Of a stretch of 64,000 bases of DNA, positions 1 to 64,000 are shown in pieces. The stretch is from assembly GCA_025594325.1 (NCBI GenBank), contig JANHCV010000011.1, positions 1,178,001 through 1,242,000 of the forward strand, in the 5' to 3' direction. The position numbers and the translations under genes were made by a program. Every line of letters starts with the position of its first letter. The first letter of the stretch is position 1. The notes below the pieces were generated by a model, which saw only the letters and a program-made list of their open reading frames with translations, had not been told where the DNA came from and made no database searches. The DNA comes from Blastocladiella emersonii ATCC 22665 (lineage: Eukaryota; Fungi; Blastocladiomycota).

Positions 1-2042
1 GGACACAGGGGTCCGACTTGGAGAGGCGCTTGAGACCCTCAACGAGCTTGGGCAGGTCGTTGGCGTTCTTGACCTCGACGGCGACCTCGACGACGGGCGA
101 GACCGAGAACTTCATGACCTTGAGGTTGTGGGCCGTCTCCGAGGTGGAGATGGTGCCCGACTTGAGCAGGAACTGGTCGACGCCGACGAGGCCGACGATG
201 TTACCGGCGGGGCAGTCGTCGATCGACTCGACCTTGCCGCCCATCATGAGCACGGTGCGCTGGACCGACTTGACGAACAGGTCCTCCTTCTTGCCCGGGA
301 TGTAGTTGGGGCCCTGGATGCGGACCTTCTGGCCACCGCGGATCGTGCCCGAGAAGACACGGCCGAAGGCGTAGAAGCGGCCCTTGTCCGACGTGGGAAC
401 CATCTTGGAGACGTAGAGCATGAGAGGGCCGTTGGGGTTGCACTCGCGGATACCGACAGCGGACTCGTCGTCGAGGGGACCCTCGTACAGGGTCTCGACA
501 CGGTAGCGCTGGGCCGTGGCGGGCGAGGGCAGGTGGATGACGATCATCTCGAGGAGGGCCTCACCGGCGGGGAGGAACTTCTTCATGACGGTCTTGAGCA
601 GGGGCTTGCCAGTGAGCTCCTTCTCGTCGTTCTTGAGGGGGATATCGAGCTTGGCGAGCATCGACGTGATCTGGTCGGCCTTAAAGTTCATGATGGCGTC
701 GAACACCTTGAAGATGGGGTCGAGCACGAACATGTTGAAGGCGCGGTCGAGCGGCTTGCCGGCGGCGTCCGTCGACTTGGACGTCCACTTCTTGGTGGCG
801 GGGTTGAAGTAGTTCTCGCCCCAGAGCTTGTTCATCATCTTGTTCTTGTCGACACCGAACTTCTTGGCGTAGCGGGCCGCGAACTGGCGCAGGGTGAAGG
901 CCCAGCCGTGGAGACCGGAGCCGAAGGCAACGGTGCCGCGGTCGGGGTAGACCTGGACGTCGCCGAGGGTGGCGTCCATGTACGTCGAGATGATGACGTT
1001 GACGTTCTCGATGACGCGCTGGAAGTTCTGGTACAGGTCCTCCTTCTCCATCTGGAGCTCGAGCAGGGCGCGGTCGACCTTGTTGATGACGAGGACGGGC
1101 TTGATGCGCTCGGTGAGGGCCTGGCGCAGGACGGTCTCGGTCTGCACGCAAACACCCTCGATGGTGTCGACGACGACGAGGGCGCCGTCGGTGACACGGA
1201 GGGCGGCCGTGACCTCGGACGAGAAGTCGACGTGTCCGGGCGAGTCGATGAGGTTGATCAGGAACTCGTTGCCGTCGGTCTTCTGCTTGATGTCGGGGAG
1301 GTCCTCCTCGGCGAGCTGGAAGTACATGGAGATGGCGGTCGACTTGATGGTGATACCGCGCTCCTGCTCGTCCTGGCGCGTGTCGGTGGCACGGGCCTCG
1401 CCGGCCTTACCGGTCGAGATGATACCGGCCTTGGACAGCAGCGAGTCGGTCAGGGTCGACTTGCCGTGGTCGACGTGGGCGATGACCGACATGTTGCGGA
1501 TGTTGGACGTCTTGTCCATCAGCTGACGGATCTGGTCTGCAGGGTCACACGCGCAACGGGTTCATCGTCAGTCGTCCGTTTCTTTTTGGGGAACCGTCGA
1601 GGACGGCGGTTTGGCCGTCTAGAGCAGCGTTTTCGTCGGGCGGCGAGGGTTGGGCGAGACGGCGGCGGACGAGAGACCACGGGTCGGCGAGCGGATGGTC
1701 TAGCACGCCGCGACGGCCGCGCCCGAGGCCACAACGACACGGCGACCAGCGACGCCACCGACGGCGTTTCCGCAGGCGGCGACGGCGCTGACGTTGGTGG
1801 CGACGGCGCTGACGTTGGTGGCGAGTAGCGTCGCGGCGTCGTCGTCGTCCGCGCGGCGAGTGCACAGGACTTCGGGTTGCGGAAGTCGTCACGGCGAGCC
1901 ATCCGCGTGGCCAGCCGTCCGTCCGGCCGGTCCGTTCGTCGGTCCGGTTTTTGGACCGCCACTCGTCCGTTTCTCGACGAAAAACGCTTCTTTTCGGCCA
2001 GAACGCCCGGGGAAGCAGCGTACCGATCGTGAAGTTGACCAT
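1..2042 (-). CDS. EEF2: Translation elongation factor 2 (eEF2), 5' part. Exon 1 2042-2024, intron 2023-1537, exon 2 from 1536 running off the window edge
   Basis: Spliced translation [46 protein letters not shown]...[15 protein letters not shown]...[15 protein letters not shown]; GTPase G1 and G3 motifs; GTACGC donor, ACTGAC branch and CTGCAG acceptor keep the frame. Confidence 0.98.
1778..1824. repeat. 21-bp tandem duplication (GGCGACGGCGCTGACGTTGGT x2 plus partial) inside eEF2 intron 1
   Basis: Read directly at 1778-1798 and 1799-1819. Confidence 0.9.
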
Positions 2043-3061
2043 CTTGACGGCGTTTTCCTTTTAAACGAGATGGGGGTGTCGATAAAAGGTGGGTGCTCGA
2101 AGAGAAGGAGCAGACCTTGGCGGTGGCCCCGCCTTCTTGAGCTGGCGGCCACCTCGCGCCTCGCACCCGCCGAACCCCCCAACTGGACGCCACTCGCCGT
2201 CAGCCACTCGCCGCCCGCTGCTGGCTTCTCGTTGGTCAGTCAGTTCGTCACTGGCCACTCACTGCTGCCCTCGCTCGCGCTGCTGCCCTCGCTCGGCGGC
2301 GGACGGCCCGGCCCTTCCCGCTCCTCTCCCTGCCCGCGCCGCGCCGCGCCGAGCCGAGCGTCTCCCATCCGTTGCCCGACCCGCCCGCGCGATGCTCGCC
2401 GGCCCTGATCTCCACAGACGAAGCTCATGCACACTGACGGCAGCAACGTGCCGAGTCAGAGTCGAGTCAGCACTCCTACCACGCGTCGCCCTCGTAAGTG
2501 AGTCGCGAGGGACTCGAATGGACCTGCCGGCCGAGGCGTGTTGCGTCGCGTCGCGTCGCGTCGCGAACCGAGCGAGCATCTGGTCGCGGACCACGCAGGT
2601 CGACGCCGGCCAGCTCGCCGCGGCGCGAAGTGAGGGACTCGACTCGCGGCGGTGTACGGGCGCGACGACGGGCTCGCAGCGGCTGGGTCGTCGCGTCGTG
2701 TGGCGGGGGAGGTCGGGGGATAAGCGGTCGTATCGTGACGACATAAGGGAGTATCGGTAGCGGACGAGGCCACCGGGACCGCGAGCTTGGGCGAGGTGCA
2801 GCGACACGACCTGCCTCGCGCGTGGTCAGAGTGCTTAGGGATGGGTGCTCTCATGAATAGCCAGTGTCAGCCAAGTGTACCGCACGCGGGCTCAGCGGCG
2901 GCGCGAACAGGGCCGCTGGTAATAGACGCGTCCTCCGCGGCACACGAGTCCATGGTGGACCGTCACTGCGATTTTGGGCGGATCTTGACGCTGTGCCTTG
3001 ACGCGTTGCGCCATCAGGTGTCGGATCACTCAGCCGCTCTCGCCCAAACCTCGCTGTCCAA
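1889..3061. repeat. Copy A of a 1173-bp inverted duplication (eEF2 upstream region, exon 1 and 5' part of intron 1)
   Basis: Reverse complement of 13755-14927. ORF-track proteins are identical on opposite strands (1889..2182-/14634..14927+, 2089..2760+/14056..14727-, 2259..2807-/14009..14557+); coordinate sum is constant at 16816. Confidence 0.97.
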
Positions 3062-6000
3062 GCTCGCCCACACCCTTGAAACCATCGATTCCCCTCCCGC
3101 TCATGGAAACGTGTCGAACCCATTTTGGAGTGGAAGCAGAAGTGGTAGCTACATCAGCTGGCCTCGCTCGCGGCCGCAGAAGAAGCGCGTCAGCTGGTCG
3201 TCATGGACCTTGTCGCGTGCCCACCCAGCACACTGGCGCTCGTCAGATAAGTCTTGGTCGCCGTGCTGAGCGGCAAGCTAGCATGCTGGCGAAAAGTGAA
3301 GTGAAGTGGAACCAGATCGGCGTGAATATAAAAGAGCTTGACGCGCGCGCCACAGCCTTGTTGACCACGGCGTCGTTGATGCTGCTCGCGAAGCGGGCGG
3401 TCGTCGTCGCCGGATTGCCGCCGTTTCGACTCGAAGCACAATGGACCAGGAGTCAGCTCTACTAGTGCAGCGCAGCGGGCGAGCGAGGCGTGAGTGATCG
3501 ATCATCGGCTAATGAGCGGGAGTTGCGGCGGCCCAGGAAAACACGTTCCATGATGGACGACGACCTGCTGCGCCGCCGCCGACACGACCACGACAACGAC
3601 TTGGACTCGAGCGTGCGGGTGCGTAGCTCGAGGATGAGAGTCGTTGGTTCGTGTCGCGCGCTCCGAGCCCAATCATGTCGCGCGCGGGTCATGAGCCATA
3701 GTCGATGCCCTCCGCGGCCATGGCCACAGCGCGAGGCCACGGACACGTGCTGCTGGGCTGGACGATGGCGAACGCGAATGCGTGGCGAGGGCGTCGAGGT
3801 TGCCGAAGCAGCAGATGGGCGACCACGAGGAAGATGATCCGGACACGCTTGAGGAAGAGAGGAGGAGCGACGGTGGCGATACGAATCGATCGACAAACTT
3901 TGTTGAGCGTGCAGCGCGCGCGTCAGTCCACCGTATTTGCAGCAACCACTGCACCCGGAAGAGATGGAGCGTACCATCACGGAATCGAGCCGTGATTGTC
4001 GCGCAGCACCGCTGGTCGCGGCGGCAGAGTCGAAGATGGAGGCGAGTACGGGCGCGCGGAGGAAGAAGGACTCGAAGCCGGTCGAGTCGGCTACACGGTG
4101 GATGCAGTCGCGCGGCTCGGTCAGTATGAGCCGCCGTGCGGATGGTCCCGTCTCGTCTCGGCCACGCGTACCGATATCATCGAGTTGCGGTGTGGTCCGC
4201 CCGTGGCCGCGGTTCTCCTTGAGCTTGACCTCGCTCGTCTCGGTCGGCGCGTACATGACTCGGAGCGGTGGTGGAGATGCAGCCGAGGCCGTCCGTGTAC
4301 GAGTACGAGGCGAGCAGCTGGCCGCGAGCGAGAGATCAACGACGCGGTAGCTCGTTGTTAAGCGGTACAGCGCGCGCGTAAACACGAGTCGGGTCGATGC
4401 GAGCGAGGAGGAGAAGTAGCGCGACTTCCATCAACTACTGGTCGCGGAGAACAGATGTCAGCGATCACGGACTCGGCGGACGGACACGATCGGAAGAAGA
4501 GGGCGCCACGTTCCAGGTCTGCTGCTCGAGTGCTGTTGCTGAGTGTCGGTCGACTCGTCGGTGCCTTGGGTCGTCGGCTCATGGATTGTGAACTCGCCGT
4601 GCAGCCCGTTGTCGTTCACGCTGATCTCGATCGTGCAGCTCTTGGCCGTCGCCGCTGCGCGAAGCGAAGCCGAGGTTGTCGAAGGCCGCGAATAGTAGCT
4701 CTTGAGCTCGCAGGCGGGATGCTCGCTCGGGTGCGTGCCGTAGTAGTCGTTGGAGTAGTCGTCGCTGCTGTTGTCACGCTCCGACGGACCTCGTCTGGCC
4801 GTGTTCCGTTCGGGAGATTTCAGTCCTCTACATTCGAACGACGCGTCAGTTTCCAGCAACGACGCGGTGGCAAAGGATCCGGAGCGTGCCTCCGCAGTAG
4901 TAGCGGTAGCACTGTCCACTGGTGCAGCGGCGGCGGACGCGCACACGGCAACGTCGGCGGTGCGCGATGATGCTGACCTGGATCGACTTGACGCGCTAGC
5001 GCGAGGCGGAATCACGATGATGCGCGCACACGCAATGGCCATGGACATGACGGCAGCAGCGGAAGCGCTTGCAAGAGAGAGACGCGCAAGTACTTGGTCA
5101 AGGCTCACACAATGGGCTTCTAGCGCAGAGCGCAGGGCGAGCGAGTGGTGCGTGAGTGAGTGATCGGCCAACTTCGCACGAGTGAGAGATCCAGCGCGAC
5201 ACGTCCCAGGTTGACGTTGACCTGCGACCCCGCTGTGTGACGCTCGCCGCCGACTTGAGCTGGTCGTCCACATCGCGGCGCGTTGTGTCGTGGCTGGCCG
5301 GAGCTTGGAGGTCGACGCGCGCGTGGTGTGTTGTCGCGGAAGTCGATGAAGTCGATGAAGTCGACTCGTAGAAGGCGAGTCGCAGTTGTTGAGAGTACCG
5401 TATTGAGTCAGCTGGGCCGAGGACCGCTGCTGACGACCGAGATGGCGGCGGCCGTTGCAGTTCCAGAACGACCGACGCCGAGGCGCCCTGCCGCTTGAAG
5501 TCGTCGCAGGGGGGGAAGTTGAGCTTCGACGACGGCGACGAGTACGTGAGGCTCAGCCCGGCTCGACCCAGCTCGACCCGGCGCCGCGCGTAGTATCGTT
5601 CGGTTGAGAAGTCGTAGCGTCGTACTCGCCCTAGCCATGAGCGACGCGTCAGTCACGATTCTGTGGGTGGCAGCAAGCGCTTTGCGCGTACCATACGCTA
5701 CCCCTCGACTCGGCTTGAACTCGGTGCGCGTGGTCTCGGGCATGGACGACGACGATGGCCATCTTGGACTGCTGCTCCTTGCTGGACGACCCGCGGCCCA
5801 AGCGAGTCTTCATGACCACGACCATGGCCATGGCCATGGCCGCGCGCTCGATCTCGAACAGCGAGTGAGCTCTCGAGCGGGTTTGCGTCGAGCTTCTCGG
5901 TGAGCGCGAGATTCTTGAAGATGAGCGAGAGCTGGCCCACGCCACGCCCAATGCTGCCGCTGCCCTTGAACGCGCACGTGATGGTTCCTGGTCGTGGTGT

Positions 6001-8949
6001 GTTGTCGCCGAGGAGCGCCAGCGCCTCGATCGCGGAACACGGCGAGGATCTGGAGAAATACAGCAACAGAATGAGGTGAGTGATCATCGTTCATACTTAC
6101 GTGGCGACCGACGCGAATCGACACGCGTACCATCCATGCAGGGCGATGTACGCCGCCCGCCCGCCGACTTGGACTCGCGCCGCACCGCCGCACGGTCGGT
6201 AGAGCGTCGAGCGTCGAGCGTCATGCCGTATGTTGAACGTGAGCGTCGAGCGCGGCCGACTTGAGGCGTCGTTGTAGCGTGCTGCCGTAGTAGTCGAGCG
6301 ACTCGGTCCCTCGAACTTGCGCGCACAACCCCCGCCGCGGGCAGCCGCGCAACGGTTGCTACAGGATCGGACGTGGGTAAGCGACGAGTGCGTGGCGGTC
6401 ACTACGAGACTATGAAAACTCGTACCGTCGCTCTGCTTGAGAGGCAAACGTCGAGAGGAAGCGGCCTTGCTGCGAGAACTGGGCGAGAAACACGAGGAAC
6501 GGCACATGGCCGCGCGACAGCCCGTCATCGCCGCAGCCAGCACGCCCGAATGCGAGCTTGAAGTCGTCGCTGCTACGCGGAAGCCGCCGACCCAGGTCAG
6601 TGACAAGCCGAGCGATGGCTGCCGTGAAAACGCGCGTACCGTCACCGAGTCGTTGCTGCCGCATCGGGATCGACGCGATCCGGTTCGAGCTTGACCTGCA
6701 TCTTGACGCATCGATCAACGACGGCGACGCGTTTCGATGACAGCGCCACGAGTCGGAGCAAGTACCAGCCTGACGTTGAGGAGGAGGAGCGTGGATGCCT
6801 GCCTGGAACGATGCGCGCGTCGCGTCGCGTCAGCAGATGCCGCGAAGCGGCCCTTTTCGTACCAGATGTAGCAAAAGCGCCGCCGAACATGATCGAGGAC
6901 CCGCGGAGGCGAAGAGTTGGATGCGGAGGGCGCGTGGCGACGCTCGGTCGGTATACACAGGTGGATGCGTGGGTCAGCATCGACGGCGACCCACGGACTT
7001 GACCGTCCCCGTACCGGAGCCAGGATAGAGCGGATGGTGCTGCACGGCGGTGTGAAGGGAGTGCCGCCACCCCGCGCGTCTCGTGCGACGAGTGGTTGTG
7101 GTGCACGGAGCCCTGGACGGTTCGTGGCGGCGTCAATGTAACGGGCTGCTCGCGCGCGTCGACACGCGCGTACCTCGGTACGGGCGGCGCGTGCGTCGAG
7201 TAGTTGCGGGTGGTATCGCAGCGGATCGCGCGCGGAAGGGGAATAGTTGATGGCATCGCAAGGAGTAGACGTGGTGTGACGAGAGAAAAAGTTTGCTCTA
7301 CGCGTCGGTGCGACGCGTTTCTGGATACAAAGCGCGAGTGGCGCGTCTCCCCGACGCGTCTCTCACGGCTGCGGGACAATTTCGCGTGCACACCTGACCC
7401 CGCTGACCGCGAAGCGCTGCGATTTTCGCCTCGCGTCCGCCCGAGAACCGATTATCGAGGTTCTACCAAGTCTCTTGCGTCGGCACTTGCGCTCAGCACC
7501 TGCACCAGCGCTGCGAGAGCACTCCCAAGCTTCTGCGTCTCAACTCGAGCGCGTTGCGCCACAGCCGCACGCGACGTGGCGTCACCGCACTTCTCACGAA
7601 CGCTTCCGCTGGCGGCCGCTTCTCCCCCTCGACGGCGCGTTCACAGGCGTCCCGCGGTATCATGGACCGCACTTAACCTCCGCGACTGTTTGCAACGGTG
7701 CTCGTGCGGCCGCCTTGGCAGGCTCCCGAGCGCGCAGCGGGCAGGACTCGGATTGTCGGTGTCGCGGGCACGGCAGCCCCGATCGGCACCCATGAGATTG
7801 ATAGACATTGTCCACGACTCGCTGGGGCAGTCATACGGGAGAGGATCCGGCTTCGAGTAGACTCCGCGGGTCTGCTCCAGCATGGCATGCTGGAGCACGC
7901 GCGCGTCGGTCAGGCTGATCGACGCGCGCCTTCGCCACGGCTTGCTGCACTCGCACTGCAGCTTCGCTCGCATCCATATCACATCTCCATCTTCTTCGTG
8001 GCGCTCATGACTGAGTACGGTTGCCCGAGTCGTGTCGCAGCAACACATCCGCCTCAGCCCGTTGCCAACCACTCGCCTCGCCGTCCCGCAGCGTCGCCGG
8101 TGGGTCTGAGTGCCGCCTTCCATTTTGCTTCATGTGGTCGTGCGAGAAAGCGTTGACCGGCGAGCGCTTCCCGATGTCCAGCGACGCGTTCCGATGCAAC
8201 AGACACGCCGTTGCCCGCTTCGGCACGCGTCGTCTCCGTGCGAACACCAACCGACCGCGTCGGCTCACGCGATCGTTGCCGACTTCTTCCTCGTGGGTCG
8301 CTCGCGAAACGCGCCCGAGAGTGGCGAGACGTGCCCCTCACGATGTGAGTTGTTGGTGAGCCTGGCGTCATGAACGCCGCGTCGAGGCGGCCGCCGCCCT
8401 CTCCCTCTGACGCCACTCCGCCGCGAACGCACCGAATGAAACGCAACCGTTACTTGCTACATTCTGTCCCCCGGGTGTCCTTCGCGCCCTGGTCGCCGCA
8501 AAATGGCCGGATCCGGCGCTGCCGGCGCTGTGTGTGTCGCACGGCCGCACCGTGCTCCGCCTGAGCTCCGCGGCGTCGATCATTACACGCACCGTGCCGG
8601 CAGGCCCTCGCACATCTGTATACCAGGATTTAAGGTCTAGACCGCTTCCGCGGTCGCCCCGCTGCACTTACGCGTGCGTGTGAGCCAAGGCCCTGCTCGT
8701 CCGCGTCGCTGTATCGGTCTGGGGCATGGGCTTCAGCAGTCCACCGGTGCCTTTCGTGTGGACCGAATACGCCCTTGACCATTGCTACGACGCGTTGGCG
8801 GCGCGAGTGAACTGTGCGAGACATGGCTGCGAGACATCCCGTGCCTGTCACTCGCGTCGCGGAGCGCGATCAAGCTTCTTGCGCTTCACCCTGCTCTGAG
8901 TGGAGAACGGACGACGGTGTATCGCATACAATTATCCCCACCCACCTTC

Positions 8950-10160
8950 TCAGATATAAAACTCCGGACTTTCAAGCCGCCCGCGCTGCTTGACCCTGCC
9001 CGGCGCCCCGCCCGCGGGCGGGAACAGGGGGTACTTGTACGCGGCGAGCAGGAGGTCCTTAATCGCGGGCCACGCCATAACCTGGTGCGTGCGCTCGACG
9101 GTGCCTGACAGGTACTCCTTGCGCATCAGCGGGAACCGGATCAGCCGCACCAGCTCCGTCATGACCACCTGGTGCTCGGCCGTCGCCGCCTGCGACCACT
9201 GCAGCGGCCACACGCCACTGGCGCCGCCGGTGGTGCTGCGGGGAGAGCCGAGCGGGTCGAACGGCGACTTGAGCGGCGACGTGGCGACCGACACGAGCGA
9301 CGCGGGCGGCGGGTGGTGGGTGAAGGCGGTGGTGGTGGTCAGCGGGCTCGTGTTGCTGCGGCCCGGCGACGCGAACCGACCGCCGCTGCCGCCGAACCCA
9401 CTCGACCCCGTGGACCCGAGCCCGAGCGTCGAGTCGCCTACACTGCCCGCAGCGCTCCCACCCGTCCCCGTCCCCGCCGCGGGCGTACGCGCGGGCGCCG
9501 AGTGCATGCGGTCGTGCGGGAACTGGCCCGCCGCCGATGCCGTCGCGGCACCGGGACCCGCCGCCATCTGCGCGGCCGGCGGCGGGCGCAGCGGGTCGTC
9601 GGAATCGAGCGTTGGGTCGTCCGCGAGGAACGCGTCGAGCGCCGACTCGGCCGCAAGAGCTGACAGCGACCCTGCCTGTGCACCCGCGTCTTCCTGCGTC
9701 TCGCCAGAGCCGCCGTCCACATTGAGCTCGGTCAGCACGCGCTGCTTCGGCGACCCCGCGCGCTCGACGTCAACCTCGAGCGACGGGAGGTTGGGCTACG
9801 GGAACACAGGCGAGTGGACTTCGCCGTGCTGCGTGCCTGTAGCGGCGGTCGGTAATGGACCCCATGGCGATACAGGCGCCGCGCTGAACCCGGCCGCGGC
9901 GCCGCTCGTCTCGTGGACGAGTGTGCCGGGGATTACAAGCGGGCGCGTGCGCGCAGCACGCGCCCTGGTACTGCCGCCTCCGTCTTCGAAGCGAGCGGGG
10001 ATCCGCTCAGCGAAGAAGTTGATCACGGGCTCCCCGGACTCGACGTTAAGGCGGGCCGCCAACAGGACGGAGCGCATCAGGTCGGGCGTAATCCCGGCGA
10101 TACCCTCCTTGACCTGCTGCGCGGCGAGCAGGACGACCGGTTGTACAGGAAGTCGCCGCC
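8950..10160 (-). pseudogene. Probable decayed gene with a BACK-domain-like C-terminal segment (BTB/BACK family-like)
   Basis: ELVRLIRFPLMRKEYLSGTVERTHQVMAWPAIKDLLLAAYKY resembles the end of BACK domains. The frame continues through an in-frame TAG at 9796-9798 (nonsense or acceptor), and the downstream exon candidate (8700-8900) has further stops. Confidence 0.45.
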
Positions 10161-10718
10161 GCCGGCGGTCGTGGTGACAGACGCGTGGCGCGAGCGCGCG
10201 AGCTGTGCGGGCGACCTGACCACGTTCTCGCCGTCGGCGCCGCCGCCCGCAAAGGCGAGTAGCGACAAGGAGGCGCGACTCACGGACGAATAGGGTGCAA
10301 AGGCGGTCAAAGTGACACGCGAGAAACGCCAACGCACGCTGTCCCGTCGTGACGAAGCCGAGTTGGCAGCAGCCGTCGCGACTGCCGCTTGGACAAAGCA
10401 CGAGGGGTAACTTCGGAGCATGATGCGAGTTGCGACAATTGCTCACTGAAAACGCTTCCAAGAGCGGGATAAGATCGATGGTTTTTAGGGTATGAGTGAG
10501 CTTAGGGCCCGTTTGGTTCAGATCAGGTGGATCAGCTGAAAAAGTTGCCACGTTTCACCTCACCCCCGTTCATCTCAGCGGCCGTGCGAACCAAACGCCC
10601 CGCTGGATGAACCCCCCCCCCCCCCGCAATAAAATCTTTCCCACCTCTTTGCAGCCGCACTTATTGCAACGAATCAACACCTAACCTCACGCATCGTGTT
10701 CTCGAGCCCTCAAACAAC

Positions 10719-12036
10719 ATGGGCAAGGGATACAACCGCAAGCTGCGCGGCCTAATGCTCACAGCCGCCCTCGCTCTCCTGCGACGTCTCGCTGCTCGCA
10801 ACGAGCGCCGCTCCTGGGAGCCTATCCGCACGTCCACGCTTTCCGGCGAGTCGTGGGTTTAAGAGCTGCTGACGTGCAACAGCGAAACGCGTTTTTCGGA
10901 AATCGCCCGTATGCCCCGCGAGACCTTCAAGGCCATCTGCCGCCTGTTCCGCGACCGTGGCCTTCTCGCCGACGGCCGCGAGCTGTCCGTCGAGGCGCGC
11001 TTCATGGTTTTTCTTGTCATGGCCGGCGAGGGCAGCACCAACCGCAACCTCAGGGAGCGGTTCCAAATCTCTGGCGAGACCGCGTCCAGGGTTCTGAAGC
11101 AAGTGCTCGACGCTCTGTACCGCCTGATGCCCGAGTTCATTGTCCAGCCGTCCGATTCTACGCCCGTGCATGAGCGCATCGCCCACGACCCGAAATACGC
11201 TCCGTTCCAGAACGCGGTCGGCGCGCTTGACGGAACGCACATCCCGTTTGTTGTGCCCGCCAAGCTTCACGACTCGTTCCGAAACCGCAAGGGGACCATA
11301 TACTCAAATGTCCTCGCTGCCTGCGACTTTGACTTGAACTTCACCTACGTTCTCGCAGGGTGGGAGGGCAAGGCGCACGACTCGCGCGTGCTCTCGGACG
11401 CCTTCGCCCGTGGGTTCAAGATCCCCGCCGGCCGCTTCTACCTCGCCGACGGCGGCTACGCAAACCGCACGTCCATCATCGTGCCCTTCAGCGGTACCCG
11501 CTATCATCTTCGCGAGTTTGCCCGCGGCAAGGATGGGTACGTTCTCACTGCCATGACCATCACGTTGGCGCCATCTCATCTGCTTCACCAACGTACGTAG
11601 AGTTAAGAACCGCGAAGAGCTTTTCAATCTGCGTCACGCGTCGCTCCGCAACTCCATTGAGCATATCTTTGGCGTGCTCAAGAAGCGGTTCCGCGTCCTC
11701 TCGATTGGCGCGGCCTACCCAATCAAGACTCAAGTCAAGCTTGTGTACGCGCTCTGCACGCTGCACAACATGATCAACAAGTGGAACCAAGGCGGCGACG
11801 CCTTCTTTCGCGACGCCGAGACGGAGCTCCGGCGCGCGCGGGACGCGGCGCGTGAGGCGCCAGTGCGTGGGCGCGAGCCCCTGGACGACGAGAACGAGGA
11901 GGACGACGAGGCCGCTGTCCTCGAGGCCTCGCTGGACGGAGCTCGTCAGCGCGGTATCTCGCTTCGGAACCGCGTCGCAAATGTTCTTTGGACCGAGTAC
12001 AGGCGCGTCATGGCCGCTCGTGGGACCCGTCTTTGA
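10719..12036 (+). pseudogene. Harbinger DDE transposase (DDE_Tnp_4-like). Exons 10719-11536 and 11601-12036; in-frame TAA at codon 48 (10860-10862); open from Met65 (10911)
   Basis: Motifs GALDGTHI, GWEGKAHDSRV, YLADGGY, and after splicing ELFNLRHASLRNSIEHIFGVLKKRF; GTACGT...TAG intron of 64 nt restores the frame. Confidence 0.93.
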
Positions 12037-12349
12037 AGGCGCGAAATAATTGTTGTACCCGCATGCATGCTGTAATATACTGATTTGTCAAGTACTATAA
12101 CGTTAGATAAGCGATTCCAGATGATTTGACGCGTCGCTGAGGTCAGAACGCATCGGTGGAGACGCGTCGATCAATCACGTGACGTGCGAGACACTTTGAG
12201 AACCACGCGTTTCTCAACGAGTCGCGTCATTTTCGAGCGAAGGGTAACGATTGAAGATACGATGGACACAAAGCCAGATGTATTGGACACAAATGGGCGA
12301 GAACAAGGCCAGGAAGCAACGCGAGGGGAGGGGGACATGTGCGAGAGAG

Positions 12350-13479
12350 CTACTGAATGAAAAACTCGAGGACGCGCTTGCGCTTCGATTCGGACACGGC
12401 CATGACGCGAAGCGCTTGATCCTCGGTCAGGCGGGTGGCGACGTCGATCTGGTACTCTTCATTGTCATTGTACGCGTCCTGGACCCATTCAAGTGCGGCG
12501 GTCAGAACGGGCTTGGAGTCGGCGGTCGCGACGCTCTGGAACACCTCCTTGATGTCCATGAGGAATTCCGAGTCCGAGAGGCGACGCGAGCTGCTGTCCG
12601 AAGTGCGGCTGCGCTTGCTGGCGGGGGCCGCGTCGTCTTGACCATCAACACCTTCCACGTCACCAGACTCCTTGCCGTCCTGCTCGAGGTGCGAGTACTT
12701 GCCGGTGGCGGTCGAGCTGCCCCACAGCATGTTGGCCTTCTTGTAGTACGGGAAGGGCTTGCAGCCCGCAGTCAGCTCCTCCTTGAGCTCTGCCTACAAT
12801 TGAAGCAGGCCAGGCGCTGTTAGCTCGCCGCGAGTTGACGCGTAACGATATTGAACAAACGTACCGAGAGATCGTTCCAGAACTCCTCTGGCACGTCGAC
12901 CGTGCACTCACCCTCATTCCAGGTGCAGCCGTTGCCCGAGTACGACAGAAGCCGTTTTACGGCGCGAAAACAAGTGCGAAGCTGGAGCCGAACGCTGACG
13001 TTGTTAGCGCTACGGTTGACGCGTGTCCGCAAGACAAAGCGTACGTATGTCACGCGGTTCTTGACCTGCTCCGCCGTAAACTGCATGTTGAACTCGTCCG
13101 ACAGGGCCTGGGCAATCGACACACGGTGCTGGGCCTTGAGCGTGTTGCTGTCGCCGAGCACGCCGTCGTCAGCGAGGTTGCAGAAGTGGTCGAGGAGGAA
13201 GTTGGTCGACGCGGAGCAGAAGGTGGCCTTGCCGCCGCTGGCCTTGCCGCTGCTGGCCTTGCTGCCACTGGCCTTGCGCTTGCTTGGCTTGGCGATGGTC
13301 ACGGGCGGCAGCGGGTTGGTCGGCGTGACAGCAGCGTTGCCATCGCTCCCAGCAGCGTCGTCATCTGCATCCTCGTCGCTATCGGCGGGCGGCGGCGGGA
13401 TTTCGGGCACGTTCTTGACGATCTCCTCGATGGACATGGCCGTACGGCCAGCGCGCTTTTTGCTTGACGGGGGAGCCAT
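12350..13479 (-). CDS. Harbinger-associated Myb/SANT-like DNA-binding protein. Exons 13479-13045, 12981-12865, 12793-12350
   Basis: IAQALSDEFNMQFTAEQVKNR...VKRLLSYSGNGCTWNE...VDVPEEFW...KPFPYYKKANMLWGSSTATG pattern typical of PIF/Harbinger ORF2; two GTACG...YAG introns in phase 0. Confidence 0.9.
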
Positions 13480-13754
13480 TCTTTTCGGCTTTGAGGGAGG
13501 ACGGGGGAGAGAGAGCGAGTTACTTTGGAGGAAAACGGCGTTTATATAGGCCGGGGAGCACAGTCTGAAGGTTTCGGGGGCGAGCAGACGGGCGATTCAG
13601 CGACGAGGGTTCCATTCAGCTCACCCGGGGGTTGAACCAAACGCCGCGATGAACGCGACGGGGTGAAAATGCCACGTTTCAGCTGGGTGAACACCGGACC
13701 GTGTAAAATCGATTGATCCACCTGATTCACCCCGGAACCAAACGGGCCCTTAGT

Positions 13755-14927
13755 TTGGACAGCGAGGTTTGGGCGAGAGCGGCTGAGTGATCCGACACCT
13801 GATGGCGCAACGCGTCAAGGCACAGCGTCAAGATCCGCCCAAAATCGCAGTGACGGTCCACCATGGACTCGTGTGCCGCGGAGGACGCGTCTATTACCAG
13901 CGGCCCTGTTCGCGCCGCCGCTGAGCCCGCGTGCGGTACACTTGGCTGACACTGGCTATTCATGAGAGCACCCATCCCTAAGCACTCTGACCACGCGCGA
14001 GGCAGGTCGTGTCGCTGCACCTCGCCCAAGCTCGCGGTCCCGGTGGCCTCGTCCGCTACCGATACTCCCTTATGTCGTCACGATACGACCGCTTATCCCC
14101 CGACCTCCCCCGCCACACGACGCGACGACCCAGCCGCTGCGAGCCCGTCGTCGCGCCCGTACACCGCCGCGAGTCGAGTCCCTCACTTCGCGCCGCGGCG
14201 AGCTGGCCGGCGTCGACCTGCGTGGTCCGCGACCAGATGCTCGCTCGGTTCGCGACGCGACGCGACGCGACGCAACACGCCTCGGCCGGCAGGTCCATTC
14301 GAGTCCCTCGCGACTCACTTACGAGGGCGACGCGTGGTAGGAGTGCTGACTCGACTCTGACTCGGCACGTTGCTGCCGTCAGTGTGCATGAGCTTCGTCT
14401 GTGGAGATCAGGGCCGGCGAGCATCGCGCGGGCGGGTCGGGCAACGGATGGGAGACGCTCGGCTCGGCGCGGCGCGGCGCGGGCAGGGAGAGGAGCGGGA
14501 AGGGCCGGGCCGTCCGCCGCCGAGCGAGGGCAGCAGCGCGAGCGAGGGCAGCAGTGAGTGGCCAGTGACGAACTGACTGACCAACGAGAAGCCAGCAGCG
14601 GGCGGCGAGTGGCTGACGGCGAGTGGCGTCCAGTTGGGGGGTTCGGCGGGTGCGAGGCGCGAGGTGGCCGCCAGCTCAAGAAGGCGGGGCCACCGCCAAG
14701 GTCTGCTCCTTCTCTTCGAGCACCCACCTTTTATCGACACCCCCATCTCGTTTAAAAGGAAAACGCCGTCAAGATGGTCAACTTCACGATCGGTACGCTG
14801 CTTCCCCGGGCGTTCTGGCCGAAAAGAAGCGTTTTTCGTCGAGAAACGGACGAGTGGCGGTCCAAAAACCGGACCGACGAACGGACCGGCCGGACGGACG
14901 GCTGGCCACGCGGATGGCTCGCCGTGA
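13755..14927. repeat. Copy B of the 1173-bp inverted duplication. Carries a second eEF2 promoter region, exon 1 (ATG 14774-14792, MVNFTI) and splice donor (14793) on the + strand
   Basis: Reverse complement of 1889-3061; AAGATGGTCAACTTCACGATCG/GTACGC read at 14771-14798; no eEF2 exon 2 follows. Confidence 0.97.
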
Positions 14928-15197
14928 TGCGATTATAATCACACGACTTGTGATATTCTTAAGCCTTTCGTACCTTGAAGCAACAGGGGAGGCTAACATG
15001 GAACGAAAGCTCACGCTATTGACGCGTTGCGCCACTCACGTGTTGGGTGAAATGATCGGCTCCCGCGATCCGAACGCGCTCGCCGCGTGCCTGCGCGTTA
15101 CGCTTTCGCTCTGAGGCCTGATGCATCGAATGTATTGAGTCCGCTCTCTATGCAACCTCTTTATCTCTGCTTGCTTTGAGCATATCGACGGTTTCAC

Positions 15198-17285
15198 ATG
15201 AATCCATCGGCAGCCAACAGTAACGCCACGCCTTCCGCCCGCGACTTGATCGCCGCTCTACACGTGCAGATCGAGCGTGACGACTGGGACACGGGCGGTG
15301 CACGCGAAATCGCTGCGATCTCGGCGACGATCCGAGCGACGTTTCCAGACATTGATGTCGCTGCGCGAGAAGCGCCGTATCGTCATCGGCTGCTGAGAAT
15401 GGAACAACATGCTGTCCAACTTATCCCGCCGCCGCCGCCGCCGCTACCTGCTTTGCCAGCTGCACCTGCCCCGTTGCCGCAGCTTGTCAATCCGTCCAAC
15501 ATTGCACCATCGCGGCTGCCTGGATCTCCCGCCGCATCTGCGCCGTCACCAGTTTCGTCGTCTTCAGCCGTTGTCAATGCGGCTCAGCCCGTCCATCCCA
15601 CGCGCCCGACGCCGCGCAAACAGCGCGCAGCCGCGCACCGCGAGACGGTTCAGCAGAAGCGCGAGGAGCGCGAGCAGCAGGACAACGCGAGACAGATCCA
15701 AATGCACGGCCGACCTGCCGAGGGCCTCGCCATCTACGTGCCCTTCGACCCATCGGGCAACAACTCGCAGGCCGCCGTGCTCAAGTGCGTCAAAACCAAC
15801 GTGCTCGATGCTGCTTTCGCCGCCCTCTTCGAGACGCTTGCTTCGAGCGGTGCCCTCTACATCGTCGACGGGCTATCTCAGCGTGCCAACGAGGACGCGC
15901 GCGTCGCTGACTTGCGCTCGGCCATGGTCGCGCTATCGAGTGATGGTTTGCTCGACCCTCCTCACGCACACGCCCAGTGGGCGCAGCGCGTCGGTATGTT
16001 CGCGCACCTGTACACAAACCGGCTCTTTGACGTCGCTCGCGCCATGGCGCTCGTGTCCATGGACAGTATCACTCTTGATACGCTCAGCCACGGTGTTCCT
16101 TACGCGCCCCTCTCACCTCCTCCGTTACGATAGGCGATCTCACCGTGCCGAACGGACTCTCGCTCTCGACCAAGTACGACCTCGACCAGGTCTTCGCCCA
16201 GATCGCCAAGTGGGACCGACTCGCGGTCCGCTTCGACCACGACCCGTCCAAGGTGCCGCCGTATCGGCCCATTCTTGCATTCGCGACGCCGCGCTGCCCG
16301 GCCGGGATTTCGTGTCCGCAAAACGATGCTGGTCGCTTCGAGTTTGACGGGATTTACTTTGACGGGCAGCCGTACGGCACGCCGGCGAGCTTTCTGGCCA
16401 TGATCCTCACGTCGTCGGGTGCCCGCGACATTATCGAGTCAAACGTGCATGACGCGGGCCTCCCGTACTCGGCGCGCGTCAAGATCGGCATCAACCGTCT
16501 CGTTGCCCTGCTTACTCCGAGCACCGACGCTTTCGGGCCGTACGAGAACGTGGCCTCGCTTCGCGGTCTAGAGCCCGAGTCGGATGCCGATCTTGAGTGC
16601 GTCGCGTAGCGCCGTACATCAGCAGTCGCCGTACTGACCGACTATCTCTTGGTATAGGATCGAGCGCCGGTCGGCGCGAGTGCACGCGTGTGTCGTGGTC
16701 GTCGCCTACTCGCACAAGCACCGCCCCGAGACAAAGCCGCGCTCCGAGTACGCTCGCGCTGCCGCAGCGGCCGATGCGCAGATGGGCCCCAAGACGGTTG
16801 GCGAGCAGCTCGACGCGGCCGTGTTCCACGCGCAGGCCGACTACCGGTCGCACCGGTGCACGATCAAGAACCAGCAGGCGAAGCGTCGCAACAAGCGCGC
16901 CGCGCACGCCGCAGCGACGCTCAACGTCGCGCAGCCCGGTCTCGACAAGCGCGAGCTCCGCCGTCACCTCCGCGAGGACACGGACGTCGGGTACGCGGTG
17001 CTGCAGTGGTGCGGGTTGAGCTGGTCCGTGTACAAGTCGCACTCGAGCGAGCGCACGGTGTACACGGCGTGGGATAAGTCGGAGCCACGCATCGCGTTCG
17101 CGTCGACTGATCTCTTCTCGGGCCAGTTCCCCTCGCTCGACGACCTGTTCAAGGCGATCGGGTCCACGCGCATCCGGGTTACGGATATCATCTACTCGCT
17201 GCCCGTTACGCCCGAGTGCTCATCGCTTCCCGTCGAGATTGACTATCCGATCCAGCTTCCCGTCCAGGCGCCCGCTGCAGAGTGA
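15198..17285 (+). CDS. Orphan 3-exon protein (~650 aa) of unknown function
   Basis: Three consecutive ORFs join in frame. Intron 1 ends at TAG 16133 (donor 16066 or 16093, both phase 1). Intron 2 is 16597-16657 (GTGCGT, TACTGAC branch, TAG). Pro-rich N-terminus; no family recognised. Confidence 0.7.
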
Positions 17286-18049
17286 TTTGTTCTTCCAGTC
17301 GTTCGTAGATGATTTTCTCCCCCCTTAACACGCTCACGTGTTCCTGGAGAACAAAGTGTGAGTGCATCGGGGAGTCTCGGACTCGACTCGGAGGACGCGT
17401 TGCGCCACTCACATGTACGCCGGCGCCACGAACGCACTTCCCTCCACGGCGAGGGTCTCCGTCTCGTCCAGGCACACGAGAACCCGCCGTTTTTGAGACC
17501 CTGTTCTGCGCTTGCAACATGATGAGCAGCACCGCGAAGAGCCTTCACGCCCGAGCGTTCTATCAGGCACGCCGCGCGATTCCTCACTTGGCTCCCGGCC
17601 TCAACGCGCACTGTCATCGAGCCGACCGTTTTGCTCCATGAGAACGAAAACTTTACTGCAAGCTCCGGCCAGGATCACGCTTAGATCACAGCCCGATCAA
17701 CCGGCGCGCGACGCGTCGCGTGGTCGCATCCATGGTTCGGCGTGGCTGGCGGCCACCTCGTGCTGGGAGTTGACAAAACGGGCGCGCGGTCGTCGAATGG
17801 TGGCGCAGGGAGCAACGCCAGCGACCAGCTATTAATACACGGTCATTCCCCGCAGTCAGTCGCCGCTCGCCGACGAGCGAGCGTGACGAACCCCACCAAC
17901 GACCCTTCTTCGGCTCGAGGCTTGAGTGGTTTCTCCCGGCGGCGATCCTTCGCGCGGCCCCCTCCTTCTCCCCTCCTCTTGCATTCAACGAAGAACCGAC
18001 CACCCGACCCCCGCACCCTACGCTAGACACACCCGTTAGACTGGCGACC

Positions 18050-21000
18050 ATGTCAAGTCCGGATCCCGCAGGCCCTGGCGGCCTGGCGGCCATCCCCCCG
18101 CTCACGTCGCTGTCGCGTCCGCTGCCCCCGACGCCGTCGCCATCCGCCGCCACCGCCACCGTGGCGTCCACGGCGTCGTCTCCACTCTCGCGGCCCACGT
18201 CGGCGGCCATCCCGCCCTCGGCGAGCACCGTTGTCGGCCTGATCCGGAGCGCATCGCTGCGCGCCGCGCGGGCTCGGCGGCCATCGGACGCGCCGGCGCC
18301 GACGACGCCATCCATCAACGCCACCGATACCCCTACGTCCGTCGTGCCGCCCCCGGCGCGACGCGGACGCGCGTCGTCGCTCGGCGCTCTCGCGTTCCAG
18401 CAACAACAGCAACAGCAGCAGCAGTCGTTCTCGAGTTCTCGCCGTGGAAGCGAGGCGAGCGGTGGCGGCGGCTCCACGGCCATCGCGCTGTCCCCGCCCG
18501 ACTCGCCGCCGCTGCCGCCAACGCCGGCGCCTGCAGCGCCGGATCGCCCGAGCGAGCAGGGTTCCAGCACCTTCGCGTCGACGCCCTCGGCCCCGCCGAG
18601 CACTAGCAGCAGCGCGAGCGATCCGTCGTGCGGCGGGAGCGCGGGCTCGACGGTCGCGACGCGGCTCGCGCGGTGCGTGCCAGCGCTCGCCGTGACGACG
18701 GCGTTCGGCAACTGCCAGCCGGGCGGCGGCGCGCCGAGCAGCAGCAGCGCTGGCTTCGCGTCGTCGCCGGCCGGTGATGGAGGAGAGGGGGCCGTGGCCG
18801 GCACGCCGCTCCTCGCGCCACCGACGGCGCAGCAGGTGGCCGTTTCGGCTGCGGCGGCGGCGGCGGCCCCAGTCGTCGCTGTCGAGGCCTCTCCATCTCC
18901 TCCTGTTCTCACAACCACCACGCAGTCCGCCGCCACGCACAAGCCGTCGTCGTCGGGACTTGCTGCAATGTATCGCCCGCCCGCGGACGGCGCGCCTCGC
19001 GGTGCTGCTGCGCCCGTGTCCGCGCCAGTTCTTCCGGCGCTCATCGCCACCGCACACGACACGGCAGGCCTCGCGCTGCTGCCGTCGCTCGACCCGGCCA
19101 TCTCGGCGCCGCTGCTCCCGCCAACGCTGCTGGGCAACGACGATGAAGCCGATAACCGGCCGCTCGGCGTGCAGCAGGCCGAGGCCTCCTCCAACAAGCC
19201 GCTGCCGCCGACTCCGCCACCCCAGCAGCAACCGCGGGCGACCGCCGACCTGCTGCCTCCATCCTACGCCCACAAGACGCTCCCGCACCTCGCGCCCGCT
19301 GCCGAGGAACCTTCCTCGTCGTCTTCGTCGCCGTGGAAGTCGCTCACCAAGACCCTCACGCGCGCCGTGCAGCGGGCGCCCGCGGCTCTCGGTGGCGGCG
19401 GGGCCGCTTCGTCGTCGGCGCTCCGGCCAAACCACAGCCCGTCGCCGCCCATGGCGCAGGCCCGGCTCGTCCCCGAACCCGCCGCATCCGCGCACGCGCT
19501 CGCCGGTACGCCCTCACGCCAGCACCGTGATTGTCCTCAGTCCATCGCACTCACACCCTCCCTCTTCCGTAGGCCCGCCAATGCTCCCCGCGCTCCCCTT
19601 CGATGGCGCGAAACGTACCTCGCCATCCCCCTCCCCTCCACCCGCCGCGGACCCCGTGATCCACCGCCCCGAGACCCCGCTCTCCCGCGCGCGCCCGCGC
19701 CCGCGCCCGCCGTCGGCCGTGAGCCCCGCCGACATGGAGCTGCGCCGCCGCAGCGAGTGGGTCCCCGCGTCGCCGCGCATCATGCACGACGGCGACGACG
19801 CGTCGCTCGCCGAGCTCGCGTGGCGCCGCCGGTCCGCGATCCTCGAGTCGTCTTCGCTCACCGGCAACGGTGGGGGTGGGATGGCGTCCCCTGCGCTCCC
19901 TGCCGGCGGGCTCGACGCGCTCCGCCACCAGTTGACGATGGAGCTCACGAGTTCCGCGGCGGCGCCGCTCGGTGCTGCGGCTGCTGAGTCAAGCGCGGTG
20001 AACGCGCGCCGGTCGACGCTGCAGCTCCCGCGCATCGACCCGCGGCCCGGCGGGGCTGCCCGGCGCCAGGAGTCGCCCTCGCCGGCTCCCGCAGCGCGCG
20101 ACCCGGCGCCCGCGACTATGACGCTGCCCTCGCTCGCGCCGACGCCGACGCTCGCGGTCCCCGCGCGCACCGCGTCGCTCGACGTGCCGCTAGCCCCCGC
20201 CGCGCCCATCGCGCCGCCGCTCACGCTACCCTCGGTCTCGGCACGTCCGCGCCCGTCGCGCGCCGCACACTCCTCGGGCCTCGCTTTGTCCCCGCCGCGG
20301 CTCGGCGACATTCCGGGCATCCCAAACGACCGGCACCCGGCAGACCACGCGCGCGGCGGTGAGGGCGGGGAAGACGACGGCGAGCTGTCGGACGCGGACT
20401 CGGTGACGCGCGACGTGCGCAAGGTCGCCAAGGACCCGGCGCCGCCGTACCGCGACCCGTCAGCGCGGTACCTGCCCGAGATCGACGCGTTTGGGCGGCT
20501 CCGGCTCACCAAGCCGTGTGTCCCCGACCTCGAGACCACCCAGGCGATGCTCGCGCTGTTGCAGCTGCACTACGTGCCGCCCGTGAATCGGGGTGGCGGC
20601 GGCGGGGCGGCTTCGGCGCTTGGATGTGGCAGTCGCGGGCGTGTGCCCGGCTCGGTCCTCGCGCTGGCCGCGGCGGCGGGCGTTGGGATCCCCGAGGACG
20701 ACAGCAGCGACGACGACGAGGATGGGTCGGCGTGGGACTCGGACTCGGACTCGGGCGGCGCGCCGCTCACCGTACTCAGCATCATGTCCGGCGCGGGTGC
20801 CGCGTCGAGCCCGGGCTCCGCGATCTCATCCGCCGCAGACAGCAGCGCGTCGGGCCGCCACGAGTGGCTCGCGTACGGGCACGCGGCGGCGGCCGATATC
20901 GCGTACGTGTACCGCGCGGGGTCGCACCTCGCGACCATCGTCGAGTCGCCCGCGGTCCAGAGGCAGCCGTCGCTGACGACGCTCACGCTGCGGCCGCGCG

Positions 21001-21875
21001 CTGACATCGGGTCGGCGGCGGCGGCGGGTTCGCAGATCAACGAGATCGCCGTGTTCCTCGCCGTCGAAAACCGCATGCTGCGCCTTTCCGCCTCCGAGAC
21101 TGCCGCCGCGCGGTCGATCCTGCAGTTCGTCCGCCGCGTCGGGCACGGTATCAACGTCAGCTCCTCTTCCCTCCCGCCGTCGCCCTCGCGCCCAGTCCCG
21201 CCACCCCTCTCGGCACCGCCGCGCTACTTCGACCTCGAGAACCTCCCGACCGAGGTCCCCGCGCTCCGCCGCCGGTCGCGCCGCGACCGCACCGCCGCCA
21301 TGATGGGCAGCCCGCGCGGGCTCACCCGCACGCTGTCGCGCGGCGACCCGGGGACGAGTTCCGCGGCCGGCGCAGGCAACGGGCCGGGATCGCGCGGGTG
21401 GCGCGTGAGCCGCGGATCGAGTCTCCTCGGCGGCCACGCCAACGGGCGCGCGAGCTCGAGCCGGCTCGCTGCCGCCGCGACCGCCTCGGCGCCAAGTACG
21501 CCCGCGACCCCGACGCGCCGCAAGCGCGCCGACGAAGGTAGTAGCGGCAACCACCACCACCGCCTATCGCAGTCCACCGCGTCGTTCTTCCGCAAGATGC
21601 GCGCGGTGCTCGACGGCAGCGCGTCGCCCTCGGCGCGGCGCCGCGAGTCGGCGATCCTCGTCGCGGCCGCGGCCGCAGCTGCTTCCGCAACAAGCGACGG
21701 AGCCGTCACGTACGCGGGCGCGGCGGCGTCGACGCGCCGGTCTGTGGATGCGGGGTGGTCGGCGGCAGCGTCGCCGGGGGGATCGCGACGAGGGTCCGCC
21801 GCGGCGGTGATGGCGGGGGTGAGTGAAGGCGGTCCGGTCCCGCTGCTGCCTGCGCCGCCAGAGTACCGGCCGTGA
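18050..21875 (+). CDS. Large Ser/Pro/Ala-rich low-complexity protein (~1250 aa). Exons 18050-19505 and 19573-21875
   Basis: Two long ORFs joined in phase 1 by a GTACGC...TAG intron; short ordered-looking segments (YLPEIDAFGRLRLTKPC, EIAVFLAVENRMLRL); no family recognised. Confidence 0.75.
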
Positions 21876-22009
21876 GTGAGGGCGATGGTCGTCGTTTCGT
21901 GAAGAATATACGGTTGCTGCTCTCCCTAGTTTTCATCGTCGCGCGCGAGTCAGGGGCCCTCATCCGCGTCCCTTCCCTCACCAACGGCGTCGCAAGGTCC
22001 TGAGTGAGA

Positions 22010-22700
22010 TCAGTTGGGCAAGGTGACGTTGCTCGCAGCCACAGCCGCCGTCAGATCGATGGTCGCCAGGTAGACGTAGGTGAATAGCTTTCTGAGACGC
22101 AATTTATGATGGACGCAGACCACGCACACGGCGCGACGCGACGTATGCGGGGTGCGGGGTGAGCGAGCGGTGTTCCAGCTTCTCGAGGATCTCAAGATCC
22201 AATAGAGGCGGTGGACACGAGCCTATCGCCCGTAAGTGCAAGGGTTGCGATGCGCGCCAGCGATGGCGGATGTTGATGAGCGACGGCGACACAAAAGCTC
22301 GTTGGCCGTGGTCGCGGCGCGGGCGATGGTTGAGGGCCGAGCTCGCTCAAGTCGGCGGTCGTAAGCACGACGTGACGGCCGCTACGTTGCATAGGGTGAA
22401 TCACGAGCTCCCCCTCGCCGACGGCCGGCGACGACGGTCTCAAGCACATGGAAGTCGCGCAACACGAACGAACGGCGAGCAGCGTCGACACGAACGGCGA
22501 GCAGCGTCGACACGGACGCGTAACCGAGTGTCCACGAAAGTGGACGGGTGGGGTTGATCCAGCGTCCGAACGGAGTCGGTGCGATGCGCCACAAAGTAGC
22601 AACGTAGGGCACACTCGGGTGCCTACGACCAACACCAGTCCATGGACGTCGCCACCATGTCCACCGAGTTCAACGAGGGGAAAGAACACAACGTTTCAGA
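22010..22700 (-). pseudogene. Possible decayed or small multi-exon gene of unknown family; contains a 22-bp tandem repeat (GAACGGCGAGCAGCGTCGACAC x2, ~22470-22514)
   Basis: Protein-like fragments PYVATLWRIAPTPFGRWINP, PPPLLDLEILEKLEHRSL and KLFTYVYLATIDL in different frames, with a plausible CTCAG acceptor. Confidence 0.3.
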
Positions 22701-22965
22701 GAACCCATGCATCGTCACCGACACTTCTTTGAGTGACTGCAGACGGCTCTTCTTATCTGGGGGTGCCTCATCACATGTTATGTTTAAAATTTTTTAAGAA
22801 TTCATAATGAAGCAAAGAACAGGAATAGGGGTGGGCGGGGATCCGCCGCCTACTTGAGGGACGCGCGCCCACCGGCACCGCGCCGGCCCACGGGCGTGCA
22901 CCGCCAGCGGCCAGGCCCAGCCACCGGCGACCGGCGTGCGGCGGCAGCGGGCGGAGCGGAGTGCG

Positions 22966-24238
22966 AGGCCTGATCGCGTTTCGGATCACGACGCGCCACG
23001 TGTCACCGTTGCCATGCGAAACTCAGCCACACCCGCACATGCGCGATGCGAGACGCGTTTGTCTCGCACGCCACGTGCTTTGCTCTGCCGCCAAAATCTC
23101 GTTGAAGGGACTTGATATTGGGCAAACTAACGCTTCGCTCACTGATTTCTTGCCCACGGCGAGCGACAGGACACGTTCACGATTCACGAAGCCGTTCAGC
23201 AGGGTCAGAGGATTCACGTTGGGAGGCACGTTTCCTCGCTCAATCTCAACCCCTTGAGAAAGTTATTAAATCCTAGTCGATGCAGCGTGTTCTCGAAGCC
23301 TCGGCCTTACCCTCAATGTACAGAAGTCGATTGCGGGAGCGTTTCGCTCACTCAATCCTGTCGAGTGCTCCTCTTGGCCGACTCCCCTTGCAACAGCCCT
23401 GCTCACTCGAGGCGCGCACGAGCAATTGATCCGTGGTGCTGGAAATTCCGCTCAGTGAGGTTGCGGGGGCGTCGTGCAGGGAAAGTCGCCGCTAAAGCGT
23501 GTCGCGTTGAGTCAAAACCAGACCCGGGTCGGACTGCTGCTGTTGCTGGAGCCGCCGCGACCGCACAGTAGTTTGTCAAGGTCGTAGGGTCCGGATCACG
23601 GCGACAGAAGGACGACGCGGAGAGCTGGTTCCGAGCAACGCTACACGAGCAACTCTTCGCTGCTCGCTCTCGCTAGACACGCTGTAGTCTCAAGGGCGAG
23701 ACAAACCGGCGCCTTGCGCAATTATTCCGCACGCAATGAAGTGACTTCGAGTACGGTTACCGTTCGGTACGGCAGAAAGCTCGTTGGAATCGCGTGGACG
23801 TGGCCAAGTGCTGCGCTGTCACACACCGCTCAGCACACGGACCATTAGGCAATTGTAAGAAGTAACACGCTGGGCAGAACCGTCCACCTCGCACCGTGAT
23901 GTGCCGCATCGCTCGCATGGAGTGAACAGCGTCGGCTCGGTTCACGCGACTGCAGAATAGGTGCAAGCTCCTTCCGATGTTCAGTTGCATGCAGTTTCGC
24001 ATCGAGACGCGCCCTGTGTGGGGTGCCACTGACGTAGTGGAGGAGCGAGTCGTGTTCAAACGTTGAGCACATAAGGGTCGAGGCGCTCACGATCGATTAT
24101 TCGCTGTTGAGAAGGGTTCGTTGCTCTCGCGAGGCGAGCAGGCGCGAGACGCGTCGATCAATCATGTGACCGCGTTGAGACACCTTTTTGCCCGTCGCGT
24201 CGTGATCCGACGTCGTGATCCGAAGCGCGATCAGGCCT
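22966..24238. repeat. Inverted repeat pair (22966-22993 / 24211-24238, 27 of 28 identical), with weaker homology outward; possible degraded non-autonomous DNA transposon
   Basis: AGGCCTGATCGCGTTTCGGATCACGACG versus CGTCGTGATCCGAAGCGCGATCAGGCCT; ORF track shows MIRNAIRP (-) and MIRSAIRP (+). Confidence 0.7.
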
Positions 24239-26250
24239 TGTTCTCCGCCGCTCCGCACATACGCGTGTCGGTCGCTGACTGGCTGGCCGCGCTGGAGCAC
24301 ACGTGCAAGTTGCGAGACGAGACGCGTGTGTGTCGCGCGGCACGCGCTTCCCTTCTCGCCAGAGATCTCACCCATTAAGCGTACTGGTCGAACTATCGTT
24401 GCATTCATCACGTCCTGAGTCACATCCGTCTCCCGCGCACATCGAGTAGGAGCGCGCACTGACGATGCCAATGAAACCGCGAGACCCACCAACACGACGG
24501 ATACGGCTCACGACCCCGCGCAAGCGCCCGTTCGGCAGCACCGCCGTCGCCGCCGCTGTGCCCGTGCGACGAGAACCCGTCCGCGCGAGTACCCCCGCGG
24601 CGCCAGTCGCTCGCTCTTTTTCCCGCGCGCCCGCCGCCGACCGGGTTATCAGGGTGTCGTGGACGCGCACAGCGGGCAGAACGGCGAGGCGAGAGAGGGA
24701 GAGAGCGACGAGCGCGCGACGGAAGGTGTCCGAGTGGATCGTTGGGAAGCTCGAGGCGCACGACCGCGAGTGTGAGGTGCGGGACGAGGTGCCGGCGAGT
24801 CGAGTTGGTCGCGAGGACTAGACGAGGGTCGCACGAGGCAAGACGTGAGCGTCGCGGGTGCGGCGGGCAGCGAGAGGGAAGCGAACGTCAAGGCCTGCGA
24901 GTGCGACGCTCGGGGATACAGTCGAGGCGGGACGCAGCCACAACTGCGGGTGGCGCAGCACATCGGCGACTGCCCAGTGACCAGGGAGCCGTCTCATCGA
25001 CGCCGGCCTCGTTTTGCACGTTGGGTGAGAAGTCGGATCGCATCGACCTCAGCGCGATCCGGGCTTCGGCAGCCCAAAGTGTGTGCTACGAGACCAATCA
25101 CCCAGCACAAGTTCAACAACTGACGCGGGCCTAGCCGCCAGCCGTGAAAAACATCTCGGTCTCGTCAAGGCCGCGTCACCGGCCCATCGCCTTGCCGCGC
25201 GAAACGCGAGCGCACGCGTGGATCGCGACAGCGGGTGCGTTCTCCGAGAATGGCGGGTGCGATTGAAAGCGGTGATGAGATGCGCGCGGATAGACTGGCG
25301 GGGAGCGAGAGTCGGGGCGCGGGCAAGGCGCCACCCAAGTTCAAGTCCCTGCCTGCTTGGAAACCCGTCACGTTGGCCGCGCATGACCGCGTTCGCGTCT
25401 CCACGGTCGCTCGGCGCGCCGCTCATCCCGGTCGCACGTCACAGCGGCCGGGCGGCAAGCGCGCCGATGCGTGCGCACGATCCGCGACCGCTGCAGCCAC
25501 AAGCGCAACTCTCGCTCGCGGGCGAACAACGCGCGTGCCGGGATTAGGCCGCGGGCGCGCGCAGGGTAGCGTGCATGCGAAGAGCTTCTTGTGATGAAGG
25601 AGAAGCGAGCGGCGAGGCGCGCGGTTTGCGCTTGGCGCCGTGGCGCGGGCTGGAGCGCTTCCAGGCGCCTTCCGCGGCCATGTGGGATCACCTGAGGGGC
25701 TGCTGCGGTCGCTCGCTTCGCCACAGTCGCCGCCGCTTGTTACCCGCGACCGCCCTCGAGGACGACGACGCGCTCTCCGTGCACTTGAAGCAACGACGAC
25801 GGCGACCGACCGACTTTGACAGCGACCGCGGTGAGCCACCCCGCCCGTCTCCGCAGTGTCTCGCGCCCGTCTCGCGTCTCGCCGCACGGTTCGGTGACGC
25901 CACGCAACCGCTGCTGCGGCGCGCCGCCTTCCAAGTTTGGACGCACCGCTGCCCTCTGGATTCCTCTGTCCTCGCCCCCTCTTCTCCCCGCCTCTCCCCG
26001 CAACGCCCTGCCCATCCTCCCTAGACGGCCCGGCAAGCCGACCGATCGCACACCGACTCGTCTGTCCCTCGCGCGCGACGGCGATAGAGCTGGCTCTCTG
26101 TCCCCACCGCCTCGTTCTCGGCGCGCCACCGCTCGCTCGCCCTCCTCCCCCTTCTTCTCGCGGAGCAGCGGAAACCCAAACCTTGTCGTTGCTGCCACCG
26201 CACTGCACTGCACCGTCCACGACGGCGACGAGCGACCGACGACGTCGACC

Positions 26251-28254
26251 ATGGGCAGCCCGCCCATCTCGCGCCCGCCGCCGCCGCCTCCGCCCGGCAC
26301 CAGCGCCAGCGATCCCACCCTCAACACCATGCACCAACACCACTCGTCGAACTCGGCGCGCGTCGGGCCCGGCGGCCCGCTGACGTCGTCGTCCTCGACG
26401 GCGCTGTTCGCCGCCTCCACATCCGTGTCGCCGCCACCCGCCACGAGCGGCGACCTCTACGACGCCGACTGCACCCCCGCCGGCGGCCCCGGCCCCGGCC
26501 CCGCGGGCACCCGCCTCTCCTTCTCGCGCCCGGTCTCCATGTCGGTGATCTCGCCCGAGGCGATTGCCGCGAAACTGGACATGGCGACGCTGGCCCGCGA
26601 CTTCCACCGGCAGCAGGAGCACGCCGCGCACCGCGCGCGCCGCCGCCGCCGCGCCGCGTACCTCGCCGCCGCGCTCGTGCTCGCCGCCGGCGCGGGGCTG
26701 CTCGTCGGCTTCTTTATCTTCTGGCGTAAACCGGGGCCCTCTGCGGCGGGGGCGCAGGTCGCGTCGTCTCCTCCACCAGCGAGTACGCCGGGAGCGGGAT
26801 CCGCGGACGGGCTGCCGCCGCGCCAGCTGCGCGATAAGCCCGGGGCCATCGTCCTGCCCGCGCCCGCGGGCTCTTCAGCGGTGAGCCCCGTCGCCGCGTC
26901 CGCGTGGATCGCCGTCTTGCCGTCCGCCACCTTCGCCGTGACCGCGCCCGACGCCGCTTCCACCGCCGCCGTCCGCGCGCTCGCCGACGGGTACCGCGGC
27001 GTGCTGTTCCCGTACCCCAAGTGCACGGCCGACGACCCCACCAAGGCGCTCGGTGTGCCCGGCCCCGCCGCCGCCGCCATCGCGATTGCGCTCAACGCGA
27101 CTTCCGTGGGAAGCGAGACCTACTCGGTGACGGTGCGCGCGCCCAACACCGTCGCCGTGACGGGCACCTCGCTCGCCGCGCTCGCGCACGCGCTCGAGGT
27201 CCTCGCCGCGTCCATGGCCGCCGCGGGCGACCGGCCCGGCGCGTGCGGGTACCGCCTGCCGCCCATCACGCTCGCGCGCGACGCGCCCGCGATCCCCCTG
27301 CGCGGCGCGTGGGTCGACGCCCAGACCACGCGGCTCCCCGCGAAACCGTCGCTCGCGGACCTCGTCGACGTCGCGGCCGCCGCCAAGCTCAACGCCGTGG
27401 TCGTGCGGCTCCCCGCGGACGCCGGATTCGACCGTGCCAACACGACGCTGCCGAGCGCGGTTATCGCGGACGCCGCCGCCATGGCCACGGCGCGCGCGGT
27501 CCGCCTGCTCCCCGAAATAGACCTCGGGACGTCGCTCCTGTGGCACGAATCGCACCCAGACTGGATCGCGTGCCGCGACATCTGCCTGCCGACCGCGGCC
27601 TCCATGTCGCCGTCCGTGTGCGGGTTCCTGAACCTCGCCGGCAGCGAGCCCGCGCGCAACGCGCAGGCCGCGTGGTGGCGCACCTTGCGCGCATCGCTCG
27701 GCGGCGACGTGAACGGCGTCCTCATCGGCAACCTGTTCCACCCGGACCACCTGCGGTGCATGCGCGCGGCCAACCCGAACGGGGCCGACGCGGTCCTCGC
27801 CGCGCACCTCGCCACCGTCTTCGCCGGCACCACGCTGTACTACCCCGCGGCGCACACGCCGCCGCGCGGCGGGATTGCCGGCGTCAACCTCGTCCCCGTC
27901 GTCGGCGCCGCGCCCGGCGCGCCGGGACCCAACGCCGCGCTCGCACCGCCCGCCGCGGCCAACGGCGCGGCGCCGCTGTGGTACGCCATGATTTCTCCCG
28001 GCTCCGCCGACTCCCTCGCCCCCGCGACCATGCCGCAACGTACCGGCCAGCCGGCGCCCGCGGGCGTCGTGGCCACGGTGCCCAGCGCCGCGTGGGCGAG
28101 CCCCGAGGCGCTTGCGAGGTGGATGTTCCCCGTCGCCTTCAAGGCGTGGACCGGGTGGACCGCGGGGAGCGCGGCGGAGTTGCAGGCGCAGACGGACGCG
28201 TTCCTCGCGTGGGCGGTCCGCGGGCGCGGGCGCGTCGCGTGGCCGGCCTCGTAG
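26251..28254 (+). CDS. GH20 beta-hexosaminidase-like type II membrane protein (667 aa), catalytic residues apparently lost
   Basis: TM helix AAYLAAALVLAAGAGLLVGFFIFW after an RRRRR patch; GH20b-like SETYSVTV...VTGTSLAALAHALEVL; barrel motifs DAPAIPLRGAWVD, VDVAAAAKLN, ARAVRLLPEID. Confidence 0.8.
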   Translation: MGSPPISRPPPPPPPGTSASDPTLNTMHQHHSSNSARVGPGGPLTSSSSTALFAASTSVSPPPATSGDLYDADCTPAGGPGPGPAGTRLSFSRPVSMSVISPEAIAAKLDMATLARDFHRQQEHAAHRARRRRRAAYLAAALVLAAGAGLLVGFFIFWRKPGPSAAGAQVASSPPPASTPGAGSADGLPPRQLRDKPGAIVLPAPAGSSAVSPVAASAWIAVLPSATFAVTAPDAASTAAVRALADGYRGVLFPYPKCTADDPTKALGVPGPAAAAIAIALNATSVGSETYSVTVRAPNTVAVTGTSLAALAHALEVLAASMAAAGDRPGACGYRLPPITLARDAPAIPLRGAWVDAQTTRLPAKPSLADLVDVAAAAKLNAVVVRLPADAGFDRANTTLPSAVIADAAAMATARAVRLLPEIDLGTSLLWHESHPDWIACRDICLPTAASMSPSVCGFLNLAGSEPARNAQAAWWRTLRASLGGDVNGVLIGNLFHPDHLRCMRAANPNGADAVLAAHLATVFAGTTLYYPAAHTPPRGGIAGVNLVPVVGAAPGAPGPNAALAPPAAANGAAPLWYAMISPGSADSLAPATMPQRTGQPAPAGVVATVPSAAWASPEALARWMFPVAFKAWTGWTAGSAAELQAQTDAFLAWAVRGRGRVAWPAS

Positions 28255-28285
28255 ACTTGTGAGAGAAGGCACTTGTGTTACCATT

Positions 28286-28306
28286 CATCATCATCATCAT
28301 CATCAT
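28286..28306. repeat. (CAT)7 microsatellite
   Basis: Read directly. Confidence 0.95.
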
Positions 28307-28429
28307 TCAATAGAGATCACCGCATTCCAGTTTTTGCTTCGTCGACTCTCGTTCTCGCTCGTGTGTGAGTGGCGCCTGACGCGTCGCGGCTTCGGAGAGA
28401 AGCGAGGGATCGTGGCCGTGGCCATGGTC

Positions 28430-28900
28430 ATGGTCGTGGTCGTGGCCGCGGTCACGGTCGCCGCGCGAATCTCGACCAGAAAGAACTGAAGACGCGCGGA
28501 TCGCTTCCGCGACGCTCACTCGAGGAGCGGCGCATGGAGGCCATGTTTCGAAAGCCTTGAGAGCACAACGAATCTAAATGGTCGTGGCCGTGGTCGCCGA
28601 CACGAAGCTCGACCTGAAGTCGCACGAAGCGAACTGGCGGCGCACGGGTCACCTCCGCGACGCTCGCTGAAGGACCGGCGCAAAGCGGGCATGCCACGGA
28701 AGCCTCGAGAGCACGACGAACCGGCGCAGCCGCGGCCATGGTCGCCACACGAAGCTTGATCCGAAGTCGGGCGAGGGGAGCCGACGGCGCGCTTGGCGCC
28801 TGCGCGATGGCCGCCCTAGGACCGGTGCAACGCAGCCATGACAGGAAACCCTCGAGAGCACGGCGAACGGACGCGGCTCAGGTCGCGGTCATCGGACGAA
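28430..28900. repeat. Degenerate tandem repeat with period 147-148 bp, about 3 copies plus a partial
   Basis: GAGAGCAC anchor at 28559, 28707 and 28854; ACACGAAGCT at 28600 and 28747; CCGCGACGCTC repeated. Confidence 0.8.
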
Positions 28901-28919
28901 CGGCGCTTCAAATCAGGGT

Positions 28920-28961
28920 GAACAGGGAACAGGGAACAGGGAACAGGGAACAGGGAGCAGG
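28920..28961. repeat. (GAACAGG)5 plus one imperfect unit
   Basis: Read directly. Confidence 0.95.
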
Positions 28962-29653
28962 CGGCGAGAACTCCCTCGCTGCGCTTGCCGACAGGGCAAT
29001 CCGGGCATGGCAAGAAGAGTTGAGAAAACAATGACTGCCGAGGTGACCGAGGTCAAGGTCGGTCAAGATCAAAGTGGACATCGCGTGGAGCTCTTCCGGA
29101 ACGGAGCGAAACTGGTCAGCGTTGTGTCGCGTTGCTGACCTCACACCGCAATCGACAAGTCCCGAAAATCAGGCTGACCGATGTCGAGTGCGGTCGAATT
29201 TGCACTGCGACGCGCAGCCTGAAGTCTCGGGGGCGAAAGCACCTGAGCATGGCCGACGAGGACAGGCACCGTCGGCGGGCAACGTCGAACACGAGCTGTG
29301 AGCTGGTGGTTGACTGCGGGCTCCGATAAGCGCAGTCAAGTTCTCACAGAAAATAGCAACACATGACGAAAACCGTCAGTGGGTCCCAAAAATCGGACTA
29401 AGGCCCGGTATCGAGTCGGCACACAGGATCATTTAGTAAAAGGCGAAATGGTCGTTTGCTCTGTATCGACTCGAGGCCCGATGCTGACCAGAGAGAAGGG
29501 TCGGGTTGCTGCGCGGTTTTGTTCCGACCAGGACGCGTCGGTTGTGGGTGTGTCCGCAAACCCACGCGTGCACGCGCGTTGACATCTGTCTCGCGAACTT
29601 GCGACGCGCGCGACTTCGCGAGCCCGCGCTCTCCACCCCTTGCCGATCCGACC

Positions 29654-32033
29654 ATGGAACACAGCGACGATGAAGATCATGAACGCCGCGACGACGGCTC
29701 CCCGAACCTGCACCAGCCCGCGCATGGCAAAATCAAAAAGAAGAAGCACCCGTGCCTGACCGAGCTCGTCCCGCGCGCCCTGCTCGAGCGCTGCGCCAAC
29801 GAGGTCGTGCGGCCGCACATCCCCGAGCAGCTCGTGCGTCGCCTTCCTCCTGACTCGACCTTGTCAACCCGTCCTGATCCGACGCCAGTACCCGTAGACC
29901 GCGCTGTCCGCGTGCCTCGACCACCTCGCTGCGCGCCCACGGCGAGCGTACCCGACGGACCCGCTCGTCCCGCTCGTCGGCCGCGTCCGGCGCTCGCCCA
30001 TCATCTCACCCGCCACCTCGCCCGACCCCTCACCAATCCCGATCCCGCCGCCGCCGTGCCCCGTGTACACGCACGTCGACCGGGGCAACTACGTGACGCG
30101 GGACGACGCCGTGGTGCGGTACCTGCCGGACCCGACAGCGCTGGCGGACGCGGACACGGATCTCGGGTCCGCGCACTACCGCACCTACTACGCGTGCACG
30201 CTGACGGACCACGCGGATCTCGCGGTGGCAAGGACGGGCGCCGTGGATGCGGTCGCGCGTGCGGTCGCCGAGTCGCAGGGTTTGGGGCCCGAGGCGGCGG
30301 CGCTTTTCGCCCCCGCGCTGGCCGAGTTTGGGTGGATCGCGAACCGGCCGGGGTGTGCTGAGTGGATGCGTAAGGTGCAGGGCGCGATGGACGCGCCCGA
30401 GTTTGCCGCGGGGTTGGCGGATCGCGGGGTCCAGGTCTGGCGGACGTACGTGCGCGCTCGCGTCGTTGGGAGATCGCTCGGAAGCTGACGCACGCGCGAT
30501 GTAGACTCGCGCAGACGCTCAAGCGGAACCCCGCGCGCGACGCCGAGGTCCAGGTCGCGCACGAGACGTCGCTCGCGACGTGCGCCGCCATGTACTGCCC
30601 CGACTGCAAGCGGTTTGGGTGTCCGCACGGTACGCTTCTCCTTGCCCTCGCCGCCGCTCGACGACAAAGACCTCACCGCTCTCCCCTTGTAGTTGATCCG
30701 TGGTGGCCGACGCACCACCCTCCCTCCGCGCCGCCCGCGCCGGCCTCCGACCCCGCCGCCACCACGCGCGCCTTCGCGAAACCCGACCTGCCGTGCTCGC
30801 CGCAATGCTGGTCGCTCGGCCTGCCTCCCTACACGACGCCCGCCGACGCGACGGTTTTCGACGACCTGCGCGCGCTTCTCCTCTCCTCCCCCTCATCCCT
30901 CGACCTGTGCGACGCCGCGCTCGCCCTCGGGATCCCGTGCGCCGCCGCGTACGCGCAGTGGACGGCCGCGACACCCGTGTCGCCGTACGAGCGGCCGCTG
31001 CAGCAGTCGCGGCTCTCGCAGCAGCAGAACTCGGCGACGCGGCGCACCTCGTTCGGCCGGACCGTGGGCGCGCTTGCGCCGGCTACCGCCGCGTCGCCGT
31101 CGCGCAAGTCGCAGGTCAGCCGCACGCTGAGGCGCGCGATCGCGGCGACGGCAGCGCCGGCGGCGGCGGGTGAGAGTGGTGGGAGCGCGGCAAGGGTCAA
31201 GCATCCGCCGCCGAGTACGCTTCACGCGCCGTACACTACCACCGCGTTCCAAAGCTAACCCCCTCGTCCTCGTTGGTATAGTCACCCTCCCGCTGCACGA
31301 GCCGTGCCAGTGCCCGGGGGACTGCGCGCCCGACACTTCCGACTGCTCGTGCCGCGGCACCACCACCCCGCGCGTCCACTACTGCGACGCGCACTGCGCG
31401 TGCCCCTCGAGCTGCCCAAACCGGTGGCCGGGGTGCACCTGCACCGCTCCCCCGCCGCGCAAACGGCCGCCGCGGCGCAACCTGGCCGGCGAGCTCCTGC
31501 CCAACGACGACCCGCCTCCCGCACCCTCGTGCGGCGGGCCCGGGTGCGCGTGCTACGACGCGGGGCGCGAGTGCGGCGCTGCATGCGCCTCTTCCTCATG
31601 CCGCTCGCTGCGCTGCGGGAACGCGCACGTGTCGCTCGGCGTGCGGGACCCGGACACGTTCCTTCGCGTCGCGCCATCCTCCGTCCCCGGCGCGGGGTGG
31701 GGCCTGTTCGCGCGGACCGCGTTCTCGCCCGGCCACTTTCTCGGCGAGTATACGGGCGAGGTGCTGAGCAGCGACGAGGCGGAGCGGCGCGGGCTCGTGG
31801 CGGACGCGATGCGGCTGAATTTCTTCTTCGAGCTGGCCACGGACGCGGTCGTCGACGCGATGCGCGCGGGGCCCGTGTTGCGGTTCATCAACCACGCGCG
31901 CGGCGCGGCCGCGAACGTGGTCCCGCGCGTGGTCCTGGTCGAGGGCGCGCACCGCGTCGCCATGTTCGCGCGAGTGGCGGTGAGGGAGGGGGCCGAGCTG
32001 TTTGTGGATTACGGGCCAAAGTATTCAATGTAA
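29654..32033 (+). CDS. EZH2: Enhancer of zeste / KMT6-type H3K27 methyltransferase (PRC2 catalytic subunit), ~708 aa. Exons 29654-29833, 29898-30445, 30505-30629, 30693-31214, 31282-32033
   Basis: MCSS-like YCPDCKRFGCPH; CXC domain HEPCQCPGDC...C.C...C.NRWPGCTC...CACYDAGREC; SET motifs GWGLFA, GEYTGE, EAERRG, RFINH, ELFVDY. Exon lengths sum to 2127 nt, in frame. Confidence 0.92.
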
Positions 32034-32072
32034 TGTAATTTGCGATGGACAAAACTGGAGGCGAGAGGGGGG

Positions 32073-33854
32073 TTAGGCGGCGGGCGACGTGGTCGTGGTC
32101 GGCGACGGCGGGAGCGGGGTCTCGGACGCGACGACGACGGACGTCGGGCGCGCGGCGGGCGCGGGCACGGCGGCGGACTCGGCCTCGTCGTCGGTCACCT
32201 CGACCTCCATCTCGACCTCGACAAGCTCCTCGGCGGCGGGGTACGCGTCGGCCTCCTCGTCGCTCTCCTCGTCGACGACCTCCTCGTACACTTCCTCGTA
32301 CGTCTCCTCCTCATCCTCCTCCTCCTCGTCAGCCTCGTCATCCGCCTCCTCCCCACCGCCAATGAGCCCGCTGAGCTCTTCCGCAACCGCGGCCGCGGCC
32401 GCGAGCCGCGACGTGCGTCGGTCGGCCTCGGACGTCATACTCCCGATGCGGCGGAGATCGTCGGCGATCTCGTCATCGAGCTCGGCGAGTGAGCGGCGCC
32501 ACTCGTTAGACGGCGACGCGACGTTGCGGGGGAGGATCATGGACTGGGGGCGCTGCTGGGCGTTGGACAAGCGGCGGGCGTAGTTGGCGGTCGAGTGCCC
32601 GAGGACCGACGCGGGGCGCGGGGACGCGGCGCGGGACGCGATCTCGTTGGCGACGAGCTGCGAGAGCGTGGACATGACGGAGGCGCGCTTCTTGAGGGCG
32701 AGACCGCCGCCGCCGTACACCTGCTCGTTCCAGTCGTCGTCGTCGTGGTCGTCGGCGTGCTCGACGAACTCGACGGGCTCGTCTTCTTCGTCCTCGGACG
32801 ACGACTCGGCGTCCGGGTGGTTGGACGGGGAAGCGCGGAGCGCCGTCGCGTAGATCCGGTGCGTCGTGTCGTGCATCATCTCCTCCTCCTCCTCCTCGTC
32901 CTCGCTCGTGGCCGTCTCCGGGTCGGCGACGTACTCGCCGCCGTCGGCGCCGAACAGCTCGCGCGACACGGCGTCCTGACGATGGCGCAGGTGGTGGTTC
33001 CACGCGACGTGGTCGTCGGCCATCGGGTACTCGGACTCGCCGACGAGGTCGTCGTCGTCGAAATCGCCGCCGAGGGCGCGCGCCGCCGCCGCCACGTGCG
33101 CGTCGCGCGAAAGACCCGCCGCCGCGGCCGCCGCGGCGCCGGGCATGTGGTGGTCGGGGATGTAGTGCATGGGCGCGGCGTGCAGTGGGGCGGCGTGCGA
33201 GGACGCGTGCGAGAGGTGCGAGCGGGAATCGTCGAAGACGTGCTTGTTCATCATGGTCGACGAGCGCGAGGGGACGCCCGAGGCGTCGGCGACGGGGATC
33301 AGGTGGGCGGGCGCGATATGCGAGTGCGGGCGCAGGGTGATCTTGGCGTTGCCCGACGCGTACGCCGCGCGGGTTTGGGGAGCAGGCTGGGCGACAAAGT
33401 TCTCGACGACCGACTCAGCGAGCGCGCGCGTGCGGGAAGCGACCTGGAGGTACTGGAACAGGAACGCGGCGAAGAGGACGGATCCGAGGAACGCGAGGGC
33501 GCCGAGGAGGACGAGCCCGCCGAGGACCATGGCGACGGCCTGCACGCCCACAACGGCCATGGCGGCGACGGCGACGGCGAAGAAGAGCGTGACGGCCGAG
33601 TACAGGGCGTAGAGGGCGAGCGGGAGCGCCGAGGCCAGGGCGAACCGCGACACGTACGGCGCGAGCTGCGGGTAGTGCTTGCAGTACCGCGCAATCACGC
33701 GGTTGCACTTGGCCATGTACGTCGTGAGGACGGTGACGGCCTGGTCCTGCAGGGCCGCTAGGACCGCGCCCACCGACCAGTAGCTGTCGAGCGTCTCGAT
33801 GGGCCGCGCCGGCGTGCCCTCGTACGGGTACCGCGGGATGGCCGAGAGTGACAT
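32073..33854 (-). CDS. Promethin/LDAF1-like hydrophobic-hairpin protein with long acidic, disordered C-terminal extension (593 aa)
   Basis: YPQLAPYVSRFALASALPLALYALYSAVTLFFAVAVAAMAVVGVQAVAMVLGGLVLLGALAFLGSVLF: long uninterrupted hydrophobic stretch resembling promethin; E/D-rich tail. Confidence 0.6.
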   Translation of the reverse strand: MSLSAIPRYPYEGTPARPIETLDSYWSVGAVLAALQDQAVTVLTTYMAKCNRVIARYCKHYPQLAPYVSRFALASALPLALYALYSAVTLFFAVAVAAMAVVGVQAVAMVLGGLVLLGALAFLGSVLFAAFLFQYLQVASRTRALAESVVENFVAQPAPQTRAAYASGNAKITLRPHSHIAPAHLIPVADASGVPSRSSTMMNKHVFDDSRSHLSHASSHAAPLHAAPMHYIPDHHMPGAAAAAAAGLSRDAHVAAAARALGGDFDDDDLVGESEYPMADDHVAWNHHLRHRQDAVSRELFGADGGEYVADPETATSEDEEEEEEMMHDTTHRIYATALRASPSNHPDAESSSEDEEDEPVEFVEHADDHDDDDWNEQVYGGGGLALKKRASVMSTLSQLVANEIASRAASPRPASVLGHSTANYARRLSNAQQRPQSMILPRNVASPSNEWRRSLAELDDEIADDLRRIGSMTSEADRRTSRLAAAAAVAEELSGLIGGGEEADDEADEEEEDEEETYEEVYEEVVDEESDEEADAYPAAEELVEVEMEVEVTDDEAESAAVPAPAARPTSVVVASETPLPPSPTTTTSPAA

Positions 33855-34067
33855 TGCCTTTTTGGGTTCTCTATGAGTGCATGCGCGCTGCCTCGTGTGC
33901 AGCGTCCTTGAAGGAGAGAGAGAGAGAGAGAAGGGATGAGTGGCGAAGGCGGAAGCGGGTGGCGACGGCCGGCTGTTCCTCATGGGGCCTCGTCGCTCAG
34001 CCCGGCCCCACTTCCGTGACATCACCTCTGCTCTCCCGTTTACGACGTCTCGAATGTAACACATCAC

Positions 34068-34892
34068 ATGCAGCACGGCCCGACCGCGACGACGTTCCCG
34101 GTGCTGGGCGTGCACGTCGCGACCGCGCTCGAGCCCGTGCGCTCGGCCGGGACCACGGCCTTCAAGCTGTGCGGGCACGTCCTGCGCGACGTGCAGGTGA
34201 CGGGCGTCGTCACGTCGGTCGGCACGCCGGGGAACATGGTGACGGCCCACGGTACGCCGGACCGGGTCGCGTTCAAGGCGCCGACTCACTCGCATCCCCC
34301 AAAAGTCGACGACGGCTCGGGCCACGCGGTGCTGACGGTGCGGTGGGTGACGGGCGAGGCGCGGCGGCTCGCGGACACGGCGTTCCGCGACGCGGCGTGC
34401 GTGCCGAAGCTCGGCGATCTCGTGCGTGTCACAGGCACGCTGCGCGAGTACCGCGGCGAGCGGCAGGTCAGCGTCACGCACTGGGGTCCGTACCCTCCCT
34501 CACACTCTCCCCTCATTCAACTCATCTGACCCTGACGCGTAGAGACCATGACCGACCCGAACGAAGAGTGCCTGGACCGCCTGCTCGCCGTGCAGGCGTA
34601 CGCGCACCTCGCCGCGCTGCCTCCCCCTCTCTCAGCGTGGGCCGAACGCGTCGGCGCGCGCGTCACGGCGCTCGCGCGGACGGTGCCCGGCACAAGCCAG
34701 CGCGGGGTCACCTACGCGCAGGCGTGGGACGACGCGGGCGTGCGCGAGCTTCTGGCGGTGGCGGGCAGCGACGACCCGCCCGAGTTTGTCCTGTCCGACA
34801 CGCTGCACGCGCTGGTCGCCGCGGGGTACCTCGCGCTGGCGTGTCCGCGGCGCGGGCTGTTTGTTCTCCCGACCGCGGGTGCGAAGCGATGA
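34068..34892 (+). CDS. STN1: STN1-like OB-fold protein (CST complex). Introns 34252-34305 and ~34487-34542
   Basis: VQVTGVVT...VDDGSG...VRW...LGDLVRVTGTLREYRGERQ...DPNEE matches the Stn1/RPA32-type OB fold; short winged-helix-like C-terminus. Confidence 0.78.
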
Positions 34893-34945
34893 GAAAGAAA
34901 CGTTTTATGAACCCTTCATCGCTGGGTCCGCTGTACAATCGCCCG

Positions 34946-35318
34946 TTAGGCGTCGGGGCGCTTACACGCGATGATCTTGACCTTGTCGGCGTGGATGTTC
35001 TCGCGGTCGAACTTGAAGGTGACGTCGCGCAGGATGAAGGTCCACACGTCGTCGCAGTTGCGGTACGTGCTCAGCGACCCGCGGAACGAGCCGCGCGCGT
35101 TCACCTGGCTCAGCTGCGCCGAGATGGCGCGGTCAAACTATAGCTCTGCGTCAGCGCAAGAGGTGATTGCTCACACGGCAAGCAAACCGTACGTGGCCCA
35201 GCACGCGGTTCGCGACCGACGCCTGGATGGTGCCCGTCTGGATCATGTCATCGAGCGCGTCCGTCAGCGCCTGCCCGATGGTCGAGTTGCGGTAGTGCAG
35301 GTAGTCGGTCGAGTTCAT
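34946..35318 (-). CDS. TOA2: Transcription initiation factor IIA gamma subunit (105 aa). Exons 35318-35193 and 35137-34946
   Basis: [18 protein letters not shown]...FDRAI...[19 protein letters not shown]...DKVKIIAC. Confidence 0.97.
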
Positions 35319-36087
35319 GGTCGGCGCTGGATGCGTTGCAGCAAGTCTCGCGGTCGAGTGCGGCCATCGGCGCCGGCGAACGCGCCTTGGTCGCTCCCTT
35401 TCGAGGCTGAATGCACCACCCACGTGCGTTATCCGGACCATCCCGATTCCCCATCCCGAAAGACCAGATCACTCCGCTGATCACTCCTGCATGACGTGCG
35501 CCACACTTCCTGGGTCCTCTGGCCGCGGCGGCGCGCGAGTCAACCGCCTGCCCGCCCTTGTCGTCGCCGCCAGCGCCCACCGCCGCCGCGCGTGCCAGGG
35601 ACTGGCCACCGCCGCCGTCACATGCAGCAACAGCTCGGCCGCCGTGGCCGCGGATTGGTCGGCGTCCCTTGTCCCTGCCCGCGCGCGACCTCATCAATCA
35701 AAGTGCGAACGCCGCCCGTTTCACTGCGGCTGAGGGCGGGGCGGGCAGCGTTCAGCCTCCTCCTCCACCGCTGCTGTTCGTTCTCTCTCCCTGAAAGCGA
35801 CCTTCATCGACTACGACGACTTCCCGCGCCCGTGCTCAAGTTGCTGCAACCGCCGCTGTCGACCTTTCGCATCGCGGCCTCTGCGCCATCCTCTCCTATA
35901 GACGCCGCCCTGGCCCCCACTCCCCTCCCTTCCTCCCATCTCCTCCTCCATCATCACCATAGACGGGGCCGGACCCTCACTTTTCATTTCAATCCCCCGC
36001 GCTCTTTCATCATCGTGCGTGGCCCCATACTGCCCTCCATGGCATCACCTCGCTAACCCTTTCTCTGATCCTCGCGTAGCCTCCATC

Positions 36088-37780
36088 ATGAAGCGCACCA
36101 TCTCCTTGTCGGTCGTCGCGGCGCTCGCGCTGATGGCCCTGGTGGCCGTCACCTCGGCGGCCCCCTCCCCCGCCCCACTCGACTCGTCGGGCCTGTCGGG
36201 CCTCGGCAGCCCGATGCTCACCGACGCCAACGGCACCGCGACCACATCCGTGTACGACGGGCACCAGGTCGTGCGCGTGTTCGCCGACGCGTCCGAGGGC
36301 GCGCTCGCGGGGTTCATCGCCGTACGATTCCCCAAAAGTCCATCGCACGCGTGGTTGCTAAACCTCGTCCGCGTGTAGACGAACCACATTGACATGTGGT
36401 CCGACACGGCGCCGATGCGGGACCACGTCGACCTGCGGCTCTCCCCCGCCGAGCAGGTGCTCCTGCGCGCGGCCGTGCCCGGCGCGCAGACGGAGGTGCT
36501 CGTCGCGGACGTGGGCGAGCTGCTGCGCGCCTCCCTCGCCACCGCCCCGCGCGGTGGGCCGCGCAAACAGCAGACCGACGACGGGTCGCTGCGCGCGCAG
36601 TTCAAGCTCGACTCGAGCTACCTGCCGCTTCCCCAAATCGCTTCGTTCGTCGACGCGCTCGCGGCCAAGTCGCCGCACCTCGTCGCCAAGTCGGCGGCGG
36701 GGCAGAGCTACGAGAAGCGCGACATTCTCGCCGTCAAGGTCGGCGCGAAGCGCCAGGGCGGGATCAAGCAGGGCATCGTGGTCATGGGCGGCGTACACGC
36801 GCGCGAGTGGGTCGGTCCGGCCGTCGTGCTGAACGCGATGCACGACCTGGTCGCCGGGTACGGCGTAGTCCCGCGGATCACGGCGCTGCTCGACTTCTTC
36901 GACATCTACTTTCTCCCCGTCGTCAACCCGGACGGGTACGCGTACTCGATGGACAAGGACCGGCTGTGGCGCAAGTCGCGCCAGCCGACGGCGAACCCGA
37001 GCTGTGTCGGGATCGACGTCAACCGCAACTTTCCCTACAAGTGGGAGACGATGCCTGCCGCCGGTACGGGTGGCAAGCCCGCCTCCGAGTGCGACATCAC
37101 ATACCCGGGCGCGCGCGCGGGCGACGCGGCCGAGGTGGCCGCCGTGACCGCGTGGCTCAAGAAGCTGCAGGAGACGGAGCGCGCGTCCCTCAAACTCGCG
37201 GGCCTGTTCGACCTGCACGCGTACTCGCAGCTGTGGATGTACCCGTACGGGTGGTCGTGCTCGACGAAAGCGCCCGACGCGCCCGCGCTGCAGGCGACGG
37301 CGGACCGCGCCGCGGCCGCGATCAAGGGCGTCTCGGGGGCCTCGTTCAAGGTCGGCCAGATCTGTAACACCATCTACCAGGCCGCCGGCAGCTCGGCCGA
37401 CTGGGCGTACGCCGAGCTCGGGATCACGTTCGCGTACGCGCTCGAGCTGAGTCCCGGGCCTGACACGCCGTCGGGGTTCCTGCTCCCGCCGACCGGGATC
37501 GCGGCGGCGTTCAATGAGACCCAGGGTACGCTACGTTTTTCCGGACTTTCGTCTATCGCGCTAATGATCCTTCTCGGAACGTGTAGCCGGCTTCCTCGCG
37601 TCGCTCGAGTCCATCAAGGAGCACCTGGGCGGCGGCCCGACGCTGCCGGGCTCGCCCAAGGCGCTGGCCAACGGCGAGTCGGCCGCCACAGTCGTTCCCG
37701 CCAAGACGAGCGACGGCGCGACGCACCTCGCCGCGTCGGTCCCTCTTCTCCTCGCTGCTTCCTTTGCGCTCCTCGTGTAA
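36088..37780 (+). CDS. Secreted M14A zinc carboxypeptidase with propeptide and predicted C-terminal GPI signal. Exons 36088-36321, 36379-37525, 37587-37780
   Basis: Signal peptide MKRTISLSVVAALALMALVAVTSA; HAREW, NPDGY, WRKSR, GIDVNRNF, DLHAYSQ, YALEL; ends AKTSDGATHLAASVPLLLAASFALLV. Confidence 0.95.
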
Positions 37781-37809
37781 CCGTGAATCACCATCATATA
37801 TCGCGTTCG

Positions 37810-39177
37810 CTACACATCCTCCATGACCAGCTCGGGCCGCGCGTGGAACACCTCGTACGCGCCGAGCCCCATGCCGCGGAAATCATCCACGTCAAACGAG
37901 ACCGTGTAGTCGGTCGTGTCAAGCACCGACGAGTCGTCCGAGTCCGAGTCCGAATCGCCGGCGGCCGTGCCCGCCGCGGCGGTGGTGGGCGATGCGGGTG
38001 TTGACGAGGTGGTGGTGGTGGTGAGCGTGCGCTTGAGAGGCGCGGCGGATGAGGAAGACGAGTTGAGCAGGTCGTCGAGCGCATCGTCGAGGTCTTCCTC
38101 GGCGATCGACTCCTCAATCTCCTCGACCTCGCTCTCGTCCGAGCCGGCCGTCAGCACAACCGCCGTCCGCGCAGCCGCTCCCGCCGCTCCCGCCGCCGCG
38201 GCAGCCGTGTCAAGCGGAGTCATTGTCAGCGGGCTCGGCGCGACGAGCGGCGTGAGGACCGGCGCCGCAGTCGAGCTCACAAGTCGGAGCGGCGGCAGCG
38301 CGGCGGCGGACTCGCTGTCCTTGCTGAGCGGCGGCGGGAGCGATGGCAGAGTCCGCGCCGCCGCTGCCGCGGTTGCGCTCGCGCTGGAGTCGGCGGCGAG
38401 CGGACCGCTCGAGCTGCTCGACAGCGACGTGCCGCACGACGGTGGGAGCGGAGGTGGTGGGAGCGGTTCAGAGTCGAGCTTGGGCTCTGGCACAGCAGCG
38501 GCAGCGGCGGGCGGTGATGGCAGAGACGGGAGGGCCACGGTTGGCGGACGCGGCGACGCGGGGAGTGGGGAGACAGGAGCTGAGGCCGGCGGAGACGAGA
38601 CCGCGACGGGCACGGGCGACCGCGGCGAGCTGAGCGCGATCGAGACGAGCGAGTCGGCATCGTCCCTCCCCGCCCCCACCTCCTTCGGCCGCGCGGCCAG
38701 CGCCGCGATCAGCGACCCGCCTCGCGCGTCGGCCTCGTTGACGCCCCAGTGCGCAGCGAGCGCGGCGCGCGACACGACGTGCGCGCGGTCCGTGGCCGTC
38801 TCGAGCAGGAAGGTGTGCAGCGAGTGCGAGAGCCCGTAGTAGGCGAGGAACTCGGCCACGAGCGACAGGACGTGTGGCGGGACCGTGCTCGAGAGCGGCG
38901 GAGTGTCGAGGTGCGCCGAGGGAGATTTGCGGTGGAGCAGGTCGAAGGCGGTTGCGGAGAGTTGGGCCTATGGCGAGTGCGGGGTTAGTGAGGGGGGGTA
39001 GGATGGGTGAGGGTGGAGGGGACGGACCTTGATCTTGGCCAGGTCGCCGCGCGGCTCGAGCTCGGCGCGCAGGAGGCCCGTCAGATGCTTGACCTTGTCG
39101 CGCTGCGCGGGCGAGAGAGAGGCCAGGGACGGCGCCGTCGTGGCGGCCGGTGGTTGTGGGCGGAGAACGGAGGCCAT
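37810..39177 (-). CDS. CEP43: CEP43/FGFR1OP (FOP) family centrosomal protein with LisH motif. Exons 39177-39028 and 38967-37810
   Basis: LRAELEPRGDLAKIK/AQLSATAFDLL and SLVAEFLAYYGLSHSLHTFLLET (FOP dimer/LisH); FOP-like C-terminal TTDYTVS...MEDV; P/S-rich linker. Confidence 0.8.
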
Positions 39178-39495
39178 GGTCGGTCGGTCGGTCGGTTGGT
39201 CGTCTATGAATCTAATTGGTCTAGTTGATGCGTCTATGTCTATGAGAGCTGCATGTCTAGTTGCGTTGCGTTTCGAGAGAGCGAGGGCCGAGTCGAACAA
39301 CCCGGTTGCACCGCGACGCGACGCGACGCGCGACGCGTTTTCGTGAGACACGCTTGTCTCCCGCGCGTCACGCGTGCATCAGCTGACGCGCCCCCGACGC
39401 GTTTGCGACGCGTGTCGCCTTCGCCCTTTTCGCCTCTCGCGAACCCCCTTGATCGATCAGCGCGCATGAATCACCACGCGCAGTGAGACGCAAAA

Positions 39496-41158
39496 ATGAC
39501 CTTCGTCAAGCACCTGGTGACGACGGACCCGCCGCCGCCGGTCGCGCCCAACACGCCGGCGAACCTGACGGCGCTCGAGACGCAGCGCCTGCACACGCTG
39601 CAGCTGATCCGATGCATCGACTCGCTCGCCCAGCTCACGACGCACGCGTCGGCCGTCATGGAGGGTGCGGCTCGCCGATCGCTTTCGTCGCGCCGAACGA
39701 GCTGACGCGGCGCAACCTGCTGTAGACCTGCACCAGTCGGTCCTCGGCGCAGTGACGCGGACTAGCTCGCTCGACACGCACCTGACGTCGCTCGGCGCCG
39801 CAACCGCTGACCCAGCCCTCGCGTGGTCGCCGCCCGAGGCGTACCTGACGTCGCACCCTCCGCGCGTGCGCGACGACCCGTCGGCGCCGGCCGCGGGCAA
39901 GACGCAGATTTCGGGGTTCCTGACCAAGTCGTCGCGCCCCGCGAGCATGCAGGCGGAGCTCGCGCAGTGCGCGGCGCCGCCGCGCCTCGACCTGCTCGAC
40001 GCGTACCGCGACGACGGCGTCGCCAGCATGACGCGGTACTCGTACCCGGACTTTTTCGTCGACGAGTGGCGCAAGCTCATGTGCAAGGAGGAAGAGGAGC
40101 GCAAGAAGAAGAAGAAGCAGCGCAAGGCGAAGCGTAGCCCGAGTGTCGCTGCACGCACGCGGCGCGAGACGGCGCGGACTCGGCTCGATACCACGTCGAG
40201 CGCCGCGAGCGCAGCGAGCCGCGCGGCTGCCGAGACCAGCGGGCAGCAGACGGCGGCCAGTGCGGCGGCCGCGGGGATGCCTGGCGCGGGCGAGTCGTTT
40301 GGCGTCCATACCAGCACGTCGGTCGAGGTCCCGCCGCCGCCGCCGCCCGCGGCAGACGGCGCGCAGAGCGGTACCACCAGCAGCGTCCAGTGGGCCGAGG
40401 ACATGGTTCCGCCCCCGCCCCCGCCGCCCGCGGCCATCGATGCCGCGGCCGCTGGGTCGTGGCTCCCACCGCCACCGCCTCCGCCCGCACTCGAAGATGG
40501 CGGCGGGTTCGCGCTTCCGCCTCCACCACCGCCGCCGGCTGTCGGGTTTGACAGCGGCTCGCTCCCGCTGCCCCCACCGCCGCCTCCGCCGGCCATGGGC
40601 GGTGGTACGCTTCCTCCCCCGCCACCACCGCCCGCCGGGTTCGGCACCCTCCCACCTCCTCCCCCGCCGCCTCCGGCCATGGGTGCGGGCGCCCCGCCTC
40701 CGCCTCCCCCGCCGCCGTCGGGACCCGGAGCGGCTGCCGCCAACCGCGGCACGGGCGGTCCACCTCCGCCTCCCCCACCCCCGCCTCCCCCGGCCGCGGC
40801 CGCGGGCAGTCCCAGCGCTCCGCCTCCGCCTCCGCCGCCTCCGTCGAGCAGCAGCAGCGGCGGTGGTGCGCCGTCGCTCGCGGCGCTCGTCGCGCAGGCG
40901 CCGAAACTGCGTTCGACGTCGGCGGCGCCGCGCGACCCGGTCCCTGCGCCTGCGCCCGAGCCAGGTCTTGACGGCGTGCTGTCGTCGATCCGGGGCGGCG
41001 GGTTCAAGCTGCGCAAGGTGGATCCGCCGGTCGCCAAGAAGGCGCCGCTCAGCGCGACCGTCGGGAACGATGTGGCGAGTATCCTGATGCGGCGCGCGGC
41101 GATCGAGATGAGCGACAGCGAGGAGGAGAGTGGGCCGGAGGAGGACGATGATTGGTGA
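39496..41158 (+). CDS. WASF: SCAR/WAVE actin nucleation-promoting factor. Exons 39496-39664 and 39726-41158
   Basis: WHD segment PPRLDLLDAYRDDG..SMTRYSYPDFFVDEWRK plus basic KKKKK; poly-Pro tracts; WH2 GVLSSIRGGGFKLRKV; C region VASILMRRAAIEMSDSE; terminal DDDW. Confidence 0.95.
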
Positions 41159-41214
41159 GATGGAGGGTGGGTTCTATTTGACTCTATATACAAACGATAT
41201 CTTCTACTGCTGCT

Positions 41215-42417
41215 CTACCAGTGCTGCTGCTGCGACCGCGGAGTCCGCGGCGGCGGAGCACTGCTGACCTGGCTGCCCACGTTGCTGCCGGCCGAGAACG
41301 ACATGCGCGACCACTCGTACGCGGGCGCGGGCGACCGCGCGCTCGCCGGCGAGTACAGCGGGACCGGCGTGTTGGGCGTGATGGGGCTCATCGGGAGCGA
41401 CTCGCCGCCGCGACCGCCGCCCATGAGCGGGTGGCCGGACGTCGGCGTCGTTGTGGCGGGCGACGGGACCGAGGCCGCGGCGGGCTTAGACGGGATGGTG
41501 ATGCTGAGTCGGCGCGACTGGGACTGTGACTGCGGGATCACGCTCTGCAGCTGGCCGCGGACCGTCGACGGGTTGGCGGTGGTCGTCTGGCCGCCGCCGT
41601 GGCCCGTCGTGAGGTTGCCACTGGACGAGTCGTCGACCATGAGGCTCACGGCCTTGATGCTGAGCGAAGCGTTGAGCGTGATGAGCGCGAGCAGAAACTG
41701 CTCCGTGTAGGTGCTCGAGACCCAGTCGTAGCCGGACCCTGACACGCTGAGGATGAGCGGGACCACGACGACGGCCGCGACGAGCAGCTCCATGACGCAG
41801 TAGATCCAGATGTTGTAGAACTGGCGAATCTGGCTGAACCGCTGTGCGAGGATCGGCGACTTGCGCGACAGGGACAAAAAGTAAATGTCGGACCCGATGG
41901 CCACGGCCGCGTAGTAGACGATGGACGCGACGTTGAACCCGCGGTACCCGAGCGAGAACGCGGCCGAGCTGCGTGCGCGCGCCGAGTCCCAGCCGTTGGT
42001 CGAGTACGCGTACACCTGGCACGCGACGCTGCTCGCGCCGAGGACCACGTAGCCCGCCGTGTACAGGTTGGCCCAGTTCTTCCACACGTTGAGCGTCGGG
42101 ATCACAGCCGTCATGCGCAGGAACGACAGGTGCACGGGGACCACCGAGTGCAGCCGCTTGAGCGCCGTGATGGCGACGATCATGGGCACCATGAACGACC
42201 ACGCCGGGTCGATAACCCACGTCGTGACGCTGAACACGACCAGCAAGTCGACCAGCAGGCTGACCAGACTGCTCGCGATGATGGCCTTCTGCAGCGCACG
42301 CGCCTTGTACCGCTGCGCCACGCAGTTGATCACGTTCACCGTCGTCATGACGCTCGGCCCGCTCGTCATCAGGCCCAAGAGCCGGTTGACGAGCAAGATC
42401 GCGCTTGGTCCGGTCAT
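41215..42417 (-). CDS. Multi-pass (about 6-7 TM, GPCR-like topology) membrane protein with S/P/T-rich cytoplasmic tail (400 aa)
   Basis: Series of ~20-aa hydrophobic segments in residues 1-260, then a low-complexity tail; intronless ORF. Confidence 0.75.
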   Translation of the reverse strand: MTGPSAILLVNRLLGLMTSGPSVMTTVNVINCVAQRYKARALQKAIIASSLVSLLVDLLVVFSVTTWVIDPAWSFMVPMIVAITALKRLHSVVPVHLSFLRMTAVIPTLNVWKNWANLYTAGYVVLGASSVACQVYAYSTNGWDSARARSSAAFSLGYRGFNVASIVYYAAVAIGSDIYFLSLSRKSPILAQRFSQIRQFYNIWIYCVMELLVAAVVVVPLILSVSGSGYDWVSSTYTEQFLLALITLNASLSIKAVSLMVDDSSSGNLTTGHGGGQTTTANPSTVRGQLQSVIPQSQSQSRRLSITIPSKPAAASVPSPATTTPTSGHPLMGGGRGGESLPMSPITPNTPVPLYSPASARSPAPAYEWSRMSFSAGSNVGSQVSSAPPPRTPRSQQQHW

Positions 42418-44129
42418 GGTGTGGAGGGAGGGTGGTGGCGTGTGGTGAGGTTGCAGGAAGTGGTCTCCGGGTTGCGAGTAGTGTGGAGGCTCGCCTGGTC
42501 CTGTCAGGCCGGCCGACAAGAATGGGAGGGATGCGTTGGGCGAGAGCGAGAGCGAGAGCGAGGAAGGAGAACGGACAACGATTCTTGTATCCGACGACTC
42601 CGCCCGGTGCAGTGAGCATCATCTTGGGCCTCGTGAGGGCGGAAGGCTTGTAAGGTTGACAAACACAAAGATGATGATAGAAAATGAGAACGATGATTGG
42701 GTGCAACCGCGTCCCGTTTCAAGAAGCTGGGCGCAGCCTCGTGGCGCCGCCATATTGCTGGCGTTGCTGCGCCACGCCGGCGGTCCTTGGCGTCGCTTGA
42801 GCTCGTCTAATCGTGACTGTCCGGAACGTGACAGGGCCAGAGCTGACTGACCGCCTCTTCCATTTTGCAGGGAGATTGTTGGGGCACAGTGATGATATGG
42901 TGATGGCCACTATGCCGCGGCCGCGCTCCCACTTCGTTGGCGAACCACCGGCCAGTTCCCCGAAATTGAACGCCCTCAGCGCTGTCCGACTTTCCCGAGT
43001 GCATCGCGAGTGGTGGCCATGCGGGCCAGGATCGTCACCCGGCCGGGAGTTTTCATGAGAGGCCAATCTCGGATCGCTCCGTCCGGCTAAAATCGAGCAG
43101 CCGCGTACAAGTGCCGTCCGCGATGAGTAATGTGATTAAGACGAAGTCGAGGGCGGAATTTCGCCTCGCGGACTTAGAAAGAGTCCACGGATCGCTTGAC
43201 TTGAGCGAACGAGTCGCCGCGGAGCGATCACTGCCTTGTCCCGGGCCATTTCACAACCAGCGGAACCCCGATCGCAGTCCCAAGTAGGGCCTGGCCAGGG
43301 TAACTGAAGCGGAGAGACTCTATCCGGATCAGTCGGAAGCGAACGCTCAACATTATCAGGGCCGGCTCGCGCGCGACTGAGTCTTGAAGCTGGCCCGTGC
43401 TTGAGATGTTGGGTGAAGGCTTCCGGCCGTCCTTATAGGGAAGCTTTTGACCCGCAGGCATCTCGTATACATGTTTTTTACCTTCCTCCGTGTCGTGGAC
43501 CACCGGGCCAGAAATGGATCACAGAAGCCATCACGTTGTGACGCTTAGCGCGTTCCATGCAAACCGGTCGGGATGCACCAAACTGGCCATCGCATTAGGG
43601 CATCGCATAGACTTCTGGGGCGGCTTGATTCCCACAAGGTAGGAAAATAGATCCGGTGCTCGACCAAGACTTGCCCAACAGTCGAGGTCGTCGCGACGCG
43701 TTACGCCACTCACATGACCATTGAGACGCGTCGCGCCGCAATTTTCTCGGACGAGTTTTTCTGTATCGTAGACGTATAAAGCCTCATTTAAAGCTTTAAC
43801 GTGCCGCACGTTGATCATAGCTACACCAAGATGTGTGCAGCCTGGGTCGGCCGCGTCGCACCGCCTGTTTGCGCTACTTCGCCGCGGGAGGCAAATTTCA
43901 GCGCTTGACTTTCGAGACATGCGGAATCCTCGCAGCCAGTGCGTCACGCCAATCTTGTCCCACACGCGTCAAAGGGCCTTGCGCCCATCACTGAATGCAT
44001 CACGCGGCTTGATAGAATGCACCAAGCGGAGACGCATGTAGCTGCGTCCGTCAGCGGCGCCGTTCGTCTCTCCTGGTCCGTTTCTCCCTGCTCCTGTCCG
44101 TCACTTCAATCTTCACGTTTGACAACTCG

Positions 44130-44438
44130 ATGAATTTGACGCCGAACTGCGTGATAGCCCAACTACGGCAGTACACTGTTCCTGGAAGCGCTCCCATTCC
44201 AATGATGTCGAGCAGCCAGCGGAAACTACACTTTGTCGTGTACTACTCGCGAGTGTTAGGTGCAGTGCTCCGAAAACTTCAGGGAATTGAACGTTCCTGG
44301 GACTTCCTGGAAAGCCAGATCGAGTCCAGGTTAAATCGCGGAAATTTGATGCGTCGGCGGCCTGACTTGCACGCACGGCTCAAGTTTCTCCCGACCGAAA
44401 TGGCGGCCTTGCGCATGCGAATTGACGAGCCGAGCTAG
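44130..44438 (+). CDS. Orphan paralog 1, resembling the C-terminal half of 44843-45658; possibly a fragment
   Basis: LQGIERSWDFLESQIESRLNRGNLMRRRPDLHARLKFLPTEMA versus LKSLAENLDFVALSVEQIEARGDEAQWNPELQARLEQLPAELA. Confidence 0.45.
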   Translation: MNLTPNCVIAQLRQYTVPGSAPIPMMSSSQRKLHFVVYYSRVLGAVLRKLQGIERSWDFLESQIESRLNRGNLMRRRPDLHARLKFLPTEMAALRMRIDEPS

Positions 44439-44842
44439 AGACGCAGTTTGTTGCATGGTTGGCGCTGCTTCACTAACTGTGTGAGCTGAAGCGCAGTTCA
44501 GCGGAGTTCGTTGCTCTAGACCGGCCGACTCCTGACCTCTTTCTGCATTTCCAAAGCTTGATTCAGTACCTGACCGATCTCGATGAGCTCTACAGGAAGA
44601 GGTGGCTCATGATACGTTAGCGGCACATGTAACCGATAAAATGACAATTTTTGTTTCCCCTCCTCTTCGCGACGGAATGGACTGAACGACTGCGGGAGGA
44701 GTGATCGGTCGCGGATCACTCAAGTCATCACGCGCGAGACATCACGAGGCATCACACGCGGCTCGCAGGGCCTGCATAGATCCGACCCTCCACTGAACCT
44801 GCATGCATCCAAGCTCCTCGACCTTTTCTCGACGAATCCGCC

Positions 44843-45658
44843 ATGTTAACGCCCGAGCACTTCTTGAACCCGGACGAGACGGTGAACAAGGAGTTCCTCC
44901 AGCGATTTCTCCACTTTCTCCAGCGTGCGGGTGTTCACGAAGCGACCATCTCGTCCTCATTCGTCGACGCGGCTGGGGCCACCCCGTTTCCTACCTCGTC
45001 GCCCCGCCCGAGGCCCAATCTGACGCCGGGTGGTCATGGGGGCGCGATGCAGCAGCGATATGCGGAACTCGCGCAAAAACGCGCTCATCTGGAGGAGCTC
45101 AAGATCGCTCGCGACGCGCGAGCGGCCGCGATGGCTCACGCTACGTATTTGATTGCTCCAACGATGAGCATCGGCTCGCCTGCAACCGGGCCAGCGCGGG
45201 CCGCGTTCATGGTCAACAACCAGCCGCCCAACGCTGCCGATCACACGCCCAACACCATGTTCAGCAACGGGTACCAGGGCCTCGTCGACGCATCGCGGCG
45301 GCTCAAGTCGCTGGCCGAAAATCTCGACTTTGTCGCGCTGTCGGTTGAGCAGATTGAAGCGCGCGGGGATGAGGCGCAGTGGAACCCGGAGCTCCAGGCG
45401 CGGCTCGAACAGCTTCCCGCGGAGCTTGCGGACGGGTACGCGCGCGTGCGCGAGATGCGGGACCGGCTCGAGGTCTTGGAAGACTTGTTTCACGAGGTCC
45501 GCGGAACGCCGCACGCGTCAGCGGCGCATACTGCGAGGGAGCTGCATGTCGAGTTTGGGCTCAATCTGCGCGTCCTGCTGGAGGGAATCGCCGCGTTTGC
45601 TCACTCGTTCGCGGAGCGGCGGAGAAGTGTGATCGTGTTGCCGAGCTCGCAGGAGTAA
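44843..45658 (+). CDS. Orphan paralog 2 (271 aa, helical/coiled-coil)
   Basis: ATG-started intact ORF, homologous to both neighbours. Confidence 0.7.
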   Translation: MLTPEHFLNPDETVNKEFLQRFLHFLQRAGVHEATISSSFVDAAGATPFPTSSPRPRPNLTPGGHGGAMQQRYAELAQKRAHLEELKIARDARAAAMAHATYLIAPTMSIGSPATGPARAAFMVNNQPPNAADHTPNTMFSNGYQGLVDASRRLKSLAENLDFVALSVEQIEARGDEAQWNPELQARLEQLPAELADGYARVREMRDRLEVLEDLFHEVRGTPHASAAHTARELHVEFGLNLRVLLEGIAAFAHSFAERRRSVIVLPSSQE

Positions 45659-46030
45659 TTTGATCTTTCGCTCTGTATATGCGGCTAGGGACATCATCGA
45701 TCAAGGCCTGGGCTGAGCGCGAGGCTCTAGAATGTGCTGGGACGCGTCAAGGTGGCGTATGACGGTGTGCAAGTCGCATTTTGGCTTAAGCAGGCTCTTG
45801 GAACGGCTGGCTGTCAAATATATGCCATAGTCTGCTCGAAAGCTCATGATGATGAGTCGGGCGGACGCCGATCACTGTAGCCATCACACGCGAGACGTGA
45901 AGCCATCACACGCGAGACGTGACGGAGGCATCACATGTCACCTGCGGGAGCGTATTCACGTAGTCCACTTCAAGTCGCTCGAATGCGTCCAGGGCCACTC
46001 GCGCTCTCCACCGCCACCACCAACTTCGCA

Positions 46031-46375
46031 ATGTTAAAGCTCGAAGACCTCCTACACCCGGACAAGAGACTGAGCAAAGAGTTCATCCCGCGGTTCCTCC
46101 TCAGCCTCCAACACGCGGGCGTCCTGGAGTCGACCATCGCGTCGGCGTTCGTCGATGCAACCAGGACCGAGCCGTCGCCCATGGTGTTTCGCGACCCGAA
46201 ACCGCCGCAAGCCCACGAGAAGACGATGCAGCAGCGACGGATGGAGCTCAAAGGAAAGCGTCTCAAACTCGAGGAGCTTAGTGCTGCTCGCCTCGCGAGG
46301 CGCGCTGCGAAGGCCCATGCGACCACTCAGACCGGTGGTACTTCCTCACCCGCGGCCGGGCCATCGAGTGTGTGA
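46031..46375 (+). CDS. Orphan paralog 3 (114 aa), matching the N-terminal half of 44843-45658
   Basis: MLKLEDLLHPDKRLSKEFIPRFLLSLQHAGVLESTIASAFVDA versus MLTPEHFLNPDETVNKEFLQRFLHFLQRAGVHEATISSSFVDA; both continue MQQR..EL..KR..LEEL..AR.AR.AA.AHAT. Confidence 0.65.
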   Translation: MLKLEDLLHPDKRLSKEFIPRFLLSLQHAGVLESTIASAFVDATRTEPSPMVFRDPKPPQAHEKTMQQRRMELKGKRLKLEELSAARLARRAAKAHATTQTGGTSSPAAGPSSV

Positions 46376-46634
46376 CCTGCGGGCGATGCTTGATGTGCGG
46401 GATGCCGAATAGTTGTTCGAAGATTGCTCTCGTTTTTGGTTTCCTAATCGATGATCGTTGCTTGAGTCCGAGGTTAAAGTTGGAGCTGTCAAATGCGGGA
46501 GTGCGACAGGGACAGGGTCAGGGTCAGGGTCAGTCCTGAAGTACTGGGTGGAACGGCCAAAAAGCCATCGCGAGCGCTCCACAGCGATCCCTGACGAGCA
46601 CACAGGTCAGTCGGCTGTGCGGCGAGTGATACTA

Positions 46635-47069
46635 CTAATCCCTTTTTTTATTTCCGCCAGACAAGGGTGCCGCGAACTTGGGTGCCTCGGGCAGGATGTC
46701 TAACGGCAGGAGTTCGGCGTGAAGATGTTAGTGATCACACGCGGATCCGACCTTGCGCGAAACGAACCTTCAAGGAAGAAGAACTCGTCAACCGACTCGG
46801 CGACACGGACCACGTCGCGGTACTGGACCATCTTGCGCTTCTCGCCCTCGGCCGTCTGGCACGCCTCCCACGCGAGCTTCTCGAGAAACATTTCCTACAC
46901 CAGCGTAGCGACGCATTGGTTCCCTCCCGTCGTCGCATAATGCAAGAGTACAATGTCATACGGCAGCTTTGGCAATGAGAAACACGGCCTCCTGCGAGAC
47001 GACCTCGACATCCTGGTCCTCCTTAATGATCTTCTTGATCCGCGAGACGGGGAACACGGTGGCCGTCAT
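46635..47069 (-). CDS. Histone-fold protein of the DPB3/POLE4/CHRAC1 type. Exons 47069-46962, 46894-46768, 46699-46635
   Basis: FPVSRIKKIIKEDQDVEVVSQEAVFLIAKAA/EMFLEKLAWEA...KRKMVQYRDV...DEFFFLE/DILP. Confidence 0.88.
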
Positions 47070-47376
47070 GTCCGCGGCCCCCTCGCTTCCGCCCGCCGCA
47101 CTGGCACCTGCATAGTCTGAATCCATGGTTGCGGCAAGTTACGTTGCGCTCAGCAGCTTCATGCAAGTACAGTCGCGCCGTCGAGAGAGCAGGAAAGAGC
47201 GCGACGCGAGGTGCACGGGACGAGATCGCTGCGCGACAGGCGTGGCAGGTGCCGCTCGAGCGCTCGGTTTCGACCTCGCTGATCTTCGAGCCACGCGCCT
47301 CTGCCCTCCCTCCACGCAACCAACGACCGTGTGCGGAGCCCTGCGAGTTCCTGCAACGAGACACCCCTGTAATACC

Positions 47377-48620
47377 ATGGCGGGAAAGAAGTCCAACTCG
47401 CGCGCCGCGTCCCCACCGCGCGGCGGCCGCGGCAAGAGCCCCACGCCGGCTGCCGCGCCCGCTGCTGCCGCGGCGCCGGCCAAGCCGCTCGACGTGCTGG
47501 AGCACTTTGGCGAGGTGCTGCGGTCGTCGACCGACATGACGCCGCCCATTGCCGCCATCAAGACGCTCGTCGAGCTCGTGACGCAGTCCAGCGGTTCGTC
47601 AGGTTCCCCTCTCGCGCGCGATCCGCGCTCAACCTCGCTGACGCGCGTACCATCACCTAGCCACGACGTTCAACGAGCTGCACACGGTGCTGTCTGCGGC
47701 CATGACGACGCTACAGTCCAAGCACAAGCACGCGATTGCGGCGTCGGCCGGGTGCACGCTGTTCAACCAGTTTGCCATGAAGACCTTCACCAAGGAGCAC
47801 AACTTTGAGCGCACCAAGCAGCTGCTGGTCGCGCGCGGCAACGATTTCGTGCTGTCGGTCGACTCGTTCCGCGACAAGATCGCCCACATTGGCAACCCGT
47901 TCATCCAGGACGACGCCGTGATCCTCATCCACTCGTACTCGCGCGTCGTGATGCGCCTGCTGCAGCGCGCTGCCCGCGATAACAAGCGGTTCACCGTCTA
48001 CGTCACCGAGAGCCGGCCGACGGAAAGCGGGTACGACACGTGAACTGAGTCAACTTGACTTCCCTTGCTAACAGCGTCCCCACGAAACGTGTAGCGCGCG
48101 CGCCGTCGAGTCGCTGCGCAAGCGCGGGATCCCGGCGCACCTGATCCTGGACTCGGCCGTCGGGTACATTCTGGAGAAGGTGGACCTGGTGCTGGTGGGC
48201 GCCGAGGGCGTGGTGGAGACGGGCGGCATCATCAACCACATTGGCACGTACCAGGTGGCCATGGTGGCCAAGGAGAAGAAGGTGCCCGTGTACGCGGTGG
48301 CCGAGTCGTACAAGTTTGTGCGGCTGTTCCCGCTCGACCAGTACGACCTGGGCGTCGAGCACGACGTCGGGATCCTCGCCGAGGCGCCCGTCGCCGCCGA
48401 CGACGACATTGACCTGCTCGCGCCCTCGGCGCTCCCCTCGCCCAAGGAGGTGACCGAGGCCCAGAGCGCCGCCGCCCGCGCCCAGATCGTCACCGAGATG
48501 GCCCACACCAACCCGACCCTCGACTACACGCCACCGCGCTACATCACCCTGCTCTTCACCGACAAGGGCGTCCTCGCGCCCTCGGCGGTATCCGACGAGC
48601 TCATCAAGGTGTTCCTGTAA
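47377..48620 (+). CDS. GCN3: Translation initiation factor eIF2B subunit alpha (2 introns)
   Basis: PIAAIKTL, ASAGCTLF, LIHSYSRVV, VYVTESRP, ILDSAVGY, VLVGAEGVVETGGIINHIGTYQVA, AESYKFVRLFPLDQYDL, LDYTPPRYITLLFTDKGVLAPSAVSDELIK. Confidence 0.97.
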
Positions 48621-49196
48621 GCTGTCTCGCTTCGTCCACCACGCGTCGCTTCATCGTACACTCTGTTTCATCGCCCGTCTTCGTCGTGAACTGCCTGTGC
48701 GCTGGCGACGCCTCCGCCTGCGCCACCCGCGCCGTCGCGTCCTCCCCGCGTGGCTGAGCCGTCCGCTGCGCGACGCGAAGTCATGCTCCGTGCTGGCTCA
48801 CTGGTGCCCGCGGGCCCGGACGCGCACGCGAGGTGAGACTCGCCGGCCGGCGCAGGGACCGGCGGCCATGGTCGTGAAGCCGGGCCGCCCATCTCTCACG
48901 TCGACAACGACTGCTCGCACATGCAACGACCTCGCACTTGTTAACTCGCTGCAGGCAGCGCAGACAGGCAGAGTGTATTCACTACCGAGCACGGAATCGA
49001 GCGAGACTGGGCCTCTTCTTCCGCGATTCTGTGGGACCTGAGGGACTCGTTCACGGCGGCGACTGCGACCGCGACTACGACGGCGTCCACTGGCTGGACG
49101 GACGCCCCCAGCACTCTCCACAACAACAACAGCAAGAAGACGTAGACCGTCTGTCCGCGGCCCCTGCCCGGCCCTGCAGGGATCCGCCTTCACATC

Positions 49197-50583
49197 ATGG
49201 GCAAGGGCTACGTGCTGCACGCGACGAGCCGGATAGGCTCGAGCGACTCGCTCGACGTTCTCTCATCCACCACAACCACATCGGCGCCGCAGCCCGCGCT
49301 CTGGCGAAGACTGACGTCGGCGCTCGCGTCCCTGATGCTGCTCGTGGCGCTCGCCTTTGAGCTGGCCGTGGTCGCGCTCCTGCTCGACACCTTGCTGCGG
49401 CGCGACACGGCGGCGCGGCTCATCTTCCCCGCCATCGACCCGCTGCACATCGGCAACCTCCTGCGCGCGCGGCTCGCCGTCTGGACGGCCGCACCCGTCG
49501 CGACGCTCGCGGGCGCTGTCGTCTCGGCGCTCAATGTGCCCATGACCGTGCTCGGGCTCGTGGCCAAGTTCTCGGTACGCGCGGGCGGGTGATGAGGGTG
49601 TTGGAGCGTGGCTAACGCAATGGACGCGGTGTGTAGAGCAAGATCTCGACGTTCCAGCTCTTCATCGGCTGGCGCATCGTGTACACGCTGCTGGTCGTCG
49701 GCGCCGACGCGCTCGTCGTCACAGGCCGGCTGCCCGCGGTCCGGCTGCTCGCTGACGCCAACCTCGACCGCGTCGCGCTCATGTGGGTCGACGGGATCAC
49801 CGTATGTCTGCCTCCTCGACCATCCTCCTTGGACGCGCATCTCACCTCCTACTCGTGTAGCTCGCCATCCTCATCCTGCTCTTCACCCACCGCTTCCCAC
49901 CCGCGAAACGCGCCGCAAGCGGCGCCAAACCCTCAACCCTGCGCCCGAACCCGCGCCCCGCCGACGGCATCCTGCGCGCGAGCTGGGAGCTCGCCCAGCG
50001 CCTGCTCCAGTCGCGCCGCACCTCAACCACCGGCGCCGCAGGCGAACCCGCGTCGTCGTCGGACCGGTACGCCGGCGTGATCGTGCAGGTGTACGAGTAC
50101 GAGACCGACACGCCGCCGGTCCCGCTCCTCCCTCCTCCCCCGCCGCACGCGAGGACGGTCCCGCGCCCCGCGAAACCGCAGGCGCACCCGGCCGCCGCCG
50201 TGCCGCGGAGGCGGAACAGTGGGACCGACATCCCGCTCGCGCTGGCTCCGGCACCGATCTCGGGTCCGCCGCCGCACGCACAGCGTGCGGCGTCGCCCGC
50301 GCCAGTGGCGGCGCCGGGGTTCGCGTACCCGGGCCTCCTGCTCGAGCAGCCGCGGCTCGCTCACCATAGCGGAGGGAGCGGGGACTCGTTCTACTCGGCG
50401 CACCGGCCCGCGAGCGACTCGACGGCGATGCGGCGGTACCCGCCAGCCCCGCCACTGCGGCGAATCACGGTCGAAGACGCGGCGCTGTTCCCGTACCGCG
50501 GGTCGCCGTCGCTCGGGCCCACGGCGCAGCGCGCGAGGGCGGCCGCGGTGCTCGAGGGACGGGCGGGGAGGGGGCGGCAGTAG
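49197..50583 (+). CDS. Unknown membrane protein (~4 TM) with Pro-rich tail. Probable introns ~49576-49636 and ~49802-49860
   Basis: Hydrophobic segments ALASLMLLVALAFELAVVALLL, VATLAGAVVSALNVPMTVLGLVA, WRIVYTLLVVGADALVV, LAILILLF, joined by GTACGC/GTATGT...TAG introns. Confidence 0.65.
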
Positions 50584-50645
50584 TGTAGCTTAGTTTTGCG
50601 TGTGTTTACATGTACAATCAGGGTTCTAGCAACTTTCCCGTTCGT

Positions 50646-51788
50646 TCAATCCGCATGCACGTCTTCGTCAACGCTGCGCCACGTCACAATCTCGTGCTCG
50701 GCGTCGGCGACCCACGCGCCCGCGTCGAGCTGCGCGACAGCCTCGGCCTGCAGCGCCATGAGGTCGACGGACTGCAGCCGGCCGAGCGTCTCGCCCGTGA
50801 GGTCGAGGCTCGCGGCGGCGTCGGGCCCGATGGACGAGGCGACGGCCAGCAGACCCTCGAGCGCCACGCGCACCTGGTGGACGGCGACTTCGAGCATCAG
50901 CAGCTGGTCGCGGTCGGCGCGGCATTGGCTACAGGGACTGACGGTTAGCGCAGTTGATGCGAGGAAGTAGAGAGCGACGTACCGCACGATCGGGACGAGC
51001 GCCTTGACCTCGCGCCGCGCCGTCCACAGGGTCCCGCCGTAGTACACCCCGGCCGCGAGCGCACCCCCGAGCGCGATCCCCGCCGCAAGCGGCGCCATCC
51101 CGACCCCCGCGACCCCCGCGAGCGCCGCCGGTCCAACCATCCCACGCGCGAGCATCCGCCCCGTGATCGCTGCCGTGACCGCGGACGCCGTCGCGAGCCC
51201 CGCGGCGCCGCCCGCGCCCGCCGCCGCCGCGCTGACGGCTCCCTGCTCGGCGAGAGCCTGGATCGACCGCACGCGGACGTTCCACGCGACGGCGTCCGGG
51301 TCGACGCCCGAGGTCACGAGGACCTGCGCGACGCCCGCGGTCGCGGCGGCCTCGAGGTCCGGGTCCAGCAGGTCGTGCGCGCGGAGGGACGAGACGGTCG
51401 CGGCGAGGGCGTGCCGGTCGGCCTCGATGCGCGAGCGCGACGCGGAGACGTGGGCGGCCAGCTGCCAGATGCGGTCGCGCAGCAGGGCGCGCTGGTCGAG
51501 CGAGGGAGGGGAGGTGGAGCGGGCCGTCGTGGTGGTGGTAGCGGGGTCGGAGTCCTCGGGAGCGGGCTTCACGGCTAGGTCCTGCACGGGCGCCGCCGGC
51601 TCGGCGACGGGACCGACGACGGCGGCGGCAACGTCCGGGCGCGCCCAGTCGTCGAGCAGCCAGTCGCGCACCGTGGCCGTCGTGAAGGGCGTGTACGCCG
51701 CGGTGGCGGTAGCGGGCGCGTCGGTGCCGCTCGCGAGACGCTCCCACTCGGCGGCCGCGTCGGCTTTGCTGTGATGATGATGATCCAT
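50646..51788 (-). CDS. Helical protein with a central Gly/Ala-zipper hydrophobic hairpin, unknown function (probable intron ~50930-50980)
   Basis: AAAAGAGGAAGLATASAVTAAITGRMLARGMVGPAALAGVAGVGMAPLAAGIALGGALAAGVYYGG, flanked by amphipathic helices. Confidence 0.7.
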   Translation of the reverse strand: MDHHHHSKADAAAEWERLASGTDAPATATAAYTPFTTATVRDWLLDDWARPDVAAAVVGPVAEPAAPVQDLAVKPAPEDSDPATTTTTARSTSPPSLDQRALLRDRIWQLAAHVSASRSRIEADRHALAATVSSLRAHDLLDPDLEAAATAGVAQVLVTSGVDPDAVAWNVRVRSIQALAEQGAVSAAAAGAGGAAGLATASAVTAAITGRMLARGMVGPAALAGVAGVGMAPLAAGIALGGALAAGVYYGGTLWTARREVKALVPIVRYVALYFLASTALTVSPCSQCRADRDQLLMLEVAVHQVRVALEGLLAVASSIGPDAAASLDLTGETLGRLQSVDLMALQAEAVAQLDAGAWVADAEHEIVTWRSVDEDVHAD

Positions 51789-51988
51789 GGTTGCTGTTTG
51801 CTGAACGAGAGAGAGAGGGCGGGGGTCCGAGTGAGGCGCGCGGTTTGACGCGGGCACGCGGCTCGCTTCCGCGGTTGCCAGCGTGGCGCGCCGCCTTCTC
51901 CATCTCCAATCTTGCTACTCTTCCGCGCACAGTACAACTCCTCTCCACATTCCATGCAACTCTGAGCAACGAAACGAAACGAACGACC

Positions 51989-52456
51989 ATGATCAAGCCC
52001 AAGGCCCTCAGCGAAGTCCTCGCCTCGGCGTGCACCGGCGGCGTCACGTCGGCCCTGTATGCTGCGCCCCACTCGTCGCCGTAACTCAACACTGACGCGA
52101 TGAGACTTTGCTAGCCTCGTGCACTCGGACGGCTCCCTGCTCGCGTACGCCGGCCCGTCCGAGCGCGACGCCCACGTCCACGGCGCCATCGCCGCCAACG
52201 CGTGGTCCGTCTACGACAAGAACGGGACGCCCATGGTCTCGATGCTCGTGCAGATTGAGGTACGGACCTGTTGCAGGGCTTGGTGGTGCTAGTCTGACGC
52301 GTTTGTCGTGTGTAGGACGGCGCCGTCTTCACTGCACGCGTGACCCCGGTCCTCGCCCTGTGCCTCGTCGCCGGCGCCGACGTCGAGCTCGGCGTGCTGC
52401 GGCAAAAGGGACTCGCGCTCCGCGAGTACCTCGAGGGGCCGCTCAAGCAGCTGTAA
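51989..52456 (+). CDS. LAMTOR2: Ragulator subunit LAMTOR2 (Roadblock/LC7 fold), 3 exons
   Basis: MIKPKALSEVLASACTGGVTSAL/LVHSDGSLLAYAG...GAIAANAWSVYDKNG...LGVLRQKGLALREYLEGPLKQL matches the LAMTOR2 pattern. Confidence 0.93.
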
Positions 52457-53266
52457 GGTCGTGATGTGTACATCCGCGATACAACTCGGAATTTGGGTGA
52501 CCATCGGGACTGAGCACAACTGCTCCCAACGCCGCGGCTTCCATGGGAGTGCTTGGCGTCTCGCTTGTGTGGCGACCTCGTCTTTGAGCGAGCGGCCGTC
52601 GTACTTCAACCCGTGCCGCGTTGCTTCAGCAGCACACCCTCGCCTCGCATTTCACGCTTCGCAGCGCAGCGTTCGGGCCATCTGAGGGGTACTACCGGCT
52701 TCAGTCCCCCCTGCTCGGCTTCCACAACCATCGCTCGTTCTCGAACTGCTGGCCGATGGGCCAGAGTCAACCTCAAGGACCTCCCATCGCCCCCAAACCG
52801 TCAACATCGACGTGGATCGATGCCACCGAATCTCGCGTTGCGCCTGGCCAACATGAGGATGGAGAGGCGCGCCTGGACAGGACGAGCGGATCCGGCAATC
52901 AAGCTGTGCTCGCAAACCAGGAAGTGCCAGCAGACTCATCAATCGACGTGACCACGAAGGGCGAGTGAGCACTCCGGCGGGGGAAACGGGTAAAGGATCA
53001 TAGTAGAGAGAATTTGTGTATATTATTGTACTTTAAAACTTTCGAAGGGATGAGATTGCTCCCGCATAAGACCTGAAGCGACGCGTGCGCCGCGGCTCGG
53101 CCAGCCGCGTGTCTCGCACATCACGTGTTTGATCGGCGCGTCTCACGCTGCCGAGCTGCGGCTCGTGGTCTCCCGCTCAAGCTGATCCAAGCCTCTCTGA
53201 GGTATCAAATCACCGGCCATCTCATGATGAACACAAAGAACTCTTCTATATCGACCAAATCGCGTC

Positions 53267-54700
53267 CTAGGTGCGGTTCTCCGCGGCCTCGCGCGTGACG
53301 ACGCCCTGGAGCACAGGCGCCCGCCGAGGCGTCGTAGGCGTTGTAGGTGTTTCCGGTCCAGGCAGAATAAGAAGCGCATCCGTATCGGCCAGCGGGGCAC
53401 CTGGAAGGTAAAGCGTCGACTCCGTCGAGTGGGCCGTAGGGAACGGCGCTCGTGACAGGCGCAGCTGCTCGTCCGCGCGCTCGATTGTGATTGCTGCCGC
53501 CGATGGTTCAGATGCCCGAGGAGACACGTCCGAATTGTGCTTGCTGAGCGTTGCAAACCGTTGGTTTGCCTTGCGGCGACGGTAGACGACAACGAAGACA
53601 ACCTACACAGTTGTAGGGTGAGCAACGGAAACAACTCGTAACCGAACACGATGGAACTGAGAGCGTACCCCAAGCACAAGTGCAACGACTGCTCCTGCAG
53701 CAATCCCAACGATAGCGAGCCCGCCAAGTTGGCCGGTTGAGGTTGAATCGGAAGGGTCAGTCGTTACGTCGTTAGGTCCGCTGCCGTTGTTCGTTGCCGT
53801 TGGTGGGGTCAGTGAAAGCATGGAAAGAGCGCTGGAGGCTTTGTAAATGTCGGACGTCGCGTTGCCGCAGTGGACAAAGCTCATAACGCCAAGGCGGGAA
53901 ACGGTTCCATTGCGAGATAACAGCGGGGCCAAGTTGAGCCAGCTGCACGCCTCGGAGTTGTTCTTGCTGTAGACAAGACAACCATGAAGAAAGGCTGTGG
54001 CACCCTCGGGTTTGTCCTGTGCGCCGATTGTAGGAAGGTCCTGCATCGTCAGCGCAGCACCGCCGAGTGCATTCTTGGCGCAAATTGGTGCACATTCGGC
54101 GGACGTGGTACCGGTCGGGACGAATTTCATAAGTGCAGACGGGTTGGAACCAGCAGCGGGTACGTCAAGTCGGATCGCACCTCCCGCTGAAAGAAGGTCG
54201 CGCGGAACAGGAAAACCGTTCGGGTCGGCGGGGACGCCAAAGTCGTTTGAGCAAAGTAACTTGAGTGGCGTGCCAGTGGACGAGCCCTCGGAGAGCGTGA
54301 TGCATCCTTTGAGCGAGAATTGAGCGAGCTGCTGCTCGAGATTGGCCATAAGTCCGCAGTGCTTGTCCGAGACGGGTGCGTCGGCCGAAACGGGCTTGCC
54401 ATTTTTGCACAGACCGTGCTTGGTGACGAGATCGACAATGGGAATCTCGCGGGTGGTGCTGGAAATGACCAAATTCTGAAAGACCAGCGGACATGAGCTG
54501 ACCGCGCTGTTGGGACCCAAAGTCAAAACGCCAGCCTCCGCTGAAGTCTGTCTGGCGCCAGAGGCGTTCCCGCTACCCACGCCGGCGGCAGTGCCCGACG
54601 CAGCCGGACCGGCTGGACCGATGTTGGGCGTTTGCATAGGAACAAGAGGGTTGCCGGGTCGCACGGGCGTGGCGTTCTGGCCACCGACGTTGAAGCTCAT
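53267..54700 (-). CDS. Single-pass membrane protein with Cys-containing ectodomain and S/T-rich stalk. Intron 53668-53603; 5' end uncertain
   Basis: TM GGLAIVGIAAGAVVALVLG/VVFVVVY followed by RRRK; about 10 Cys in the ectodomain; no clear signal peptide at Met 54700. Confidence 0.65.
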
Positions 54701-54952
54701 GGCTGGCGTGTGCGAGAGATCGATGAAGCTGGCGGCGCTGGGACTAAGCTTTGGTTGCGTGTTGTTGATACGTTGCAAAATGGGTCAGATCAAGGAAAGA
54801 GAGAGAAGCGGGGCTGCGGTGCAAAGGTCGAGTTGGCAGCTTTCAGCGGCTGCTGCAGCCCCAAACACCGCAGGCTGCGGTGGTCGGGAAGCCAAGGGTT
54901 TGGGTGTCATTGTGCGGTGGACATGTTTCCGCGTCAATCACATGGTGAACAG

Positions 54953-55150
54953 TGGAATTTCGGCATGTTCGGCACACTCGACACGCTCCGCGACTTCGGC
55001 TAACACCCGCGACTTCGCCTGGTCTGTGTAGAGAAGTTCCTGGTCGACCGCGACGGCAACGTCGTCAACCGCTACACGTCGCTCACCAATCCCGAGGATA
55101 TTGCCGGCGACATCGAGAAGTACCTCGCCAAGCCCGCCACGTCGGCGTAA
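54953..55150 (+). pseudogene. 3' remnant of a glutathione peroxidase gene: 10-nt microexon 54953-54962, GC-AG intron, last exon 55032-55150
   Basis: Spliced WNF/EKFLVDRDGNVVNRYTSLTNPEDIAGDIEKYL is the GPx C-terminal signature; no upstream GPx exons (FPCNQF etc.) recognised. Confidence 0.8.
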
Positions 55151-56110
55151 GGTCGTGGTGGCCGCGGCCGCGGCCGCGTCGAGTGACGCGACGCGCGGGT
55201 CCGGTGTGCGCGCGCCGCGCGAGTCCGAGTGTGAAGTTTGATCCTGTATACACCCCCCTTCTACTTCCTTCACCTCGACGTTTTACTGGCTCTCGGGAAA
55301 GTGAGGGCCATCCCTTGATTTGAGCGGGCGAGAGAGGAGAAGTGGCGCAACGCGGTCATGTGAGGGGCACTTCGAACGCACTAGTGGCTCGCTTCGCTGA
55401 TCCAGCGCTCTCAGCACATGGTGCCGTGGGTACCGTGTGTTTTCATCGAGTAGTTGACTGCGCAAAAAAAATGATGAACTGGGCGGGCTCGACTTCAGCG
55501 CCCGAAATGGCGACGCGGCGAGTCTCGAATCCCGACCTCGCGAAGAACCTAGCCAAGAAAGATTCACCCAACACGGGTCGGTGGCAAAATAAGGTCGTTC
55601 CGAAACAAAAGCTAAGCGCTCCGTCCATCGCAGGCGGCGGGACTTTGTGGGTCCGGGGTCCTACGTGTTCTAGCTCACTCGACTCAGTGCGGGGCTGTTT
55701 TCCATCGCGTCGCAACGCTTTTGAGGGGGACGGCGCGTGGTTGCAAGAGTGCGAGACACTGCCGCACGCGTGAGACACGCGCACGTGATATCTCGGCGCG
55801 TCCATCAACCTCGTAGTCATGGTGGCGGCCGCCGTCCGCATCAAACCCATCATCGGCGAGAGCGGAGGGGACACTTTGCTCGTCCAGCGCCGATGAACAT
55901 TGAAGTGACGCAACCCGCATGGGTTCCCTCGACCATTTCGAACAAGGTCAACGACGGCTCTTAGAGCGACGACGGGAAAAGAACCACTGAACGCGTTCGA
56001 GAATGATGGATGGATATCCCGTTCGGGGTGTCGCCACCTCACGCGCAGCATATCCCTGATATATCAAAGGTGTGCGCGACGGGCGAAAAGCAAAGGTTTA
56101 GTGTATCATG

Positions 56111-57998
56111 TTAGGGCGCGGCGGCACGCGGGATCAAACTGCCAACAACTTGGGATAGGTAACCCCAGGCACGAGCGAGGTGCGACTGCTTTGGCGGCGG
56201 ATTGTCGTCGTCAACAACACCGGCCAGGTCTGCGAGCTGGGCGAGCTCAACCTCGTCAAGCGGCGTCGCGTTGGCCAAGACGTCAAAGATTTGCGGCGGA
56301 ATGGGTGCGTGTGCCTCAAGAAAAAGTCGCGCACCCACTGTGGATCCGCGCAAGCAAACGACTCGAACAGGTACCGCGCTGGCCCGCGGCTGTCGCTCGT
56401 CTCATTAAGGGTGCAGCAAGTAGTTTGAGACTCCTGGCGAGAGCGCGAACCAAGTCGGAAACAAGCGTGCGGCGGTCGAGGGCCATTGTGCGCGGAACAA
56501 TCAGCGCACGCTTGATTCCGACGCCACGCACCGCTGACGGGAAGCGTTTGAGCAGGGAAGCGAGCACGTCGCGCTGAGCGGGGTGGTGCAAGAACATGGG
56601 CAGCAATCGGCGCCCTGCGCAAGGGCCGGCGCAACACCGCCACAGGTCGTTGACTCGGGCAGGCACGCGGTTGCCCAGAGCATCTCCTCGAGCCAGCACG
56701 ACGCGGTGCCCGTCTCGGCCACAATGTCAAGCGCGCGGGCGGCGGCGCTCGTACTCGTACTCGTTGAGCCGCCAAAAGCGACCGTGCCAAGCAAAACCAG
56801 GTGCCGGGCACAGTCAAGAGTCCAGGAACTTGGTTGTTCCGCCAAGGCGCTGGAACACTCTGCTTGCGATCGCAACGAGATCGACTGGGTCCGCGACCAC
56901 GTTGCAGCCGAGAAAACGCGTGAGCGCCTTGGCGGCAGAGTCCTGGTACTTGTAGGCGCACTTGAGGATGGCCTCGGCAAAGATGCCAGAGAAATCGCCG
57001 AGGCTCGACTCGCGAGTGAAGCGGAGGAGTGCCTGTGCGTGAGTCGCCGGAAAAAGGCACTGGGAGCTCGTCCTTGTCGCTGCTGCTGCACCCGACGAAG
57101 CACGGGTTGTCGATCACACAAGGAAACCTCTACATAACAACAACAACAGGACATCAACCTTGGCCCGAGCAATCGTACACTAGCGGCGGGGCAACGCGCG
57201 TACCTTTTTTTCAATCGATTGCAGCCACTTTTCCTCGCCAAGGTGCGCGCGGACCGGACCCAAACACTCGGGGGAAAATTCTGCGAGGCGAATGCAATGG
57301 CACGGTCCCATCTCCAAGCGAAGGTATCATCAAGCAGGCCCGGCTCGAGAATCACCGCGAGCTGGGCGGGAGAGACAAAGGGCGGAATCCAAAACCACAT
57401 GATGACGCGGTCGTGGCCACCGCGCGAGCCAAAGTGGTGCGGGTAGGCCGGCGTCACGCCCTCGAGAACGATGTGCTTGTGGCGGGCAAGCACGGAGGGC
57501 AAAGGCAGCCGGGCCGCAGTAAACGATCCGGGCTGCAAGCGGGCCCTTGCGTGCGGCCGCGGTGTTGGTCCAGCCGTTGGCCACGAGCCAGTCGAGGACC
57601 TGGAGCTCGGACCGGGTCGCTCGACTTGAAGCAGGAGCGGACAACAGTCGGTAATGATGGAGGGCAGTTGATGGAACACGGCGTAGCGAGAGCTGTGGGG
57701 CAAAGACCGAGTCCACGAGGGCACCGAGGAGTGCAATTTGATCAGCCCAGGACATGGAGCTAAAATCAAGGCGCAGAAACAACTCCCGGACATTGAATGT
57801 GGGAGGCTCGAACGTGGAAAGCCCGTCGGGCCCGCATGACCAGGAACCGGGCTGCGTGACCGTGCGGAGCGACCAGGAAGCAACGAGGCAGTGCTGGTGG
57901 GTATTTACACAGAGTCGCATCGAACTCGTCGCGATGGCGTGGCGCGACCGGGCAAGCTGGCGCGCCGCGGCAGCGTGGGAACCCACCCGCCACGGCAC
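56111..57998 (-). pseudogene. Large decayed gene of unknown family (in-frame TGA stops and frameshifts)
   Basis: Protein-like segments in shifting frames (ELQVLDWLVANGW; RVIMWFWIPPFV; AILKCAYKYQDSAAKALTRFLGC; DVLASLLKRFPSAV; YLFESFACADPQWVRDFF); in-frame TGA at 56814-16 and 56727-29. Confidence 0.45.
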
Positions 57999-58629
57999 AC
58001 GTGTCCCTCATGCGACTGATGCTTATATTGTGGTTCACGCACAATTAGATTGAAATAGTCAATGTTCGAGCCTTGTCTTGAGATGATACACTCTTACGAC
58101 GGCCCTGCACCTCGAGTTCCACTCGCTCGAGACGGGACCGCGCCGCCAGACTTTACGCGCCGCGCCACTCACGTGAGCAGTAACCACGCGCTTTCGGTCG
58201 GGCGGTGCGTAAAGTACTTGTACGGTTCGCACCGTGTGCAAAGCTTGCTGACAGGCGTTTGCTGAGCTTAGCAGCTCGATCATTACGCCCGCTGTCCGAA
58301 TGCTGCGACGCCATACTTGTGCTTAGGACTCGCCCGCGACGACGTTGTGTAAGGTCGAGTTCAAGGCTTTGCGCGCAACGCCATCGCCACTTTCAAGCAT
58401 TAGCGGTGCCGTCTGCGACTCGAATGAGAGGAGGCGGCCGATGACCCAATTGCCGTGTCCATCGCTCGCTTGATGATTGATCGATGTGCCACTCGGAGTT
58501 CGCCTTTGAGCACACTCATTCAACTGGTTTGTCTCGACTGAAGGGGAGGCTGATCAAGTAGACACATTTTATTATTCAAACTATCAGAATCAACAGCAGC
58601 AAAGGCCCGACTGATGTCGGCGGCCACGC

Positions 58630-60623
58630 TCAAACGTTCGCGTCGCCACGCTTCGGGCGGCGAGTCGGACTTGGGCTCGGGCGGGCAGTCCCACGGTCCG
58701 CACGCGTGCTCGACCTTTTGCCGGGCTCGACGAAATCGCGGTAGCCGCGCTTCGGGGTCGGAGCGGGCTTCGCTGCGGTGGCCGTGGCCGTGGACGGGGC
58801 CGTGGACGGGGCGCCGGACGTGGGCTTGGACTTGCCGCCGTTGAAGAGGGGGTGTTTGCGGTTGACGCGCGTCACCGGCTTGATGGGCGTCGAGCGAGGC
58901 GGGGCTCCCGCCGTCGACGTGGCCGTTGGCTGGGCGATCGGGGAGCCGTCGATGCGCTGGTTAGGGTCGCCGCCGAGCTTGAAGCTGAGCGCGGGCAGCG
59001 GCTGCTTGCCCGAGGACCAGATGTTGAAGGCCTTGTTGGCGATGACCGAGCGGATGCGGAAGTCGAGCGAGTGCTCGTGCGCGACCTCGACGTTGATGCC
59101 GCCCGACGCGCCCGGCTTGCCGTCGTTCCCCAGACCGGCCTTGCCGCCCGCCGACATGGTCATACCGATCGAGTTATCGAGCTCGAGCGCCAGGTCAAAG
59201 ATCGGGATGCGCCAGAACCGGAGACCCACGCCGAACGCGGGGATGACGTGCGCCGCGATGCCCGCGCTGACCTGGCCCGAGAGCGTCGGCGGGTGCGGGC
59301 GGAGGCGCATGTCGCCCTCGGCCTTGGCGATCGGCTTGCCGAACAGGCCCGTCTTGGACTCGACGCTCCACACGAACGGGTAGCTGAGCTCGAGGCCCGC
59401 CGACAGCTTGAGCGACGCCGCCAGCTCGTACGTGGCGGCCGCCTTGAGGCGCAGCTCGGGCGACATGGAGAAAATGCCGGGAATGTAGAACGGGGTCAGC
59501 GGCAGGACGAACACCTCGACCGAGAACAGGTCGGCCTTGTGCTCCTTGTGCGCGCGCAGGAACAGGTCGAGGTTGGCGCCAATGTCGCCCGACAGCGCAA
59601 CGCGGTACGTCTTGAGCGACGTGATGCTGCCCGTGGCCTCGAGGCTGAACGTCGCGCGGCCGTGCAGCGAGATGTCGGCGCCGAGCTCGGCCACGGACGT
59701 GTTGAGCAGCGAGATGAACGGCTTCAGCGGCTTGCGCTTCTTCTTGTCCCAGTTGACGGCGAGGTCCCAGCTGACCGAGTTGGAGAGGTCGCGGCGGGCG
59801 AGGTTCGCGCCCGACGACGACGGCATGTCGTGCTGCGCGACCTTGAGCGAGAAATCGGCGACCACGTCCTCGACGGCCATCTTCTTGGTGGCCAGGACGA
59901 CCTTGCCGGTGCCGTCAGCGGCGGCCTTGGGCGCGGCCGTGACCTCGCGCGTGGCAATCTCCTCGGCGCCGTCGCACTTCCACTCGCCGCCGACGATCAC
60001 GGCCCACTTGCCCTGCGTCTTGGCCCACTCGGCGCTGGCGGCCGCGGCCGTCGCCGCGTCGTCGAAGGTGAGCGTCACCGACTCGGCCGAGCACTCGACC
60101 TTGGTGATCTGCGGGAAGTTGTCGAGGTTGACGGACGCCATCTTGGTGTTGAGGTCGCAGCTCGCGACCATCATGGCCGGCTTGCCGAACACGTTCTCGC
60201 GCGACGGCACCTCGGCGCCGTACATGGCCTTGACGGTCATGACGGGCGCGAAGCTGTTGCGCTTGACGGGCATCGGGTGCATCATGTTCATGGCCTGCTT
60301 GGCCTTGGTCGCGCCGAGCGCGCTGCCCATGAACTCGCCATTCTACGATCGCGATTGTGCGTGCGTGCGTTGGTTCAGCGTCTCGTAGTGTTACAGGTGT
60401 AGTTGCTCGAGAATAAGCGTACCTCGTGGGCGCGGAGGACAAACTTGTCGTCGGCGGGGTTGGCGGGCTTGCGAATGTACTCGGCCTCGGGGATCGGGAG
60501 AGGGATCTCGCGGGCATTGGCGGCCGAGGTGGCGAGCACAGGATCGGCGGCCGATGCGGCGAGGAGGGCGAGGGTCGCCGTGGCCACGAGGGCGAGCGAG
60601 AGGTTCGTGGTGGCGGCGACCAT
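58630..60623 (-). CDS. Secreted beta-rich protein of a fungal DUF-type family (resembles DUF7029/DUF7223 proteins), with P/T-rich C-terminus. Intron 60422-60343
   Basis: Signal peptide MVAATTNLSLALVATATLALLAASAA; VECSAESVTLTF...W...GGEWKCDG segment; beta-strand-rich C-terminal half. Family name from memory only. Confidence 0.75.
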
Positions 60624-62985
60624 GGTTTCTACGGTCTAGCAGCGCGTGCGAGAGATGTAGGCGGTGGTGGAGTGTAGGAGGTTCGAGGAGGGTTGAAAGA
60701 CTCAGGTGGGCTCCGGGCGGACGATCTAGATGCTGTGGATGGACGAGGCCAGCTCTCTAAGGATGTGACATGCTTGCCAGGATTGAAGGCGGGCGGCGCG
60801 GCCTCTTTATTGTCCTCGGCCTACAAAACGCTTCAGCGACGACGTGCTCTGTACCGAGTCCAGTAACGGACGCGGCCAAAAACGTTTGCACGCGCATGAC
60901 ATGCGCAGCACGACGCGTGATGCCGGGCCTGATACGCGACACCGTTTCATGGGCATGCGGACCCACTCATTGCCCTCTAGCGCCACGGCAGCCCGCGTCG
61001 ATTGTTCCGGATCCGCGCGTACGGCGAGCTGGGCACCAGCATCCGTGCCATCGGGAGCACCAGATACGCCGTCGCGTTGCTTGTGTTCTCGTGGCGCCAG
61101 CCCCAGGCGCATCCGTGAGCGCATGCTGCGAAAACAGTCGAAGCCCGGATCAAAGTCTCAGGATCCTTTTTTTGGCGGCGCCGCCTCATGGGGCTGTGAT
61201 CGGACCGCTGATCCGGCCAGGCCCTGCTGAGCCACGCGCCACATCCAGGGGCTCGGAGCCGAACGAAAAGCCTCGGCCACCTGCGTCTGCGACTCTCCGG
61301 GGCTGATATGAATATCCTGGCTGACAAAGACGGTCCAGGTTCAACTGCCGGGTCGTTGGTGCGGCGACGTAAATATTCTGGCGATCCCGAAATGGCACGC
61401 GGAAGCGCATGGTGACCCATCACGTGTGTGGCGCATCGCGTATCCAAATGCCCATTCTGCGTCCAAGCCACGCGCGGTCGTTCGAACCGGATCCGGTTGA
61501 TACGCCAGAACTTGGCGTGCGGCCCGGGAATGTCAACAGGTTTGTGCTTCAGTGCTTCAGGGTATCGGAGCGGCTCAAACCGGCGGTGATGGTCGATGGC
61601 GCGAGTTCGTCCGTAATCGTGAGCCAGCCGCACTCAATCAAGTCTACGGGGTCGCACTTTTTCGGAGTTTGTAGTCCACTTGTGCATTTTTGTCGAGTCG
61701 CTCGTCGCGCAGCGCGCCCGCGACGTGCGCTGCGTGCCCGACCTCTGGCAGTCGCTCGTCGACTCGACGCCGCCTGCCATCGCATCGCCGGGCAGCGAGC
61801 CGCGCTGGATCCCGTTCCGCCGTGACATTCATTGTGCAACTGCTCGCTGACCTCGGGTACGGTACGCCGCCGACTACCACTCGTTCGACATGTGGTTCAA
61901 GAACAAAGTAACGAGGGTCACAGATGGACCGCGGTGAATGTTTTCGTCGTTCAACACGCTTCCCATACTCGCGACCGCCGGTACCCGTCGTGCGCCGGCT
62001 GGTCCTTGGTCTTCTCGGGCTTTGGCAACCCGAGGCGAGGCGGATGGATGGTGGGCCGACTGCAACGCGAACGACGACGGACAGCTTGAGTTGAGCGTGG
62101 CCGACCGAGGCGGAACGCGGCGAGCGGCGGCGACGGCGACACGATGCGATGCGGAAGGACGAGCGGGCGTGTGCTGGTGGTTGCAGTCGAACCTGGCCGC
62201 CGAGGCCGAGACCGAGACGAGCCGTTGTGCCCGCCATGATCTCGTTGACGGCACTCGCGCACGCTTAATCTTCTTGAAGGCAAAGGCCGCCGCCGAGCGA
62301 CTCGACGATGCGGTACGACAGCATGACCTTGTTGGGTACACGCGCGCTGCGGTACCTTGGTGGATCAAGCTACGCGAAAGTGAGTGTGAGTTTCTTTTAA
62401 TAGCGACGACAGAAAGGGCGGGACGCGGTACCTTGAACGGGCCGCGAAGCACTGCCATGGCCTCGGCCTGACTTGGGTGCTGCATGACGTGAAGCTGTCG
62501 GCAGCCCGAGCAAGTGAACAGGTCGCTGAGCGCGCGCGTGGTCTTGAACTCGACGAGGATGCACGCACGCGCGGATGACAATGTCGAAGAAGATGATCTA
62601 CACGCGCGGCAGGCGAGGGTCTCGAGGTGAGCCACGCGGTGGGGACCAGTCAAGAGTCGCGGGCATCGGTGCCGCGCCGTACCTGCTGCTGCTGATACTT
62701 GTGAGGACCTGCGCTTGGGCTTGAACACACGGGTGCACCAGTGCAGAGCGGGCGATGCATTCCCAAAAGCTGCACAAGCGTTGATGTGGTGGGCGACCAC
62801 CGCCGCCGGACGCTGCGAGGGGTCAATGGGCCGTTGCACAGTCACGTACTCTTTGCGCCGCCACTCGATTCGCCGCCCTTCGTTAGCCCCCTCCGCACGG
62901 CCGAGCTCCCTTTTGCCTGACCGCGCCACACAGCGGGCCCGCTGCACCATGCGTTCGCAGCGAACGAGCGCATGGTGGGGGAGGT

Positions 62986-63625
62986 GTGGGCGGTGCTTAC
63001 GGCGGGGGTGCAGGAGCTCGTTTCCCCCGCAGCAAAGAAGGGGCGTGCCGAGGGAGAGGTGCTAGGGCCGGGCGTGTACGCCGGCTCTGCACCAGGACGT
63101 CTATCTACACGCAGGCGAGCGAGCGAGCGAGCGAAGGGGGCGGTCGCGGCCACGGCCACGGCGGGCGACCGCGTTACTGCGCCGTCGTGAGGCGTACCGG
63201 CCACCACGAGCGGACGATCGACGCCGTGGCCACGGTGGACGCCGCGACGACGGCCTTGATGCCGATGGTCAATGAGGAGGAGAATGACGGCGACCGTCAG
63301 CTGACGCGGGTCAAGTCGTCGAGTGCCGCCAATCCGTCTACAGTCAGGCGCGCGCAAGTGAGTGGGCGGAGTGAGTGGGCGGTCGGTGGCTTCTGAATGT
63401 CCGCGCTATGAGCGTACCCTCGTTGATACCGCCGTCACCGATGAGGTAGACCCGCCGGACTCGAACTTGAACAGCGCGCGCGTTGGGATCATGAATGCCG
63501 GCGCTCGTCGGCGCGACATGACGCGGCCCCAGCGAGCGAGCGACGCACGATCTTGGCCTGCTGCAGCTGCAGCTGCAGGTACTGGACTAGGAGAACTACT
63601 CGAACCGCGCTGCGAGCCCGAGTAG
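62986..63625 (+). CDS. Possible small 2-exon orphan gene
   Basis: Two adjacent ORFs (62986-63396, 63362-63625) with a GTGAGT donor near 63358; no family recognised. Confidence 0.2.
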
Positions 63626-64000
63626 TGTCTACACAAGCACAAGCGCAAGGGTGAGTTGTTGGGCTGCGACGCCGGAAGTTCCGATTGTAGTATGTTATCT
63701 TGGTGTGCCGCGATGACATCTGAATTCCGAGTAATCGACGCGGCGCGCGCGCACGTCGTGCACCTGGCATTGTTCAGCCGCGCCGTCGCCGCGTGCTCAC
63801 CACGACCATCGAGCTCTGCGCCGCGACCACACACATGGCACGCGCGAGGGACGCTACGGAATATAGTGCGGGTTCCACCACGTGCCGGACTAAGAAGTGT
63901 TTGAGCCGGGGCTCCCCCAAGCAGTGCGTACTGGGCGTCGTCCCTCGGCGTGTCATGCGAATGGCCGCGGCGCCGCGCGACCCGACGCGGCGAGCGAGCG

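Follow-up and report, generated by a model that had tools for sequence, protein, structure and literature searches.

The arms of primate Y-chromosome palindromes are kept identical by arm-to-arm gene conversion. In rice, the Ping/Pong/mPing group of transposons is characterized by a TTA/TAA target, two genes and a preference for DNA upstream of genes. A third described system is the fold-back of single-stranded DNA in budding yeast, where inverted repeats can pair with each other across as much as 30 kb and despite a divergence of as much as 25% (Ait Saada et al., 2023; PMC10164571). Inverted insertions templated by such fold-backs have, in the same organism, one end made by polymerase delta and the other by NHEJ or alt-EJ (Yu et al., 2024; PMC11724301).

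Features comparable to those of all three systems are seen upstream of the gene for elongation factor eEF2 in Blastocladiella emersonii ATCC 22665, an early-diverging fungus without earlier work on DNA repair. The window, that is the whole stretch of 64,000 nt that was analysed, covers positions 1,178,001-1,242,000 of the forward strand of contig JANHCV010000011.1 (GCA_025594325.1), and coordinates below are positions within it. The locus consists of three layers, in which a transposon occupies the seam where an inverted repeat, old and short, meets a 1.17-kb copy without a single mismatch, and provides a clean natural rearrangement with both junctions readable at base resolution. The rearrangement is real and of a fairly ordinary kind.

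Arms, inner seam and distal border

The eEF2 gene is located on the minus strand at the start of the window. Exon 2 (1-1536), identified by its translation with the Pfam domains GTP_EFTU (1.6e-53), EFTU_D2 and EFG_III, is partial and runs off the window; upstream follow the 487-nt intron 1 (1537-2023), with a GTACGC donor after ATCG and a CAG acceptor before ACCAGATCCG, and the coding part of exon 1 (2024-2042), MVNFTI plus 1 nt with the ATG at 2042. In a self-comparison, 1889-3061 and 13755-14927 are exact reverse complements, 1173 nt without gap or mismatch, located on one contig 10.7 kb apart; a repeat finder sets the arms at 1889-3064 and 13752-14927, 3 nt further across a single mismatch at 13754. 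Arm A (1889-3061), with the original promoter, 5' UTR, exon 1 and intron start, is the true eEF2 5' end because it runs on into the real gene. Arm B (13755-14927, plus strand) is the inverted duplicate and contains approximately 1 kb of the upstream region, followed by the ATG at 14774 with the 19 coding nt of exon 1 (14774-14792) and by 135 nt from the start of intron 1 (2023-1889 in arm A). A chance match is rejected, as is the dispersed high-copy repeat that the sequence-only reading of this DNA had named as a possible refutation, because the segment is the sole repeat of at least 80 bp in the window and its contig depth is 1.2-1.7x that of the single-copy flanks. Logan unitigs stop exactly at 13755 and at 14927.

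Adjoining arm A lies an older short repeat, R (3060-3112), which is 79% identical to the reverse complement of R' (10452-10504), its diverged, AT-enriched partner that forms the left flank of the transposon. The alignment of 10452-10503 with 3060-3112, 53 nt with one 1-nt gap, has a BLAST E value of 1.4e-4 for the whole search space and a score of 55 versus a shuffle maximum of 41, and R' is positioned exactly as collinearity predicts. The two sequences, 7.3 kb apart and 21% diverged, differ at 11 of 53 positions, with G/C in R and A/T in R' at 6 of the 10 substitutions. Alignment of the flanks found no homology beyond 3112/10452, and R was not found in approximately 300 kb of other loci. Most of the spacer between the arms (3250-9878) is an old paralogue, approximately 75% identical, of a segment of JANHCV010000014.1 (blastn to locus L015, 9979-16718, reversed), and the C-terminal part of the gene H9P43_008416 (8950-10077, minus strand) lies within it. 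As the contig-14 paralogue ends at 3250/9878 without R-like ends and R is missing from those other loci, R and R' are rejected as terminal inverted repeats of a 7.4-kb transposon.

Relative to arm A, the emptied transposon site carries 5 extra nt, TTAGT, represented by the right TTA duplication plus GT (13750-13754) together with 10502-10504. Identity between the two sides falls in one step, from 1173 nt at 100% to 53 nt at 79% and then to nothing, so that the arms stand far above the adjoining part of the same duplication. The sequence-only reading had claimed an inverted copy of 1173 bp without indel that ends 2 bp outside the right TTA duplication, a diverged continuation of about 41/53 on the other flank of the transposon and 5 extra nt in the empty site. 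These claims are borne out, with the TTA at 13750-13752 and arm B from 13755, and its layered picture of an old short repeat and a letter-perfect 1.2-kb copy meeting at the insertion site was right.

The distal border is abrupt. The perfect arm is followed by a 16-nt insertion, TGCGATTATAATCACA (14928-14943), in which 10 nt form a perfect palindrome, GATTATAATC, and which matches the flank in inverted orientation over TGTGAT/ATCACA, and then by CGACTT (14944-14949), 6 further nt matching arm A (1883-1888), where all homology ends; past 14949 the best local score, 56 versus a shuffle maximum of 54, is not collinear with the duplication and similarity is not significant. R' is older than this junction, which looks much younger since the features of the filler are still perfect while R' has drifted by 21%.

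The Harbinger element and its family

The transposon at the seam is a full-length PIF/Harbinger element of 3245 bp (10505-13749, plus strand) with 15-bp terminal inverted repeats (TIRs), GGGCCCGTTTGGTTC, and the target-site duplication (TSD) TTA on both sides, the left one at 10502-10504. The exons of its transposase gene (10719-12036, plus strand, intron 11537-11600) match PF13359 (3.9e-11 and 2.3e-8) and PF04827 (4e-5), the DDE_Tnp_4/Plant_tran type. For the second, Myb/SANT-like gene (12350-13479, minus strand; NCBI H9P43_008417), PF12776 (Myb_DNA-bind_3) is found on the annotated product alone, and a Pfam scan of its single exons gave no match. The predicted DDE transposase, the Myb/SANT-like second gene and the TWA duplication with short TIRs jointly support membership in PIF/Harbinger. 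The transposase is interrupted at codon 48 by a TAA stop (10860-10862) where 16 of 16 other copies have CAA, with C at 10860, and lacking an intact transposase this copy is presumably not autonomous. Transposons are not mentioned in the genome paper of B. emersonii (PMC9730499).

Contig depth indicates a family of about 25-35 copies. The element is 98.6-99.3% identical to the 16 other full-length copies and has 5 private substitutions in 3245 bp, and four family copies show no substitution differences among themselves. TTA or TAA flanks all 17 copies, with TAA on one side and TTA on the other at L002 and L013. A strong extended target motif does not explain the site, as the TWA flanks are weakly biased and arm B holds 8 TWA sites.

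Since an intact TSD is accompanied by flanks that follow the contiguous eEF2-upstream sequence of arm A collinearly, this is a normal Harbinger insertion into an existing target composed of R', TTAGT and the copy, and not a rearrangement made by the transposon. The same two observations, together with the location of arm B outside the TIRs, exclude alternative transposition and Pack-type capture. The earlier proposal that the transposon caused the junction finds no support in these features, nor in the greater age of the repeats at the two other repeat-adjacent loci of the family that could be dated, L012 and L018, where the adjacent inverted repeats have diverged beyond what the private load of the transposon allows (Poisson P 0.0045 and 0.012). 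This excess divergence suggests that in B. emersonii the transposon comes second to the inverted repeats.

A scan of 358 kb of non-transposon DNA around the 17 copies found four inverted repeats, in all four of which the edge of an arm lies 1-53 bp away from the end of a Harbinger copy; among three repeats adjacent to the transposon, the longer the arm, the higher the identity (65 bp, 95%; 428 bp, 98.8%; 1173 bp, 100%). No flank duplication was found within 10 kb at 13 of the 16 other copies, which rejects such duplications as a general product of this family; L012 and L018 adjoin inverted repeats. Only tentatively can it be proposed that the family is mechanistically tied to inverted repeats, either by integration that prefers their edges or, less likely, by transposon ends provoking fold-back duplications. 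Edge targeting would be structure-directed, for example towards the stem-loop junctions of hairpins or cruciforms or towards replication forks stalled there. A literature search combining Harbinger, inverted duplication and transposase returned MITE/microRNA and general genomics papers alone, with nothing relevant, and to our knowledge the apparent clustering at the edges of inverted repeats has no described precedent in the PIF/Harbinger superfamily. If it holds genome-wide, edge clustering would be a new target preference for these elements.

Origin of the duplicate

The best explanation, in which we have moderate confidence, is an inverted segmental duplication made by repair, with fold-back synthesis primed on R/R', end joining at the far end and Harbinger insertion afterwards. 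We infer a break, priming on R/R' and an order of events as follows. The region upstream of eEF2 and the divergent promoter region between H9P43_008416 and _008418 would already have shared the old R/R' repeat when a break occurred to the right of R' and was resected. The R' end would then have paired in cis with R, by fold-back or strand invasion, and synthesis from its 3' end would have proceeded through the upstream region of eEF2 and exon 1 to 135-141 nt into intron 1, until the new strand was released and end joining to the other broken end left the 16-nt, templated-looking filler. At the inner edge of the new arm, the TTA within the 5-nt indel would have served as target for a separate, ordinary cut-and-paste insertion of Harbinger, most likely later, and the stop codon in the transposase would have been acquired after that.

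The abrupt distal border, the templated-looking filler and the fold-back repair described in yeast (PMC10164571; PMC11724301) favour this reading. An inverted copy of nearby sequence of the same chromosome is combined with a far end that carries filler, as a fold-back demands, and one homology-primed end plus one end-joined end is the pattern seen at the two borders. Break repair templated through the old 53-bp repeat, as the sequence-only reading had offered, fits border and filler and remains one of two mechanisms.

Several observations weaken fold-back synthesis. Priming from R' predicts a seamless joint, yet TTAGT sits there; the 53-nt, 79% repeat abuts the presumed priming junction with 5 unmatched nt plus the transposon in between, and to account for the extra nucleotides it must be assumed that the old repeat extended a few nt beyond an indel that was itself old. 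At 53 nt, R/R' also falls far short of the length of the Alu repeats used in the yeast experiments. Landing of the transposon 2 nt from the seam is improbable for approximately 30 copies over approximately 150,000 TWA sites, and the required preference for inverted-repeat edges is deduced from three loci. Finally, the arms show 0 differences in 2346 bp where 3.6 are expected if the 5 changes of the transposon are post-insertional and the transposon came second (P 0.027), so either some of the changes already existed in a source copy outside the sample or homogenisation of the arms is under way.

Homogenisation is the core of the strongest rival, a possible though clearly less probable origin, according to which an old inverted duplication of at least 1224 bp of the eEF2 upstream region, about as old as the 75% paralogous spacer, had its arms kept identical by gene conversion (concerted evolution), while the innermost 53 bp, isolated by the 5-nt indel and later by the transposon, decayed. 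The 21% divergence of R/R' is indeed near the approximately 25% of the spacer and its contig-14 paralogue, the arms lack any difference although the adjacent transposon has private changes, and the growth of identity with arm length at the three transposon-adjacent repeats is as conversion would have it. Yet conversion should fade near the arm ends and not jump from 0/1173 to 11/53, and the distal edge shows no eroded zone, with the arms perfect up to the filler. The palindrome, the inverted match and the 6-nt match at this edge are all intact, for which the chance is estimated at approximately 2-5% if the junction is as old as R'. The transposon, with its 5 private changes against 21% divergence, is far too young to be the barrier that let the 53 nt diverge, and any such barrier must therefore predate it; the earlier idea that conversion homogenised the arms up to the transposon heterology consequently fails to account for R/R'.

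It is unlikely that the transposon acted as trigger. Harbinger would in this case have come first, inside an older diverged copy, and a break at its right end or close to it, due to an aborted excision or to a fork stalled at the bound end, would have been repaired from arm A, with the old copy replaced up to the transposon and the far end end-joined. Such an origin would agree with an identity border 2 nt from the TSD, with five private mutations in the transposon versus none between the arms, with the recent activity of the family, evident from its four copies without substitution differences, and with the proximity of all four inverted repeats in the scan to a Harbinger end. However, the joint of transposon, TTA and GT is untouched, which places the break away from the transposase cleavage site, and the end on the transposon side has no homology to arm A except a few nt. 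The repeats that predate the transposon at L012 and L018 and the 13 copies with unduplicated flanks equally speak against a trigger, which moreover requires an older long copy that is not seen.

An assembly artefact, with copy B or its connection to the transposon produced by a mis-join or by chimeric reads, is very improbable: the junction of transposon and copy B is not among the contig pieces shown, the depth of the repeat is below 2x and all runs derive from one sample, but the PacBio HiFi reads of the assembly (mean 10.5 kb, approximately 190x; PMC9730499) easily span a 1.2-kb arm plus a 3.2-kb transposon, contigs of three DNA runs start 30 nt inside arm B, cross 14927/14928 and continue, and the diverged R' beyond the transposon is expected of a real insertion into a real copy and is created by no mis-join.

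Gene context and comparison with described systems

The eEF2 promoter, start codon and splice donor now precede an orphan gene, and the annotation already fuses both: the predicted NCBI model H9P43_008418 (14774-17285, plus strand, 473 aa) takes the duplicated exon 1 of eEF2 as its first exon and joins it to the orphan gene by a 14792|15628 splice. With the orphan ORF and the gene in the spacer as queries, protein searches gave matches in GCA_025594325.1 alone, with no orthologous loci in relatives. A strong housekeeping promoter and first exon pointing into an orphan gene is a possible consequence of the duplication, at the level of annotation. eEF2 is among the most highly expressed housekeeping genes and, since the annotation already joins it to the orphan gene, the locus offers a test of whether a promoter and first exon can be captured.

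As in alternative transposition of maize Ac/Ds or capture by Pack-MULEs, host promoter DNA is duplicated beside the end of a DNA transposon, but the TSD is intact with contiguous flanks on its two sides, the TIRs do not enclose the duplicate, and the junction that defines those processes is absent. With rice Ping/Pong/mPing the element shares the DDE_Tnp_4 transposase, the Myb-like gene, short TIRs, the TWA duplication and an insertion approximately 1 kb upstream of a start codon, while it belongs to a blastocladiomycete family of about 30 copies and carries a premature stop.

The arms are identical next to a strongly diverged stretch of the same duplication, as in palindromes subject to gene conversion, but unlike primate Y palindromes they measure 1.17 kb and have an abrupt outer border with intact junction filler. 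In contrast to yeast, where local fold-back insertions are mostly 5-34 bp and events at Alu repeats give dicentric chromosomes, in B. emersonii 1.18 kb would have been copied before the chromosome was closed again internally; the putative priming repeat measures 53 nt and the joint has 5 extra nt. In common with the yeast fold-back insertions, the locus has an inverted copy in cis, a far end joined with short filler and, in the proposed reading, one end anchored at pre-existing inverted homology that, at 7.3 kb and 21%, falls inside the yeast limits of distance and divergence.

The inverted eEF2 copy and its reliability

In Blastocladiella emersonii ATCC 22665 (GCA_025594325.1, contig JANHCV010000011.1, positions 1178001-1242000), repeat finding and self-comparison by BLAST each detect the inverted arms 1889-3064 and 13752-14927, within which arm A (1889-3061) and arm B (13755-14927) match exactly over 1173 nt, gap-free and with 0 mismatches, which bears out the inverted, indel-free copy of the eEF2 promoter and exon 1 claimed by the sequence-only reading. 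Arm A is the genuine 5' end of the minus-strand gene for elongation factor 2, whose ATG at 2042 opens 19 coding nt (MVNFTI and one further base), followed by intron 1 (2023-1537) and by exon 2, which runs from 1536 off the window edge (GTP_EFTU, 1.6e-53). Arm B, oriented rightward, takes in the start codon (14774) with approximately 1 kb of sequence upstream of it and, on the other side, the splice donor and 135 nt from the beginning of the intron.

The assembly was built with PacBio HiFi reads (mean 10.5 kb; 6.4 Gb per 34 Mb) and Illumina polishing (PMC9730499), so that arm and transposon can be spanned by single reads. In Logan contigs from four DNA runs of the same sample the repeat is a unitig with ends exactly at 13755 and 14927, and in three of the four runs a contig begins 30 nt inside arm B and runs past it into 14928 onward; the contig pieces listed also cross the left transposon junction, while the junction of transposon and arm B is absent from them. 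The depth of the repeat in these contigs, an imprecise measure, is 1.2-1.7 times that of the flank, and the arm pair is the sole repeat of at least 80 bp within the 64-kb window, which is far from a dispersed high-copy repeat. That arm B or its linkage is an assembly artefact is highly improbable.

The NCBI gene H9P43_008418 (473 aa, 14774-17285) is annotated with the duplicated MVNFTI exon as its first exon, spliced (14792|15628) to an orphan gene with no homologue outside the B. emersonii genome. As the acceptor falls within a long ORF with its own ATG at 15198, this chimeric model may be no more than an ab initio prediction. A 13-mer, GACGCGTTGCGCC, with an ACGCGT core, occurs 7 times in approximately 400 kb against approximately 0.01 expected (window 3000, 13804 on the minus strand, 15021 and 17394; 16742, 19959 and 5508 of the further loci L003, L008 and L010), mostly upstream of genes, one copy preceding the ATG at 15198 by 177 bp. 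Logan contigs break at this 13-mer, which may be a promoter element.

The Harbinger element and the two seams

The complete PIF/Harbinger element at 10505-13749 has a 15-bp terminal inverted repeat (GGGCCCGTTTGGTTC), a TTA target-site duplication (10502-10504 and 13750-13752), a DDE_Tnp_4 transposase gene (10719-12036, one intron of 64 nt) and, on the opposite strand, a Myb_DNA-bind_3 gene. It is 98.6-99.3% identical to 16 further full-length copies taken from the same assembly and has five private substitutions (10814, 10860, 12555, 13342, 13564), one of which turns transposase codon 48 from CAA into the stop TAA. Contig depth gives an estimate of 25-35 copies. TTA or TAA flanks each of the 16, with unlike triplets on the two sides at L002 (TAA vs TTA) and L013 (TTA vs TAA); the left flank at L002 (approximately 9650-9688 in transposon orientation) terminates in ...GAACGGGCCC-TAA and resembles the end of another Harbinger, which points to a solo end next to this copy or to rearrangement of the insertion. 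The four copies at L002-L005 (contigs 3 and 5), of which L004 and L005 sit within direct repeats of 17.4 kb at the beginning of a contig, differ by 0-1 substitutions, so that the family has transposed, or been co-amplified with tandem units, very recently. Within the element, the poly-C tract at 10606-10618, close to the left end, varies in length and base among copies, and contigs have either lost 5 nt there or carry a C>G substitution; between the two genes (12159-12194) a stretch of 25-36 nt (…CACGTGACGTGCGAGACAC…) recurs at 24146-24170 and 53109-53144, outside any transposon copy.

At the proximal seam, the left flank of the transposon (R', 10452-10504) prolongs the homology with the sequence beside arm A (R, 3060-3112) at 79% identity with one 1-nt gap, exactly where collinearity predicts it and with an alignment score of 55 against a shuffle maximum of 41; beyond, homology ends. 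Copy B without the element and one TTA reads GAGC-TTAGT-TTGG and arm A GAGC-TTGG, the TTA of this 5-nt indel being the transposon target; both the diverged homology and the 5 extra nt had been noticed from the sequence by hand. As R' has a lower GC content (46% vs 57%) and, at 6 of the 10 substituted positions, A/T where R has G/C, R' looks, by base composition, like the older, decaying partner.

At the distal seam, 14927 is directly followed by a 16-nt insertion (TGCGATTATAATCACA) holding a perfect 10-nt palindrome and an inverted match to the flank (TGTGAT/ATCACA), then by 6 nt matching arm A 1883-1888, then by no match. Sensitive alignment of 14928-16500 with the remaining eEF2 gene gave at best a non-collinear score of 56, barely over the shuffle maximum of 54. 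These filler features are still perfect, which argues for a distal junction much younger than R'.

Origin of the copy

The best reading, to which we give about an even chance, is fold-back or templated break repair: a DNA break right of R' would have been resected, the R' end would have paired with R, 7.3 kb distant, synthesis from its 3' end would have copied 1.18 kb of the eEF2 5' region, and end joining would have captured the far end, leaving templated filler. In budding yeast, fold-back within single-stranded DNA occurs between inverted repeats separated by as much as 30 kb and differing by as much as 25% (PMC10164571), and fold-back inverted insertions arise by polymerase-delta synthesis at one end and NHEJ or alt-EJ at the other (PMC11724301). 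Against this reading, the joint with its 5 extra nt is not seamless, and the arms show 0 differences beside the five private transposon substitutions, where 3.6 would be expected (P 0.027 for zero) if the transposon was the later arrival and acquired all five at this site.

Its main rival, possible but clearly less probable, is an old inverted duplication with arms kept identical by arm-to-arm conversion and R' cut off by the indel; it accords with R and R' (21% diverged) being about as old as the spacer paralogue on contig 14 (approximately 75% identity), but leaves the sharp, uneroded distal border unexplained. This spacer segment (3250-9878), most of the 7.4 kb between arm A and the transposon, matches 9979-16718 of L015 (JANHCV010000014.1) in reverse and is an old paralogue of it; the two include the gene pair H9P43_008416 / H9P43_009347 (67% protein identity) and are otherwise nearly without annotated genes.

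An intact target-site duplication, and flanks that align collinearly with one contiguous stretch upstream of eEF2, show that the Harbinger insertion was normal and that its target already had R', TTAGT and the copy side by side. The earlier interpretation is partly supported: templated repair through the old repeat stands as the best reading, with the transposon a bystander or later arrival and not the cause. An unlikely third reading is a transposon-triggered break whose repair replaced an older copy as far as the element. Alternative transposition and fragment capture are excluded by the intact duplication, the collinear flanks and the position of the copy outside the terminal inverted repeats. 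Nor can the element, in the conversion model also proposed earlier, be the barrier that let R' diverge 21%, as it is approximately 1% from its relatives and has only five private substitutions.

Inverted repeats at Harbinger ends

Scanning 358 kb of non-transposon DNA (16 transposon-centred loci, one control locus and the window) with a single threshold set gave four inverted-repeat pairs only, in each of which the edge of one arm lies 1-53 bp from the end of a Harbinger: the window pair (1173 bp, 100%, 3 bp), a pair at L012 (428 bp, 98.8%, 33-34 bp) and two at L018 (65 bp, 95%, 1 bp; 117 bp, 92%, 53 bp). At L012 (JANHCV010000001.1; arms 10007-10434 / 14970-15397) the inverted fragment comes from a ZNFX1-like helicase gene and the transposon (10468-13721) lies in the spacer beside the arm inner edge. 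At L018 (JANHCV010000003.1; 12941-13005 / 13163-13227 and 12993-13108 / 16641-16757; transposon 9689-12940) the 65-bp pair, possibly a small foldback or MITE-like element, begins at the first base outside the Harbinger end and covers the position of the target-site duplication, which reads TTA there and TTT in the other arm. Arm divergence exceeds what the private load of the transposon allows (Poisson P 0.0045 at L012 and 0.012 at L018), so the repeat preceded the transposon at both.

In this small sample, with one locus picked for this very feature, the association hints at Harbinger insertion targeted to inverted-repeat edges, a preference which, if true, would account for the element at the seam of the eEF2 copy. 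It is the part most worth pursuing of a locus otherwise of moderate interest, which joins two known kinds of event, a putative fold-back inverted duplication and the insertion of a Harbinger.
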